A stretch of 64,000 nucleotides of DNA from Podarcis muralis. Taxonomy: Eukaryota. The translations under genes were made by a program, and so were the position numbers. Where the stretch lies: NCBI RefSeq assembly GCF_964188315.1, contig NC_135666.1, forward strand, positions 37,200,001 to 37,264,000. Reading direction: 5' to 3'. Every line of letters starts with the position of its first letter. Within the stretch, counting starts at the first letter, position 1. The notes beneath the pieces were generated by a model. It was given only the letters and a program-made list of their open reading frames with translations, was not told the DNA's origin and made no database searches. Below, piece after piece: positions 1 through 64,000 of this stretch.

Positions 1-50
1 CACACAGCATCTGATGGGCTTTGTGCAGCAGCAGCACACGCCCCCCCCCC

Positions 51-153
51 AACCTGGTGCCTTCCAGATATTTTGGACTACAACTCTCTTCAGCCACAGC
101 CAGGCCTGCAGCAGTGGATATTTGCAGTCCAAAATATCTAGGCTACCACCTGA
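51..153. mobile_element. Degenerate palindromic hAT-type MITE (ggactacaactc family)
   Basis: Inverted arms tccagatattttggactacaa (63-83) and ttgcagtccaaaatatctagg (122-142). Confidence 0.6.
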
Positions 154-604
154 TATCATAAAACCCCCTTTGCCCCCTGTCCCATCCTGGAAGCAGTTTT
201 GTGCTCCTGGGTATGATATTGTTACAACTAGAAATATTAACACTAGTTCCTTTGAGAAGAAGTGGGGAATAGAATTATGATTACTGTTGTGGTTACCATT
301 ATTAGAATTAAAGTTTACTAAATTTACAGGTGATGCTTCTTCCTCTGTTTAAAAAGGGAACCTCTGTGGAAAATAAGGAGAAGGACAAGACTGGGTAGTG
401 AATTAAGTGTTCAGCTTACTGGTCTGTATGCCACTTATGTTGTGGCAGAAAGAGCCTCAACCTGCAGAAAGAAAATCCATTGCGATTCCTGCTTCAATGT
501 TACATCTGTAGGCACCCTCAAAAAACTGAGGCTGAAATATGGTGAGTCACCCGGGAAGGATGGTACGCATTGTGGAAGACTTATTTCCTCCCATTATACA
601 ATAG

Positions 605-676
605 TTTATTTTATTTCACTTAAAACTACACTACGGGTCCATTTTTTATTTTGTTTTATTTGCTGCAGTCTTTATT
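605..676 (-). terminator. SKAP2: Cluster of four AATAAA poly(A) signals, candidate SKAP2 3' end
   Basis: tttatt on + at 605-610, 645-650, 655-660 and 671-676, just inside the predicted terminal exon. Confidence 0.55.
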
Positions 677-698
677 AACAGAACTCCAGCGAAGATTC

Positions 699-776
699 CT
701 GGAAAAGAAATCTGTATGAAACAGAGAGCAAGGAACATATAAGCCATTACAGAAGATTGAATTAAAATGTACTTAC
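699..776 (-). other. SKAP2: Small 3'-UTR intron of SKAP2 (78 nt; alternative acceptor at 712 gives 65 nt)
   Basis: Consensus donor GTAAGT 9 nt after the stop. Pyrimidine-rich body ends ...CATACAG ATTTCTTTTCCAG. Confidence 0.7.
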
Positions 777-785
777 CCGGGCCTC

Positions 786-878
786 TCAAATATCATACAT
801 CTCCATTATGTAGGCTCTAGGCACCAAGCCAATGGTTCCTTTCATTTCTCCTACCCACCAGCCAAATCTACCGTACTC
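786..878 (-). CDS. SKAP2: SKAP2 last coding exon (exon 12 equivalent), SH3 C-half plus stop: EYGRFGWWVGEMKGTIGLVPRAYIMEMYDI*
   Basis: Matches human EYNRYGWWVGEMKGAIGLVPKAYIMEMYDI*. Acceptor aattag, TGA at 786-788. The exon continues 9 nt to donor GTAAGT at 776. Confidence 0.98.
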   Translation of the reverse strand, partial: EYGRFGWWVGEMKGTIGLVPRAYIMEMYDI

Positions 879-1100
879 CTAATTGAAAACAATATGCAAT
901 ATTAACCTTTAGTCTGATATAAATGCAATAGAGTTTTTGCATGTGACTCCTTAGGTTTCCTCCTTATATACAGTTACAAAAGCATGAATGGAAAATTAAA
1001 ACATTAAGGAATTGCGTGTGTATGTGTTTCTGAAGCACTTGAAATGCAGTTAAGCAAAACAGGAAATTACATTTTTAAAGACTATCTGTTACTACGTCCT

Positions 1101-1141
1101 AGAGAGAGAGACAGCGAGAAAGAGAGACGAGAGAGAGAGAA
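1101..1141. repeat. Imperfect (AG)n microsatellite
   Basis: Visible run. Confidence 0.8.
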
Positions 1142-1389
1142 ATACTAACTACCTATAGCAAGCCAAAATTCACTCAATGAGCAATACAGAATGTGATTGT
1201 ACTAATGTCTTGTTTTGTAGAGTTTGTATATACGTCTAGTTGTTGTTTTTAACAGTAATATCCAAACCATGCAGTCTTCACTGGCCTTATTTCATTCCTG
1301 GTTACCCAACTTTGCTTTTCCTCATTTAATGGTTCACCTTGAACTTGCTGGTTTCGCCTGCTTCGCTTCTCCCTGCTACTCTGAAGGAG

Positions 1390-1660
1390 AAATAAACCAA
1401 TGATCTCTGGCTCAGTATTATGTCTAAATCAAGGATCGTGGCTCATTTCACGCCAAACACATCACGATCTGGAGCCATGGTTTGTTCTTGGCTTACTAAC
1501 TGTGGTTGGAACAAAACATACTAAAAACCCAGGATTGGATGAACACAATACAAACCAAGAGATCATGGTTTGTGTCTCCCACACTCAAATGGGGAGCAAA
1601 GTGAGCAAGATCAGGAAATCATTAACTGTGGTTTACTGTATCGTGTGAACTGGGTCATTG
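1390..1660. mobile_element. Old non-autonomous DNA-transposon-like repeat (aaaccatggtt-rich, possibly Harbinger MITE)
   Basis: Recurrent aaacca/tggttt motifs and terminal tgtgaactgggtc. Related tracts near 16540-16720 and 46630-46930. Confidence 0.35.
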
Positions 1661-2959
1661 TGTGTTGTGGGTTTTGGTTTGGTATTATCACTGGTATACT
1701 TATTATTATTATTATTTTGAAATACAGGTCATGAGGCTCATGGGGTGAATTCCCCTACAGCCAAGAGAGCCTTACTCTGCCTTCTTTTTACATTCTTTCA
1801 CCCAAAACCGTATCAACAGCTGACATTTGAAAACTAATACTTTATAATAAGGTATGGAGATCAGCTGGGAGCCATTCAGTAACGCAGCCTTGAGCCGTAA
1901 AGAACCTTGGTTAGTTAAGTTCACATATATGCCAAGTTAAGTTGACGTAGAGGGGCGATGCTCCCCACACACACAGCCTCTATCCCTTCTCAGAATTCAC
2001 CATTGCTTTATGCGGAAAATTCTATCACAGTTCTCATATGCCTGACAGGTGACTAATGCATTTTGGTATGAAATTTGCTTAGGCGTAGCGAGATAAATCT
2101 GGAACAAAACAAGTATATGATAGTTTAAGGAAATAATATTTTCCAAAAGCAATACCAAGTAAGAGCATTGTGGGATCCAAATTTAATTTCTGTCCCTCTG
2201 AGGTAAATATTGTTAAGATCAATCCTAACAGCAGCTCAATAACTTCCAGCTGCTGAAATTGCCCCTTCGTACGCTGCGTGGAGCAGGCAACAGTATGAAA
2301 ACAGAGAGCTCATTCCAAAATCAGGCTGACAGTGACCACATGAGGGACGAGGAAAGGAGAAACGCAGAGAGACTTTGATATAGGAGAGAGAATCAACCTT
2401 CTGCTGCAAATGTAGAGAATTTCTGCAGAATAAAGTAAGCTGTTTTCTACCTGAATCTAAGCACTGGTGGCAGTCTGAATGGATTCCGGCATGTATGTGA
2501 GATGCAAATTTTACCTGTCCTTTTCTACAGATTATATGAAAAGGATCAAAATTATACCCAACCCTTACAGGGATTTCTTCAACAACCTGGTTCACTCATG
2601 CTATATATATTATCCCCAAAGCCCATAAACTTCCCACCCCAACTCCTCCATCTCTCATAAATGTACGTCTCCCAGTCACTTCCACCCATTAGCCTGGATT
2701 GTGCTGTTCAAACAATCCAAACTACACCTTGCTTCCTGAAATATGTCACACCTTTTTCTTTTCATTTTTCAAAGGGCTTCTCCTTAATTTATAATTTGAC
2801 ATTAACTGTTTAGTGTGAAAGCAGAATTTCTTCTGCAGGTAAATCAACAATGGCGGATCGTGGATCTGTCAAGTCTGAATCTGTCAAGATAAGATCCTGG
2901 TGCCTCTTTGTAAATTTAAAAATTTAGTGGGGTGGGGGAGAGAATCAATGAAATCAAGG

Positions 2960-3120
2960 CTATTAATGGCTACTCAGGTCGGTGGGTAGAGTGCAATGCT
3001 CAGATTCTGCTTTGGGGCTTCTTATGGGCATCTGGTTGGCTACTGTGGGAAGAGCATGTTGGAATAGATGGGCCATTGGCCTCATCCAGCAGGATCTTCC
3101 TTTGCTCTCAGATAAAAAGA
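2960..3120 (+). mobile_element. Old CR1-type LINE 3' UTR fragment
   Basis: ...gggcatctggttggctactgtggga...gatgggccattggcctcatccagcagg; reverse-complement relative of 34761-34860. Confidence 0.55.
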
Positions 3121-3124
3121 TGTA

Positions 3125-3387
3125 CCGTATTTTTCATTCTATGAGACGCACCAGACCACAAGACGCACCTAGTTTTTGGAGGAGGAAAACAAGGGAAAAA
3201 AAAATATTCTGAATCTCAGAAGCCAGAACAGCAAGAGTGATTGCTGTGCAGTGAAAACAGCAATCCCTCTTGCTGTTCTGGCTTCTGGGATAGCTGCGCA
3301 GCCTGCATTCGCTCCATAAGACGCATGCACATTTCCCCCTTGCTTTTTAGGAGGGAAAAAGTGAGTCTTATAGAGCAAAAAATATGG
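3125..3387. mobile_element. Tc2/pogo-type (TcMar) MITE with TA target duplication
   Basis: TA-ccgtatttttc ... gcaaaaaatatgg-TA inverted termini. Second copy at 57124-57382. Confidence 0.85.
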
Positions 3388-3404
3388 TAATCTGGCTAGG
3401 ATGT

Positions 3405-3700
3405 AGCCAGTGTGGTGTAGTGGTTAAGAGCGGTAGTCTCGTAATCTGGGGAACCAGGTTCGTGTCTCCGCTCCTCCACATGCAGCTGCTGGGTGACCTT
3501 GGGCTAGTCTCGCTTCTCTGAAGTCTCTCAGCCCCACTCACCTCACAGAGTGTTTGTTGTGGGGGAGGAAGGGAAAGGAGAATGTTAGCCGCTTTGAGAC
3601 TCCTTAAAGGAAGTGAAAGGCGGGATATCAAATCCAAACTCCTCCTCCTCTTCTTCTTCTTCTTCTTCTTCTTCTTCTTCTTCTTCTTCTTCTACTACTA
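3405..3700 (+). mobile_element. tRNA/CORE (MIR-derived, Squam3-like) SINE with (CTT)n tail
   Basis: A-box tgtggtgtagtgg, B-box-like ggttcgtgtc, CORE-like gggtgaccttgggc, (CTT)n tail. Possible TSD aggatgt at 3398-3404 and 3704-3710. Confidence 0.85.
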
Positions 3701-6700
3701 TACAGGATGTCTTACACATCTTACACATGTGTAAGTGTGTGTATGGCTCTGTGTGCGTGCATGCGAGCCCACACAGTAATACCCTAACATAAACAAGATG
3801 GCAGAGTTTTCATGACGGACACAATCTTTTATTTTACGCCTAACTTCGCCTGGATATTAAAAACAAAGGCCATGAGATACGCTAAGCACATTAGTTTAAC
3901 TGAGCACCTACAGCGAGAAGCATGCCCAGGCTCTGCTTCAAAAGCCCTGCACCTTCAGGGGAACAAGAGAAGTCCCAAGGAAGAAGTGGGATTTCCCCTT
4001 TGCCCACTGGAGTGAATGGTGCTGGTTCATCAGCACATACAGCAACCAGGCCAACGACTCTCCTGCTGCAGTTTCGAAACGATTGTTCTGGGGCCAAAAC
4101 CCTTAAAGGCAAAGAGGAGCTTTGCCGCCGCACCAAGGGTTCAGATGTTCCAGCTGTGTGTGTGTGTTTAATAAACACATGTTTCATCCCACATTAGGCT
4201 GCTTAAATATACAATCCATGTCCCTGCAGACTTAAAGAGCGAGCAATCACTCACGGTGCCAGCCCTCACCTGTGCGGGAGGGAATGGTGCCAAGAAAGCT
4301 TTCCCAAAAAATAAGAGAAAGAAGAGAAAGTCGGGGGGGCACTTTCTGAACACTAGCCGCAGAAATCGTTCATAGATGGGGCAGGGAGCAAAACAACGTG
4401 AGGTTTGCGGAAGGCTGCTTTAGTTAAGTGATCATTAAAGGCTTTTACGACTAATGGCAGAGAATAAAAGCAGTCTCCTAAATTACAGAATGGAAATATC
4501 CCATGCAGACATTTCAGGAACTTGGAAATAACACGTATTTTGCGGTGGGCGGGCGGAGAGAAGGCTGCTTCAGAAGAATCCAATTAAATTAAATTTAAAA
4601 CCAAATTTCTCCTCCTTTTCGAAAACAATTTCTAGCTGCTAGGAATATACAGTTTAATGCACTTGCATGAAGCTAAACCTGAAGATGAAGTGGCTGGTGA
4701 TGCAACAGTCTAGTAAGCTAATTTATGGATTGGCTGCAGACATCGGCCCAGGAAGAGGCAGAAGCCTGCAACCCAGATGCTTTTATTTTATCATTACTAT
4801 TCTTGGTATGAGCCTCACGAGCAACATGAATCCCAATTAGAGCATTTGTAGTATAAGCAAGTAGGAATGAAAACACAGGCCCCGCGTGTGTTGTGGGAAG
4901 GCCATATTTTAACCTTCGGCTGGAGTCGTTATTGCAGAGAGACCTCTTTCTAACCGGTTAATGTATTTACATCTCTCTCTTCTTTTTTTAAAAGAGTGCT
5001 TCTGACTTTCATATGCACACAAAAACCAATTTGATCCTGCTCTTAGAGCTCTGTTACAGATACATTACTTACAAGTGACTCTAAAGGTAATTGATTCGGG
5101 CTACTCTGAGAGTCATATATGCTAGTTATTGAACTAGCACGCACATATGGAATAAAAAGCCTTAACATTCACCTCCAGGGAAAATATAAGCATTAGGGCA
5201 ATTCATATATTCTAGGTTCCCTGAAAACCAACAAGCTGCCATACATTTTGATTCACGGCTCGGGGGTCCTGCGTAAGTGGAAAAGCACATACGCTTGTGC
5301 AAGGCAGCCCCACCTTGTTCTCCTGTGCCACAAATCCCACTGTGAGGGTCTGTCGCGGGCAGGAATGCAGTGATGGTGAGCCAGCAAAGCTCTGTTGCAC
5401 AATCAGAGATCAGCTCAATCTACTCCGGATTCAGCCATTTATTATTTGTACATCAACTCGGCATCAACAGCAAAATATGACTGACCGCATTATATCATAA
5501 TGCAGGTAAGACGCATGTAGCCACTCCTTCATAACTAAATGCTAGGAGACAAAATAATTTATGCTATGGAACAGCTCCATCTCATTCAGGAGATTGCAAA
5601 GATTCTTGCAACACTGCCAACAGCAACGCTCTGTTCATTACAGGGAGGTCTCTCAAATTTAAAAGCCGGTCTTTATCCTACAGCCAGTGAACGACAGCAT
5701 CAATCAGCAAATTATTTAATATTTGTGGGGAAACAGCACCGTGAGAGCCTGTTGTGTAAGCTGCTTATTTATACCTTATTCAGGTATGAATAAGCCTACT
5801 ATCTGGTATTCCTCAGCATATGAAGGTGGAGTGTGTATTCTTCCCACCAGCTCCAGCTTGGGCAATTGACTCCACTTCAGAGAGACTGATAAAATAATGA
5901 AGAGTCCTTTAATCTGCAGGAAACCATTCCAGTCAATTTATAAGAAATATTGCATTCCTTTGTAGGATGTGTAATTATTTTCTATTAATCATGCGCTATA
6001 AAGCTACATGATGTGGTTATTCTGTTATCGCTAGGAAGAGGCCTGCAGTCAGCTCCTGACAATGTTAGGTAATTATGAACACAAAGCTTCTTTCTCTTTC
6101 TGTAGAAATGCTATCAAGATCCAGGAGCACTGTAATGCTTTATTGTATGAAAATAACACTCGGAAGAAATTAAAGAGCCACATAATGAATGGCTTAAAGG
6201 CAAATGTGTGCATGGCCGGGAAACGAGGAGGGAGGAAGAGAAGGCAGAAAAAAAATACTTTAAAATTTTGTGGAAGGAAAACTATAAAGGGACAACCAAC
6301 AGTGACGTTTTCAAAATAAGCCATGCACCCAAATTTCATCTGGAACTATTAGCCATCCTTCCCGAAGCACTTAATGCAAGTATCTGGCTACCTGAAATTA
6401 TAGCTGTGACTCAGAACACAGTTACAGCTGCTTAAATCACAGTGACATCTATTTATTGGTTTATTTAAAGATCAATTTATTTCTACACCTGCGGCTCAGC
6501 CCAAAAAAGGTTCCCAGAGCAGCTCACAAAGATCAGTAATCTGTCAGCCCTTGCTTATCATTAGACAGAAGACAGAAGGAAAGGATTGGGAGGAAAGCAA
6601 ATTTAGGCCCTGGATCTTAAGTACAACCTTATACCTGGAATGGAAACAGTTCAAAAGAAGAGGAGGAGCCAAAGGTTGCTGGTCTTTGGGCAGAGCCAAT

Positions 6701-9700
6701 AGGATGATCCTGCTTCCCTCCTCTTGCTCAGAGGCTGCCCAATGAAAAACGGCTGATGCAAGTGACAAGGGAGTTTTTAGCTGGCTTAAGTTGGTGTAGG
6801 ATTTTGCCGCAAACTTCAGTACAATCAGAATCTCGCTAATATAACAGAACTAAATAAAAAAGCAACACTAACGGTAAAGTAGCTGAGAACTTTTAAAGAA
6901 AGAAATGGCATGTGCTTTTTTAGTATAATAGAAATTGCAGGTTTTCTACAATTACCACCCAAAAATAATAATAAAAAAATGGTTCAAATGGATGAATATG
7001 GGAAGATTTACGTAGCAACTCTTTAACATAAAAATAAAATGTGCACTTACTCCAACTAGGCAACAGAGACCCTGATCTTACTAAGGTTACCCAAGTAGAT
7101 AAAATGAATTATCTGTGGAGAACTTGTCCCGGACGCACAAAATCCCATCATTTGCCTTCGTAATATGAATTTCCAGGGCCTTCTCTCTGCAGGCAGGTGT
7201 GAGGGTGTTTATAACAGCAAAATGCAGAACACGACATTTTATGTTACTAAGTTGCTGAAGTCACAAGTAGCTTAAGTTAATATACTCAGTTTGTGATTCA
7301 AACTATACTGTGGTTTGAAATGCATGGGAAAAGAGCTGCTGGGTGGACAGCCCTGACTTCCAGCCAAGGCACTGGTTTAGATTGCCTTTTCAAACTGTCT
7401 AACTCTTTGATGCTGTGACTCAAAGAGAGCTCATCAAAAGCTTTTTGATTATACAACCCTCTCACACCCGAGTATGAACTCGCCCATCAAAAACTTCCTA
7501 AACTTGAGATGCCCATGACAGAATACAGAGGTTCTGGCCTTCCCTTCTCCTTGTTTTGTAAACTTTCTACTTTAAACTTTTCTACTTCCAAGCATGAATC
7601 TCTGGTGGTACAGAGGACTGCTAAACAGTAGCATACCAGACACAGTGAGTTTGAATGGAATCTAAATGGCTAAGCTTGAGGTTGAAGCGATTTACAGCTA
7701 CGATTCAAACTCATACAGGAGCCCCGGAAAAGTTGGTTGCTCTATTATTATTATTATTATTATTATTAAGAGCAGCGGAAACAGAGAGATCGCAACAACA
7801 CAATTGAATCACTCCGTGGCTGAGTGGCACTGAAGTTTTAAACCAGGTCCAGGGGAAACCCTGTCCACTGACATGCACTAGATTCTGTGCTGAACTATTT
7901 TGATACAAAGTCATCCCAAGTCTAGATTGGATTTAGTAAAGCAACACATTAAGATCAACTCTAAGTATCTTTTTACAGTTTATAGAAGTATCTTTCTGCA
8001 ACGTGTGATTTGTACACAGTTGTTTTTAACAAAGTTTCAAACCAGCAGTCAGTTCAATAGCACAGAAATATCAAATACTATCTATGTATATATTTAAAAA
8101 AAAAAGTTGATGAAATACGTAACCTACAGATATATTCCAGAGTAAGTGGATAATGGGCATTATATGATACAAAGCTGGATTTCTAGCTCTGATATAACTG
8201 GAAGTGAAAGACTGTAAACTATTTTAATAGATTTCTGTTTGCTTGCTGGACAAAGTTGCTGGTTAAGAGAAGGGTTTTGTTTTTCCCTAAAACTACTTTG
8301 GTCATTACTGTGTACTTCTACTACTACAAACAGGAAGACAATGTTGAGCGTATTTTCCGTTTATAAGCAAAAGCTCCAAAAAGATGTTCAAGCAGAGCTG
8401 AGCCTATACTTCATTTTTTAAGGACTGCTAGCCTTGTGGTGCATGGACATGTGCTGAATTAGAAACAGGAAATAAGCAGCGATAATAATCTCTGAACTAC
8501 GGCACACATCATCCCAGTAAATGTTATTGATTGCTCTGAAAATAGGAGTGTATAAGTCTGGGTTGGCAGAATATCTGGCTATAAGGCTATATTCTGCCAG
8601 AATCCAGATTTGTGTTATAAAAATAATAAGGAGGGGCCTGCTAATATACTCAACATAATCATTTGCACCTGGCACATGAAATTATGCCATTCTACAACAT
8701 GAAATTATCTCATAGCAAGATAGCTCACACCCTCCTTACTGCATAATGTGGGCCACAGTGTCCCTAACAAAGGCTTGGAGCAAAATGAAGACTTGCACAT
8801 TTCTATCAAAAGTTTATGTTTAAAGCTGAAGAGTCCATGCTGCAGGTATTTTGGAGCATGCAGCTTGCGAAAAGAACAACAGGGTCTGGTACTAAGCAAT
8901 CTTTTTCTAAATGAAAAGTTTTTTATTCCTAAAACGGTGTTATTTTAGGGTCCCCAAAACCTACATTTATATTCCTATTTTTATTCCTATTTTAAACCTG
9001 GTTTTAAAATTTAGCCAACAGTAGGGGAGAAAGTTTCCTTTAAAAATAAAAAAAAGTTAGTTACAATATTTCAAAAGTGAATACTGATCCTTCCCCCCTT
9101 GTTAGAATCCTCAGTACTGAAAACAACAAATTATATTATGAAGGTAGGAAACCACCTGAAGATTTTTTTTTCTTGCATAAAAGTCAGGATAAAGCAAACA
9201 CAAAGTATTAACAAACAACACAACACTTTGTGGTACTGGGCATGAGATCAGAAACGTATGGGAGCCTGCGTGCAGTCAGAATGTGCCTATATAATATTGC
9301 TATTAAGTTTAAAATCAAAAAGATGATAGGGGAAGGAGGAGACTATAACCCTGCGAACTTTACACATACAGGAAATATATGTGAAAAAACAGAATATAAA
9401 CCTCTGTACTACTAAAAAGCATTTAAGATCAGTCTTGTGCCCTGTTGCAGTTGCCACTGTTTGCAATAAGATATGAGAAACAAGATGCACAAACAAGAGT
9501 CAAAAGTTGAAGTGTGCGATCCATTTCAAAACCTATGTAAGATCCTACTGTTCTTAAAGTGAAGTTGTTTCCAAATATTTCTTTTAGGGAAGGGAGGAAT
9601 TTGTCAAGACATGGTTAGGAAAAATAATTCTGTTGATCATATTTTAGGAACAACACCCACCCACAAAGTTGTTACTGGCAGAAGCACCAAAGGTATGTTT

Positions 9701-10391
9701 CGGCTCGTTTCATAACTGGTCTTGCTGTTATTTAAATTTCCTCTGCTGAAATGCTTTCTGCCTTCACATGTACTTTATCTTTCAGCTCACATTGCATTCT
9801 TCCCACAACATATAATACTTACCTTTAATTCCTTATCAGCAGAATAAGATTTCCTGAGGATTAATGTCAAGGGGGGCTGATATACGATCAGAAAGTAATA
9901 AGCAATAGCTGAGATCAAGCCAAAGTTGAAATTTATGACACCATTTTGGAACTGCAGACATTAGCGTCTCCCAACACCTGCATCTCTCATTTTCAACCAC
10001 TAGATGGTGTAAAAAATGTTTCTTTAAAAAACAAAAAACTGCCAAAGAATCATCCAAGTGCCATAAAACTAAAGCACCAATTTAGAGGGTTAAGAAGCAT
10101 TTGTTCAAATCCTTCAGCTTAAGAGGTTGTGGATTATATTTTACTGTGTTTATATTCTTAACAAACCCCTTCTCTGGCTGGTAACAGTCAGTTAGACCTT
10201 GAACAGTAGAGGCAGATTATTCCCTAGTGTTTTACTTTCCAAAGTTCCTGAATTCAATGCTGACTAGAGACCTTACTTTGCTGAAATAGCTGCAGTCAAC
10301 AGCCAAAGGCGTGTTGAATTTTCATCAACTTTCTTTAGGGCAAATTCTGAACATAAAACATAGATCGGGAGCAGCTACAACTGATCAAAAC

Positions 10392-10700
10392 CAAGGTGTA
10401 AACTTTTTCAGCAGGGGGCCGGTCCACTGTCCCTCAGACATTGTGGGGGGCCAGACTATATTTTGGAGAAAAAAATGAACAAATTCCTATGCCCCACAAA
10501 TAACCCAGAGATCCATTTTAAATAAAAGCACACATTCTACTCATGTAAAAACACCAGGCAGGCCCCACAAATAACCCAGAGTTGCATTTTGAATAAAAGG
10601 ACACATTCTACTGAAGTAAAAACACACTGGTTCCCAGACTGTCCGCAGGCTGGATTTACAAAGCGATTGGGCCGGATCTGGCCCCCGGGCCTTAGTTTGC
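10392..10700 (+). mobile_element. hAT (Charlie/OC1-like) MITE, right end lost in the N-gap
   Basis: Colinear with the intact copy at 62537-62859, including an internal ~70-bp tandem duplication. Confidence 0.85.
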
Positions 10701-10915
10701 NNNNNNNNNNNNNNNNNNNNNNNNNNNNNNNNNNNNNNNNNNNNNNNNNNNNNNNNNNNNNNNNNNNNNNNNNNNNNNNNNNNNNNNNNNNNNNNNNNNN
10801 NNNNNNNNNNNNNNNNNNNNNNNNNNNNNNNNNNNNNNNNNNNNNNNNNNNNNNNNNNNNNNNNNNNNNNNNNNNNNNNNNNNNNNNNNNNNNNNNNNNN
10901 NNNNNNNNNNNNNNN
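10701..10915. other. Assembly gap (215 N)
   Basis: N run. Confidence 1.
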
Positions 10916-11132
10916 TAGGATTGAAGGGAAAGAGAAGGCATGTTTGCTCCACCTTGTGTTTCTTTGCAAAGTGGAATGCTTTCAGTTCTGGGTCAAATGA
11001 ACCACAAATTTGACTGGTGAAAATCAAGATGCGATTCCTTGTAGGAATGTTTAAAGAGCTGTAGCTGTTTAACATGTTAGTTAACACACTTAAGAGAAAA
11101 GTACAGTAAGACAGTGCTATAAAATAAAAGTG

Positions 11133-11225
11133 TAAGGCTGCAATAGTGCACCCTTTCTTGGGAATAAGCTCTGTTGGAATACAATGGGCCTTACTTCCAG
11201 AAAAGCATGGACAGGATTGCAGAGC
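11133..11225. repeat. Short palindromic reptile repeat (gtaag...cttac family), also at ~35895-35978 and ~62978-63096
   Basis: ggctgcaat...gaataag...cttacttcc...ggattgcag inverted layout recurs three times. Confidence 0.5.
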
Positions 11226-11299
11226 ATGGCCACATACCTGGAAGCTAGCTACTGCATTTAACAAAGCAAAAAGAGTGGCTTAGATATGCCAGGTCTGGA

Positions 11300-11455
11300 T
11301 TTTGGGGAGCTAAATTCCTGCTGTGCCAAGGACTTAGAAGGTGGGCCTGGGAAAGAACCAGTTCCCCATCTGTAAAATGGGAATAAGGATGACCTAACTC
11401 TCATAGTGTTCTGAGGGCAGCTGTGAAACAGAGATATTGTAAATCATTATTATTA
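11300..11455 (+). mobile_element. Ancient MIR/CORE SINE remnant
   Basis: CORE signature cagttccccatctgtaaaatgggaataa. Confidence 0.65.
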
Positions 11456-11565
11456 AGTTATTTTGTTACATCAATAACAAAGCAGAAGAGGTACACTTAG
11501 TTCTAATGAAACACATCTATTTAATTAGAGATACTTTGCACTTTACAGGCGTGGGAAAGGCATGG

Positions 11566-11962
11566 CAGGGTTGCCACTTTTGTTCTGGCAAAATACAGGG
11601 CAGGGCAGTTGGGAGGCATTTATTATTATTATTATCTGGTGCTGAAGTGACTTCAAAGCAATCTATTACAATATACTGCAGCCTATCACAATGGCCCCTC
11701 TGGAATTTATCTGTCTGTCTGTCTCTCTCACACACATACACACAAATTTGTAAATCTGTCTGTACTTGGCTACCCAGAACTTAAATACATGACCTTTCAC
11801 ACACCCTTTCAAAAATATACATTTGGAGAGGTTCCCTAACCTGGGGTGGGAGAGAGAGAGACGACATGAAATACAGGACAAAACTGTATCAATACAGGAC
11901 GTAACATTTTACATTGAAATACGGGACAACCCTGTATTATACAGGAAGAGGTGGCAACCCTA
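11566..11962. mobile_element. hAT-Tip100-like MITE (cagggttgcca...tggcaacccta)
   Basis: Inverted termini plus repeated subterminal aatacaggac motifs; no TSD recovered. Confidence 0.5.
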
Positions 11963-12837
11963 GCAAGAGTATGCCATGAACACTGGCTTGCCAACTCTAC
12001 AGACAGCAAGGATGGGGTTCAAGAAGCAATTGCTCAAAGTATTGCCAGGTATCCAGGCCACAGCCGTGGTTCATTGTCAGGGTTGCCCCTCTAGTTTCTG
12101 CAGAGCAAGAACTGAACATTTTCTGGAAAGGGGGCCTGCTCATTTGTGGAGGAATTGAGGGGGGAAACGAGTCTTAAGTGAGACTAACAACATAATTCCG
12201 TACACGGCTCAAAAATAAAGTCCTGTTGTGTTTGCAACTTAGAGGCGCTGTTACAGTGATCTACTTTCCAGAATAGTTCAATGTTGTAAGAATGAAATAT
12301 TAGTCAGTTGCATACTGACGTTAATTCTGCCTCCTTCAGTAAATGCAAAGGGGAAATTGCACTTTTGCAGAGTGATTAACAGAAAAGAGAGGGAGGGGAA
12401 GCAATGTTGGGAAAGTCAACTGAATCTGTAAACACACACACACAGCCGCTGGTTACTGCTGAGGCCAAAAACTGTGATATGAAAACAATTCCAAAAATTC
12501 CGAGTTCAGCACGTGCAAGAACTGCCAAGGAAGAGGATGTAACGTGTACGCACACAGGAGTTGACAAAGCTAACTTTTACATGCAATTAAGTGCATTGTC
12601 TCCGAGGGAAGCAGAGATAAACATGCTTTAAAGACAATTCCTGTTGCACAATACCACTTCAGATGTGATTACATTCCATTGACAAAATAATTAATGGGCA
12701 AGGAACTTCTGACGGAACGTGAAGGATGTAAAGGAAATGCCAATTTCCTGACACCCTTGAAGGCCACACACTTTCTTTCTTTTTTCTTTACTTCAGCTAT
12801 CTCCTCGTACCTATCTATTCTCGGTAGGATACAGTAC

Positions 12838-26435: not shown

Positions 26436-26662
26436 CAGTGGTACCTTGGTTTACAAACTTAATCCATTCTTAAACCAAAGCATTCTTAAACCAAGGCATG
26501 CGTTCCTATAGCAGCGGGGGACTCAATTTACAAATGAAACACACTCAACATGTTCTGCTTCCAAGGCAAAGTTCACAAACCAAAACACCTACTTCTGGGT
26601 TTGCAACATTCTTAATCCAAGTTGTTCATAAACTAAGCTGTTCTTAAACCAAGGTACCAGTG
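26436..26662. mobile_element. Tigger/pogo-type MITE with TA TSD
   Basis: TA-cagtggtaccttggttt ... aaaccaaggtaccagtg-TA. Confidence 0.85.
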
Positions 26663-27086
26663 TAGTCTGTAGCAGTCTGTTGCAGCAAGCAACAAATTCT
26701 TGTGGCACCTTAAAGTCTGAACTAATTTATTGTGGCATTAGTCTAAAGCAGAAGGAAGAAGATGTACGCCCACACAAAATGGAAAACAGTTGCCTCTGTT
26801 ATTGTTGGTGTGGACAACAAAATACATTCTGAGGCAAACAAGGACGTTAGAAGAGAGAATATATACTTATTGAAGCATACTGACAATTGAAAAGACCTGA
26901 GGCAACAGGTCTTTGCCTCGACTCTTTTTGAGCATCCTTATCAACACCTTCTGCTAGAGACAGACCAGCAAGACTGAGCTGAATAAAGAATGGCTCCTGT
27001 CTGAGTTCTAGAAAGACCACACATGGAAACAGATCAAGCCACAAAGAACTGGAGGTACCACAAGTAACACCGGGGACTCTCAGCTA

Positions 27087-27456
27087 GGTAAAGGTAAAGG
27101 TAAAGGTACCCCTGCCCGTACGGGCCAGTCTTGACAGACTCTAGGGTTGTGCGCCCATCTCACTCAAGAGGCCAGGGGCCAGCGCTGTCCGGAGACACTT
27201 CCGGGTCACGTGGCCAGCGTGACATCGCTGCTCTGGCGAGCCAGAGCCGCACACGGAAACGCCGTTTACCTTCCCGCTAGTAAGCGGTCCCTATTTATCT
27301 ACTTGCACCCGGGAGTGCTTTCGAACTGCTAGGTTGGCAGGCGCTGGGACCGAACAACGGGAGCGCACCCCGCCGCGGGGATTCGAACTGCCGACCTTTC
27401 GATCGGCAAGCCCTAGGCACTGAGGCTTTTACCCACAGCGCCACCCGCGTCCCGCA
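27087..27456 (-). mobile_element. Full-length young Sauria SINE with (ACCTTT)n tail and 11-bp TSD
   Basis: 5' GGGACGCGGGTGGCGCTGTGG, B-box-like GGCAGTTCGAATCCC. TSD actctcagcta at 27076-86 and 27457-67. Confidence 0.95.
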
Positions 27457-29233
27457 ACTCTCAGCTAACATGCACACAAATCCTAATCTAAACACTTCCT
27501 AAATCAATAGGGACCATAAACGCTTAACTTCAGAGGGCTGTGGAACTGCCTGAATGGCAAAAGGCAATTAAGCAGATCTCTGAATCATTGTTAAAAGAAG
27601 TTCCAAAATGCCTGCATGTAATGGCCGATTCTAGTACTATGGATACTTTCAGACACTTTTTTAAAGCACACGATGCTTAGCTGTAGTACAGGTTGGGTTT
27701 CGATTTGACCTTTATAATGCCCTCTTGAGATAACTCCCTCTAACTTATTAGCTTCATCAGCTAAAGGTCATGAACACAGGGGTGATTATATGCACACAAT
27801 TATAAGGGAGAATGTGGCGTAACAGCTTGTAACGAAACCTTAAAAGCAAAGTTCTTTTTACGCATTATGGAGATTTAAACAGAATTTTTCACAGGAATAA
27901 ATAACATCACGGACAACCAAATCTCCACCAGGACCTACTTGGTCAAAGACTTGCACAGGCTTTGCTCACTTCAGATTGTGGCGATAATAGATAAGAGTGG
28001 TCATTCCACAAGGTGAACACACACAACATTTTCCTAAGCAGATTTCCTAAGCGCTTAGTGTGTTTGAGCAATGTTTTGTTCTTGCTGATATTTCCCACTT
28101 AGGTCAGTTATCTGAGTTGCAAATACACTGAGCAACCAAAAAGTCATTTTCATACATGCTTGGTCGGTCTCCGGCTGCAAACACGCTTTACATTTAAAGC
28201 ACATCCCATCAAGAAAAACAAAGAATCATGGGTACTGTAGCATGTTAGGGGTGTTGGGAGTTGTAGCTCTGTAAACCAGAGTTCCCAGATTGTTTTGGGG
28301 GGGGGGGTTTGCAATAAAATAAAATAAAATAGCTCAGCCAAGAAGCTGCCTTATTCATATATTGCATTAGAGAAAATTTCAGTTCTGCCATCCAATCTGA
28401 ACAGAGGTTCCTGTATCGTGATTTCACCTTTATAGATTCCATTACAGGGTCAGTATTCAGAGAACTGCGAAAACTAATTCTGCAAGTCTAAAGGGAGCTC
28501 TTGCACTCGTTTCCTTCCAACTGCAGCTCTGTCTCCTGTAGTCAATGCCACATGGCAAATCGCTCTGGAAGCTGACGCAACACTCTCAAGCAGTTTGTGA
28601 CATGGCATAGAGATGGGCAATTCAGTCTTGTTGTTTTAACACTCATTGATCCAGTGCAAACACCTTTGGTGAGCCTAAGCAGGTCTTTGGATACTAGCCC
28701 AGGATATGCAAGCACAGCGTAGTCATTCTCCTTCTTGCTTCCTAGAATGCCTCCAGCTCATATTCCATATACCATTGGCTCCCGGTGCTTGGCATTTCAG
28801 CCAAATCTATATGGCATGATCAAAACTGGCAGCCGCAATTGCTGGATGCGCTGCCAAGCATTCCTTCTTGGGACTCAGTCCATTCACAAATCAGAAATGC
28901 AAACAGCATACGGTCATATATGTGCCAAGCCTCTGCATTTGTTAGGCTCATGGCGAGAGGAACCATTGATTTTTCATACAGATAGATGAATTCCCTACTG
29001 GATGCCTGCCAAACCGCAAACTATAAAGAGTCCGCCATCTCAGTAATGTTTTGCCTCAACTTTAAACTAACTTTGGCCCAACTTCTCAAACATCTGTTTC
29101 CCTTGATGCCTGGCATTTGCAATCCACACTCCTAATGTGTAGACGAAGCGACTGCAAATGTGGACTTCTGTGTGCACTTTGCGGCAAGGCAGAGTGTATA
29201 AATAAATGAGAAGGTTCTGTGGGTGGTGGGACT

Positions 29234-29234
<1 letters not shown>

Positions 29235-29273
<39 letters not shown>
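29235..29273. repeat. (CA)n microsatellite
   Basis: Perfect run. Confidence 0.95.
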
Positions 29274-29277
<4 letters not shown>

Positions 29278-31839
29278 GCCCTTGTACCTGCAAGTAATCA
29301 GTGTGTTGGCACAAACAGATTGGCACCTGTCCAAAATGGCTTACCATTTAAAATAGCGGACATCAAGCAGGTGGAAACCGTAAGGCAAAAGGAGGAACAA
29401 AATGGCTCTTATTAATTTTAACTGCTCCTCTCACAAACAGCTACTCCCAAAGATTTATGACCAGCGATTTTTCACATGTTTAGAATCACCTGGGTCAAGC
29501 CCATATGTTTCGATTTTTTAAAGTGTTTTGAAACCCTGACAGAAGACAGCATTCTACCTTGGACCTGCAAAGAACACAAGAACACTGGAAGTCAAAACCC
29601 CTTTTAACTGAAATGCATTCTACAGGTTCAAAACAAAAGGGCATGAATCCAATGGATCCATAAAGAAACAAGGCGTATATAAAATGTAGTTCAAATGTTA
29701 GGGTTAACTCCTGACCTCTGGGTGTCATTCACACATGGCAACACAAAGCAAAGCACAACAAGTTCTGCTTGACTATGGACTGAAAACTAAATTATTCACC
29801 CCTGTGTCTCCACATCATACCCTATACTCAGATTTGCAGCAATTTAGAAATGTTTGCTCACCAAGTAATTCAACAGATTTACATTACGAACTATAAGCTT
29901 CATGCTAAAATATAGCTAAGAATGACAAGGGCAAATAGTTTTCATCAATATATGGCCAAGCACGCCCCCATGCACACGCACACACACACACAAAAGCCTG
30001 CAATAAAAAGTTGCCCTACTTTAAGAACAATTTGTCATACACAATATTCTGTGCCTTAAGCATAATATTAGCAGAAACTAATCATGTCATGTGACATCTC
30101 CCACACACATCTATCGGGAGGGAGGGATCTTGATTTAAGAGTCATTCATGGAAACTAAATATCTCTAATTGTGACAAATGTGACGGCAACATAGATTGCA
30201 TCAGAATGAGCCACTGTACCTCCTACTTTGTGAATAATTTGTGTGTTTAGAACACTGGATTTTGTTTCCTGTTCTTTGGGTAGATTCATTTCTGAATTCA
30301 GGGGAGAGAGAAACCCAAAGCAAGTTGTTTCAGTGTGACTTACTACAGTAAAGGAAACACAATGCAGCTTTTTGGAATGGTTCCACAGGAAAGGTCTGGT
30401 TCCCAGATGTTTCTCTCCTAGCCGCTTTAGCCATTTTAAGTAACTAATGTTTATGCATTCCCTGCACAGACAGCACAGGGACAAGAGATTCAACCAGAGA
30501 GATCATTTGCCATACTTTCATTCAGTGTCAATATAATTAGACACCGCTGCCGTTTTCTGCCTGCTTGAAATTGGCATCACCACGTCCTACAAATTAGCTT
30601 GCCCCCCCCTGCCCGGTTTGTACTAAAAAAGTCCAGTTTATAAACTAGCTAAAGGTTGACTCAACAAAAGCAAGAAGTAAGAATACATCATCGACAGCAA
30701 AAGAGCTGCTGGCCAGCACTCGACAATAATTTCAGTCTAAATTCTTCTGCAACCCAGTCTTGTGATCCCCATCTGAACCCACATACTAAGAACATATGCT
30801 TGCACTATACCATCCCAGTTGTGGAGGCAAGACACATATCCACAGAAAAGGGGTATCTTTTCTTTCTCTTACAGCACAAGTTCAGGTATCTGCCAAGTGG
30901 TTCCTGCCACTTTAAAACATGCAACTCTTTGTGGTGGAGCAAAAATTGCACTGCTGTGTTATTAGGTAGCGGCTATTCCCCTTCAGACTATTTCCAGCAC
31001 TTGAAAAGCCATTAGCTTAATCTAACCCTTTTTGTGTTTACTGTCCCCTAGAAAGGCACTTAGCAATTTCCTTCCCAGCGGATCCCTTAAGCTGCCTCCC
31101 CTTCACAGACATACAAAAGGAAAAAAACCTGAAGCAGAGAGCTTCTAAAATATCAGGTGTACATTCTCATTCCTCCCTGCATGCATACTGAAAGACATGG
31201 CAAGTGGTGATGCCACGATCTGCAGAGAGCTAAACGACAGAAGTGGACTGTGGTGGTTTTAAGGCTTCGGGTATGGCAGTGTTGAGTATGCTAATCTAGA
31301 TGGGCCCATGGTCTGATTCAGTACAGAACAGGATCCTATCTTAATCATTTGTTGATTTTATGCACCACCCTTCCTCCCTATGGACCCCAGGGCTTAGTAT
31401 TATGGATTCGGGAACACTCTGTGGGGCTAGCTTTTTTGGCGGTAGCTTTGTTCAAGGTGCTCTTTCATGTGCCTCCTGTCACTCAAATTTGTCACCTCCT
31501 GTCCTCCAGTGTTTTGTTTAGGTAAGGTGCTAACTGTACCCATGCAATAGATCCCTGATGTGGGTTTTCTCATTGGTTTAATAAAGCAAGAGTGGGGAAA
31601 TTTTTTGGCTCCATGGGCCACATCATGAGCAGGATTGGCCTCACAGGCCAAATCTGACAGGTCAGCAGGGTTGCCAAAATCCCCTCTGCAGCTTTGCAAA
31701 GGAAGGCTGGTTCAAAGAGCATTTTGCTCGGTTTCTCCTTTAAATGGGTGAGCAGCAGCACTGGTGCACCCCACCCACTTAAAGGAAAAGAGATTAAATT
31801 CTGCTGCCTAGGCTGTGCAGTCCTGTTCCCTGCTTGGAA

Positions 31840-32125
31840 CAGGGTGGCACATACTATACATGATTTAACCCTGCCTTCCTCTTATTCCATGACAGCTAAG
31901 CTTACTCAGGAGTATTCAGTGAGGTAGTATGTCAAAGGCTTTTCAGAAATCTAAGCGCATGCCAAGTTAATTGCCTCTATCTATGTGCTTGCTGGCACTC
32001 TCAAGGAACTCTAAAAAGTTTATGAGACATGACTTGCCCTTGCAAAAGCCATGCTGGTTCTGCTTGGGCAAGACTTGTTCTTCTACATGCTTGGTAATTC
32101 TGTCTTTGAACAATGCTTTCCACCA
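31840..32125 (-). pseudogene. Decayed CR1 reverse-transcriptase core fragment
   Basis: Translates, with stops and a frameshift, to KDRITKHVEEQVLPKQNQHGFCKGKSCLINFLEF...LDF*KAFDILPH*ILLSKL. Confidence 0.8.
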
Positions 32126-33245
32126 GTTTCAACAAAAATATATTGCTTGGTCTTTGTTTTAATTTTTTTTAAGTCTGATATTCTGGAGCACTAATGTTCA
32201 AGTTTAAGACTGTTTCGTTGCATTGCTTCTTAATCACAAGACAGCTTTGCTTGCATATGGAGAAATATTCTATTTTGGGCACATAGTGTGCCAAAGCTAT
32301 TCATGAATAAACAAAGTGTTGTTAATGTGTAACATGAAGCCAGCTGTCAAAAATGTAGTCAACAGTGAAAAGGCTTCAATATAAGGAAAATTACTTTTGT
32401 CTCTCTAGAATGACAAGATTCTCCAACTTGGGATTCTCCCCCCTCAATAAAACAGCCAACTTCTGTCACACAGCATTCACATCATATTGGTTTTACAAAT
32501 CTATAGTGTCAAAAATGTTTTCGCGTTGGTCCATTCGAAGCAGTAAAAAGGATGACTGATCAGAACGAGTAATAAGCAATCTTATTTTAATAGGAAGCAA
32601 ATGTGTGGGAATATGATGCTTGATCGTTTCTCTTTTTTTACGGTTCCTTCAAAAGTTGAACTGCATGCTTATGAAGAAACCTCTCTTTTTATTGTGCAAG
32701 GGGATCGCTTTCAAAAATTACAGGAAATAAGTATTACCAAAATGCTTTAAAATGATAAAAAGCTAAATGGTGTTAATTTGAACATTAAAATGCTCGTCTG
32801 CAGACAAAAGCTGCTTATGCAGGGGTCTTCCCCCTAACCATTCAGAGGTCATGCAGAATGGCCACGAGTAGCTCACCTTGCTGCTCCTCCCCATAGTGGC
32901 GTTGCTCTAGTTTCTGGTTGCTCTAGGAACAACACTGCTTTGGGGAAGGGCTGCTGCAACATCCTCCCACATGGCCTGGGGAGGTCAACTGAGCAGCACA
33001 TGGCAGCTCCCATGCATCAGTAAAAATGCAAATTGGGAAACCAGAATCCTGAAAAAGTTTCACACAACAACTGTGTATGCAGTGTTAAGTAGCTAGATTC
33101 CGTTCTAAAAGGGAAAAGCTTAAAGCTATCCTGCCATGTAAGGAATTGTATTGGAAAAGCAATATGATCCTTGTTCTGGATATTAATAATTGGGGTGGGG
33201 TGGGGGATAACAAGCCACTATTACTCAGCCTAACCCACCTCACAG

Positions 33246-33628
33246 GGGATGTGGGTGGCACTGTGGTCTAAACCACTGAGCCTCTTGGGCTTGCCGATCA
33301 GAAGGTCGGCGGTTCGAATCCCCGCAATGGGGTGAGCTCCCATTGCTGGGTCCCAGCTCCTGCCAACCTAGCAGTTTGAAAGCACTCTAGTGCAAGTAGA
33401 TAAATAGGTACCACTCCGGCGGGAAGGTAAATGGCGTTTCCGTGCGCTGCTCTAGTTTCAGTGTTCCGTTGCACCAGAAGCGGCTTAGTCGTGCTGGCCA
33501 CATGATCCAGAAAATCTGTCTGCGGACAAACGCCGGCTCCCTCAGCCTGTAAAGCGAGATGAGCACCACAACCCCAGTGTCATCTGCGACTGGTCTTAAC
33601 TGTCAGGTGTCCTTTACCTTTACCTTTT
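33246..33628 (+). mobile_element. Full-length Sauria SINE, apparently inserted in an older CORE-SINE remnant
   Basis: A and B boxes, (ACCTTT)n tail. Flanks cagcctaacccacctcacag and ...gagctccttgg resemble a MIR-type body. Confidence 0.93.
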
Positions 33629-33711
33629 TAATCCACCTTCCAGTGTTATTGTAAGGGTGAACTGGAATAAGGGGACATAAGCAACCATGAGCTCCTTGGT
33701 CAGTAGCCGGG

Positions 33712-33779
33712 GGGGGGGGGGGAGTTGGATGAGATGATCCTCAGGGTCCCTTCTAAATTGTATGATTCTATTATTCTAA
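33712..33779 (+). mobile_element. CR1 3' tip
   Basis: gttggatgagatgatcctcagggtcccttc...tatgattctattattcta. Confidence 0.7.
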
Positions 33780-34760
33780 GCTACGTCACAAAGGTTTTTT
33801 GGATACTACAAAAAGCACAAGAAATGCGGTTTATTGTATCACAAGTTAGGAAAAGCTACTTTTTTTCAGGGGGTAGGATGATTATGCCATTGCATCACTT
33901 GGCAGCAAGATGCTTTGGAGCCAAACACGCTTATGGACTGAAGCTGCAAATGTCACAGGTTTTATTACATTTGTGACTGATACCAAAGTCCAATTATTGC
34001 TGACATTTGGGGTTTGGGGCTGAAATCTTGCAAAGGTCAGTGTGAACAGTGAAGTAATACTCCCTTGGAACATTTCTTAAAAGGAAAGCTGAACGGGACT
34101 CCCCCAGGCATAGAGCAGCTTATGATGGCTACTCTGTGTATTACTTAGCAAAACCCAGGACAAAAGCGATAGGATATAATCTGCAACAAATGGGGCAATT
34201 ATTGTATTATCTGAGCAAGCAGTTCAAATTATACATGTTGGGAGAAGGGCAAATCTTGGGACGATCGCCGCAAGTAGAAAATCAAATCTGAGTCTGTGCT
34301 GTGTTTTACAGTTTAATTGTAATGCTTTTTATTCAATATTTAAACAGAACATTGAGTGCTTTAGGTGGAAGAGATGCTTTTAAGTACACCTAGGGGGCTT
34401 TAACATGCCTGGTGTAATGTTCTCCCCTTAAAGGACAGACACCTCACCCCACCCAAAACTCCCGTCTCAATATGCAACATCACAATTTGTTTCGAAAAGT
34501 TCTATCCCAAAACAGGTTTGCTGTGTAAATGTGGGGTGGGGCTGCTGTTCAAAAAGGGAAGGAATCCATTTGGCATGGCCAGTGCTCCCTCCGATGCATT
34601 AAGTAAGTTGCACAGTTCTTTGAATCCAGGCCAAAACAAGCTATGTTGCGTCAAGACTGGAGTCTGTGCTTCAATATTCAATTTCTTTGCAAGCCTTTTA
34701 ACCCAGCGTAATTCAATTCCATCCAAGAGAATGTCCTTTTTAACTTTCCTTAACAAAACC

Positions 34761-35300
34761 TAAGAACATCAGAAGAGACTGCTAGATGAGGCCAGTGGTC
34801 CATCTAGTCCAGCCTCACCGTGGCCAACCAGATGCTTAAGAGAAGCCTGCAATGCAAGGCCTGAGCACAACAGCACTCTGCCCACCTGCAATTCCCAGCA
34901 ACTGGAATATGGCCTCTGACAGTGGAGGTATGACATGGCCGTTGTGGCTCTCAGCTACTGATAACCTTATCCTTCTTGGGCTTGTTGAATCTTCTTCTGA
35001 AGACATTCAAGTTAGTGGCCATCACTGTCTCCTGTGGGAGCGAGTTCTATCATTTAACTATGTGCTGCATGAAATAGCACATTGTTTCACTCTGCCCCAA
35101 ATCTACCAATATTCAGCTGCATTGGATGCCCACGAGTTCTAATACTATATAAGAGATGGAGAAGAACTTTTCTCTATCCACTTTCTCTATGCTGTGTATA
35201 ATTTTGTAAACGTCTATCATGTCACCTCTTTCTTGCCTTTTCTCTAAACTAAAAAAATACTCAAATGCTGCAGCCTTTCCTCCTAGGGGAGCGGCTCCAA
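34761..35300 (-). mobile_element. Old CR1 3' fragment
   Basis: taagaacatcagaagagactgctagat... terminus followed by a decayed ORF2 end. Confidence 0.7.
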
Positions 35301-35324
35301 CTCGTTGCTTGTTTTACCCTAAAC

Positions 35325-35448
35325 CAGCCTTTCTCAACCTGTTGTTGAACTACAACTCCCATCACCCCTAGCTAGCAAGGCCAGAACTCAGGGTTGATGG
35401 GAGTTGTAGTCCAACAACATCTGGGGACCCACAGGTTGAGAACCGCTG
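35325..35448. mobile_element. Palindromic hAT MITE
   Basis: TIR cagcctttctcaacctg / caggttgagaaccgctg; degenerate 8-bp TSD ccctaaac/ccctaact. Confidence 0.8.
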
Positions 35449-36499
35449 CCCTAACTGGAACTGGGCACACTTTGTACTTTCTGAGATGTTAAGCAGAGGG
35501 AACTCAGCTGACTGCAGGTACACCAACTCTGTGGAGGAAGCAAACACCTGACCACAAAGCAAAACCTGGAAGGAAATGAAATTATGCCTCCTAATTCTCT
35601 AAAAACTGAGAAAAGGCTCAGAGCAGCCCAAATGCAGTCTGCTTGCAAATTACTGGTGTTAGTCCAAGTGAGCTCAAGGGAACTCTGGAATGCAACTTTG
35701 GCTGAGAAGCAGAGGCAGCCCAGAATCCTGGTGCTGTTGAGAATAATATTAGTCAACTGCAATAAATTTACTCTGTTACCAGAAAATAAATTAGTCATCT
35801 TCCCCCTTGTAAAAACAGATTTATGGCGCAAGGTATCAATAGATTAGTCTCCCCTAAGCAATAAACAGCTCCTTACTTAGCAAGAGAATTGCAACACAAT
35901 CCTATGCAAGTCTATTCAGAAGTCCCATTGAGTTCTGTGGCATTTACTCCCAGGTAAGTGTGTAAGGACTGAGGACTTATCAATCTACAAGACAAGCTAA
36001 AGATTTTAACGAACCAACAAACTGGTACTATGCATCAGTCTGAAACTATTCTGCTCTATTCAAGGAAAACAATCGTTTCTACAGAACATCCTGGTATTAT
36101 TAGAAAGAACCATAATATCTGGAAAATGTGGCACAACTCTGGGTTCTCTCTAGTGCTGAGTACCCATGTTTTAAAAAATGAATTGAAAGATTCCCCCACC
36201 TCCTTGTTTTGGCAGGAGGCTATCTTTGAAATCTATATTCCATTCTCAGCCAAGCTTGGTGCAAAAGTATGACTTAGCTGTGATGAAGGTGACAGGGAGA
36301 GTGTCATTTTGTAAAAAATAATAATGATGGCCCTTTTTACCTTTTACCTGGGTTAAGTGGGCCAATACTCATTGCTTTAAACCTACTTTAAAGAGCTAGA
36401 GAAGTTCAAAAGTAATGTGCACAGGACAACAGCATGGTCAATTATAGTAGAAGGGTGAGACTAAAGGAAGCAAGTCAAAATTAAATTAATGTCAATATG

Positions 36500-36705
36500 G
36501 ATGCTAGGATCAAACATTAGGAAGAACTTCCTGGTGGTCCAAGTTGTTTGACAGTGGAACAGTCTGCCTTAGAAGGCGCTGTGCCCTTGGTTAGAAGTTT
36601 TTAAGGCGGATGGCTACCTATCAAGAGTGCTGTAGTAGTGAGTTTCCTGCACTGGCAAGGATTTGGTTGGACTAGATAACCTTTTGAGGTCATTCTTTGA
36701 TTCTG
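36500..36705 (+). mobile_element. Old CR1 3' fragment
   Basis: aacattaggaagaacttcctg...cagtggaacagtctgcct...gttggactagat. Confidence 0.7.
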
Positions 36706-37803
36706 CAAGAAAGTGAGGAAGATGCAAGACACCTGCCACCACGAGAACTGCAGTAGTGATTGGACAATTGAGGAAAGACAGGGCAAATGCCCCTGTGAGG
36801 AATGGGTACTAACAGTAATGGAAAATCATGTCCAAAAAACATGGAGTAAATTTGCACGTGATGTTTGACAGCACCAGCCCAAATTGCTTACATTTGGGTA
36901 AATTTTATTCAGTCTTGAAGCTTGTTGAATGTAATGTGGTATATGTAAAATACTGTGTATTTTTTCACATCCACTTCCATAATTGATCAGGGATTTACTT
37001 TAATAAATCTGCCTCCCATTATACCTGGCATTTATTTATTTTTTCACTGTTTCTGAATTAGAGCTAGTTTTGTAAATTGGACCTAATACTCCTCCTGTTA
37101 GGCCAACAGCTGGCATTAACTTTTCAAACTTTGCACAGTCTCTTAAGTGATACATATCATGTCAATAAATAGTTTAATATCTGTCTTACTTGGCAATACT
37201 GGAGGGAAAGGATCAGTGCTCAACCCATATCCTATTGGATAGCATGACTTAATTATGCCTTCTTTTGATATTTTTCAAAGTTCAACCATTCCAAAACAGT
37301 CCCAAAGCTTCATATTACCCAACAGCTCTTTCCTTTCAAACTGTGCATTACTGCCTTGTGGTCAGTGGTGAGAATTCTGGGCTCTGCCTATCTTGAAACT
37401 TTCCCCAAAATAAGTTAAGCATCTCTAATGCAAAGATTAATCTTAATAATTGATACATTCCAACCATTGGGTAGATTTCAAATTTGCAACATTCCCTGTA
37501 TTATTATTGTTGTTGTTGTTGTTGTTGTTGCTGAATTTATATTCTGTCCTATACCCAGGGGTCTGTTTGAGATCTGTTACTGTGTTTCTCATTAACCAAG
37601 TTTTAAAATGAGCTAACATAGCAGCACACCACTTGATAACCTGCTGATGCAAAGTCTACAATAGTTTTCAGTCTGTGTCTTTCCTTATGCACTGAACTTA
37701 TTACAGCTATATTTTCTAGAGAACCAAAATATCTGAAACACATCAGATGGAAGTAATTTTTATTTACCAACTTACCTTCTGATAGCATTCTTTTATTCTA
37801 GAG

Positions 37804-37939
37804 CAGGCATGGCCAAACTTGGCCCTCCAGGTGTTTTGAGACTACAATCCCCATCATCCCTGACCACTGGTCCTGTTAGCTAGGGATGATGGGAGTTGTA
37901 GTCCCAAAACATCTGGAGGGCCAAGTTTGGCCAAGCCTG
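37804..37939. mobile_element. 136-bp palindromic hAT-Charlie MITE with perfect 8-bp TSD TTCTAGAG
   Basis: TIR caggcatggccaaacttggccc / gggccaagtttggccaagcctg. TSD at 37796-803 and 37940-47. Confidence 0.93.
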
Positions 37940-38859
37940 TTCTAGAGCTATACCCCCCACTCCCCATTACATTTACAGTAATAAGTGTTGCAGTTCTCTG
38001 TATTCAAGATCTCTTTAAACTGCAGAAGGAGGACAGCTCATTTCCATGTATTTACATCCCTACAGACCATGTCCTGCCACTTTCTTCTTACAGGGTAAAG
38101 TTCAGCACTAGGTGCCAAAAGGAAGGTTTGAATGAGATTTACATCTGGGTGTCAAGATGCAGAAAAACTTTTCCATAACTGAAAAATCCAGAGAAGAAAT
38201 CATGGCACGATCAGATTCATGCTGCATGCAAATAGAAAAAAAGTCAAGCCAAACCCCACAAGTACCTTTGTTGACAGTTCCTCTCTACAACCCCAGAAAT
38301 CAAACCAAAACACACACTCACATCCTGTGCTTATATGCAGGGATTATGAGATCATAGTATGAGGGAACATACTGATAAAAACAGAGAGTGTGAAGAAAAA
38401 TGGTTAACGCAAGTGACACAGCGAATAAAGTGGGGAGGAATGAGTGACTGCGTTGGTGAGACAAAGCTGTAAGGCACGTCAACGTTTTAATTAAAAAATT
38501 ATGTAGCAGAGATGATGCTAATGAGCCAATAATCTCAAGAGACCATTTCTACAATTCCTGTCTAGTTTCAATGCCCTTATTAGCCCGAAGTGAATAGTTC
38601 TTTTTTTAAACCTAGTAGAAAACAAGCCTACCACACTTCTTTAAATACCACAAGCGTCTGGCATTAATCATGGAAGACCATGTGGAACTGAGGCTGACAC
38701 ACTATGACTCACCTAAGACCAGACAGTTGAGCTTGGTTCAGGTCTGCCATAGCCAAGAACTATCTGCTAGAATCAATTCTTTCCACCAACCCCTTCTGTC
38801 CCTTCAGAGATGTACACGGCATCTCCACTATGCAACCCAGGCTCTCCCCACCCCAATAC

Positions 38860-38982
38860 CTGGGAGTTCTTCATAAATATCTTCGTCTGGCTCTGTGCTT
38901 GGTTGTTGAGAAGGAACGCCACTTTCCTCAATGTCATCATATTCTTCTTCATCCTCCTCAAGAATATCTTCAGATCCCATGT
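38860..38982 (-). CDS. SKAP2: SKAP2 coding exon (exon 9 equivalent), 123 bp, acidic linker: DMGSEDILEEDEEEYDDIEESGVPSQQPSTEPDEDIYEELP(E)
   Basis: Ends in DIYEELP (human EIYEELP). Acceptor gaacag, donor GTATTG, phase 1-1. Confidence 0.94.
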
Positions 38983-39475
38983 CTGTTCAGAAGAATGCAA
39001 GAGCTATTCAACAGGTACCCACCCAGTGAACACAGCCATAAGGAATGCGAAAGAAAAGCAAAATAATTCTGATGCTTCCATTTTAAATCCAAGGAAATTC
39101 AATGCCCCAGTTCTAGCTTATTAAGAGATGCCTCTGAAATACAGATGTGACTGTTTTTATTTAGCTAGCACCAGCTGAATAAAAACAGACACATCTTTAT
39201 TTCAGTGCAATTTAACTCAGTAGCATGTCCTCAGCTTATTACGATGTATATTTCTTTGGAAGCAAGTCCAACCGAGTCTAGGAGAACTTATACCCAAGTG
39301 CGCAAAGGATTCCTTATTCACACTCACACAGAAAGCTGAAAACAGAAAACGTGTTACACAAAAATGGCCACAATGAAACTCCAAGATCAATAAACAGAAA
39401 ATCTATTAGAAAGCGATAACGATTGGAATTCCAACATGCACTGTAAACAAAGGCTCTTTTCAACAACTGGCTCAC

Positions 39476-39539
39476 CTCGTATTGCGTGTCTCAACGTCCG
39501 CACCCATTCCCCAGCTTCCTTGGAAGTAGCAGCTGTGAA
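39476..39539 (-). CDS. SKAP2: SKAP2 coding exon (exon 8 equivalent), 64 bp: FTAATSKEAGEWVRTLRHAIR(D), C-terminal PH helix
   Basis: Aligns to recalled human FTAASPKDAEEWVQQLKFVLQD. Acceptor gaacag, donor GTGAGC, phase 0-1 keeps the frame. Confidence 0.95.
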
Positions 39540-39836
39540 CTGTTCAAAAAGTTGATTTTACTAGTAGGAATCATGAGCATAAAAATACAGCCAGCACGGT
39601 ATCAGGAATGAAAAGAAAGTAACATTCTTGTCACTTCTTCAAGGCACCATTAGCAATTCTTTACATGTCTTCTGGTACTTTTCTTGCAAGGATGCTTCTT
39701 ATAATGTACAGTTAATTTTGACAAATTTACGTAATTGAAGCAGAGGATGATGGATTTGGAACTCTGATCAGCAGCTGGCAGCTGTGCAGAAAAAAAAGCT
39801 GCTTCTCTTCATCAATGTCAAAAGCAGGACTGATGA

Positions 39837-40008
39837 NNNNNNNNNNNNNNNNNNNNNNNNNNNNNNNNNNNNNNNNNNNNNNNNNNNNNNNNNNNNNNNN
39901 NNNNNNNNNNNNNNNNNNNNNNNNNNNNNNNNNNNNNNNNNNNNNNNNNNNNNNNNNNNNNNNNNNNNNNNNNNNNNNNNNNNNNNNNNNNNNNNNNNNN
40001 NNNNNNNN
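39837..40008. other. Assembly gap (172 N)
   Basis: N run ~190 bp from the PLE cluster. Confidence 1.
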
Positions 40009-40115
40009 TGATGCCTAGCTGATAGATCTTGAATCACATAGCTGATATGTGCCTTTAACTTACATTTCCTTCCCCGTCCTCTAAGCAATACAAGATATGT
40101 TGAACATTTGGGGGT

Positions 40116-40146
40116 TTTATATATATATTAATATTATATTATATAT

Positions 40147-40195
<49 letters not shown>
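40116..40195. repeat. (AT)n-rich tract, left flank of the PLE cluster
   Basis: Visible TA run. Confidence 0.9.
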
Positions 40196-40197
<2 letters not shown>

Positions 40198-40274
40198 TTT
40201 CGTAGATTTTCACGGGTATAGGTATGCAGGTTTTGGTGTCCTCGGGTGTCTTCCCGTGTAAAAGTTGGGGTGTC

Positions 40275-40317
40275 TAGGCGACGTTTCGACGAGGTCTCAC
40301 TCGTCATCTTCAGGCTG
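40275..40317 (-). ncRNA. Minimal type-I hammerhead ribozyme motif, copy A (sense in SKAP2 pre-mRNA)
   Basis: Minus strand reads CAGC CUGAAGA U GACGAG-UGAGAC-CUCGUC GAAA CGUC GCCUA: core, 6-bp stem II, palindromic ACGU stem III, GUC triplet. Stem I is only 2-3 bp. Confidence 0.7.
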
Positions 40318-40370
40318 GTGCTTTCGGCTTCTTGTTACTGGAACAGAGCAGGATCTCAGTGTTTGAGTTC

Positions 40371-41549
40371 CTATAAATACTGTTGAGGGGTGTGGTGTAT
40401 AGCCTCCAATGTTCTGGGCCGAGAGGAAGTTCCCAGGCTAGTGTGCCTTTTCTTCTTTTGTTCCTTAGTTGCTTGAGGGATATCTTGAGTGATTTCTTGA
40501 GTGATATCCTGAGTACCACTTAGGTGGGTCATTAGGTGTGGATTAGTTGCTAAAGCCTTTGTGTCTTGACCTCTTGAACTTTGTGAAGAGTTTTTCTGAG
40601 AAGATGGCTGTAGTTGTGCTCTGGCTTGGCTTCGTGTATAGGGGCGAGCTGTGGTTTTGTGGCCTGTGCCAGCCAGATCTGTGTAGGGATTGCAGGGGGG
40701 TGCAGCATCCGGAGGTGCCACCATGGTTTGGCTACTGGATGGTGTCTGTAATTTATCTGTGGAGAGGGTCTGGGTTTGGGTCTGGTGTGGTTGATTGGTG
40801 ATGGCGTTCTGTGTGCCTCTGGATCTGGTGTCAGTTTTTGTGGGGAGGGCTAATTTCCAGATGTCTGGCAAGCGGGATGTGTCGTCACGCTTGTTCATGT
40901 TGTGAGGGTGTTTCTCTATCTCGATGGCTTCCATGATTATTCTCTTGTGGTGATGTTCCATGTTAGAGAGCAATTTGGAATCTGCAAAATTAATTTCGTG
41001 TCCTGTTTCTTTCATGTGTTGGAAAAGAGAGGAAGTTTTTTCTTCTTTTTTGACGGCATTCTTGTGTTCTGCGATACGTGCATTTATTCGTCTGTTTGTT
41101 TGTCCAATGTACGTGGCTGGGCAGACTTTGCAGGGTATTTCATAGACCCCTTGGTTTTCCAACTGGATTTTATCCTTGGGGTTTCTGAGGATATTGGCTA
41201 TCTTTTGGTTGGCGCAAAAGGCTGTTTTGATATTGTGTTTATGGAGGATTTTGCTAATTTTATCTGTAGTGCCCTTGATATAAGGAAGGAGGGCCATGCC
41301 ATTGTTTTCTTCTGTGTCTTGGTTTTTGGGGGGTGTTTCTTTTTGGATTAGCTTCGTAACCCTGTTTTGCTGGTATCCATTGGCAATTAACACATTTGAG
41401 AGATTCTGTAACTCAGTTGTCAAGTGGTCTTTGTCAGCCAGGCGTTTGGTTCTGGAGATGAGAGTCTTGGCTACGGAGTTTATTTGTGCAGGGTGGTGGT
41501 GTGATTGTGCATGTAAGTAGCGGTTGGTGTGTGTTTTTTTCCGGTAGAT
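40371..41549 (-). CDS. Partial PLE polyprotein (RT C-terminus, GIY-YIG endonuclease, 157-aa low-complexity tail); 5'-truncated, no genuine start
   Basis: Uninterrupted 392 codons; the 350-aa ORF in the track starts at an internal TTG. Confidence 0.85.
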   Translation of the reverse strand: MYRKKTHTNRYLHAQSHHHPAQINSVAKTLISRTKRLADKDHLTTELQNLSNVLIANGYQQNRVTKLIQKETPPKNQDTEENNGMALLPYIKGTTDKISKILHKHNIKTAFCANQKIANILRNPKDKIQLENQGVYEIPCKVCPATYIGQTNRRINARIAEHKNAVKKEEKTSSLFQHMKETGHEINFADSKLLSNMEHHHKRIIMEAIEIEKHPHNMNKRDDTSRLPDIWKLALPTKTDTRSRGTQNAITNQPHQTQTQTLSTDKLQTPSSSQTMVAPPDAAPPCNPYTDLAGTGHKTTARPYTRSQARAQLQPSSQKNSSQSSRGQDTKALATNPHLMTHLSGTQDITQEITQDIPQATKEQKKKRHTSLGTSSRPRTLEAIHHTPQQYL

Positions 41550-42735
41550 AGCAAAACAGGGTTACGAAGCTAATCCAAAAAATACCAGCAAAACAGGGTT
41601 ACGAAGCTAATCCAAAAAGAAACACCCCCCAAAAACCAAGACACAGAAGAAAACAATGGCATGGCCCTCCTTCCTTATATCAAGGGCACTACAGATAAAA
41701 TTAGCAAAATCCTCCATAAACACAATATCAAAACAGCCTTTTGCGCCAACCAAAAGATAGCCAATATCCTCAGAAACCCCAAGGATAAAATCCAGTTGGA
41801 AAACCAAGGGGTCTATGAAATACCCTGCAAAGTCTGCCCAGCCACGTACATTGGACAAACAAACAGACGAATAAATGCACGTATCGCAGAACACAAGAAT
41901 GCCGTCAAAAAAGAAGAAAAAACTTCCTCTCTTTTCCAACACATGAAAGAAACAGGACACGAAATTAATTTTGCAGATTCCAAATTGCTCTCTAACATGG
42001 AACATCACCACAAGAGAATAATCATGGAAGCCATCGAGATAGAGAAACACCCTCACAACATGAACAAGCGTGACGACACATCCCGCTTGCCAGACATCTG
42101 GAAATTAGCCCTCCCCACAAAAACTGACACCAGATCCAGAGGCACACAGAACGCCATCACCAATCAACCACACCAGACCCAAACCCAGACCCTCTCCACA
42201 GATAAATTACAGACACCATCCAGTAGCCAAACCATGATGGCACCTCCGGATGCTGCACCCCCCTGCAATCCCTACACAGATCTGGCTGGCACAGGCCACA
42301 AAACCACAGCTCGCCCCTATACACGAAGCCAAGCCAGAGCACAACTACAGCCATCTTCTCAGAAAAACTCTTCACAAAGTTCAAGAGGTCAAGACACAAA
42401 GGCTTTAGCAACTAATCCACACCTAATGACCCACCTAAGTGGTACTCAGGATATCACTCAAGAAATCACTCAAGATATCCCTCAAGCAACTAAGGAACAA
42501 AAGAAGAAAAGGCACACTAGCCTGGGAACTTCCTCTCGGCCCAGAACATTGGAGGCTATACACCACACCCCTCAACAGTATTTATAGGAACTCAAACACT
42601 GAGATCCTGCTCTGTTCCAGTAACAAGAAGCCGAAAGCACCAGCCTGAAGATGACGAGTGAGACCTCGTCGAAACGTCGCCTAGACACCCCAACTTTTAC
42701 ACGGGAAGACACCCGAGGACACCAAAACCTGCATA
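41550..42735 (+). mobile_element. Penelope-like element copy B (inverted relative to A; 32-bp 5' stutter; lacks last ~27 bp)
   Basis: 41582-42735 is the reverse complement of 40223-41376 (one mismatch, at 40721). ORF 41661..42587. Confidence 0.95.
42641..42683 (+). ncRNA. Minimal hammerhead ribozyme motif, copy B
   Basis: CTGAAGA 42645-51, stem II 42653-70, GAAA 42671-74, predicted cleavage after C42678. Confidence 0.7.
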
Positions 42736-42752
42736 TATATATATATATATAT

Positions 42753-43967
42753 TTGCTTTCGTAGATTTTCACGGGTATAGGTATGCAGGTTTTGGTGTCC
42801 TCGGGTGTCTTCCCGTGTAAAAGTTGGGGTGTCTAGGCGACGTTTCGACGAGGTCTCACTCGTCATCTTCAGGCTGGTGCTTTCGGCTTCTTGTTACTGG
42901 AACAGAGCAGGATCTCAGTGTTTGAGTTCCTATAAATACTGTTGAGGGGTGTGGTGTATAGCCTCCAATGTTCTGGGCCGAGAGGAAGTTCCCAGGCTAG
43001 TGTGCCTTTTCTTCTTTTGTTCCTTAGTTGCTTGAGGGATATCTTGAGTGATTTCTTGAGTGATATCCTGAGTACCACTTAGGTGGGTCATTAGGTGTGG
43101 ATTAGTTGCTAAAGCCTTTGTGTCTTGACCTCTTGAACTTTGTGAAGAGTTTTTCTGAGAAGATGGCTGTAGTTGTGCTCTGGCTTGGCTTCGTGTATAG
43201 GGGCGAGCTGTGGTTTTGTGGCCTGTGCCAGCCAGATCTGTGTAGGGATTGCAGGGGGGTGCAGCATCCGGAGGTGCCATCATGGTTTGGCTACTGGATG
43301 GTGTCTGTAATTTATCTGTGGAGAGGGTCTGGGTTTGGGTCTGGTGTGGTTGATTGGTGATGGCGTTCTGTGTGCCTCTGGATCTGGTGTCAGTTTTTGT
43401 GGGGAGGGCTAATTTCCAGATGTCTGGCAAGCGGGATGTGTCGTCACGCTTGTTCATGTTGTGAGGGTGTTTCTCTATCTCGATGGCTTCCATGATTATT
43501 CTCTTGTGGTGATGTTCCATGTTAGAGAGCAATTTGGAATCTGCAAAATTAATTTCGTGTCCTGTTTCTTTCATGTGTTGGAAAAGAGAGGAAGTTTTTT
43601 CTTCTTTTTTGACGGCATTCTTGTGTTCTGCGATACGTGCATTTATTCGTCTGTTTGTTTGTCCAATGTACGTGGCTGGGCAGACTTTGCAGGGTATTTC
43701 ATAGACCCCTTGGTTTTCCAACTGGATTTTATCCTTGGGGTTTCTGAGGATATTGGCTATCTTTTGGTTGGCGCAAAAGGCTGTTTTGATATTGTGTTTA
43801 TGGAGGATTTTGCTAATTTTATCTGTAGTGCCCTTGATATAAGGAAGGAGGGCCATGCCATTGTTTTCTTCTGTGTCTTGGTTTTTGGGGGGTGTTTCTT
43901 TTTGGATTAGCTTCGTAACCCTGTTTTGCTGGTATTTTTTGGATTAGCTTCGTAACCCTGTTTTGCT
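42753..43967 (-). mobile_element. Penelope-like element copy C (complete 3' end; short 5' end with 32-bp stutter)
   Basis: Direct repeat of copy A at offset 2559 up to 43935, followed by the flipped spacer. ORF 42930..43856. Confidence 0.95.
42834..42876 (-). ncRNA. Minimal hammerhead ribozyme motif, copy C (sense in SKAP2 pre-mRNA)
   Basis: Identical to copy A at +2559. Confidence 0.7.
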
Positions 43968-45146
43968 ATCTACCGGAAAAAAACACACACCAACCGCTAC
44001 TTACATGCACAATCACACCACCACCCTGCACAAATAAACTCCGTAGCCAAGACTCTCATCTCCAGAACCAAACGCCTGGCTGACAAAGACCACTTGACAA
44101 CTGAGTTACAGAATCTCTCAAATGTGTTAATTGCCAATGGATACCAGCAAAACAGGGTTACGAAGCTAATCCAAAAAGAAACACCCCCCAAAAACCAAGA
44201 CACAGAAGAAAACAATGGCATGGCCCTCCTTCCTTATATCAAGGGCACTACAGATAAAATTAGCAAAATCCTCCATAAACACAATATCAAAACAGCCTTT
44301 TGCGCCAACCAAAAGATAGCCAATATCCTCAGAAACCCCAAGGATAAAATCCAGTTGGAAAACCAAGGGGTCTATGAAATACCCTGCAAAGTCTGCCCAG
44401 CCACGTACATTGGACAAACAAACAGACGAATAAATGCACGTATCGCAGAACACAAGAATGCCGTCAAAAAAGAAGAAAAAACTTCCTCTCTTTTCCAACA
44501 CATGAAAGAAACAGGACACGAAATTAATTTTGCAGATTCCAAATTGCTCTCTAACATGGAACATCACCACAAGAGAATAATCATGGAAGCCATCGAGATA
44601 GAGAAACACCCTCACAACATGAACAAGCGTGACGACACATCCCGCTTGCCAGACATCTGGAAATTAGCCCTCCCCACAAAAACTGACACCAGATCCAGAG
44701 GCACACAGAACGCCATCACCAATCAACCACACCAGACCCAAACCCAGACCCTCTCCACAGATAAATTACAGACACCATCCAGTAGCCAAACCATGATGGC
44801 ACCTCCGGATGCTGCACCCCCCTGCAATCCCTACACAGATCTGGCTGGCACAGGCCACAAAACCACAGCTCGCCCCTATACACGAAGCCAAGCCAGAGCA
44901 CAACTACAGCCATCTTCTCAGAAAAACTCTTCACAAAGTTCAAGAGGTCAAGACACAAAGGCTTTAGCAACTAATCCACACCTAATGACCCACCTAAGTG
45001 GTACTCAGGATATCACTCAAGAAATCACTCAAGATATCCCTCAAGCAACTAAGGAACAAAAGAAGAAAAGGCACACTAGCCTGGGAACTTCCTCTCGGCC
45101 CAGAACATTGGAGGCTATACACCACACCCCTCAACAGTATTTATAG
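43968..45146 (+). CDS. Partial PLE polyprotein, copy D (differs from A at one codon, V/M)
   Basis: Uninterrupted 392 codons, IYRKKTHTNRYL...PQQYL*. Confidence 0.85.
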   Translation: MYRKKTHTNRYLHAQSHHHPAQINSVAKTLISRTKRLADKDHLTTELQNLSNVLIANGYQQNRVTKLIQKETPPKNQDTEENNGMALLPYIKGTTDKISKILHKHNIKTAFCANQKIANILRNPKDKIQLENQGVYEIPCKVCPATYIGQTNRRINARIAEHKNAVKKEEKTSSLFQHMKETGHEINFADSKLLSNMEHHHKRIIMEAIEIEKHPHNMNKRDDTSRLPDIWKLALPTKTDTRSRGTQNAITNQPHQTQTQTLSTDKLQTPSSSQTMMAPPDAAPPCNPYTDLAGTGHKTTARPYTRSQARAQLQPSSQKNSSQSSRGQDTKALATNPHLMTHLSGTQDITQEITQDIPQATKEQKKKRHTSLGTSSRPRTLEAIHHTPQQYL

Positions 45147-45199
45147 GAACTCAAACACTGAGATCCTGCTCTGTTCCAGTAACAAGAAGCCGAAAGCAC

Positions 45200-45242
45200 C
45201 AGCCTGAAGATGACGAGTGAGACCTCGTCGAAACGTCGCCTA
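45200..45242 (+). ncRNA. Minimal hammerhead ribozyme motif, copy D
   Basis: Identical to copy B at +2559. Confidence 0.7.
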
Positions 45243-45291
45243 GACACCCCAACTTTTACACGGGAAGACACCCGAGGACACCAAAACCTGC

Positions 45292-45333
<42 letters not shown>
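45292..45333. repeat. (AT)n(AC)n microsatellite, right flank of the PLE cluster
   Basis: Visible run. Confidence 0.9.
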
Positions 45334-45334
<1 letters not shown>

Positions 45335-45624
45335 TTATTATTCATCCAAGAGCAGACCTATTAGATAATAGATATTTAAATATAAGCTGTGAAATGGAAC
45401 AGCAGATAAAAATGGTATATTGGTTGTTCTTATCCAAAAAGATAGTATAATGTTTAATCTATTCATATACATATATATATGAATGAATGTACAAGGTAAG
45501 CGAATCAAGAGTTACTTTTCCTTGAACATGTCAGGAGTTGTTTTATTGAAATGTTAATGTCTTCATAACTGGAACAGTAACAGTTTTTATCAATTTAATT
45601 TCAAGATGACATAGGAAGTCCAAC

Positions 45625-45749
45625 CTGATAAATGCGTTTATCAGGAGCAGCGATTTCAAAACAGCAATCTTTCTTTCCATCCTTCCGAAGGGTATTATTC
45701 ATTCTGACGGTGTAGCCATCTATAGCAAATTCACCTTTCTGTTGTTTGT
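45625..45749 (-). CDS. SKAP2: SKAP2 coding exon (exon 7 equivalent), 125 bp: DKQQKGEFAIDGYTVRMNNTLRKDGKKDCCFEIAAPDKRIYQ
   Basis: Contained in ORF 45601..45789. Diagnostic SKAP2 PH-domain sequence. Acceptor cgacag, weak donor GTTGGA, phase 1-0. Confidence 0.98.
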
Positions 45750-46965
45750 CTGTCGTAGATAAAAAGCAAAGATAGAACTTCATTTGCAACGCTGAACGTG
45801 AATGGCACGGCAGGTTATCATTTATTCAGATTTTGTTTTCCATTTCATGAATATTCGAGAGAATAGGTTAGACGTTATTAGCCGAATGGTTTAGGTGATG
45901 CTATGAGTGATTAAAAAAAAGAAAAACCTCTCCTTTAAAGAGAAAGTACAAACAAAGCACATTTTTATGAAAGCTGCCTACAGAATCCCCCAGGATGATA
46001 CTTACAGATGGTCACATTTAGTGAGAAGTACATGCAATGATTTCTGTACCCAGGGAGAACCAAGAACTGGAACATGGAACTTGCAAGACAAGTGAATCAT
46101 AAATCAGTGTCTCTTTCTGGTTCAGTAGCCACTGGAAAAATCTGTCCAGTGAAGAAGAACTTACTGATCTCCTTGGTACATCTGCCCCACTATTGCATCT
46201 CAAAAAAGAAGAAGTGAACTTCAGAGGCTGTTAACAACATCTGTAAAAGGGGGTTCTTCACCTACTGACCAATGTGGAGGAATCTAAAGGAGCCTGCAAA
46301 ATGCTCAGCTTATTCTGACTTCTTCTGAAACAACCCAAAAGCCAAGGAGCAGCATACACAACCATTTCAAGATAAAGGTACCCTCAGGACAAACAGAAAA
46401 TTGGTTTGGAGACCTCTTTGCATAGCCTTCTTAACATATTAAGCTATGGTCTGGGGAAAAGGGTGAACACTAAACAGGGTTGAAGTATACTGACCACCCT
46501 GCTATTTCGATAAAAGCAAAGCAAGCTAGGAAACTTCTGAGAAAGCTCTCACAAATTTGAATATCTATCAGTATAATGTTCAGGGCCTACACGTGCAAAG
46601 TACACTGGGGAGAAACAAAGAAGCATTGTGCACATTATTCTAAGCCAAACCATGGCTTAGCACAAACATGCAAGCTGCTAACGAGACTGAGGCCACATTG
46701 CACTCCTATGAGGTAAACCAGCCCATGGTTTAGCACATTGTCCAAACCCACCTAAGCTTGCGGTTTGTCCTGCTCTAGAGAAACCATGAGCTCTGGCCAA
46801 CGTTTGTTCTATGGCTTACCATTTGTGGCTTTTCAAACCAAACCATTGCTGAGCTCAGAGCAGCCCTGCAGCAGTAGGACCAAAGAAGGAGCAATGCAGC
46901 AGGGATCTCTCTGGGAAGTCATGGATTGGCTTAGCGCTACAATACTAACCAGGTCAATGAGTGAA

Positions 46966-47385
46966 CCAGTACGTTTCCGAGCACAATTCAAAGTGTTGGT
47001 GCTGACCTTTAAACCCCTAAACGGCCTCAGCCTAGTATACCTGAAGGAGCGTCTCCACCCTCATCGTTCAGCCCGGACACTGAGGTCCAGCTCCGAGGGC
47101 CTTCTGAAGGTTCCCTCACTGTGAGAAGCAAAGTTACAGGGACCCAGGCAGAGGGCCTTCTCGGTAGTGGCACCCGCCCTGTGGAACGCCCTCCCATCAG
47201 ATGTCAAAGAAATAAACAACTATACGACATTTAGAAGACATCTGAAGGCAGCCCTGTTTATGGAAGTTTTTAATGGCTGATGTTTTAATGTATTTTTAAT
47301 CTTTTGTTGGAAGCCACCCAGAGTGGCTGGGGAAACCCAGCCAGATGGGCGGGGTAGAAATTAATAATAATAATAATAATAATAA
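46966..47385 (+). mobile_element. L2 LINE 3' fragment with (TAA)n tail
   Basis: VRFRAQFKVLVLTFKPLNGL..YLKERL...; same 3' UTR as 21999-22663 in the opposite orientation. Confidence 0.92.
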
Positions 47386-48626
47386 CCAATATACATAAGC
47401 TAACTGTCCTGCATTTTGCAACAACACCATGCAAACCATTCCTGGGTCTAAATAATCAAAAGCAAAACATTTTAACATGCATCAGGAAATAAATAATCTC
47501 CATTAAACTTGTGGCATGCCCATGTTGTACTAGCTCCAATTGACTAGAGGAATAGTTAGAACTGTTCTTTTGCTGTAATTCACCAGCAAGTTTCCATGAG
47601 ACCTAATGCCTGGTGCCAAATCCTCAATATCCCCCTTTTCTTTAAAATCAGCACATTTCTAGACCTCTTATGAGGGTTCTGATCATACCTTTGAAAATGT
47701 GCAAAGTCTTACAAAGCTCCCAATTGCCACTCATTCACGCATATTCTGCAAATGCTCGTATATCTATTTCAGAATAAAACCGCAAAATGGTCAGTGATAT
47801 AGGCGAAAGAGTGCCTATATTCTTGACTTGAATAATTTGCGTTGAGCATAGAATCCAAAGTCTGTTAGTGGAGATTATTATCAGCCTAAGGCGTAACTGA
47901 ACTAGTAAAGTGTACAGATTGAAGAAGTAGCAAATGTGGCACCGCAGGTCTGTATCAGGGAGGATTACAGATTATATCTCAGACTAAGGAGGCAGGGAGA
48001 GAATTTTGCTGCCTAAGAGGTGAATGGATATACAGGACAGCTCTTCACAATAGAGGAAGGCCGAAGAGTTGACCATTCCATTTCTAGAAATGATAACCTG
48101 GGATGCCATTAATATAACGTGAGAAAGTAAACCAGAGCCTGCTATATATATCTCCTCTTGCAAGAACTAAGAATCATTTAACAAAATAGGAAGCATTTTT
48201 TTAAAAAGTTGTCAATAGGGTTTTTTCCACACAATCAAAACCATGTTGTGTGTAGCCAGGGGATGTCACTAGGGTAAACCGCATAGCTAAATTCAAAGTA
48301 AACTAAACACAAAGAGGGTTAGATAAAGTCATGAGTGACAGGGTCACCAGTGGCTACCAGACTGGATGGCTAAGGAATACAAACATGCTCAGAGTCACCC
48401 CAAATACCTACAAGTACAAGAAGCTGGAAGGAATGAGGGAAGTTGCCCTGAGACTTCTCTTACATTTCCTCAGACGTAAATGGTGCTGCCTACTACCAGA
48501 AACAGCTGTTTTGTCCTTAAGGTAAGAGCATCTACTGGCAAGCATCCGATAGAGCTAAGCTTGATTTACTGGCAACGGTATTCACATACAAAGCATGCTC
48601 AGTCTTCTTACAGAAGTTCATTGATA

Positions 48627-49009
48627 GGTAAAAAGGTAAAGGACCCCTGGACGGTTAAGTCCAGTCAAAGGTGACAATGGGGTTGTTGTACTGATCTCGC
48701 TTTTAGGCTGAGGGAGCTGATGTTTGTCCACAGACAGCTTTCCGGTATTGTAGCCAGCATGACTAAACCGCTTCTGGCGCAACGGAACACCAAAATGGAA
48801 CCAGAGCGCACGGAAACACTGTTTACCTTCCCACCACAATGGTACCTCTTTATCTACTTGCACTGGTATGCTTTCGAACTGCTAGGTTGGCAGGAGCTGG
48901 GACAGAGCAGCAGGAGTTCACCCCATTGCAGGGATTCGAACTGCCGACCTTCTGATCGGCAAGCCCAAGAGGCTCAGTGGTTTAGACCACAGCGCCACCC
49001 ACGTCCCTA
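48627..49009 (-). mobile_element. Full-length Sauria SINE with 13-bp TSD
   Basis: TSD aagttcattgata at 48614-26 and 49010-22. Confidence 0.95.
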
Positions 49010-49599
49010 AAGTTCATTGATAATACATTGGACATGAAGCAAAACTCAAAGCAATTATTATCTACAAAACCTTCATGGCATGCCTGGAAAACGTTCAGGA
49101 AAGGGCTCTTTTCCTTTCCAATGGATATAATTTAATTATATTTTGCAGAGGGCTGATACAGCAAGAGTTTGCATGCAAATATGCTTTCTCTCCTCTGTGT
49201 GTGTGTCTTTGCTCAGAATTGCTGTTTCTTCACTCACACATAGATGGAGGGGAGATCTGTCACAGGGCTAGGTGCCATATCATCCAAAACCAGTTTGAAG
49301 TCCATACAGTGATATCGGTTTCATAATTTTTGACCTGGCAATATGTCACAAATCATGATGTGTGTGCGTGCGCATGCGCTATCCAAAAATCACAATGCAG
49401 GGGGGAAAAACACAAAACCAGCAGGTGCCTCTCCATAGCTCCATTCTTATTTCAGACATTGAGATATATCAGTTTATCGTGATGTTTAGCTGTTGATATA
49501 TTGAGATGTTGAAAACCAGATATTGCCCAGCCCTAACTGTCACCTTCCAAACCCTGGAAGCCTCTCCCTTTCAAGAAATTCGAGAGACACCTTGAACTA

Positions 49600-49824
49600 C
49601 AGTGGTACCTTGGGTTACATATGCTTCAGGTTACATACGCTTCAGGTTACAGACTCCGCTAACCCAGAAATAGTGCTTCAGGTTAAGAACTTTGCTTCAG
49701 GATAAGAACAGAAATCGTGCTCTGGCGGCGCAGCAGCAGCAGGAGGCCCCATTAGCTAAAGTGGTGCTTCAGGTTAAGAACGGACCTCTGGAACGAATTA
49801 AGTACTTAACCCGAGGTACCACTG
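49600..49824 (+). mobile_element. Tigger/pogo-type MITE (225 bp), TA TSD
   Basis: TA-cagtggtacct...aggtaccactg-TA. Confidence 0.92.
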
Positions 49825-51138
49825 TATTTCCTAACTATTAGCTCCATTGACAAAACATCTACTAGTCAATCTGGACCATTAACAACAAAACGTATGGCCA
49901 GCCAGCAGCTATAACAATAATTACTTGTAAACAGAATTAAATGGTGCTGCTAACATTCTTGCAATGGCCTTTGAAAACAAATTTTGCAATCATACTGCCT
50001 TCCTAATAAGACTCACAGTGGAATCCTACTAAAGATTCATCTTCAAGCTGCAAGTAGTTCCAATTCAGCCGAGAATCATTAGAAATTCAAAAAGCAGTTA
50101 ACCATTTTCTGTAATAAAAAGTTCAGTAGATCTGGGTTCTTTTCTACCTCAAGGGAAACTCCGATGCTATAATTATGAATCAAATTTATTTTTCTGCCTC
50201 TGAATGTAGCCCTAAACATTTTTTAACAGGCAGTACTGTAAGGGCATTCTCCGAAACACCTGCTGCAGATAGAAGGGAAATGGACCTGTGCTGAAACAAG
50301 GGAATGTCTTTCACTTTTCACGGTAGCATCAGTCACTAGTTTGAGCCTTCTTAATTGCTTTTCTTCAGTCTTACTTGAACTCTGCTTATGTCACAAGGCA
50401 ACCTCAATGAGGAGGACAGATCTACAGGTCATGCCTAAATAACATGAGTTCTCTGCCATGTATGATTGTTAAAAAACAGATTTCCTTAACTTCACAATCT
50501 AAACTGTCTGCTCAGACAGTGCTTCTGCAATTAGTGCTACTGCAGTTGTTAAAAAACATCCTTGAGCTAAAGGATGTTTGCCAAGTGCCAGATTTGGTAT
50601 TTCCTGAACGAGACTTCTGCACAAGAGACACAAAGAGTGTTAGCATAGCAAACATCTCAGAAAAGGAACAGCTGGCCTTTAATATTAATTAATTTGATGT
50701 TTACACTGCACACACACAGATGCACGCACACACATTTCTGGAGGTGTCCCCTTCATCAAGTCTATGTCTAAATACACAACAGAACTCCTAGAAGACAACA
50801 CTCCTTTCCCATGTATGTTTAGTTTGCTGCGTATATCAGTCCACCGTGGGTATATAACTACAGTAAGCCTCTCGCACAGCTATAAGCAAAACTGCCCATT
50901 CTCAGAATTTTGTAGCAATTTAGAAGCAGAATGTATTGGTGTGCATACTAATGTCAGCTTTCGGGGTGGCCTTAATTTTGCAGCACACCTCATGGCATAT
51001 CTATGAAGAGTCTCTCTCTCCCTCAAACTTTTGTATAGCAACTAGTGTGTCTTGGTGTACAAGTAACTTCTAGGGCTTCAAGCAAAAACCATTTGGAGGC
51101 ACACTCCCCAATAATTTCAACAACATGTGTACCAAGTA

Positions 51139-51380
51139 CAGTGGTGCCTCGGGTTAAGTACTTAATTAGTTCCAGAGGTCCGTTCTTAACCTGAAACTGT
51201 TCTTAAGCTGAAGCACCACTTTAGCTAATGGGGCCTCCTGCTGCTGCCGCGCTGCCAGAGCACGATTTCTGTTCTCATCCTGAAGCAAAGTTCTTAACCC
51301 GAGGTACTATTTCTGGGTTAGCGGAGTCTGTAACCTGAAGCATATGTAACCTGAAGCGTATGTAACCCGAGGTACCACTG
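51139..51380 (-). mobile_element. Same MITE family (242 bp), inverted relative to 49600-49824
   Basis: Reverse complement of 49600-49824 with one extra 17-bp subrepeat. Confidence 0.92.
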
Positions 51381-51513
51381 TATGCTCAAAGCAGTGGGGT
51401 GGCAGTTCCTGGGCAGGCTGGCTATATTGCACTTGTGAAAACCACAGATAAAGCCAGCAAGAAAATGCTGGCAACAGGCTACAATGGAGGCAGGTGGCTC
51501 CTGGCTGCCATTA

Positions 51514-52432
51514 CAGTGGTGCCTCGCAAGACGAATGCCTCACAAAACGAAAAAGTTTTCCGTTTTTGAGTCGTTCCGCAAGACGAATTTCCCTATGGGC
51601 TTGCTTCGCAAGAAGAAAGCCCATAGGGAAATCTCCGGGGACCTCTTTTAAATGCTGGCGGTGGGGAGCAAAGCCTTTCGCCCCCCTCCGGCCTTCAGAA
51701 GAGGTCCAGGAAGGCCGGCGGGGGCCGAAAGGCTTTGCTCCCCACCGCCAGCATTTTAAAAGCGGTCCGGGATAGCAGGGAATTGCGCTGCGCTTTCCCG
51801 CTATCCCAGACTGCTTTTAAAATGCTGGCCGTCGGGAGCAAAGACTTTCGCCCACCGCCGGCCTTCAGAAGAGGTCCTGGACTTCTCCGCTGTCCCGGGG
51901 CAATCTTAAAATGCTGGCGGGCAGCAGCGAAGCCTTCGTTGCCGACCCCCAGCATTTTAAAAGCCCCCGGGACAGTGGAGACTTCGCTGCCGCCCGCCAG
52001 CATTTTAAAATCGCCCTGGGACAGCGGAGGCTTCGCTGCCACGCGCCAGCATTTTCAAATCGCTTCTCCGCTGTCCCGGGGAGACTTCTCCGCTGTCCCG
52101 GGGGCTTTTAAAATGCTGGCAGTTGGCAGCAAAGCCCTCCTGTCCCCGGAGCTTGCGGGGCGGGAGGTGGGGAGAAGGGCTTTTCTTGCCACCGCCAGCC
52201 TTTAGAACAGCCTTCTGAAGGCTGGCGGTGGGAAGAAAAGCCCCCCCCCCCAGCCTTCAGAAGAGGTCGGGGGACAGACTGTCCCCGGACCTGGTCTGAA
52301 GGCGGTTTCCATAGGAACACATTGATTGATTTTCAATGCATTCCTATGGGAAACCGTGCTTCGCAAGACGAAAAACTCGCAAGAAGAAAAAACTTGCGGA
52401 ACGAATTAATTTCGTCTTGCGAGGCACCACTG
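51514..52432. mobile_element. 919-bp GC/CpG-rich Tigger/pogo-type non-autonomous element with modular hairpins
   Basis: TIR cagtggtgcctcgcaagacgaa / ttcgtcttgcgaggcaccactg, TA TSD. Confidence 0.9.
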
Positions 52433-53212
52433 TATTAGTTATTAAGAAAGGAAATAGTGAGATGCAGGAGGAATTGCAAGAGACTGAAGTACTTGGAAGA
52501 GAACCAGGGAGCACTAGATGGCACAATGGGCACTGCTCACTTTGGTGGAAGTTGCCAGTGTGCACATGCCAACTCATAAATAAGAACTGCCTCCAGTTTT
52601 TTAACTACTGCAACCAGCCATCTTTCATCTGACTTCTCTGAAATTCAGAAAACATCTGCCCCTCACCCAAGAGATCTTCTCTACCAAATTTCACAATTAT
52701 AGGTCAAACCACTTTTGGAAGGGGTTATATAATAAACAGCAATTTTAACATGGAATGAAATACATCCTAAGTATAGAGGTGTTCCCACAATGCAAACTGT
52801 TCTGCCTTGCAAATTCAAGATTGTCATTAATTTCATCTGGAACTAAATTGAGACAAGAAGATGGTAAACAGGTATGAAACTTCAAAACCACTTACGGAGG
52901 GGAGGAGAGAAGAAGAAACAACAAAGGAAACTAAGTGGGGATAATGCTAAGGCATCTTGAAAACTGATCAAAGTTTGGGGGGGGGGGGAGGACCTATCTG
53001 AAATTCCAAAGGAAAGAACAGAAGAGATAAGACAACATATAGCAGATACAGTACATTCACGCCATCTGGAAACACAGAGACCATTATACAAAGGCCATGA
53101 ATGTTGCACGGGAATCCGGAATGCCTCAAAACAACAGGGCGACCCTAGAGGTCTGCAAACAGTCAACCGCATTGCACTGGTTTCTAAGATAAACCACAAA
53201 TTTTTACAATAC

Positions 53213-53296
53213 CTTTGTCACTTCCATAATAGTAGAAGACTGTTGGAGTCAGAGCACACCACCGCTTTTGCCACTCAAAGCCAAGAAAGCTGTGGT
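53213..53296 (-). CDS. SKAP2: SKAP2 coding exon (exon 6 equivalent), 84 bp: [28 protein letters not shown](D)
   Basis: Near-identical to recalled human [28 protein letters not shown]. Acceptor ttgcag, donor GTATTG, phase 1-1. Confidence 0.98.
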
Positions 53297-54196
53297 CTGC
53301 AATTAACACAATCTATATTAGATGGGCATTCTACACAAAATTCAGTAACACACTTCATATCTGTTTCCATTAAAGATTTTCTTTTTTTAAGGATGGAACT
53401 GACTTCTCAATTAAAAAGCAGAAATGTAATGTTGGAACAAAAAATTTTAAGCAGTGCAAATAAACAGTAATATAGGCTTTATTATTTCTACTGTATTTTT
53501 GTTAGTCAAAATAGGGGTATATAGGTAAGTATATGTGCTAGTATGATTTTTTTTGTGTTTGGTGGTGGGGGGGGGGGGAGAGGAGAGAGAGAGATTTTCT
53601 TAGGACTTTCCCCCTTTCCTTGAAGTATCAGTAGGTGGTTGAAGAATGGCAAAACTTTAGACAAGGAAAGACTAGCTATTTTTCAACTTCCAGCATAGTG
53701 AGTTAATAGTTCCAAGTACATCCCACCAAACTTTTCTTGAACTTTAAACACTGGCCCAGCTCAGTCTTGCTTTACAGCAATCTTGTATGACGGAGGGACT
53801 ACAATGCATCCCCTTCAGAAGTCTAAAATTTGAAGAGGCAGGTTATACAAATTTGTGCAACTTCATATCATTTCCAACTTAAATTTTGCTTCTGCAGCTT
53901 GTAAGGTCTTAAATCCATAAGGGTGGGGGGCTCTTTTCTTAAAATAATTACATCCAGCAGTGCAATCTGCAGAATTATGCTTGGTCCTCTCTGCACTTCA
54001 ATAGCAATACCTGCTGAATTTGGGAGTTAGTCTAGCTACAAAAGGGAATGTAATTCTTACAATATATAATTGTGTTTCTTCAAATTAATGGGTTCTGTCT
54101 TAAATGATATCATTCGCTTTAACTGTTGTCTAGAATAGATCACATGCCGTTTCAGACACAGATTTATAAAAACATTTAAAGATGTGCCTAGCATAG

Positions 54197-54328
54197 AGCA
54201 GGGGTGCCAACTTGAATAAAATATTGAAGGGACCCAGATAGGCCCTGCCCTGCATAATTGACAAGGCACACACACACACCATTTGAATGGCAATGCCCAT
54301 TCTTGGCCCCTAGGAGTTGGCTCCTATG
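54197..54328. mobile_element. Partial lacertid non-autonomous repeat (agcaggggtgccaac...gagttggctcctatg)
   Basis: Recognised terminal motifs; family unassigned. Confidence 0.45.
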
Positions 54329-54788
54329 GGGAAGAGCATAGGAATCTCTTAGGACTGGCTAAAATTCTCACTGTGACCTGGCACCCTGCCCCCGCCCTCA
54401 CTGTAAGACTTCACAGCCCATGCTGGTTCTTGAAAGTCATGAGCTGTGGGAAGAGGCAGAAGGAAAGAGAGGTTTTTTAACATTGTAACAGGACTGCGAT
54501 GATCCAAAATAGCACATTCAGTCCCATGTTGACTGCAGTGCTCCACATCTTCATGCTGTTCATCAAATTCCACCCATTTTTAAAGGTCTCTTTATAGCAC
54601 CCTCAAAAATAGCCACACACTTTTCAGGACTCTCCAAAGAAAGCCACTCATCTCATGGTTTTAGTCTTCTGAATACTTCTTGCTATTCCACTAGCTAAGA
54701 GTTCTTCCCACCTGTGCTACCAGTGACAGCAGTTGCAATGGGGAGCGGGAGAGAGAAGCCATAATTTAACTTTTCCAAAGCTGCTTAC

Positions 54789-54866
54789 CTTTTCTGCGTT
54801 TTTCCAGGTACCCGGATTTTAAAACACACTGAAGGTCTTGTGCCGCAACTGGAAGGAACTGATTCC
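54789..54866 (-). CDS. SKAP2: SKAP2 coding exon (human exon 5 equivalent), 78 bp, start of PH domain: (G)NQFLPVAAQDLQCVLKSGYLEKRRK(D)
   Basis: Minus-strand translation matches recalled human GAQFPPIAAQDLPFVLKAGYLEKRRKD. Acceptor ttttttcag, donor GTAAGC, phase 1-1. Confidence 0.96.
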
Positions 54867-56251
54867 CTGAAAAAAAGAGAAAAAGTAGTGGGTAGTATTT
54901 TTTAAAAGCATTGGCAAATCGTTATCAAACAGGGGGAAATATAACCACTAGTTATTAGTGAATGTTCAGTATATTTGTAGACATGGATCAGTCCCACTTT
55001 TAAGCCAAGATGGTGAGGCTTATAAGTGTGAAATTGTTGTATTCTATTCCCTCTTCCAGGCAGCCCTCCTTCTGTGGCTTGGGAGTAATTTCCTGTGTTT
55101 TAGGAGGAGAGACACTTGGTTAGGAGCACTCAAGCACTTTCCTCAAGCAGCAGTGCTATTGTGGGAGACAGCATTCATAACACCAGTTCCAAAAATAGCC
55201 TAGAACAGATACTAGTTACTACACAGATTGGTGAAGTAAAGAGTGCATCTGAGCATACCTGTCTTTTACTATAACCCAGGTCCACAAATACAAAATTAAA
55301 CACATCCCCAAGTCTTATCAACAACTGGGGTGAATCCTATACTGATGTTTAATTTTAGAGACAGCTGGCATTTTTCTTGCTACAGAAAAAATACGTAAAA
55401 CATCCTTTCATAGAGTGTTTTCACTCGGCATTATTTTAGAAAAAAAAATTTTTTTAAAGGAATGAAAGAAATTAGCTTATGAATAGCACCAAATTAGGGA
55501 AGATTTAAGCAATCAATTAATTGACACCAATTTTTTCCCCATCGTGACAGCTCTAAATAATAGTCCTTTGAAGATTTGTTACATCAGTAACGTTAATTAC
55601 ACCTTAAGATTTAAGATAACATACACTATGAATTATTCTTGACATCTTTTATTAGTACTTAAAATCATCTTTCCTATACCAGGCATTGATGGACACCTGC
55701 CAGTTGTCAATTTATACCGCTAGGGTGCTCCAGTAGTCAGCAGAATTGAGACAGAACTCTTGAAAGCACACATTTCCCCTCATTATTTTTTTAAAGCTTT
55801 ACCATTTTACCATTGGTTGCCTCTTTGCTACACTTCAACAAATAGTGCAAATAATTAAACAGTAATTAATTTTCTCCCTTTAGTTCCCATATGCTCCTTT
55901 TTCTACATCGCAGTAGTTAAGAGAGGCATTGCATGGATTTTAAAGGATCAGATGGAGTGCAACTGCAAAGCAGGCAATTACCCAACTGTCAGCAAATTAC
56001 AATGATCACCAAGAGCTCTTGGCATCCAGATCCAGGTTGGCATTGGGCAACATGAATAATCATTTCCCAGCATGACACTCTAGGCAATCATGTCATTCAC
56101 AGCATTGTCTGCATGCTTTTGGGTTACTGGAGAGAAGTTTCATCATCAACATGGAAAAGACTGGGGAGTCTCTGGTTATGTCATCTGGCAAAGAGAGCAA
56201 GGACTTCTTTGCAAAATCTGCTTAAATCAAACCTCATGGCTTCTTGTTTCC

Positions 56252-56334
56252 AATAATAATAATAATAATAATAATTTATTATTTATACCCCGCCCATCTG
56301 GCTGGGCCTCCCCAGCCACTCTGGGCGGCTTCCA
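56252..56334 (-). mobile_element. L2 3' tip with (AAT)n tail
   Basis: ataccccgcccatctggctggg..cccagccactctgggcggcttcca. Confidence 0.85.
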
Positions 56335-57123
56335 TAAAAACCAAGGCATTGTAGCAGTGCTGCTATAGCAGGCTAGCCATATATTCAAGCTGGTACTGCC
56401 ATAATACATTACCTTTCATATCTTCTTTCCTTAACGCCCCTACTCCAATGAAAAAGTGCAATATTTTCCCCCTTCTGCTATGAGGGACAAGTTGAATAAC
56501 TTCCCACAGTTATGAACCATCAACACCTTGTTGCTTAATACTGCCAATAACAGCAAAGTTTCATTTGTGTATTGGTAATGCACTATTTATTTTGACAGGG
56601 TTCCACAAGTGGCTAAGCTTTTCCTAGTGGCCACGCACATAAGTAGTCAAATGACCAGTTGCATTTTTATTTATTTTTTGTGCTAGCCAAAGGCCACTGC
56701 AACATCCAAAGAAGGAAGGGGGGGCGGAACAGCAGTCGCTACATTTGCAGTAAAACCATGATCAAATCCACCAAAATTTCTTGTTACCCAGAATAAGAAG
56801 TAATTCTCAAATTAAATGTGCAAATTAGATCTCAGAGCCTCTTTTGCAACTGACCGCTAGTCCATCCAGTTCTTTCCTCCTAATCTTCCTAGCTGCCAGG
56901 GCATAGAGAGCCACCTTATAAGTCACAGAGAGATCAGTATCACTCAGCAGCCATTTCACCCTGCAAATGAGGACGGTAAATTTCTCCTTCATCCCTACCC
57001 GTCAGGTAGCAAAAACTGACTGGTCTGAGATTACTTTCATCAGCATATGACTCCTCCTGCTCTTTTAAAGGCTGGCCGTGGGCTCTCTCCTTGTTTAAAC
57101 GAGGATCAAATGAAAGCAAAGTA

Positions 57124-57382
57124 CCGTATTTTTCACTCTATAAGACGCACCAGACCACAAGACGCACCTAATTTTTGGAGGAGGAAAACAAGGAAAAAAA
57201 TATTCTGAATCTCAGAAGCCAGAACAGCAAGAGGGATCGCTGCGCAGTGAATGCAGCCGTCCCTCTTGCTGTTCTGGCTTCTGGGATAGCTGCGCAGCCT
57301 GTATTCACTCCATAAGACGCACACACATTTCCCCTTACTTTTTAGGAGGGGAAAAGTGAGTCTTATAGAGCAAAAAATACGG
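57124..57382. mobile_element. Tc2/pogo-type MITE, second copy
   Basis: TA-ccgtatttttc...gcaaaaaatacgg-TA. Confidence 0.9.
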
Positions 57383-57467
57383 TAAGTCTTCCTTCATCAA
57401 ATGTACTGTAAAGAAAGGGAAAAAGCAAGGTTTGTGTTTTTCCCGTTTCCCATTTGCAACTTTTGTG

Positions 57468-58178
57468 ACATACCTCGGGATGCAAACGGGATCCGTTCCG
57501 GAGCCCCATTCGCATCCCAAAGCAAACGTAGAATCATAGAATCATAGAATCATAGAATTGGAAGAGACCACAAGGGCCATCGAGTCCAACCCCCTGCCAA
57601 GCAGGAAACACCATCAGAGCACTCCTGACATATGGTTGTCAAGCCTCTGCTTAAAGACCTCCAAAGAAGGAGACTCCACCACACTCCTTGGCAGCAAATT
57701 CCACTGTCGAACAGCTCTTACTGTCAGGAAGTTCTTCCTAATGTTTAGGTGGAATCTTCTTTCTTGTAGTTTGGATCCATTGCTCCGTGTCCGCTTCTCT
57801 GGAGCAGCAGAAAACAGCCTTTCTCCCTCCTCTATGTGACATCCTTTTATATATTTGTACATGGTTATCATATCACCACTTAACCTCCTCTTCTCCAGGC
57901 TAAACATGCCCAGCTCCCTTAGCCGTTCCTCATAAGGCATCGTTTCCAGGCCTTTGACCATTTTGGTTGCCCTCCTCTGGACACGTTCGAGTTTGTCAGT
58001 GTCCTTCTTGAACTGTGGTGCCCAGAACTGGACACAGTACTCCAGGTGAGGTCTGACGTAACCCGCGTCTGCACGTGCTGCGTTTCGGCGCTTCCGCGCA
58101 TGCGCATAACATCATTTTGAGCGTCTGCGCAACCCTAAAATATTCATCCCGAAGCGTATTTATCCCGAGGTATAACTG
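57468..58178. mobile_element. Tigger-like MITE split by a CR1 insertion
   Basis: Termini atacctcgggat (left, eroded) and atcccgaggtataactg-TA (right). Confidence 0.7.
57531..58055 (-). mobile_element. Young CR1 3' fragment with (ATTCTATG)n tail
   Basis: 115-aa [27 protein letters not shown]...RTRSNG.KL...[22 protein letters not shown]; flanked by acgta on both sides. Confidence 0.95.
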
Positions 58179-58184
58179 TACTAC

Positions 58185-58420
58185 AATACTTTCTGAAGGC
58201 TTAGGGCAGGTCACAGCATAAACATACAAAATACATAATAAAAACAAGAACAGAAGAAGTCAATAACCCCCCCCCTCCGATGACGCATTTAAAAGGACAT
58301 AGAATATTAATCAGCCAAAGACCTGGTTGAAGATTTTTATTTTATTTTTTTGCCTGACGCCTAAAGATGTTTAATGAAGGGCCCAGGCGAGCCTCCCTGG
58401 GGAGAGCATTCCACACACAG
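58185..58420 (-). mobile_element. Older L2-like 3' fragment
   Basis: ...aaagacctggttgaag...cgcctaaaga...gcctccctggggagagcattccaca pattern. Confidence 0.45.
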
Positions 58421-59409
58421 AGCTATTAAAACACGTGATGTCCGATGGCTAAATCTTATAGGAGTCCATTTTCCCCTTCTTAAATAATCATATCCTTTGT
58501 AAAGCAAATATATACTCATTTGCCATGCTACTTTAAAATGGTTGATTCTGGGGCGAAAGTGCATGGCAGTGTTTTATCTGGACTGTGTAGCCCATATGCC
58601 AACTTTAGTTGAAAATAAATATGACACCTCTAAGATCAAAAGGGGGACTTGTAGCAGCTGACAATCTTAAATCTAGCATGGCTAGAGGATGAAAAAATAA
58701 TATGTCTGTAAGCTCCTATAATACCCACGACAAACTCATTAATATGAACGATGTTTGCTTCACAAGGCACACTATACACAGCACAAGGGATGCCGTCTTC
58801 ATTTTGAGAAGCAAATCAGTAATCAATATTTGTAGAAGCAAGCTAATCCTTTGTAAAATCACTGGTTTAGTGATTGAAGAGTTTGCTCCATCTACACAGT
58901 TAATCCCTCTTCATCTGTTTGAGCCCTCTATTTATTTCAGCCACTTACAATGGTAGCTGTGTCAGATTAATACATCTCCACATGCTAAACATGCCTTGAC
59001 AACTGACAAAAGCTTACTACTGTCAGGATAATCTCTACAAACACGGGGATTTTTCTTAGCGAGCCAGAAGGCAACATCCAGAAATCAAATGTTTGCAAAG
59101 GGTCTTAACTTCAAGTGACATGGCCTGCTCCCACATCACCAGTTACAGTAACCACCTTACCACTGAATCTTTTTCTAGCCCTCGTGGACATTTTTTCTTT
59201 AAACTGGAAAGATGTGAAACTGCTTAAGTCATAGGAAGATTTTTTATTTTTTTACCAAAGCAAATACTTCATATAAGAGATGGGCCTCCAGATGAACTCT
59301 CATCAATCCCAACCTCTCCAGCCAATCCACTTGGAGGTAATGGGAGTTATCTGGAGGGCAACACATAGATGACTGGTTTACGGCATGTAAAAAACTTTCT
59401 AACTATGTA

Positions 59410-59472
59410 TGTCAGGGGGTTGGACTAGATGACCCTTGGGATCCCTTCCAACTTGGCAATTCTATGATTCTA
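59410..59472 (+). mobile_element. CR1 3' tip
   Basis: gggggttggactagatgacccttgggatcccttccaac...attctatgattctat. Confidence 0.8.
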
Positions 59473-59825
59473 TTGAGGGACAACCTTAAAAAGAACAGAA
59501 CAACCACCAAAACTAAACTAAAACCCTGCAAGTTTGCCACCAACAGAATTCATGCAAACGATGCCTGCAACATTTGACCTACTTCTTTTCCTTGAGAAAC
59601 CTGGCATGGCAAAAGTTATTTCAAGATAATGGCACTTGTTCTAGATTAAAGATCGCCCGGTAAAACAAAACAGCATAAACTCCTGAGCTGAGGATGGACC
59701 CTAAGGAGAGAGGCTGCAAACTGCCACAAAAAGGAAGCAAACCAAGAACTCCTGCAAAATAAAAATGCATTGCAAATTCATTCAAGAGTCGAAAACCATG
59801 TCAGATTAAAGCAAACACATTAGGT

Positions 59826-59962
59826 CAGTGTTTCTCAAACTTGGGTCCCCAACTGTCAGTGGACTACAACTCCCATCATCCCTTTCTAGCAGGACCGGTG
59901 GTCAAGGATGATGGGATAATGTAGGCCAACAACAGCTGGGGACCAAAGTTTGAGAAACACTG
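59826..59962. mobile_element. 137-bp palindromic hAT MITE
   Basis: TIR cagtgtttctcaaactt / aagtttgagaaacactg; TSD cattaggt/ctttaggt. Confidence 0.9.
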
Positions 59963-60747
59963 CTTTAGGTACTTGCAAAGCATGGGGATTGTATGTTAAG
60001 GCACCAAGGTGACGCGAACACATTCCACAGACATATTGTATAGCGCTTGCTTACAAATGAGCTTCCATGCTTGTACACTTTCCCTTGGTCCTCCAGCCCT
60101 AACCTTCCTGCTCTGCAGGTGTGGAGCATCTCATGTGGATGTCCATGGTTGGAAGAGTGGCCAGTCAGCACACCAACCCTCTGCTATCCTGATGTGCTTT
60201 CGTTTGGGCTACAGAGATCGGCATAGGTGAGATGAGCACACAAGACCGAGGGCAGGCAGCCATTGGGGCTCTCTACATCACGAAGTGACACACCAGCGAG
60301 TCTTAACCCTCCTCTGAAACCTAGAGTTCTTTTCCTCGGTTTTTGGAAAGAACTTCGTTGCATGATGTGAATGGGGTGGCGGGGAGTAAAAGCAAAGTTT
60401 ATCATCTTTACAGATCTATAAATATTGCTGTTGGGATGTGTGTGGTTTTTTTGTGGGCTTCTTTCTCCCCCCTCCACATTTTTACACAATTCTCTCTTCC
60501 AATTTCTGGCCATATTACAACCAGAAGCAGCTCACCCAGTGAGGCGAAGATGTACTCATAGCTCCTTGCAGCAGGAGCACCACTGCCACTTACTGGATTG
60601 GCTCCTCCAGTGAGCCCTTGCACACCCAACCTCACCACCTCATGAGACACTATGGGCTCTGCCCCAATGCCAGAACAGAAAAGTGGAGCAGAGCAACAAA
60701 GGAGAATTCTGAAATCCTGAGGTACCTCAGATTGCTAATTATCCTAA

Positions 60748-60878
60748 CAGGGATGGCTAATCTGTGGGTCTCACTATGTTACTGGCCTCCAACTCCCATC
60801 AGCCTCAGCCAGAGCAGTCAGTCAGACCTGTATTCCAACAACATCTGGGAGGACCACAGATTGGCCACCTCACCCCTG
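60748..60878. mobile_element. Degenerate palindromic hAT-type MITE
   Basis: ggatggctaatctgtgg / ccacagattggccacc; no TSD recovered. Confidence 0.5.
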
Positions 60879-62284
60879 TTCTAGAAGATTCTCTTCTTTC
60901 ACCCAAAATATCCCACCATTTACACAAATGACCTCAACTCTGATATGGGCACTGTTAAGGAAGTGGAAGCAACTGACAAACAATGTGTGGCCCGCACAGC
61001 AATTGTATGTTATTTGAGCAGCCTTGTACCTGGCGTTCCTCAGGAATTCTAAGAAACACCTCCCCCAAAAATGGCACCCAATAGTAACCAAACACAGATG
61101 AAAACCTGCTCCTTGCTCTCAGGAGCCATTGTGCGAAATTTAGTTACATTATCTGAAGAAGTGTCCAAAAGCATAGCAAACAGACAACTTTCCAAGATAT
61201 ATAGTACATACATACACATATAGACACACAGAGACAGAGAGTTTTACTATTTTCACATGAATACAAGCAACAAGTAGAAGATTAAGAAAAATGTTAAAAG
61301 ACTAGCAAGGTTTAATTCTGTGACTTGGAGAAACGTAAGGTGCCCATAAAATGTGTGTTCCATCTCCTTTTAACATGACTCCTATATAAGGGAGTTTCAG
61401 TCTTGCTGATGACTTATGGGTTTTTACATAGCTCTACCAGACAGATGTTCATGCTTAAGGCCTGGCTGTAAGACGGAAAGAGGGGAAACAGCTGGAATGA
61501 GCAGCAAGCACCAGCAAGCCAAGTGACAAAATAGAATGCTGAAATCCTGAGGCAAACCGCAAGCAAGAGGAAAACACCATCTGAAGGATTGTTTGAGGGT
61601 GCCTGCTATTCTAGAAATTTATCTCTTCCCCTCGTCCATCCAAGTTACACAAGCATTCACACCTGCCTCCTCCTCTCCTAATAAAACCGGCCATTAGAAA
61701 TGCCGAAGCCGGAACATCTATGTTTCCCCCTTCTGGTTCGCTGTTTCCATATGGCGATAAGGATATGAAACAGAACCCAGCACATGAAACCATGTCCAAA
61801 GCCTTCATGAAAAACAAACAGTTTACACGTTGGAAGAACTTGCTCAAGTTAGTATCAAGAGAAATGTGCAGAATGAATGCTGGACGCTGAATATCCCGGC
61901 TACATTTAACAACATTACGTGTGCCAAGAGCATGGAAAAGATGAGCATCCTTTTCAGCTCCTGGGAGATTGCTAAATGCTGCATATATTTTTATATCCCC
62001 CCCCCCTCTCCCTTGTGCAAGCAGAAGGAACAAAAAATATTTGTTTAATATGCACAGATACTCAGGATCCCCATTCTGAGCAAAGTATGAACTTCGTACT
62101 AATTGCAAGCAGGTTTTTTATATTCTTCAGTACACTAGTTTTTGGTACATAACTATATTTAAGTACCAAATAAGAATATTGCTAAGGTTTCAAAGCCATC
62201 AATTATTAACTGGGATTCCCCAAGTCCTACTGTTGTGCCGATGTTTGCCATCCTGATGCACCTGAAACTTTCTCAATCTTCTAA

Positions 62285-62450
62285 TAAGGATCAGAAGTGA
62301 AGTCACCTGTTGGTCCTAGTCCAACATCCTGTTCCCACAGTGGCTAACCACATGCCTATGGGGTGCCCCAAAGCAGGACCTGACTGCAGCAGCCCTCTGG
62401 CCAGTTGTGACTCCCAGCAAATAGCCATCCAGGTTAGTGGCCATTGCAAC
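62285..62450 (-). mobile_element. Old CR1-type 3' UTR fragment
   Basis: ctagtccaacatcctgttcccacagtggctaacca.atgcctatgggg. Confidence 0.55.
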
Positions 62451-62536
62451 ATCAACTGGAAGCAAATTGCCACGACCTTATAATCATATCTCAGCAGAAA
62501 AATAGAGTTGGAAGGGACCCCATGGATCATCTAGTT

Positions 62537-62859
62537 CAGGGGTCAGCAACCTTTTTCAGCCATGGGCCGGTCCACCATCTCTCAGAACATGTGGGGGGGC
62601 CAGACTATATTTTGGGGAAAAAATATGAACGAATTTCTATGCCCCACAAATAACCCAGAGATGCGTTTTAAATAAAAGCACACATTCTACTCATGTAAAA
62701 ACACAAGGCAGGTCCCACAAATAACCCACAGGTGCATTTTAAAGAAAAGGACACATTCTACTCATGTAAAAACACACTGATTCCCGGACCGTCCGCGGGC
62801 CGGATTGAGAAGGCAATTGAGCCGGATCCAGCCCCCGGGCCTTAGTTTGCCTACCCCTG
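62537..62859 (+). mobile_element. 323-bp hAT (OC1/OposCharlie1-like) MITE inserted in a CR1 3' tip
   Basis: TIR caggggtcagcaac / gtttgcctacccctg; TSD atctagtt/atctagtc; host CR1 tip spans ~62500-62885. Confidence 0.9.
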
Positions 62860-64000
62860 ATCTAGTCCAACTCCCTGCAATGCATGCATATGCACCCACA
62901 TGGCGATCAAACCAATGACATTGGTGTCAAAAATAAAATTAAAAAATGAATGAAAAATGCAAACATGGTTGAGCAGGAATTCAATCCTGAAAGCACCACA
63001 TATTACACACTATTCACTATTTAGACTGCTCAGAAGTAAGTCTACTGATTTCAGTGGGACTACGGTAACTCCCAGCTAAGTAGGATGGCAGCCTTAACCA
63101 CGTATAACTTTCCCTGAATATGTGCCCACTAAACAGAACCATTTAATATCCATTTCAGTGGTTGGTAGTCAGGTATTCTTTTCCTCAATGTCAGAACTTC
63201 TTACGCAAAAGTTGGCACTTGAATTTGCTGGCTTTTGTCTTCTTTCCACACCTCTTCTTTCCTTTTTGTTTCATGTGCATGAAACTATAAGCTGTTGTTT
63301 GAATTTGAAAACTGCCGTAAGTGCATTGGAAGACAATATATAAATATGAGTAAAGGAAGGAAGAACAAGCAGTGTGAGAAGTCCTTGCTTCCCAGATCCC
63401 CAAAGGACCTCAGAAGAGACCTGATAAGCACTTTTCCCTTTGTCAATCAAGAAAAAAATCTGGCTGACTAAGCGGTTTTTGTGCTTTCCCCCTTACCACC
63501 TCTGCAAGATGCCATAAGGCAGAGAATCCTGGGTTAAAAGGACAGAATTCCATTTTTATGAATGGAAACTGAGGGGGGGGGGCAGAGTTACCTAACTCAA
63601 AATAGGCGTACAACTGTAAAGTCCTCCCTTCTTTTCACACAACAGACAAAGGCCAAACAGGTTTTCTATAAGTGGCAACATATACATTATCAAAATAAAA
63701 TATTCCCCAAGGCTCGATTACTGCACGTTCAGAGTTAAGCAAAGAGGGGTTTTTTTACTGAGTGAACTAAAGCAAAGTCATCATTCTCGAGGCAAAGGAG
63801 GGAAATTCTAGCAAGATGCAGAGCCCTTGAAACTAGCACTAAAATTAGCAGATACTAAAGGCATGATTAGATGACCACTTACAAGACAGCAGTTTCGTTG
63901 TACTGAATAGGAGAATACCACTATATATTGCAATATGCAATATGACCCTTCAGAGTCATTTATGCTATAATTTGCTGCTCCATATCGCCGTACATTTTAT

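What the first reader, a model, noticed from the sequence alone, without database searches (positions are those of the whole stretch)
40196..45294. 5-kb palindrome of palindromes built from four Penelope-like element ends inside SKAP2 intron 7
Seen: arms 40223-41376, 41582-42735, 42782-43935 and 44141-45294 (1154 bp each, orientation -,+,-,+). 40223-42735 is the reverse complement of 42782-45294 (2513-bp arms, 46-bp centre, one mismatch noticed), and each half is itself an inverted repeat around a 205-bp spacer. The cluster is ~84% of the 6085-bp intron. Known: PLEs often insert as partial tandem or inverted arrays, and long perfect palindromes are unstable and form cruciforms and dsRNA. Inference: a very recent product of repeated fold-back cDNA synthesis (hairpin-type replication) fixed in a host gene. 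An assembly or chimeric-read artefact is a serious alternative.
Basis: partly seen in the sequence, partly recalled or inferred. Interest (0 to 1): 0.88.

Follow-up and report, generated by a model that had tools for sequence, protein, structure and literature searches.

The report
Doubled head-to-head Penelope insertion in SKAP2
A wall-lizard SKAP2 intron holds a very young 5.1-kb block of four Penelope-retrotransposon tails: each 2.5-kb half is an ordinary product of the element copying itself onto both DNA strands, and the doubling more likely arose later at the DNA level than by repeated fold-back copying.

Summary
There are four 1154-nt perfect arms (-,+,-,+), a 2513-nt outer palindrome with one internal mismatch (40721), and a 6085-bp SKAP2 intron.

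The block is not a true mirror. A 27-nt stretch precedes both minus arms in direct orientation, giving an exact 2559-bp tandem period. Only the 205-nt asymmetric core is flipped in unit 2.

Each unit is a standard Penelope-like element (PLE) double insertion in a (TA)n tract. It consists of two 5'-truncated copies, 1329 and 1154 nt, with 3' ends facing outward. One copy carries the known optional "tail". The two 3' ends lie 85 and 112 nt into the next ORF, which resembles the two reverse-transcription start sites shown in vitro for the Anolis element.

Podarcis raffonei and P. lilfordi have an uninterrupted (AT)n at this site, so the insertion is specific to the P. muralis lineage.

The nearby N-run is a mask, not a gap. 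It is 172 nt, and exactly 172 nt separate the matching flanks in both relatives.

Tail orientation contradicts fold-back cDNA synthesis. My best reading (0.45) is two-strand target-primed insertion, then tandem duplication through the flanking (TA)n with a template-switch or recombination flip. The rivals are re-mobilisation of a whole hairpin unit (0.2) and an assembly artefact (0.1). No spanning reads could be examined.

The scan had already noted this flip, and many simple head-to-head PLE pairs elsewhere in this genome.

The parts
40118..40195 (.). Left part of the target (AT)n microsatellite
   Evidence: TRF. It is continuous with the right part in P. raffonei and P. lilfordi.
40196..40222 (-). 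27-nt PLE 'tail' attached to the 3' end of arm 1 (distal reverse-transcription start)
   Evidence: It is multi-copy in four P. muralis runs. Depth over the identical copy at 42765-42778 is 630-1200 in X2, where contigs judged single-copy have depth about 10. It matches the optional tail described in PMC8557442 and PMC11167929.
40223..41551 (-). Unit 1, long 5'-truncated PLE copy (1329 nt): RT C-terminus, GIY-YIG nuclease, hammerhead-like motif, first 85 nt of the next ORF
   Evidence: Full-length family copies continue past 41551 (loose ends; L001).
41550..41581 (+). Inner junction J: a 32-nt sense segment that repeats 41587-41618, joined to the long copy through a 2-nt microhomology (AG)
   Evidence: This is a template-switch signature, and it is identical (as reverse complement) at 43936-43967.
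41582..42735 (+). Unit 1, short 5'-truncated PLE copy (1154 nt) ending at the canonical proximal 3' end ..CCTGCATA
   Evidence: Other family copies end at this point, followed by (TA)n (loose ends at 40223 and 42782; L001).
42734..42754 (.). Centre: (TA)9 followed by TTT
   Evidence: It differs from the left junction by one base (A at 40194, T at 42753).
42755..42781 (-). Second copy of the 27-nt tail, in direct (not mirrored) orientation
42782..43935 (-). Unit 2, short copy
43936..43967 (-). Junction J in reverse complement
43966..45294 (+). Unit 2, long copy, ending at the proximal 3' end without a tail
45292..45334 (.). Right part of the target microsatellite, (TA)10 then (CA)12
   Evidence: TRF.
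40721..40721 (.). The only difference between arms. Arm 1 has sense G (Val), which is the family state. Arms 2-4 share the derived A (Met).
   Evidence: No alternative reaching 10% of depth is listed at this place among family contigs.
42645..42675 (+). Hammerhead-like core (CUGAAGA, 6-bp helix II, GAAAC, then GUC), with the next ORF's ATG at 42651. The same motif is at 40283-40313(-), 42842-42872(-) and 45204-45234(+).
   Evidence: No Rfam hammerhead model reports it.
45625..45749 (-). SKAP2 exon upstream of the intron (..KQQKGEFAIDGY..DKRIYQ)
39476..39539 (-). SKAP2 exon downstream of the intron (FTAATSKEAGEWV..)

Best explanation
This is a real, very young insertion specific to the P. muralis lineage. 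Step 1 is shown by anatomy and fits published biochemistry. A Poseidon-type Penelope-like element inserted into an (AT)n tract of the SKAP2 intron by target-primed reverse transcription on both DNA strands. The top-strand cDNA started at the distal start site, so it carries the 27-nt tail, and it reached 1329 nt. The bottom-strand cDNA started at the proximal site, so it has no tail, and it reached 1154 nt. The two 3' ends were joined by template switching, leaving a 2-nt microhomology and a 32-nt duplication. The result is one 2.5-kb head-to-head unit whose 'spacer' is simply the extra 5' part of the longer copy. Step 2 is inferred. The unit, together with its tail, was duplicated in tandem at the DNA level through the (TA)n tracts on both sides, by slippage, unequal exchange or break-induced copying. 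While or after the second copy was made, two strand switches or a crossover between the identical inverted arms turned its 205-nt core around. The host pre-mRNA (minus strand) now carries a nested hairpin with 1.15-kb and 2.5-kb stems.
For: Identity of the unit: the arms encode a GIY-YIG domain with CxxC..HxxxxH and an RT C-terminus. Homologues are PLE proteins carrying PF00078, PF26215 and PF01541.

Canonical end and tail: both are seen in other family copies. The ends lie 85 and 112 nt after the next ORF's ATG. In the Anolis PLE, reverse transcription starts 111-118 nt into the ORF at two adjacent sites, the tail is the stretch between them, and both strands are cut and extended (PMC11167929). 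Inverted 5'-truncated neighbours, a tail at one end only and a (TA)n target preference are known PLE traits (PMC8557442).

Empty sites: (AT)25 in P. raffonei and (AT)10 in P. lilfordi, with flanks 97-98% identical to the window.

DNA-level doubling: there is an exact 2559-bp direct period that includes the tail. Both sides of the centre look like genuine element-end/(TA)n junctions. The inner junction J is identical in both units, so one unit was copied from the other.

Flip: the SNP pattern is G/A in the unflipped unit and A/A in the flipped unit. That is what two strand switches inside the arms, or a crossover with a conversion tract, would leave. Spacer inversion by recombination or template switching between palindrome arms is well documented (PMC8327919; PMC8604942).

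Against an artefact: the N-run at 39837-40008 corresponds to exactly 172 nt in both relatives, so it is a mask and not a gap. Whichever P. muralis assembly the window comes from, PodMur1.0 was built from PacBio reads of at least 8 kb. I believe the newer record, GCA_964188315.1, is also long-read, but that is from memory and unchecked.
Against: No read spanning the block, or even the central junction, could be examined. The tool masked 42660-42763, and k=31 contigs cannot resolve unit number or core orientation. The scenario needs a duplication and a flip within a time that left only two substitutions (40721 and 42753). The (TA)n tracts offer only about 20-46 bp of homology. Which P. muralis assembly the window comes from was not established. 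Population frequency is unknown.
Confidence: 0.45

Rival explanations
1. Second-generation two-strand insertion. The template RNA was a read-through transcript of a pre-existing head-to-head unit at a master locus elsewhere (tail', short(-), J', long(+), continuing into more PLE sequence). Two cDNAs of this hairpin RNA were primed on the two strands of the SKAP2 (TA)n site. One started at the distal site and stopped about 27 nt short of the RNA's 5' end. The other started at the proximal site and copied through the 5' tail into (UA)n. Their 3' ends joined through TA microhomology. One event would then give all four arms, the flipped core, the single outer tail and the central tail, with the same anatomy as a simple unit one level up.
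For: It reproduces every feature with one event plus one substitution. Both-strand extension and two start sites are documented. The TTT next to the central tail, against TAT at the left, is natural if the central tail comes from another locus.
Against: Arm 2 ends exactly at the canonical proximal 3' end. Under this model that is a coincidence, helped only by TA microhomology. Inserted copies lack the region downstream of the start sites that the Anolis protein needs (to +172), so a special master is required. The reverse transcriptase would have to cross a 1.15-kb perfect RNA hairpin twice. The arm length in the other note (1110 nt) implies a different junction. The look-up by sequence was blank.
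Confidence: 0.2
2. Assembly artefact. The animal carries one unit (perhaps in both core orientations), and the assembler walked the cycle (TA)n - tail - arm - core - arm - (TA)n twice. In a k-mer graph, core orientation is ambiguous and (TA)n is its own reverse complement.
For: PLE tandem/inverted structures are said to cause problems in shotgun assemblies (PMC8557442). No spanning read was seen. All parts between the units are multi-copy or low-complexity. A flipped core is what an ambiguous graph walk would give.
Against: There is no gap nearby, because the N-run is a length-exact mask. A family with thousands of near-identical copies could not be resolved into 5 kb of gap-free sequence from short reads. 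PodMur1.0 used reads of at least 8 kb with overlap-based assembly, where a 20-bp (TA)n overlap cannot create a join. A missed-adapter palindromic read predicts a mirrored tail, which is not seen. All four arms keep a minority variant of the family (G at 42538), so they are not a majority-path consensus.
Confidence: 0.1
3. One reading: repeated fold-back (snap-back) cDNA synthesis. The first cDNA folds back to prime its own complement, and the product folds back again at (TA)n.
For: (TA)n is self-complementary. The outer 2513-nt arms are mirror images with one mismatch. The core of one unit is continuous with one arm, as a hairpin loop would be.
Against: [quoted passage not shown] Arm 2 should then carry the tail of arm 1, and the block should end with a mirrored tail after arm 4. 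Neither is present, and the tail stands in direct orientation before arm 3. Inversions between arms cannot move a tail that lies outside the arms.
Confidence: 0.05

Closest known systems
Canonical endonuclease-positive Penelope-like elements of the Penelope/Poseidon type, e.g. PAc of Anolis carolinensis (PMC11167929; PMC8557442)
   Same: C-terminal GIY-YIG nuclease with a CCHH motif. The next ORF's ATG lies inside the hammerhead-like motif. The 3' ends fall at two adjacent sites (+85 and +112 here; 111-118 in PAc). There is an optional tail at one end, an AT-rich/(TA)n target, 5' truncation and an adjacent inverted copy.
   Different: Only the last 1.15-1.33 kb of the element is present, with no pLTR-ORF-pLTR tandem. 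The head-to-head pair is itself present twice, with its core flipped. I found no description of that arrangement, although 'complex tandem/inverted insertions' are mentioned in general terms.
Large genomic palindromes with spacer flip by arm-to-arm recombination (primate X and Y palindromes, PMC8327919) and spacer inversion by template switching between inverted repeats (PMC8604942)
   Same: Near-identical inverted arms, an asymmetric spacer found in both orientations, and homogenised arms.
   Different: The arms here are about 1.2 kb of retrotransposon rather than tens of kb of gene-bearing amplicon. The two orientations sit side by side in one haplotype.
L1 twin priming (inversion/truncation products); from my own knowledge, not checked here
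   Same: Two priming events at one target give inverted retroelement segments joined by microhomology.
   Different: Twin priming uses one RNA and gives non-overlapping 5' and 3' parts. Here both arms hold the same 3' region, which implies two templates or two passes and priming on both strands.
Tandem arrays derived from PLE termini (non-LTR retrozymes; bioRxiv 10.64898/2026.07.22.740005)
   Same: Local tandem amplification of PLE terminal sequence carrying hammerhead motifs.
   Different: Retrozyme units are short and head-to-tail. This unit is a 2.56-kb inverted pair, present only twice.

Membership tests
Penelope-like element (endonuclease-positive, Penelope/Poseidon type) | C-terminal GIY-YIG endonuclease with a CCHH zinc-finger-like motif | tested here: met
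   Pfam PF01541 scores E 2.5e-4 to 3.4e-4 at 21.3-21.7 bits, just under the 22.6-bit cut-off. GVYEIPCKVC..YIGQT..R..EH and FQHMKETGH are visible in the translation. Homologues carry PF01541.
Penelope-like element (endonuclease-positive, Penelope/Poseidon type) | PLE-type reverse transcriptase upstream of the nuclease | tested here: inconclusive
   The copies are 5'-truncated. Only the last approximately 45 residues before the linker remain (IYRKKTHTNRYL..). The closest database proteins carry PF00078 plus PF26215. Family copies continue upstream.
Penelope-like element (endonuclease-positive, Penelope/Poseidon type) | Hammerhead ribozyme motif in the pLTR/ORF-start region | tested here: inconclusive
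   The core CUGAAGA, a 6-bp helix II, GAAAC and GUC are present in all four arms, with the ATG at the start of helix II as in PAc. No Rfam hammerhead model reports it, even on a 136-nt stretch. Cleavage was not tested.
Penelope-like element (endonuclease-positive, Penelope/Poseidon type) | [quoted passage not shown] | tested here: met
   A 27-nt tail is present on arms 1 and 3 only. It is multi-copy in the genome. The ends are at ATG+85 and ATG+112, compared with 111-118 in PAc.
Penelope-like element (endonuclease-positive, Penelope/Poseidon type) | Insertion into AT-rich/(TA)n DNA, 5' truncation, adjacent inverted copy | tested here: met
   Two congeners have empty (AT)n sites. The truncation points are 41551 and 41582. 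The orientation is head-to-head.
Fold-back (snap-back) palindrome | Complete mirror symmetry of everything copied, terminal extensions included | tested here: not met
   The tail is repeated in direct orientation (40196-40222 and 42755-42781). Arms 2 and 4 have no tail.
Simple tandem duplication | Two head-to-tail copies identical along the whole unit | tested here: not met
   The period is 2559 bp, but the 205-nt core is inverted in unit 2. A further step (the flip) is required.
Assembly artefact | No independent read support for the junctions, or adjacency to a gap | not testable with these tools
   Gap adjacency was tested and not met, since the N-run is a 172-nt mask. Read support could not be judged: only k=31 contigs were available, the centre was masked by the tool, and both read-laying runs were used.

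The most novel reading that the evidence does not exclude
The four-arm block was made in one retrotransposition event. A transcript of a whole head-to-head PLE pair (a 2.5-kb hairpin RNA) served as template for cDNA synthesis on both strands of the target. PLE palindromes would then be able to breed palindromes of palindromes, meaning that composite inverted units are themselves mobile.
Probability: 0.2. Interest if true: 0.6.

Novelty: new member of a known kind. Interest (0 to 1): 0.4.

Why it matters
This locus is a clean natural record of the unusual PLE insertion mechanism that has so far been shown only in vitro for one Anolis element. The sequence preserves both target strands used as primers, the two start sites 27 nt apart, a tail on one side only, and a microhomology/template-switch joint. 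Empty sites in two sister species fix the target. The doubled form with a flipped core shows what a perfect 1.2-kb inverted repeat flanked by (TA)n does next. If the flip and the copy number vary among wall lizards, the locus could be used to measure inverted-repeat toggling and palindrome stability in a vertebrate. It also places a nested hairpin of up to 2.5 kb in the SKAP2 pre-mRNA, which could affect splicing, RNA editing or small-RNA production. None of these effects was tested.

Tried and rejected
1. Rfam scans gave only false miRNA-type hits caused by the palindrome. No hammerhead model matched.

2. Read laying on the whole block and on the centre were not decisive. The runs are k=31 contigs, the family is present at thousands-fold depth, the tool masked 42660-42763, and neither unit number nor core orientation can be read. 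The zero depth on 40010-40115 is best explained by the filter that drops contigs matching human DNA, because the neighbouring N-run hides a conserved element. It is not evidence of a bad flank.

3. I first took the 27 nt before arms 1 and 3 for host sequence. I rejected this because its depth is 60-120 times the depth of contigs judged single-copy and it matches the known PLE tail.

4. I first counted the N-run 200 bp upstream as a sign of misassembly. I rejected this after both relatives showed exactly 172 nt at that place. I did not print or read those letters.

5. Exact look-ups of the 308-aa PLE ORF and of the older P. muralis SKAP2 protein found nothing. The P. muralis SKAP2 locus on record spans 104.5 kb, so no DNA was returned.

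6. There are no copies of this PLE family in the 100-kb SKAP2 loci of P. raffonei or P. lilfordi, so no comparison of architecture was possible there.

7. I considered models of origin-dependent inverted-repeat amplification and DUP-TRP/INV-DUP. Both predict a mirrored tail or a triplication, and neither is present.

8. The look-up of earlier findings by sequence with junction J was blank.
Full report
**1. Observation**

- Four arms in the order -,+,-,+ have perfect cores at 40223-41376, 41582-42735, 42782-43935 and 44141-45294 (1154 nt each).
- An outer palindrome, 40223-42735 against 42782-45294, surrounds a 46-nt centre.
- There is one internal mismatch, at 40721.
- The block lies in a 6085-bp intron (39540-45624) of a gene on the minus strand.
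- The gene is SKAP2. The exon at 45625-45747 matches 40 of 41 residues of the solved SKAP2 PH domain, and the window's exons match P. muralis XP_028606080.2.
- A 316-nt stretch across the centre folds as an almost perfect DNA hairpin (z = -42). Chance is not an issue.

**2.

The block also has an exact direct period of 2559 bp (40174-40473 = 42733-43032). A 27-nt stretch (40196-40222) stands before arm 1. The same 27 nt (42755-42781) stand before arm 3, in the same orientation. Nothing corresponding follows arm 4. Arms 2 and 4 run straight from ..CCTGCATA into (TA)n.

The block is therefore two tandem copies of a unit [tail - arm(-) - core - arm(+) - (TA)n], in which only the 205-nt core is turned around in the second copy.

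**3. What a unit is**

*Coding content.*
- The arms encode the end of a reverse transcriptase (..IYRKKTHTNRYL..), a linker and a GIY-YIG nuclease with the CxxC..HxxxxH motif.
- Database relatives are PLE proteins of squamates and insects carrying PF00078, PF26215 and PF01541.

*The spacer.* The 'spacer' is not foreign DNA. It is the continuation of one copy.
- In unit 1 the minus copy runs from 40223 to 41551 (1329 nt), and the plus copy from 41582 to 42735 (1154 nt).
- Between them lies a 32-nt sense segment (41550-41581) that repeats 41587-41618. It shares 2 nt (AG) with the end of the long copy. That is a template-switch joint.
- Full-length family members read on past 41551 (loose ends; contig L001).

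*Family and ends.*
- The family is present at thousands-fold depth in P. muralis runs.
- Most copies end at ..CCTGCATA followed by (TA)n.
- A minority run 27 nt further. Depth over the tail is 630-1200 in run X2, where contigs judged single-copy have depth about 10. The 27 nt are therefore part of the element and not host DNA.

**4. Fit to known PLE biology**

Craig et al. 2021 (PMC8557442) list, for PLEs:
- 5' truncation;
- an adjacent inverted 5'-truncated copy;
- a 30-40-bp tail, often at only one end;
- a (TA)n target preference.

Frangieh et al. 2024 (PMC11167929) showed for the Anolis element that:
- the protein cuts and extends both strands;
- reverse transcription starts at two adjacent internal sites, in an AC-rich stem-loop 111-118 nt into the ORF;
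- the tail is the stretch between those two sites.

Here the next ORF's ATG (42651) lies inside the hammerhead-like motif, as in the Anolis element. The two 3' ends lie 85 and 112 nt after that ATG. The tail's CCCGUGAAAA pairs with an upstream UUUUACACGGG around an AC-rich loop.

A unit is therefore what two-strand target-primed reverse transcription should leave. One cDNA starts at the distal site and the other at the proximal site, and they are joined in the middle.

According to unverified notes of this scan, such pairs inside (TA)n are common in this genome.

**5. Target and age**

I reached the orthologous intron in two relatives through a chain of look-ups: SKAP2 exon, then protein representatives, SKAP2 clusters, lacertid members, and finally the loci.
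- P. raffonei (GCA_027172205.1) has an uninterrupted (AT)25 at the site.
- P. lilfordi (GCA_947686815.1) has (AT)10.
- The flanks are 97-98% identical to the window, and no tail, element end or junction word is present.

The insertion therefore arose in the P. muralis lineage. Among the four arms there is one difference in 4 x 1154 nt, whereas another family copy differs by about 3% (40 of 1354). All four arms share a minority family variant (G at 42538), so they come from one source.

**6. Real or artefact**

The N-run at 39837-40008 looked like a gap next to the block. In both relatives the matching flanks are separated by exactly 172 nt, which is the length of the N-run. It is therefore a mask over a conserved element, as earlier notes suggested. 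I did not read those letters. This also explains the zero depth on 40010-40115, because contigs reaching a human-like element are filtered out.

Several points argue against an artefact.
- A 5-kb gap-free block of a thousands-copy repeat cannot come from a short-read assembly.
- PodMur1.0 was built from about 100x PacBio reads of at least 8 kb with an overlap assembler (10.1101/481895).
- The newer record GCA_964188315.1 is, as far as I know, also long-read. That is from memory and unchecked.
- A 20-bp (TA)n overlap cannot make a false join in such assemblers.
- A missed-adapter palindromic read predicts a mirrored tail, which is absent.

Even so, I saw no spanning read. Both read-laying runs gave only k=31 contigs, and the centre was masked by the tool. 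I put the artefact at about 0.1.

**7. How the doubling arose**

It should be mirrored after arm 4, and arm 2 should carry arm 1's tail. Neither is seen.

*DNA-level route.* This explains everything.
- The unit sits between two (TA)n tracts, and its own hairpin can bring them together. Slippage, unequal exchange or break-induced copying then gives a tandem copy that includes the tail.
- Both sides of the centre look like genuine element-end/(TA)n junctions, as this route predicts.
- The flip follows from a crossover or two strand switches between the identical inverted arms. This behaviour is documented for palindromes (PMC8327919; PMC8604942).
- The single SNP fits. At 40721 arm 1 keeps the family base (sense G), and arms 2-4 share the derived A. 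The unflipped unit is therefore G/A and the flipped unit A/A.
- If the second unit was copied with one switch in the outer 504 nt of arm 3 and a switch back in the inner 662 nt of arm 4, it gets a flipped core and A/A in a single event.
- The one-base difference beside the central tail (TTT against TAT) needs one more substitution.

*Alternative route.* The template may have been a transcript of a whole head-to-head unit from a master locus, copied on both strands. This gives the entire block in one event and mirrors the anatomy of a simple unit one level up.
- It predicts junction J at other loci. I could not test that. The look-up by sequence was blank, and note s1-173032 (190-bp spacer, 1110-bp arms) is only a lead.
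- It requires arm 2 to stop by coincidence exactly at the canonical proximal end.
- It needs a master that retains the region required for protein binding (to +172 in Anolis).

My weights are: DNA-level duplication with flip 0.45, composite-unit re-mobilisation 0.2, artefact 0.1, fold-back 0.05, and the remainder unassigned.

**8. Verdict**

The identity as PLE ends, and their youth, are confirmed. The proposed mechanism is not supported.

The units are ordinary PLE products and make a neat natural counterpart to the in vitro work. The doubled, half-flipped arrangement is an unusual but explicable secondary structure. Interest is moderate (0.4). It would rise if the composite unit proves mobile or if the locus toggles between forms in populations.

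Noticed in passing
window 39837-40008 (also 10701-10915 and 18535-18738): The N-run beside the block corresponds to exactly 172 nt in both P. raffonei and P. lilfordi. It is a mask over an indel-free conserved element and not an assembly gap. SKAP2 introns are known (from my own knowledge) to hold conserved HOXA-region enhancers. The letters were not read.
   Followed up: partly
window 42585-42762; same in the other three arms: The main PLE ORF stops at 42585-42587. The next ORF's ATG (42651) sits inside the hammerhead-like motif (CUGAAG-AUG-ACGAG). The insertion ends 85 or 112 nt into that ORF (MTSETSSKRRLDTPTF..). This is the same layout as the Anolis Poseidon element.
   Followed up: yes
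window 40472-40514, 42444-42486, 43031-43073, 45003-45045: A 12-nt tandem repeat (about 3.6 copies) lies inside the low-complexity C-terminal extension of the PLE ORF (..TQDITQEITQDIPQ..).
   Followed up: no
window 45312-45334 against L002 about 58190 and L003 about 59040: (CA)12 next to the target (TA)n exists only in P. muralis. The relatives have ..TTTACATTATT.. there, so the compound microsatellite grew after the split. The (AT)n length also differs strongly among the three species: 25 repeats in P. raffonei, 10 in P. lilfordi, and about 23 + 9 + 10 in P. muralis.
   Followed up: partly
L001:1-80 (Logan contig of ERR14657285): Another copy of the family (97% identical) is preceded by sequence resembling the tail (..GTGAATCTACGAAAAACC..), joined directly to the RT C-terminal region. 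It may be an internally deleted, non-autonomous derivative.
   Followed up: no
runs X10-X20 (organisms B-G): Runs labelled as several other organisms hold 64-70% of the 31-mers of this block. The PLE subfamily is therefore near-identical across several species, presumably other Podarcis: either very recent activity or exchange between species.
   Followed up: no
window 42648-42869: Rfam miRNA-precursor models (MIR7723, MIR537, mir-358 and others) score E down to 4e-22 on the central hairpin. These are false hits caused by the palindrome, and all are below their gathering scores.
   Followed up: yes
The spacer is nearly the same size as here (191 nt by the repeat finder). This could be chance, a preferred switch distance, or a sister copy of the same composite unit.
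   Followed up: no

Follow-up and report, generated by a model that had tools for sequence, protein, structure and literature searches.

Penelope-like elements (PLEs) of the Penelope-Poseidon clade provide the closest described parallel to the locus analysed here, especially PAc of Anolis carolinensis (PMC11167929; PMC8557442; PMC3846280), in which a GIY-YIG nuclease follows the reverse transcriptase (RT). A PLE insertion typically comprises a direct copy with a 5'-truncated copy inverted next to it, carries a short tail at just one of its ends and sits in a (TA)n target (PMC8557442, PMC3846280); AT-rich or (TA)n targets are preferred (PMC8557442, PMC11167929). For PAc itself, PMC11167929 places an ORF start codon inside a hammerhead-like motif and reports that, in vitro, both DNA strands are cut and extended, that reverse transcription starts at 111-118 nt, and that the tail is the stretch between the two start sites of the element. 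Two further systems resemble the locus in form. In human Y palindrome P6 (PMC3723533) and the primate X palindromes (PMC8327919), a unique spacer lies between inverted arms that are almost identical. Arm-to-arm exchange turns the spacer round, crossover of the two arms within one chromatid being a documented cause of inversion (PMC3723533), and gene conversion can maintain arm identity (PMC3723533; PMC8327919). False heterotype duplications in assemblies (PMC9516828) consist of near-identical adjacent copies with allele-like differences; they are marked by a gap separating the copies, by read depth reduced to half and by k-mers specific to one haplotype.

The locus lies at 40154-45333 of the window, a stretch of 64,000 nt from Podarcis muralis. 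It shares with PAc and its clade the order of protein domains, the inverted pair of copies, the one-ended tail, the type of target and the position of the start codon. Its flip-flop structure is an instance of known biology, not a new invertible or self-replicating element.

Two fold-back units with opposite spacers

Repeat finding and a script reproduce the exact 2559-bp tandem period reported in the initial annotation, with only the core turned in the second unit. Unit 1 (40174-42732) and unit 2 (42733-45291) are identical at 2402 of 2559 bases, and 155 of the 157 mismatches fall within the unit 1 spacer (flip, 41377-41581), the remaining two being single bases at 40194 and 40721. As previously stated, the unit 2 spacer (flop, 43936-44140) is the exact reverse complement of its counterpart (205/205), and the assembly contains both spacer orientations relative to the tail. 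Each spacer is enclosed by inverted arms of 1154 bp that are 99.9-100% complementary, with one differing base in unit 1 and none in unit 2; a single base separates the four arms, which are otherwise identical. This base, 40721, is the family-majority base in arm 1 and a minority base common to the other three arms, and it gives the 350-aa ORF at 40371-41423 a Val where the three other arms encode Met. The span 40217-45300 can also be read as a 2525-nt palindrome (2520/2525), whose centre, (AT)10-TT-tail, is asymmetric.

The distribution of the 27-nt terminus described earlier is likewise borne out. It has exactly two matches in the 64 kb, starting at 40196 and 42755 and both on the + strand of the assembly (0 in 100 shuffles). 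As an element feature it is a tail on the - strand, located at the outer (3') end of the minus copy in unit 1 (40196-40222) and again in unit 2 (42755-42781). The plus copies stop short on their outer side, at 42732 and 45291, and do not carry it. These repeat landmarks far exceed what chance would produce. The central junction (42733-42754) reads (AT)10 then TT; relative to the left junction it has a single substitution (T at 42753 versus A at 40194). The sequence is continuous over 42733-42781, without any N where the units meet, and the closest N run lies to the left of the structure and stops 188 bp before it.

The arms are 3' ends of a Poseidon-type PLE

One Poseidon-type PLE accounts for all four arms: each is its 3' end, truncated on the 5' side, and runs from the last part of the reverse transcriptase through the GIY-YIG nuclease and a hammerhead-like motif into the beginning of the next ORF. 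In unit 1, a long copy (40223-41549, - strand; blastn 99.92% over 1314 nt) comprises arm 1 and most of the spacer, and is followed by a short copy without a tail (arm 2; 41582-42732, + strand; blastn 100% to long-copy positions 174-1314). In unit 2, a short copy with a tail (arm 3; 42782-43935, - strand; period comparison and blastn) is followed by a long copy comprising arm 4 and spacer sequence (43968-45291, + strand). In both units the minus and plus copies meet at their heads and their 3' ends face away from each other, as in the inverted-copy layout of PLEs. The flanks, read directly from the sequence, correspond to the target type of the clade: (AT)21 at 40154-40195 forms the left part of the insertion target, (AT)10 lies between the units, and (AT)10 then (AC)11 at 45292-45333 forms the right part of the target microsatellite. 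Among the raw reads of the PLE family, 345 have (TA)n ends. A blastn search of the window with the long copy, intended to supply local controls, found no further copies of the family.

The open frame at 43968-45146 (+ strand) encodes the RT C-terminal region and the GIY-YIG nuclease (core ~44367-44486), as supported by Pfam and homologues. The Pfam GIY-YIG match (PF01541, E 2.8e-4, 21.5 bits) lies just below the cut-off of 22.6. The arm protein has 83 homologues, many of which combine RT (PF00078), PF26215 and GIY-YIG (PF01541), and the best named homologues are squamate (E 1e-89 to 1e-91). In translation, the GIY-YIG core reads GVYEIPCKVCPATYIGQT, then AEH...FQH, with two Cys within the core and His-His after it, residues that characterize Penelope/Poseidon-type GIY-YIG domains (PMC8557442). 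Exact look-up of five ORF products in a protein collection, two of them crossing the central junction and one crossing the right junction, found none present.

The order of an RT followed by a C-terminal GIY-YIG is retained here with the 3' part alone: unlike PAc and its clade, the locus contains only the last 1.3 kb of the element. It also differs from them in having no direct partial tandem (pseudo-LTR, pLTR) of one copy, the sole direct repetition being that of the whole fold-back unit; this absence does not exclude PLE membership because it is expected for truncated insertions. The PLE identity of the arms had been missed in the initial annotation; it accounts for the pairing of copies in inverted orientation, the terminus on one side only, the truncations and the (AT)n runs beside the units as ordinary features of an insertion.

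The 3' end of the element

In sense orientation, the tail extends the frame of the next ORF and stops at nt 112 of that ORF, compared with 111-118 nt for PAc (PMC11167929); the tail-less copies stop at nt 82-85. The tail is restricted to the minus copies and, at 27 nt, is slightly under the 30-40 bp given for published PLEs. It is common in the family, with a read depth of ~1000 at 42778, beside tail-less ends abutting (TA)n.

All four arms carry the same hammerhead-like motif, represented in arm 4 by a core at 45203-45240 (+ strand). Read directly, it consists of CUGAAGA, a predicted 6-bp stem, GAAAC and GUC, with an extra U ahead of stem II. The ATG of the next ORF (45210, + strand) lies inside this core, as the start codon does in PAc. 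Unlike the hammerhead ribozyme motif of published PLEs, which lies in the pLTR, this motif is unrecognised by Rfam, which returned no hammerhead match with E up to 1 over 7.5 kb or E up to 10 over 341 nt.

A mirrored inner junction and the read evidence

The unit 1 spacer combines the 173 nt by which the long minus copy extends beyond arm 1 with a 32-nt re-copied segment at the head-to-head junction (41550-41581, + strand), which an exact-match search identifies as a duplicate of 41587-41618. This one odd inner junction is common to both units and occurs in mirror image in unit 2 (43936-43967).

Reads from 5% of one Illumina run were mapped to 41377-42880 on either side of the (AT)10 stretch at 42725-42763. 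The depth of the PLE family over this interval is ~1100-2200, which swamps the locus; the family has roughly a thousand copies. Depth falls at 41550-41581, where 785 loose ends run on as normal PLE sequence, so the 32-nt re-copy junction is low-copy and not a family feature. About ten near-private differences from the family majority are common to all four arms. The short reads do not separate flip from flop, because k-mers below the arm length occur in both isomers.

Probable origin of the two units

The sequence comparisons point to a single PLE insertion, a tandem duplication and an inversion of one spacer by crossover between arms, the latter two at the DNA level; we place the probability of this reading at about 60%. 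A Poseidon-type PLE would have entered an (AT)n(AC)n microsatellite in a single event. Both target strands would have been cut and each would have primed reverse transcription, as for the Anolis element in vitro, yielding a head-to-head pair of 5'-truncated copies whose 3' ends faced away from each other. The minus copy may have begun at the outer start site and kept the 27-nt tail, and the plus copy at the inner start site, leaving it tail-less. The two cDNAs would then have been linked at a chance position where 32 nt were copied again, giving 1154-bp inverted arms and a 205-bp spacer. Later, the whole unit could have been duplicated in tandem when the flanking (AT) runs slipped or exchanged out of register, and in one unit crossing-over of the two inverted arms would have turned the spacer. 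Alternatively, a single unequal exchange may have joined a flip allele to a flop allele.

An exchange between arms is required by strand logic because no single continuous cDNA of unit 1 yields tail-A-S'-A' (A, arm; S, spacer). One-cDNA retrotransposition of either unit 1 transcript was accordingly considered and rejected, as it gives only tail-A-S-A' or its reverse complement. The Y and X palindromes offer the nearest model for such an exchange, with differences of scale and setting: the arms here are 1.15 kb of transposon rather than tens of kb of gene-bearing sequence, and the two orientations stand side by side in one assembly rather than being distributed between individuals or species. 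Duplication followed by inversion has its own costs. It needs two rare events, or a population with both isomers; the base pattern at 40721 needs an extra gene conversion; and the TT of the central junction versus the AT of the left junction needs one more mutation. A fold-back unit duplicated with an inverted spacer is not described in the available sections of the PLE literature (PMC11167929; PMC8557442; PMC3846280).

The initial annotation had left open either real isomers in tandem or two haplotype isomers falsely joined, and both readings stand, with the real tandem favoured. An assembly artefact would start from one real unit, present perhaps as a flip allele on one homologue and a flop allele on the other, whose two versions were stacked or whose loop was traversed twice. 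Such an error is unlikely here, while being the strongest competitor to duplication and crossover. The units differ only by spacer orientation and the two bases 40194 and 40721, as two alleles would, and false duplications come mainly from heterozygous regions (PMC9516828). A PLE family of about a thousand copies could inflate coverage-based estimates of copy number, and PLE tandem and inverted structures are known to trouble assembly (PMC8557442). However, false duplications typically have a gap (PMC9516828), and none separates these units. Nor could a locus with one unit supply the joining sequence: the right and left ends share only (AT)n, so overlap could not have created A'-(AT)10-TT-tail, nor could k-mers >20 nt, and this junction needs reads that contain it. 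The ~ten near-private variants were kept in the arms instead of being replaced by the family consensus, which suggests that the arms were built from locus-specific long reads. The assembly is therefore presumably correct across the locus. A missed adapter or a single fold-back read was rejected as a source of error, since it predicts a reverse-complemented tail at the far right, which is not seen; the earlier argument that a single fold-back cannot put the terminus in the centre is upheld on the same geometry.

Improbable, and more so than an assembly error, is that the PLE machinery itself made unit 2. A fold-back transcript would have been reverse-transcribed from nicks on both strands beside unit 1, the quasi-palindromic cDNAs would have paired arm to arm, and the bubble of unpaired spacer would have been resolved as flop. 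Consistent with this, the PLE 3' region terminates both strands of unit 1, the centre (...ATATTT, then the tail) includes the ATT motif preferred by the Anolis enzyme, and (AT)10 lies on either side of unit 2, like a target duplication. Nevertheless, the route is conjectural throughout, with no such event described, and a perfect 1.15-kb hairpin RNA would be a poor template. It takes more steps than DNA-level duplication and crossover, and the fold-back junction is low-copy in the reads, so the unit does not form a mobile family.

That one PLE subfamily inserted twice, independently, at adjacent points of the microsatellite is very improbable. PLEs do stack in (TA)n tracts (PMC8557442), and each unit alone displays a complete insertion grammar. 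However, both truncation points and the mirrored 32-nt re-copy are identical, and these are accidental features unlikely to arise twice; because both units carry the same odd junction in mirror image, they do not behave as independent insertions.

Least credible of all is a programmed invertible switch or a parvovirus-like rolling-hairpin replicon with flip/flop ends, whose resemblance to the locus is formal only (inverted repeats around a segment seen both ways), whereas the ORF list contains only PLE-derived frames and their antisense frames. Apart from the truncated PLE nuclease, none of these frames is a gene for a recombinase, Rep or nickase. Arms and spacer alike consist of PLE coding sequence of the ordinary kind, and the structure lies within a host chromosome between microsatellite flanks. 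The rolling-hairpin and plastid or herpesvirus isomerisation analogies cited in the initial annotation are not supported as mechanisms for this locus, which has no replication or recombinase gene and gives no sign of ongoing flipping. The only valid parallel to isomer systems is the general one, that homologous exchange between inverted repeats inverts the intervening segment.

Implications and the fold at the palindrome centre

A structure resembling an exotic flip-flop replicon or switch is clarified as a retrotransposon insertion, and its unusual features (terminus on one side, truncated ends, microsatellite flanks) are standard for Penelope elements. The tail boundary falls within the range of start sites measured in vitro for the Anolis PLE, which carries that finding over to a further squamate family. 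With four nearly identical arms, the locus offers a modest natural system in which to examine exchange between the arms of palindromes that arose from transposons, and it advises caution in annotation and assembly checks where genomes are PLE-rich. If a PLE did re-copy its own fold-back transcript, this would provide a new route to the puzzling tandem and inverted arrays of PLEs, and flip and flop loops would be predicted wherever fold-back copies were re-mobilised.

The centre of the structure also attracts many Rfam microRNA-family matches (~42650-42870), all below gathering scores; these reflect nothing more than hairpin folding at the centre of the palindrome.

Layout of the double fold-back

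The locus consists of two tandem fold-backs (units 1 and 2, 40174-42732 and 42733-45291), which between them hold four 1154-bp inverted-repeat arms (arms 1 to 4, left to right). In unit 1, an (AT)21 microsatellite (40154-40195) is followed by a 27-nt terminus, the tail (40196-40222), a long copy of a Penelope-like element (PLE) on the minus strand (40223-41549), a re-copied stretch of 32 nt (41550-41581) identical to 41587-41618, and a short plus-strand PLE copy (41582-42732). Across the central junction between the units, (AT)10 then TT (42733-42754), the same tail sequence recurs (42755-42781), followed by a short minus-strand copy (42782-43935), the mirrored re-copy (43936-43967) and a long plus-strand copy (43968-45291), then (AT)10 (45292-45311) and (AC)11 (45312-45333).

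The 2559-bp period proposed in the initial annotation is borne out by both repeat finding and direct comparison, with 2402 of 2559 positions identical at that shift. Nearly all of the mismatches (155/157) fall within the 205-bp spacer, and outside it the units differ only at bases 40194 and 40721. The spacer is also inverted as claimed, the unit 2 version (flop, 43936-44140) being the exact reverse complement (205/205) of that in unit 1 (flip, 41377-41581), and the tail is indeed confined to the minus copies, with just two matches in the window, at 40196 and 42755, versus none in 100 shuffles. Base 40721 (equivalents 42237, 43280 and 44796) is the sole base that tells the four arms apart: arm 1 carries the family-majority state (Val codon), whereas arms 2 to 4 carry a minority state (Met codon) found in ∼6% of PLE family reads.

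Identity of the arms

The frame at 43968-45146 is open and encodes a 392-residue product whose C-terminal end is a GIY-YIG nuclease; two cysteines lie within the nuclease core and two histidines beyond it. A word-based protein search returned 83 relatives; among those with a name, the top scorers are from snakes and lizards (E 1e-89 to 1e-91), and many of the 83 combine a reverse-transcriptase domain, PF26215 and GIY-YIG. Judged from sequence, the arms are the C-terminal part of a PLE. By all testable sequence features the fragment is of the Penelope/Poseidon kind, the exceptions being an unconfirmed hammerhead and the direct pLTR, which is absent from this fragment.

Published PLE insertions show heavy 5' truncation, an inverted truncated copy often adjoining a direct one, a tail of 30-40 bp, often at one end only, and (TA)n as one preferred target (PMC8557442, PMC3846280); each unit here fits that layout. 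The nearest studied element is PAc of Anolis, whose protein cuts and extends both target strands. Its reverse transcription starts at two internal sites, the tail being the interval between them; the outer site lies at nt 111-118 of the ORF, and the PAc ORF start falls inside a hammerhead motif (PMC11167929). The present locus has the same layout as reported for Anolis: a 37-codon open frame starts, at the ATG at 45210, within a hammerhead-like core (45203-45240, plus strand) and remains open through the tail. Tailed copies end at nt 112 of this frame and tail-less copies at nt 82-85. The core comprises CUGAAGA, a 6-bp stem preceded by an extra U, GAAAC, GUC and a self-complementary ACGU, and further such cores lie at ∼42644-42681 (plus) and at ∼40277-40314 and ∼42836-42873 (minus). 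Rfam does not recognize the motif in these PLE copies, which leaves it a putative hammerhead.

The PLE family in sequencing reads

Four runs (Illumina or Logan contigs) were compared with 41377-42880, a stretch picked as free of self-repetition, leaving out the repeat at 42725-42763, i.e. the central junction. In ∼5% of one Illumina raw-read run, summed depth over this stretch was ∼1100 to 2200, which, if a genome size of ∼1.5 Gb is assumed for a lacertid lizard, would correspond to a family of roughly a thousand copies; a second, related organism (run X13) carries the family in its contigs too. The tail is common among family reads, and 345 reads contain tail-less ends running into (TA)n, confirming the (TA)n preference of this family. 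In the bin holding the inner junction, the head-to-head joint with the 32-nt re-copy, depth falls from ∼1150 to 418 and 785 reads go on as normal upstream PLE sequence, so this joint does not characterize the family. The locus copies depart from the family majority at ∼10 positions, and these departures are common to all four arms. Flip and flop isomers share every k-mer shorter than the arm, which places orientation beyond short reads.

Origin of the second unit

The remaining route, to which we assign a probability of about 0.6, is that exchange between inverted arms would have turned the spacer and that direct duplication of the unit, with ends within (AT) runs, would have placed both isomers in tandem. 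Inversion by intra-chromatid crossover is documented for palindrome arms, where arm-to-arm gene conversion is much more frequent (PMC3723533). The pattern at 40721 is loosely compatible with arm exchange plus duplication; with Val in arm 1 and Met in arms 2 to 4, it needs a conversion tract or different parental alleles. Alternatively, one step would suffice for the complete structure, including the two single-base differences, if a flip allele and a flop allele underwent unequal exchange through misalignment at the (AT) runs.

Taking all routes together, the structure is probably real, and an assembly artefact is unlikely, even though the inter-unit differences are exactly like those of two alleles and PLE arrays are described as upsetting assemblies (PMC8557442). 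Among the features listed for false duplications is a gap between the copies (PMC9516828), whereas the sequence here is unbroken between units. The right and left unit ends have only (AT)n in common, so that the central joint, inverse arm-(AT)10-TT-tail, requires reads containing it, long-read overlaps or k-mers >20 nt being insufficient to create it. In place of the family consensus, the arms moreover retain near-private variants, suggesting that they were built from locus-specific long reads.

An origin of unit 2 through the PLE machinery itself is improbable. A continuous cDNA of a unit 1 transcript is rejected by strand logic: either strand gives tail-arm-spacer-inverse arm or its reverse complement, never the observed order with the spacer alone inverted. 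Two independent insertions are very unlikely, since both truncation points and the re-copy, mirrored relative to the tail, are the same in both units and are accidents of one joining event. A read or molecule folded back once is excluded: its tail would lie, reverse-complemented, at the far right, the position that the initial annotation also gave.

The spacer flip works in the same way as inversion in any palindrome. The suggested analogy with rolling-hairpin replication is not supported: the ORF list contains no rolling-hairpin or recombinase gene or site, and the locus is for that reason neither a rolling-hairpin replicon nor a recombinase switch. The double fold-back is a well-preserved example of processes already known.

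Neighboring features

Rfam microRNA-precursor matches at 42648-42869 (e.g. MIR7723, E 5e-22, 107 bits versus a gathering score of 200) arise solely because the palindrome centre folds as a long hairpin, and do not speak for a microRNA gene there. A further short imperfect palindrome (39129-39209) has weak Rfam microRNA-family matches, all far under gathering scores. The nearest N run, a 172-N block (39837-40008), ends 188 bp left of the structure; two other N blocks, at 10701-10915 and 18535-18738, have a similar, exon-like size. A 150-nt hairpin at 37797-37946 (65-nt arms, 91% complementary, 20-nt loop, motif GGGAGTTGTAGTCC) looks like a small, MITE-like fold-back repeat.
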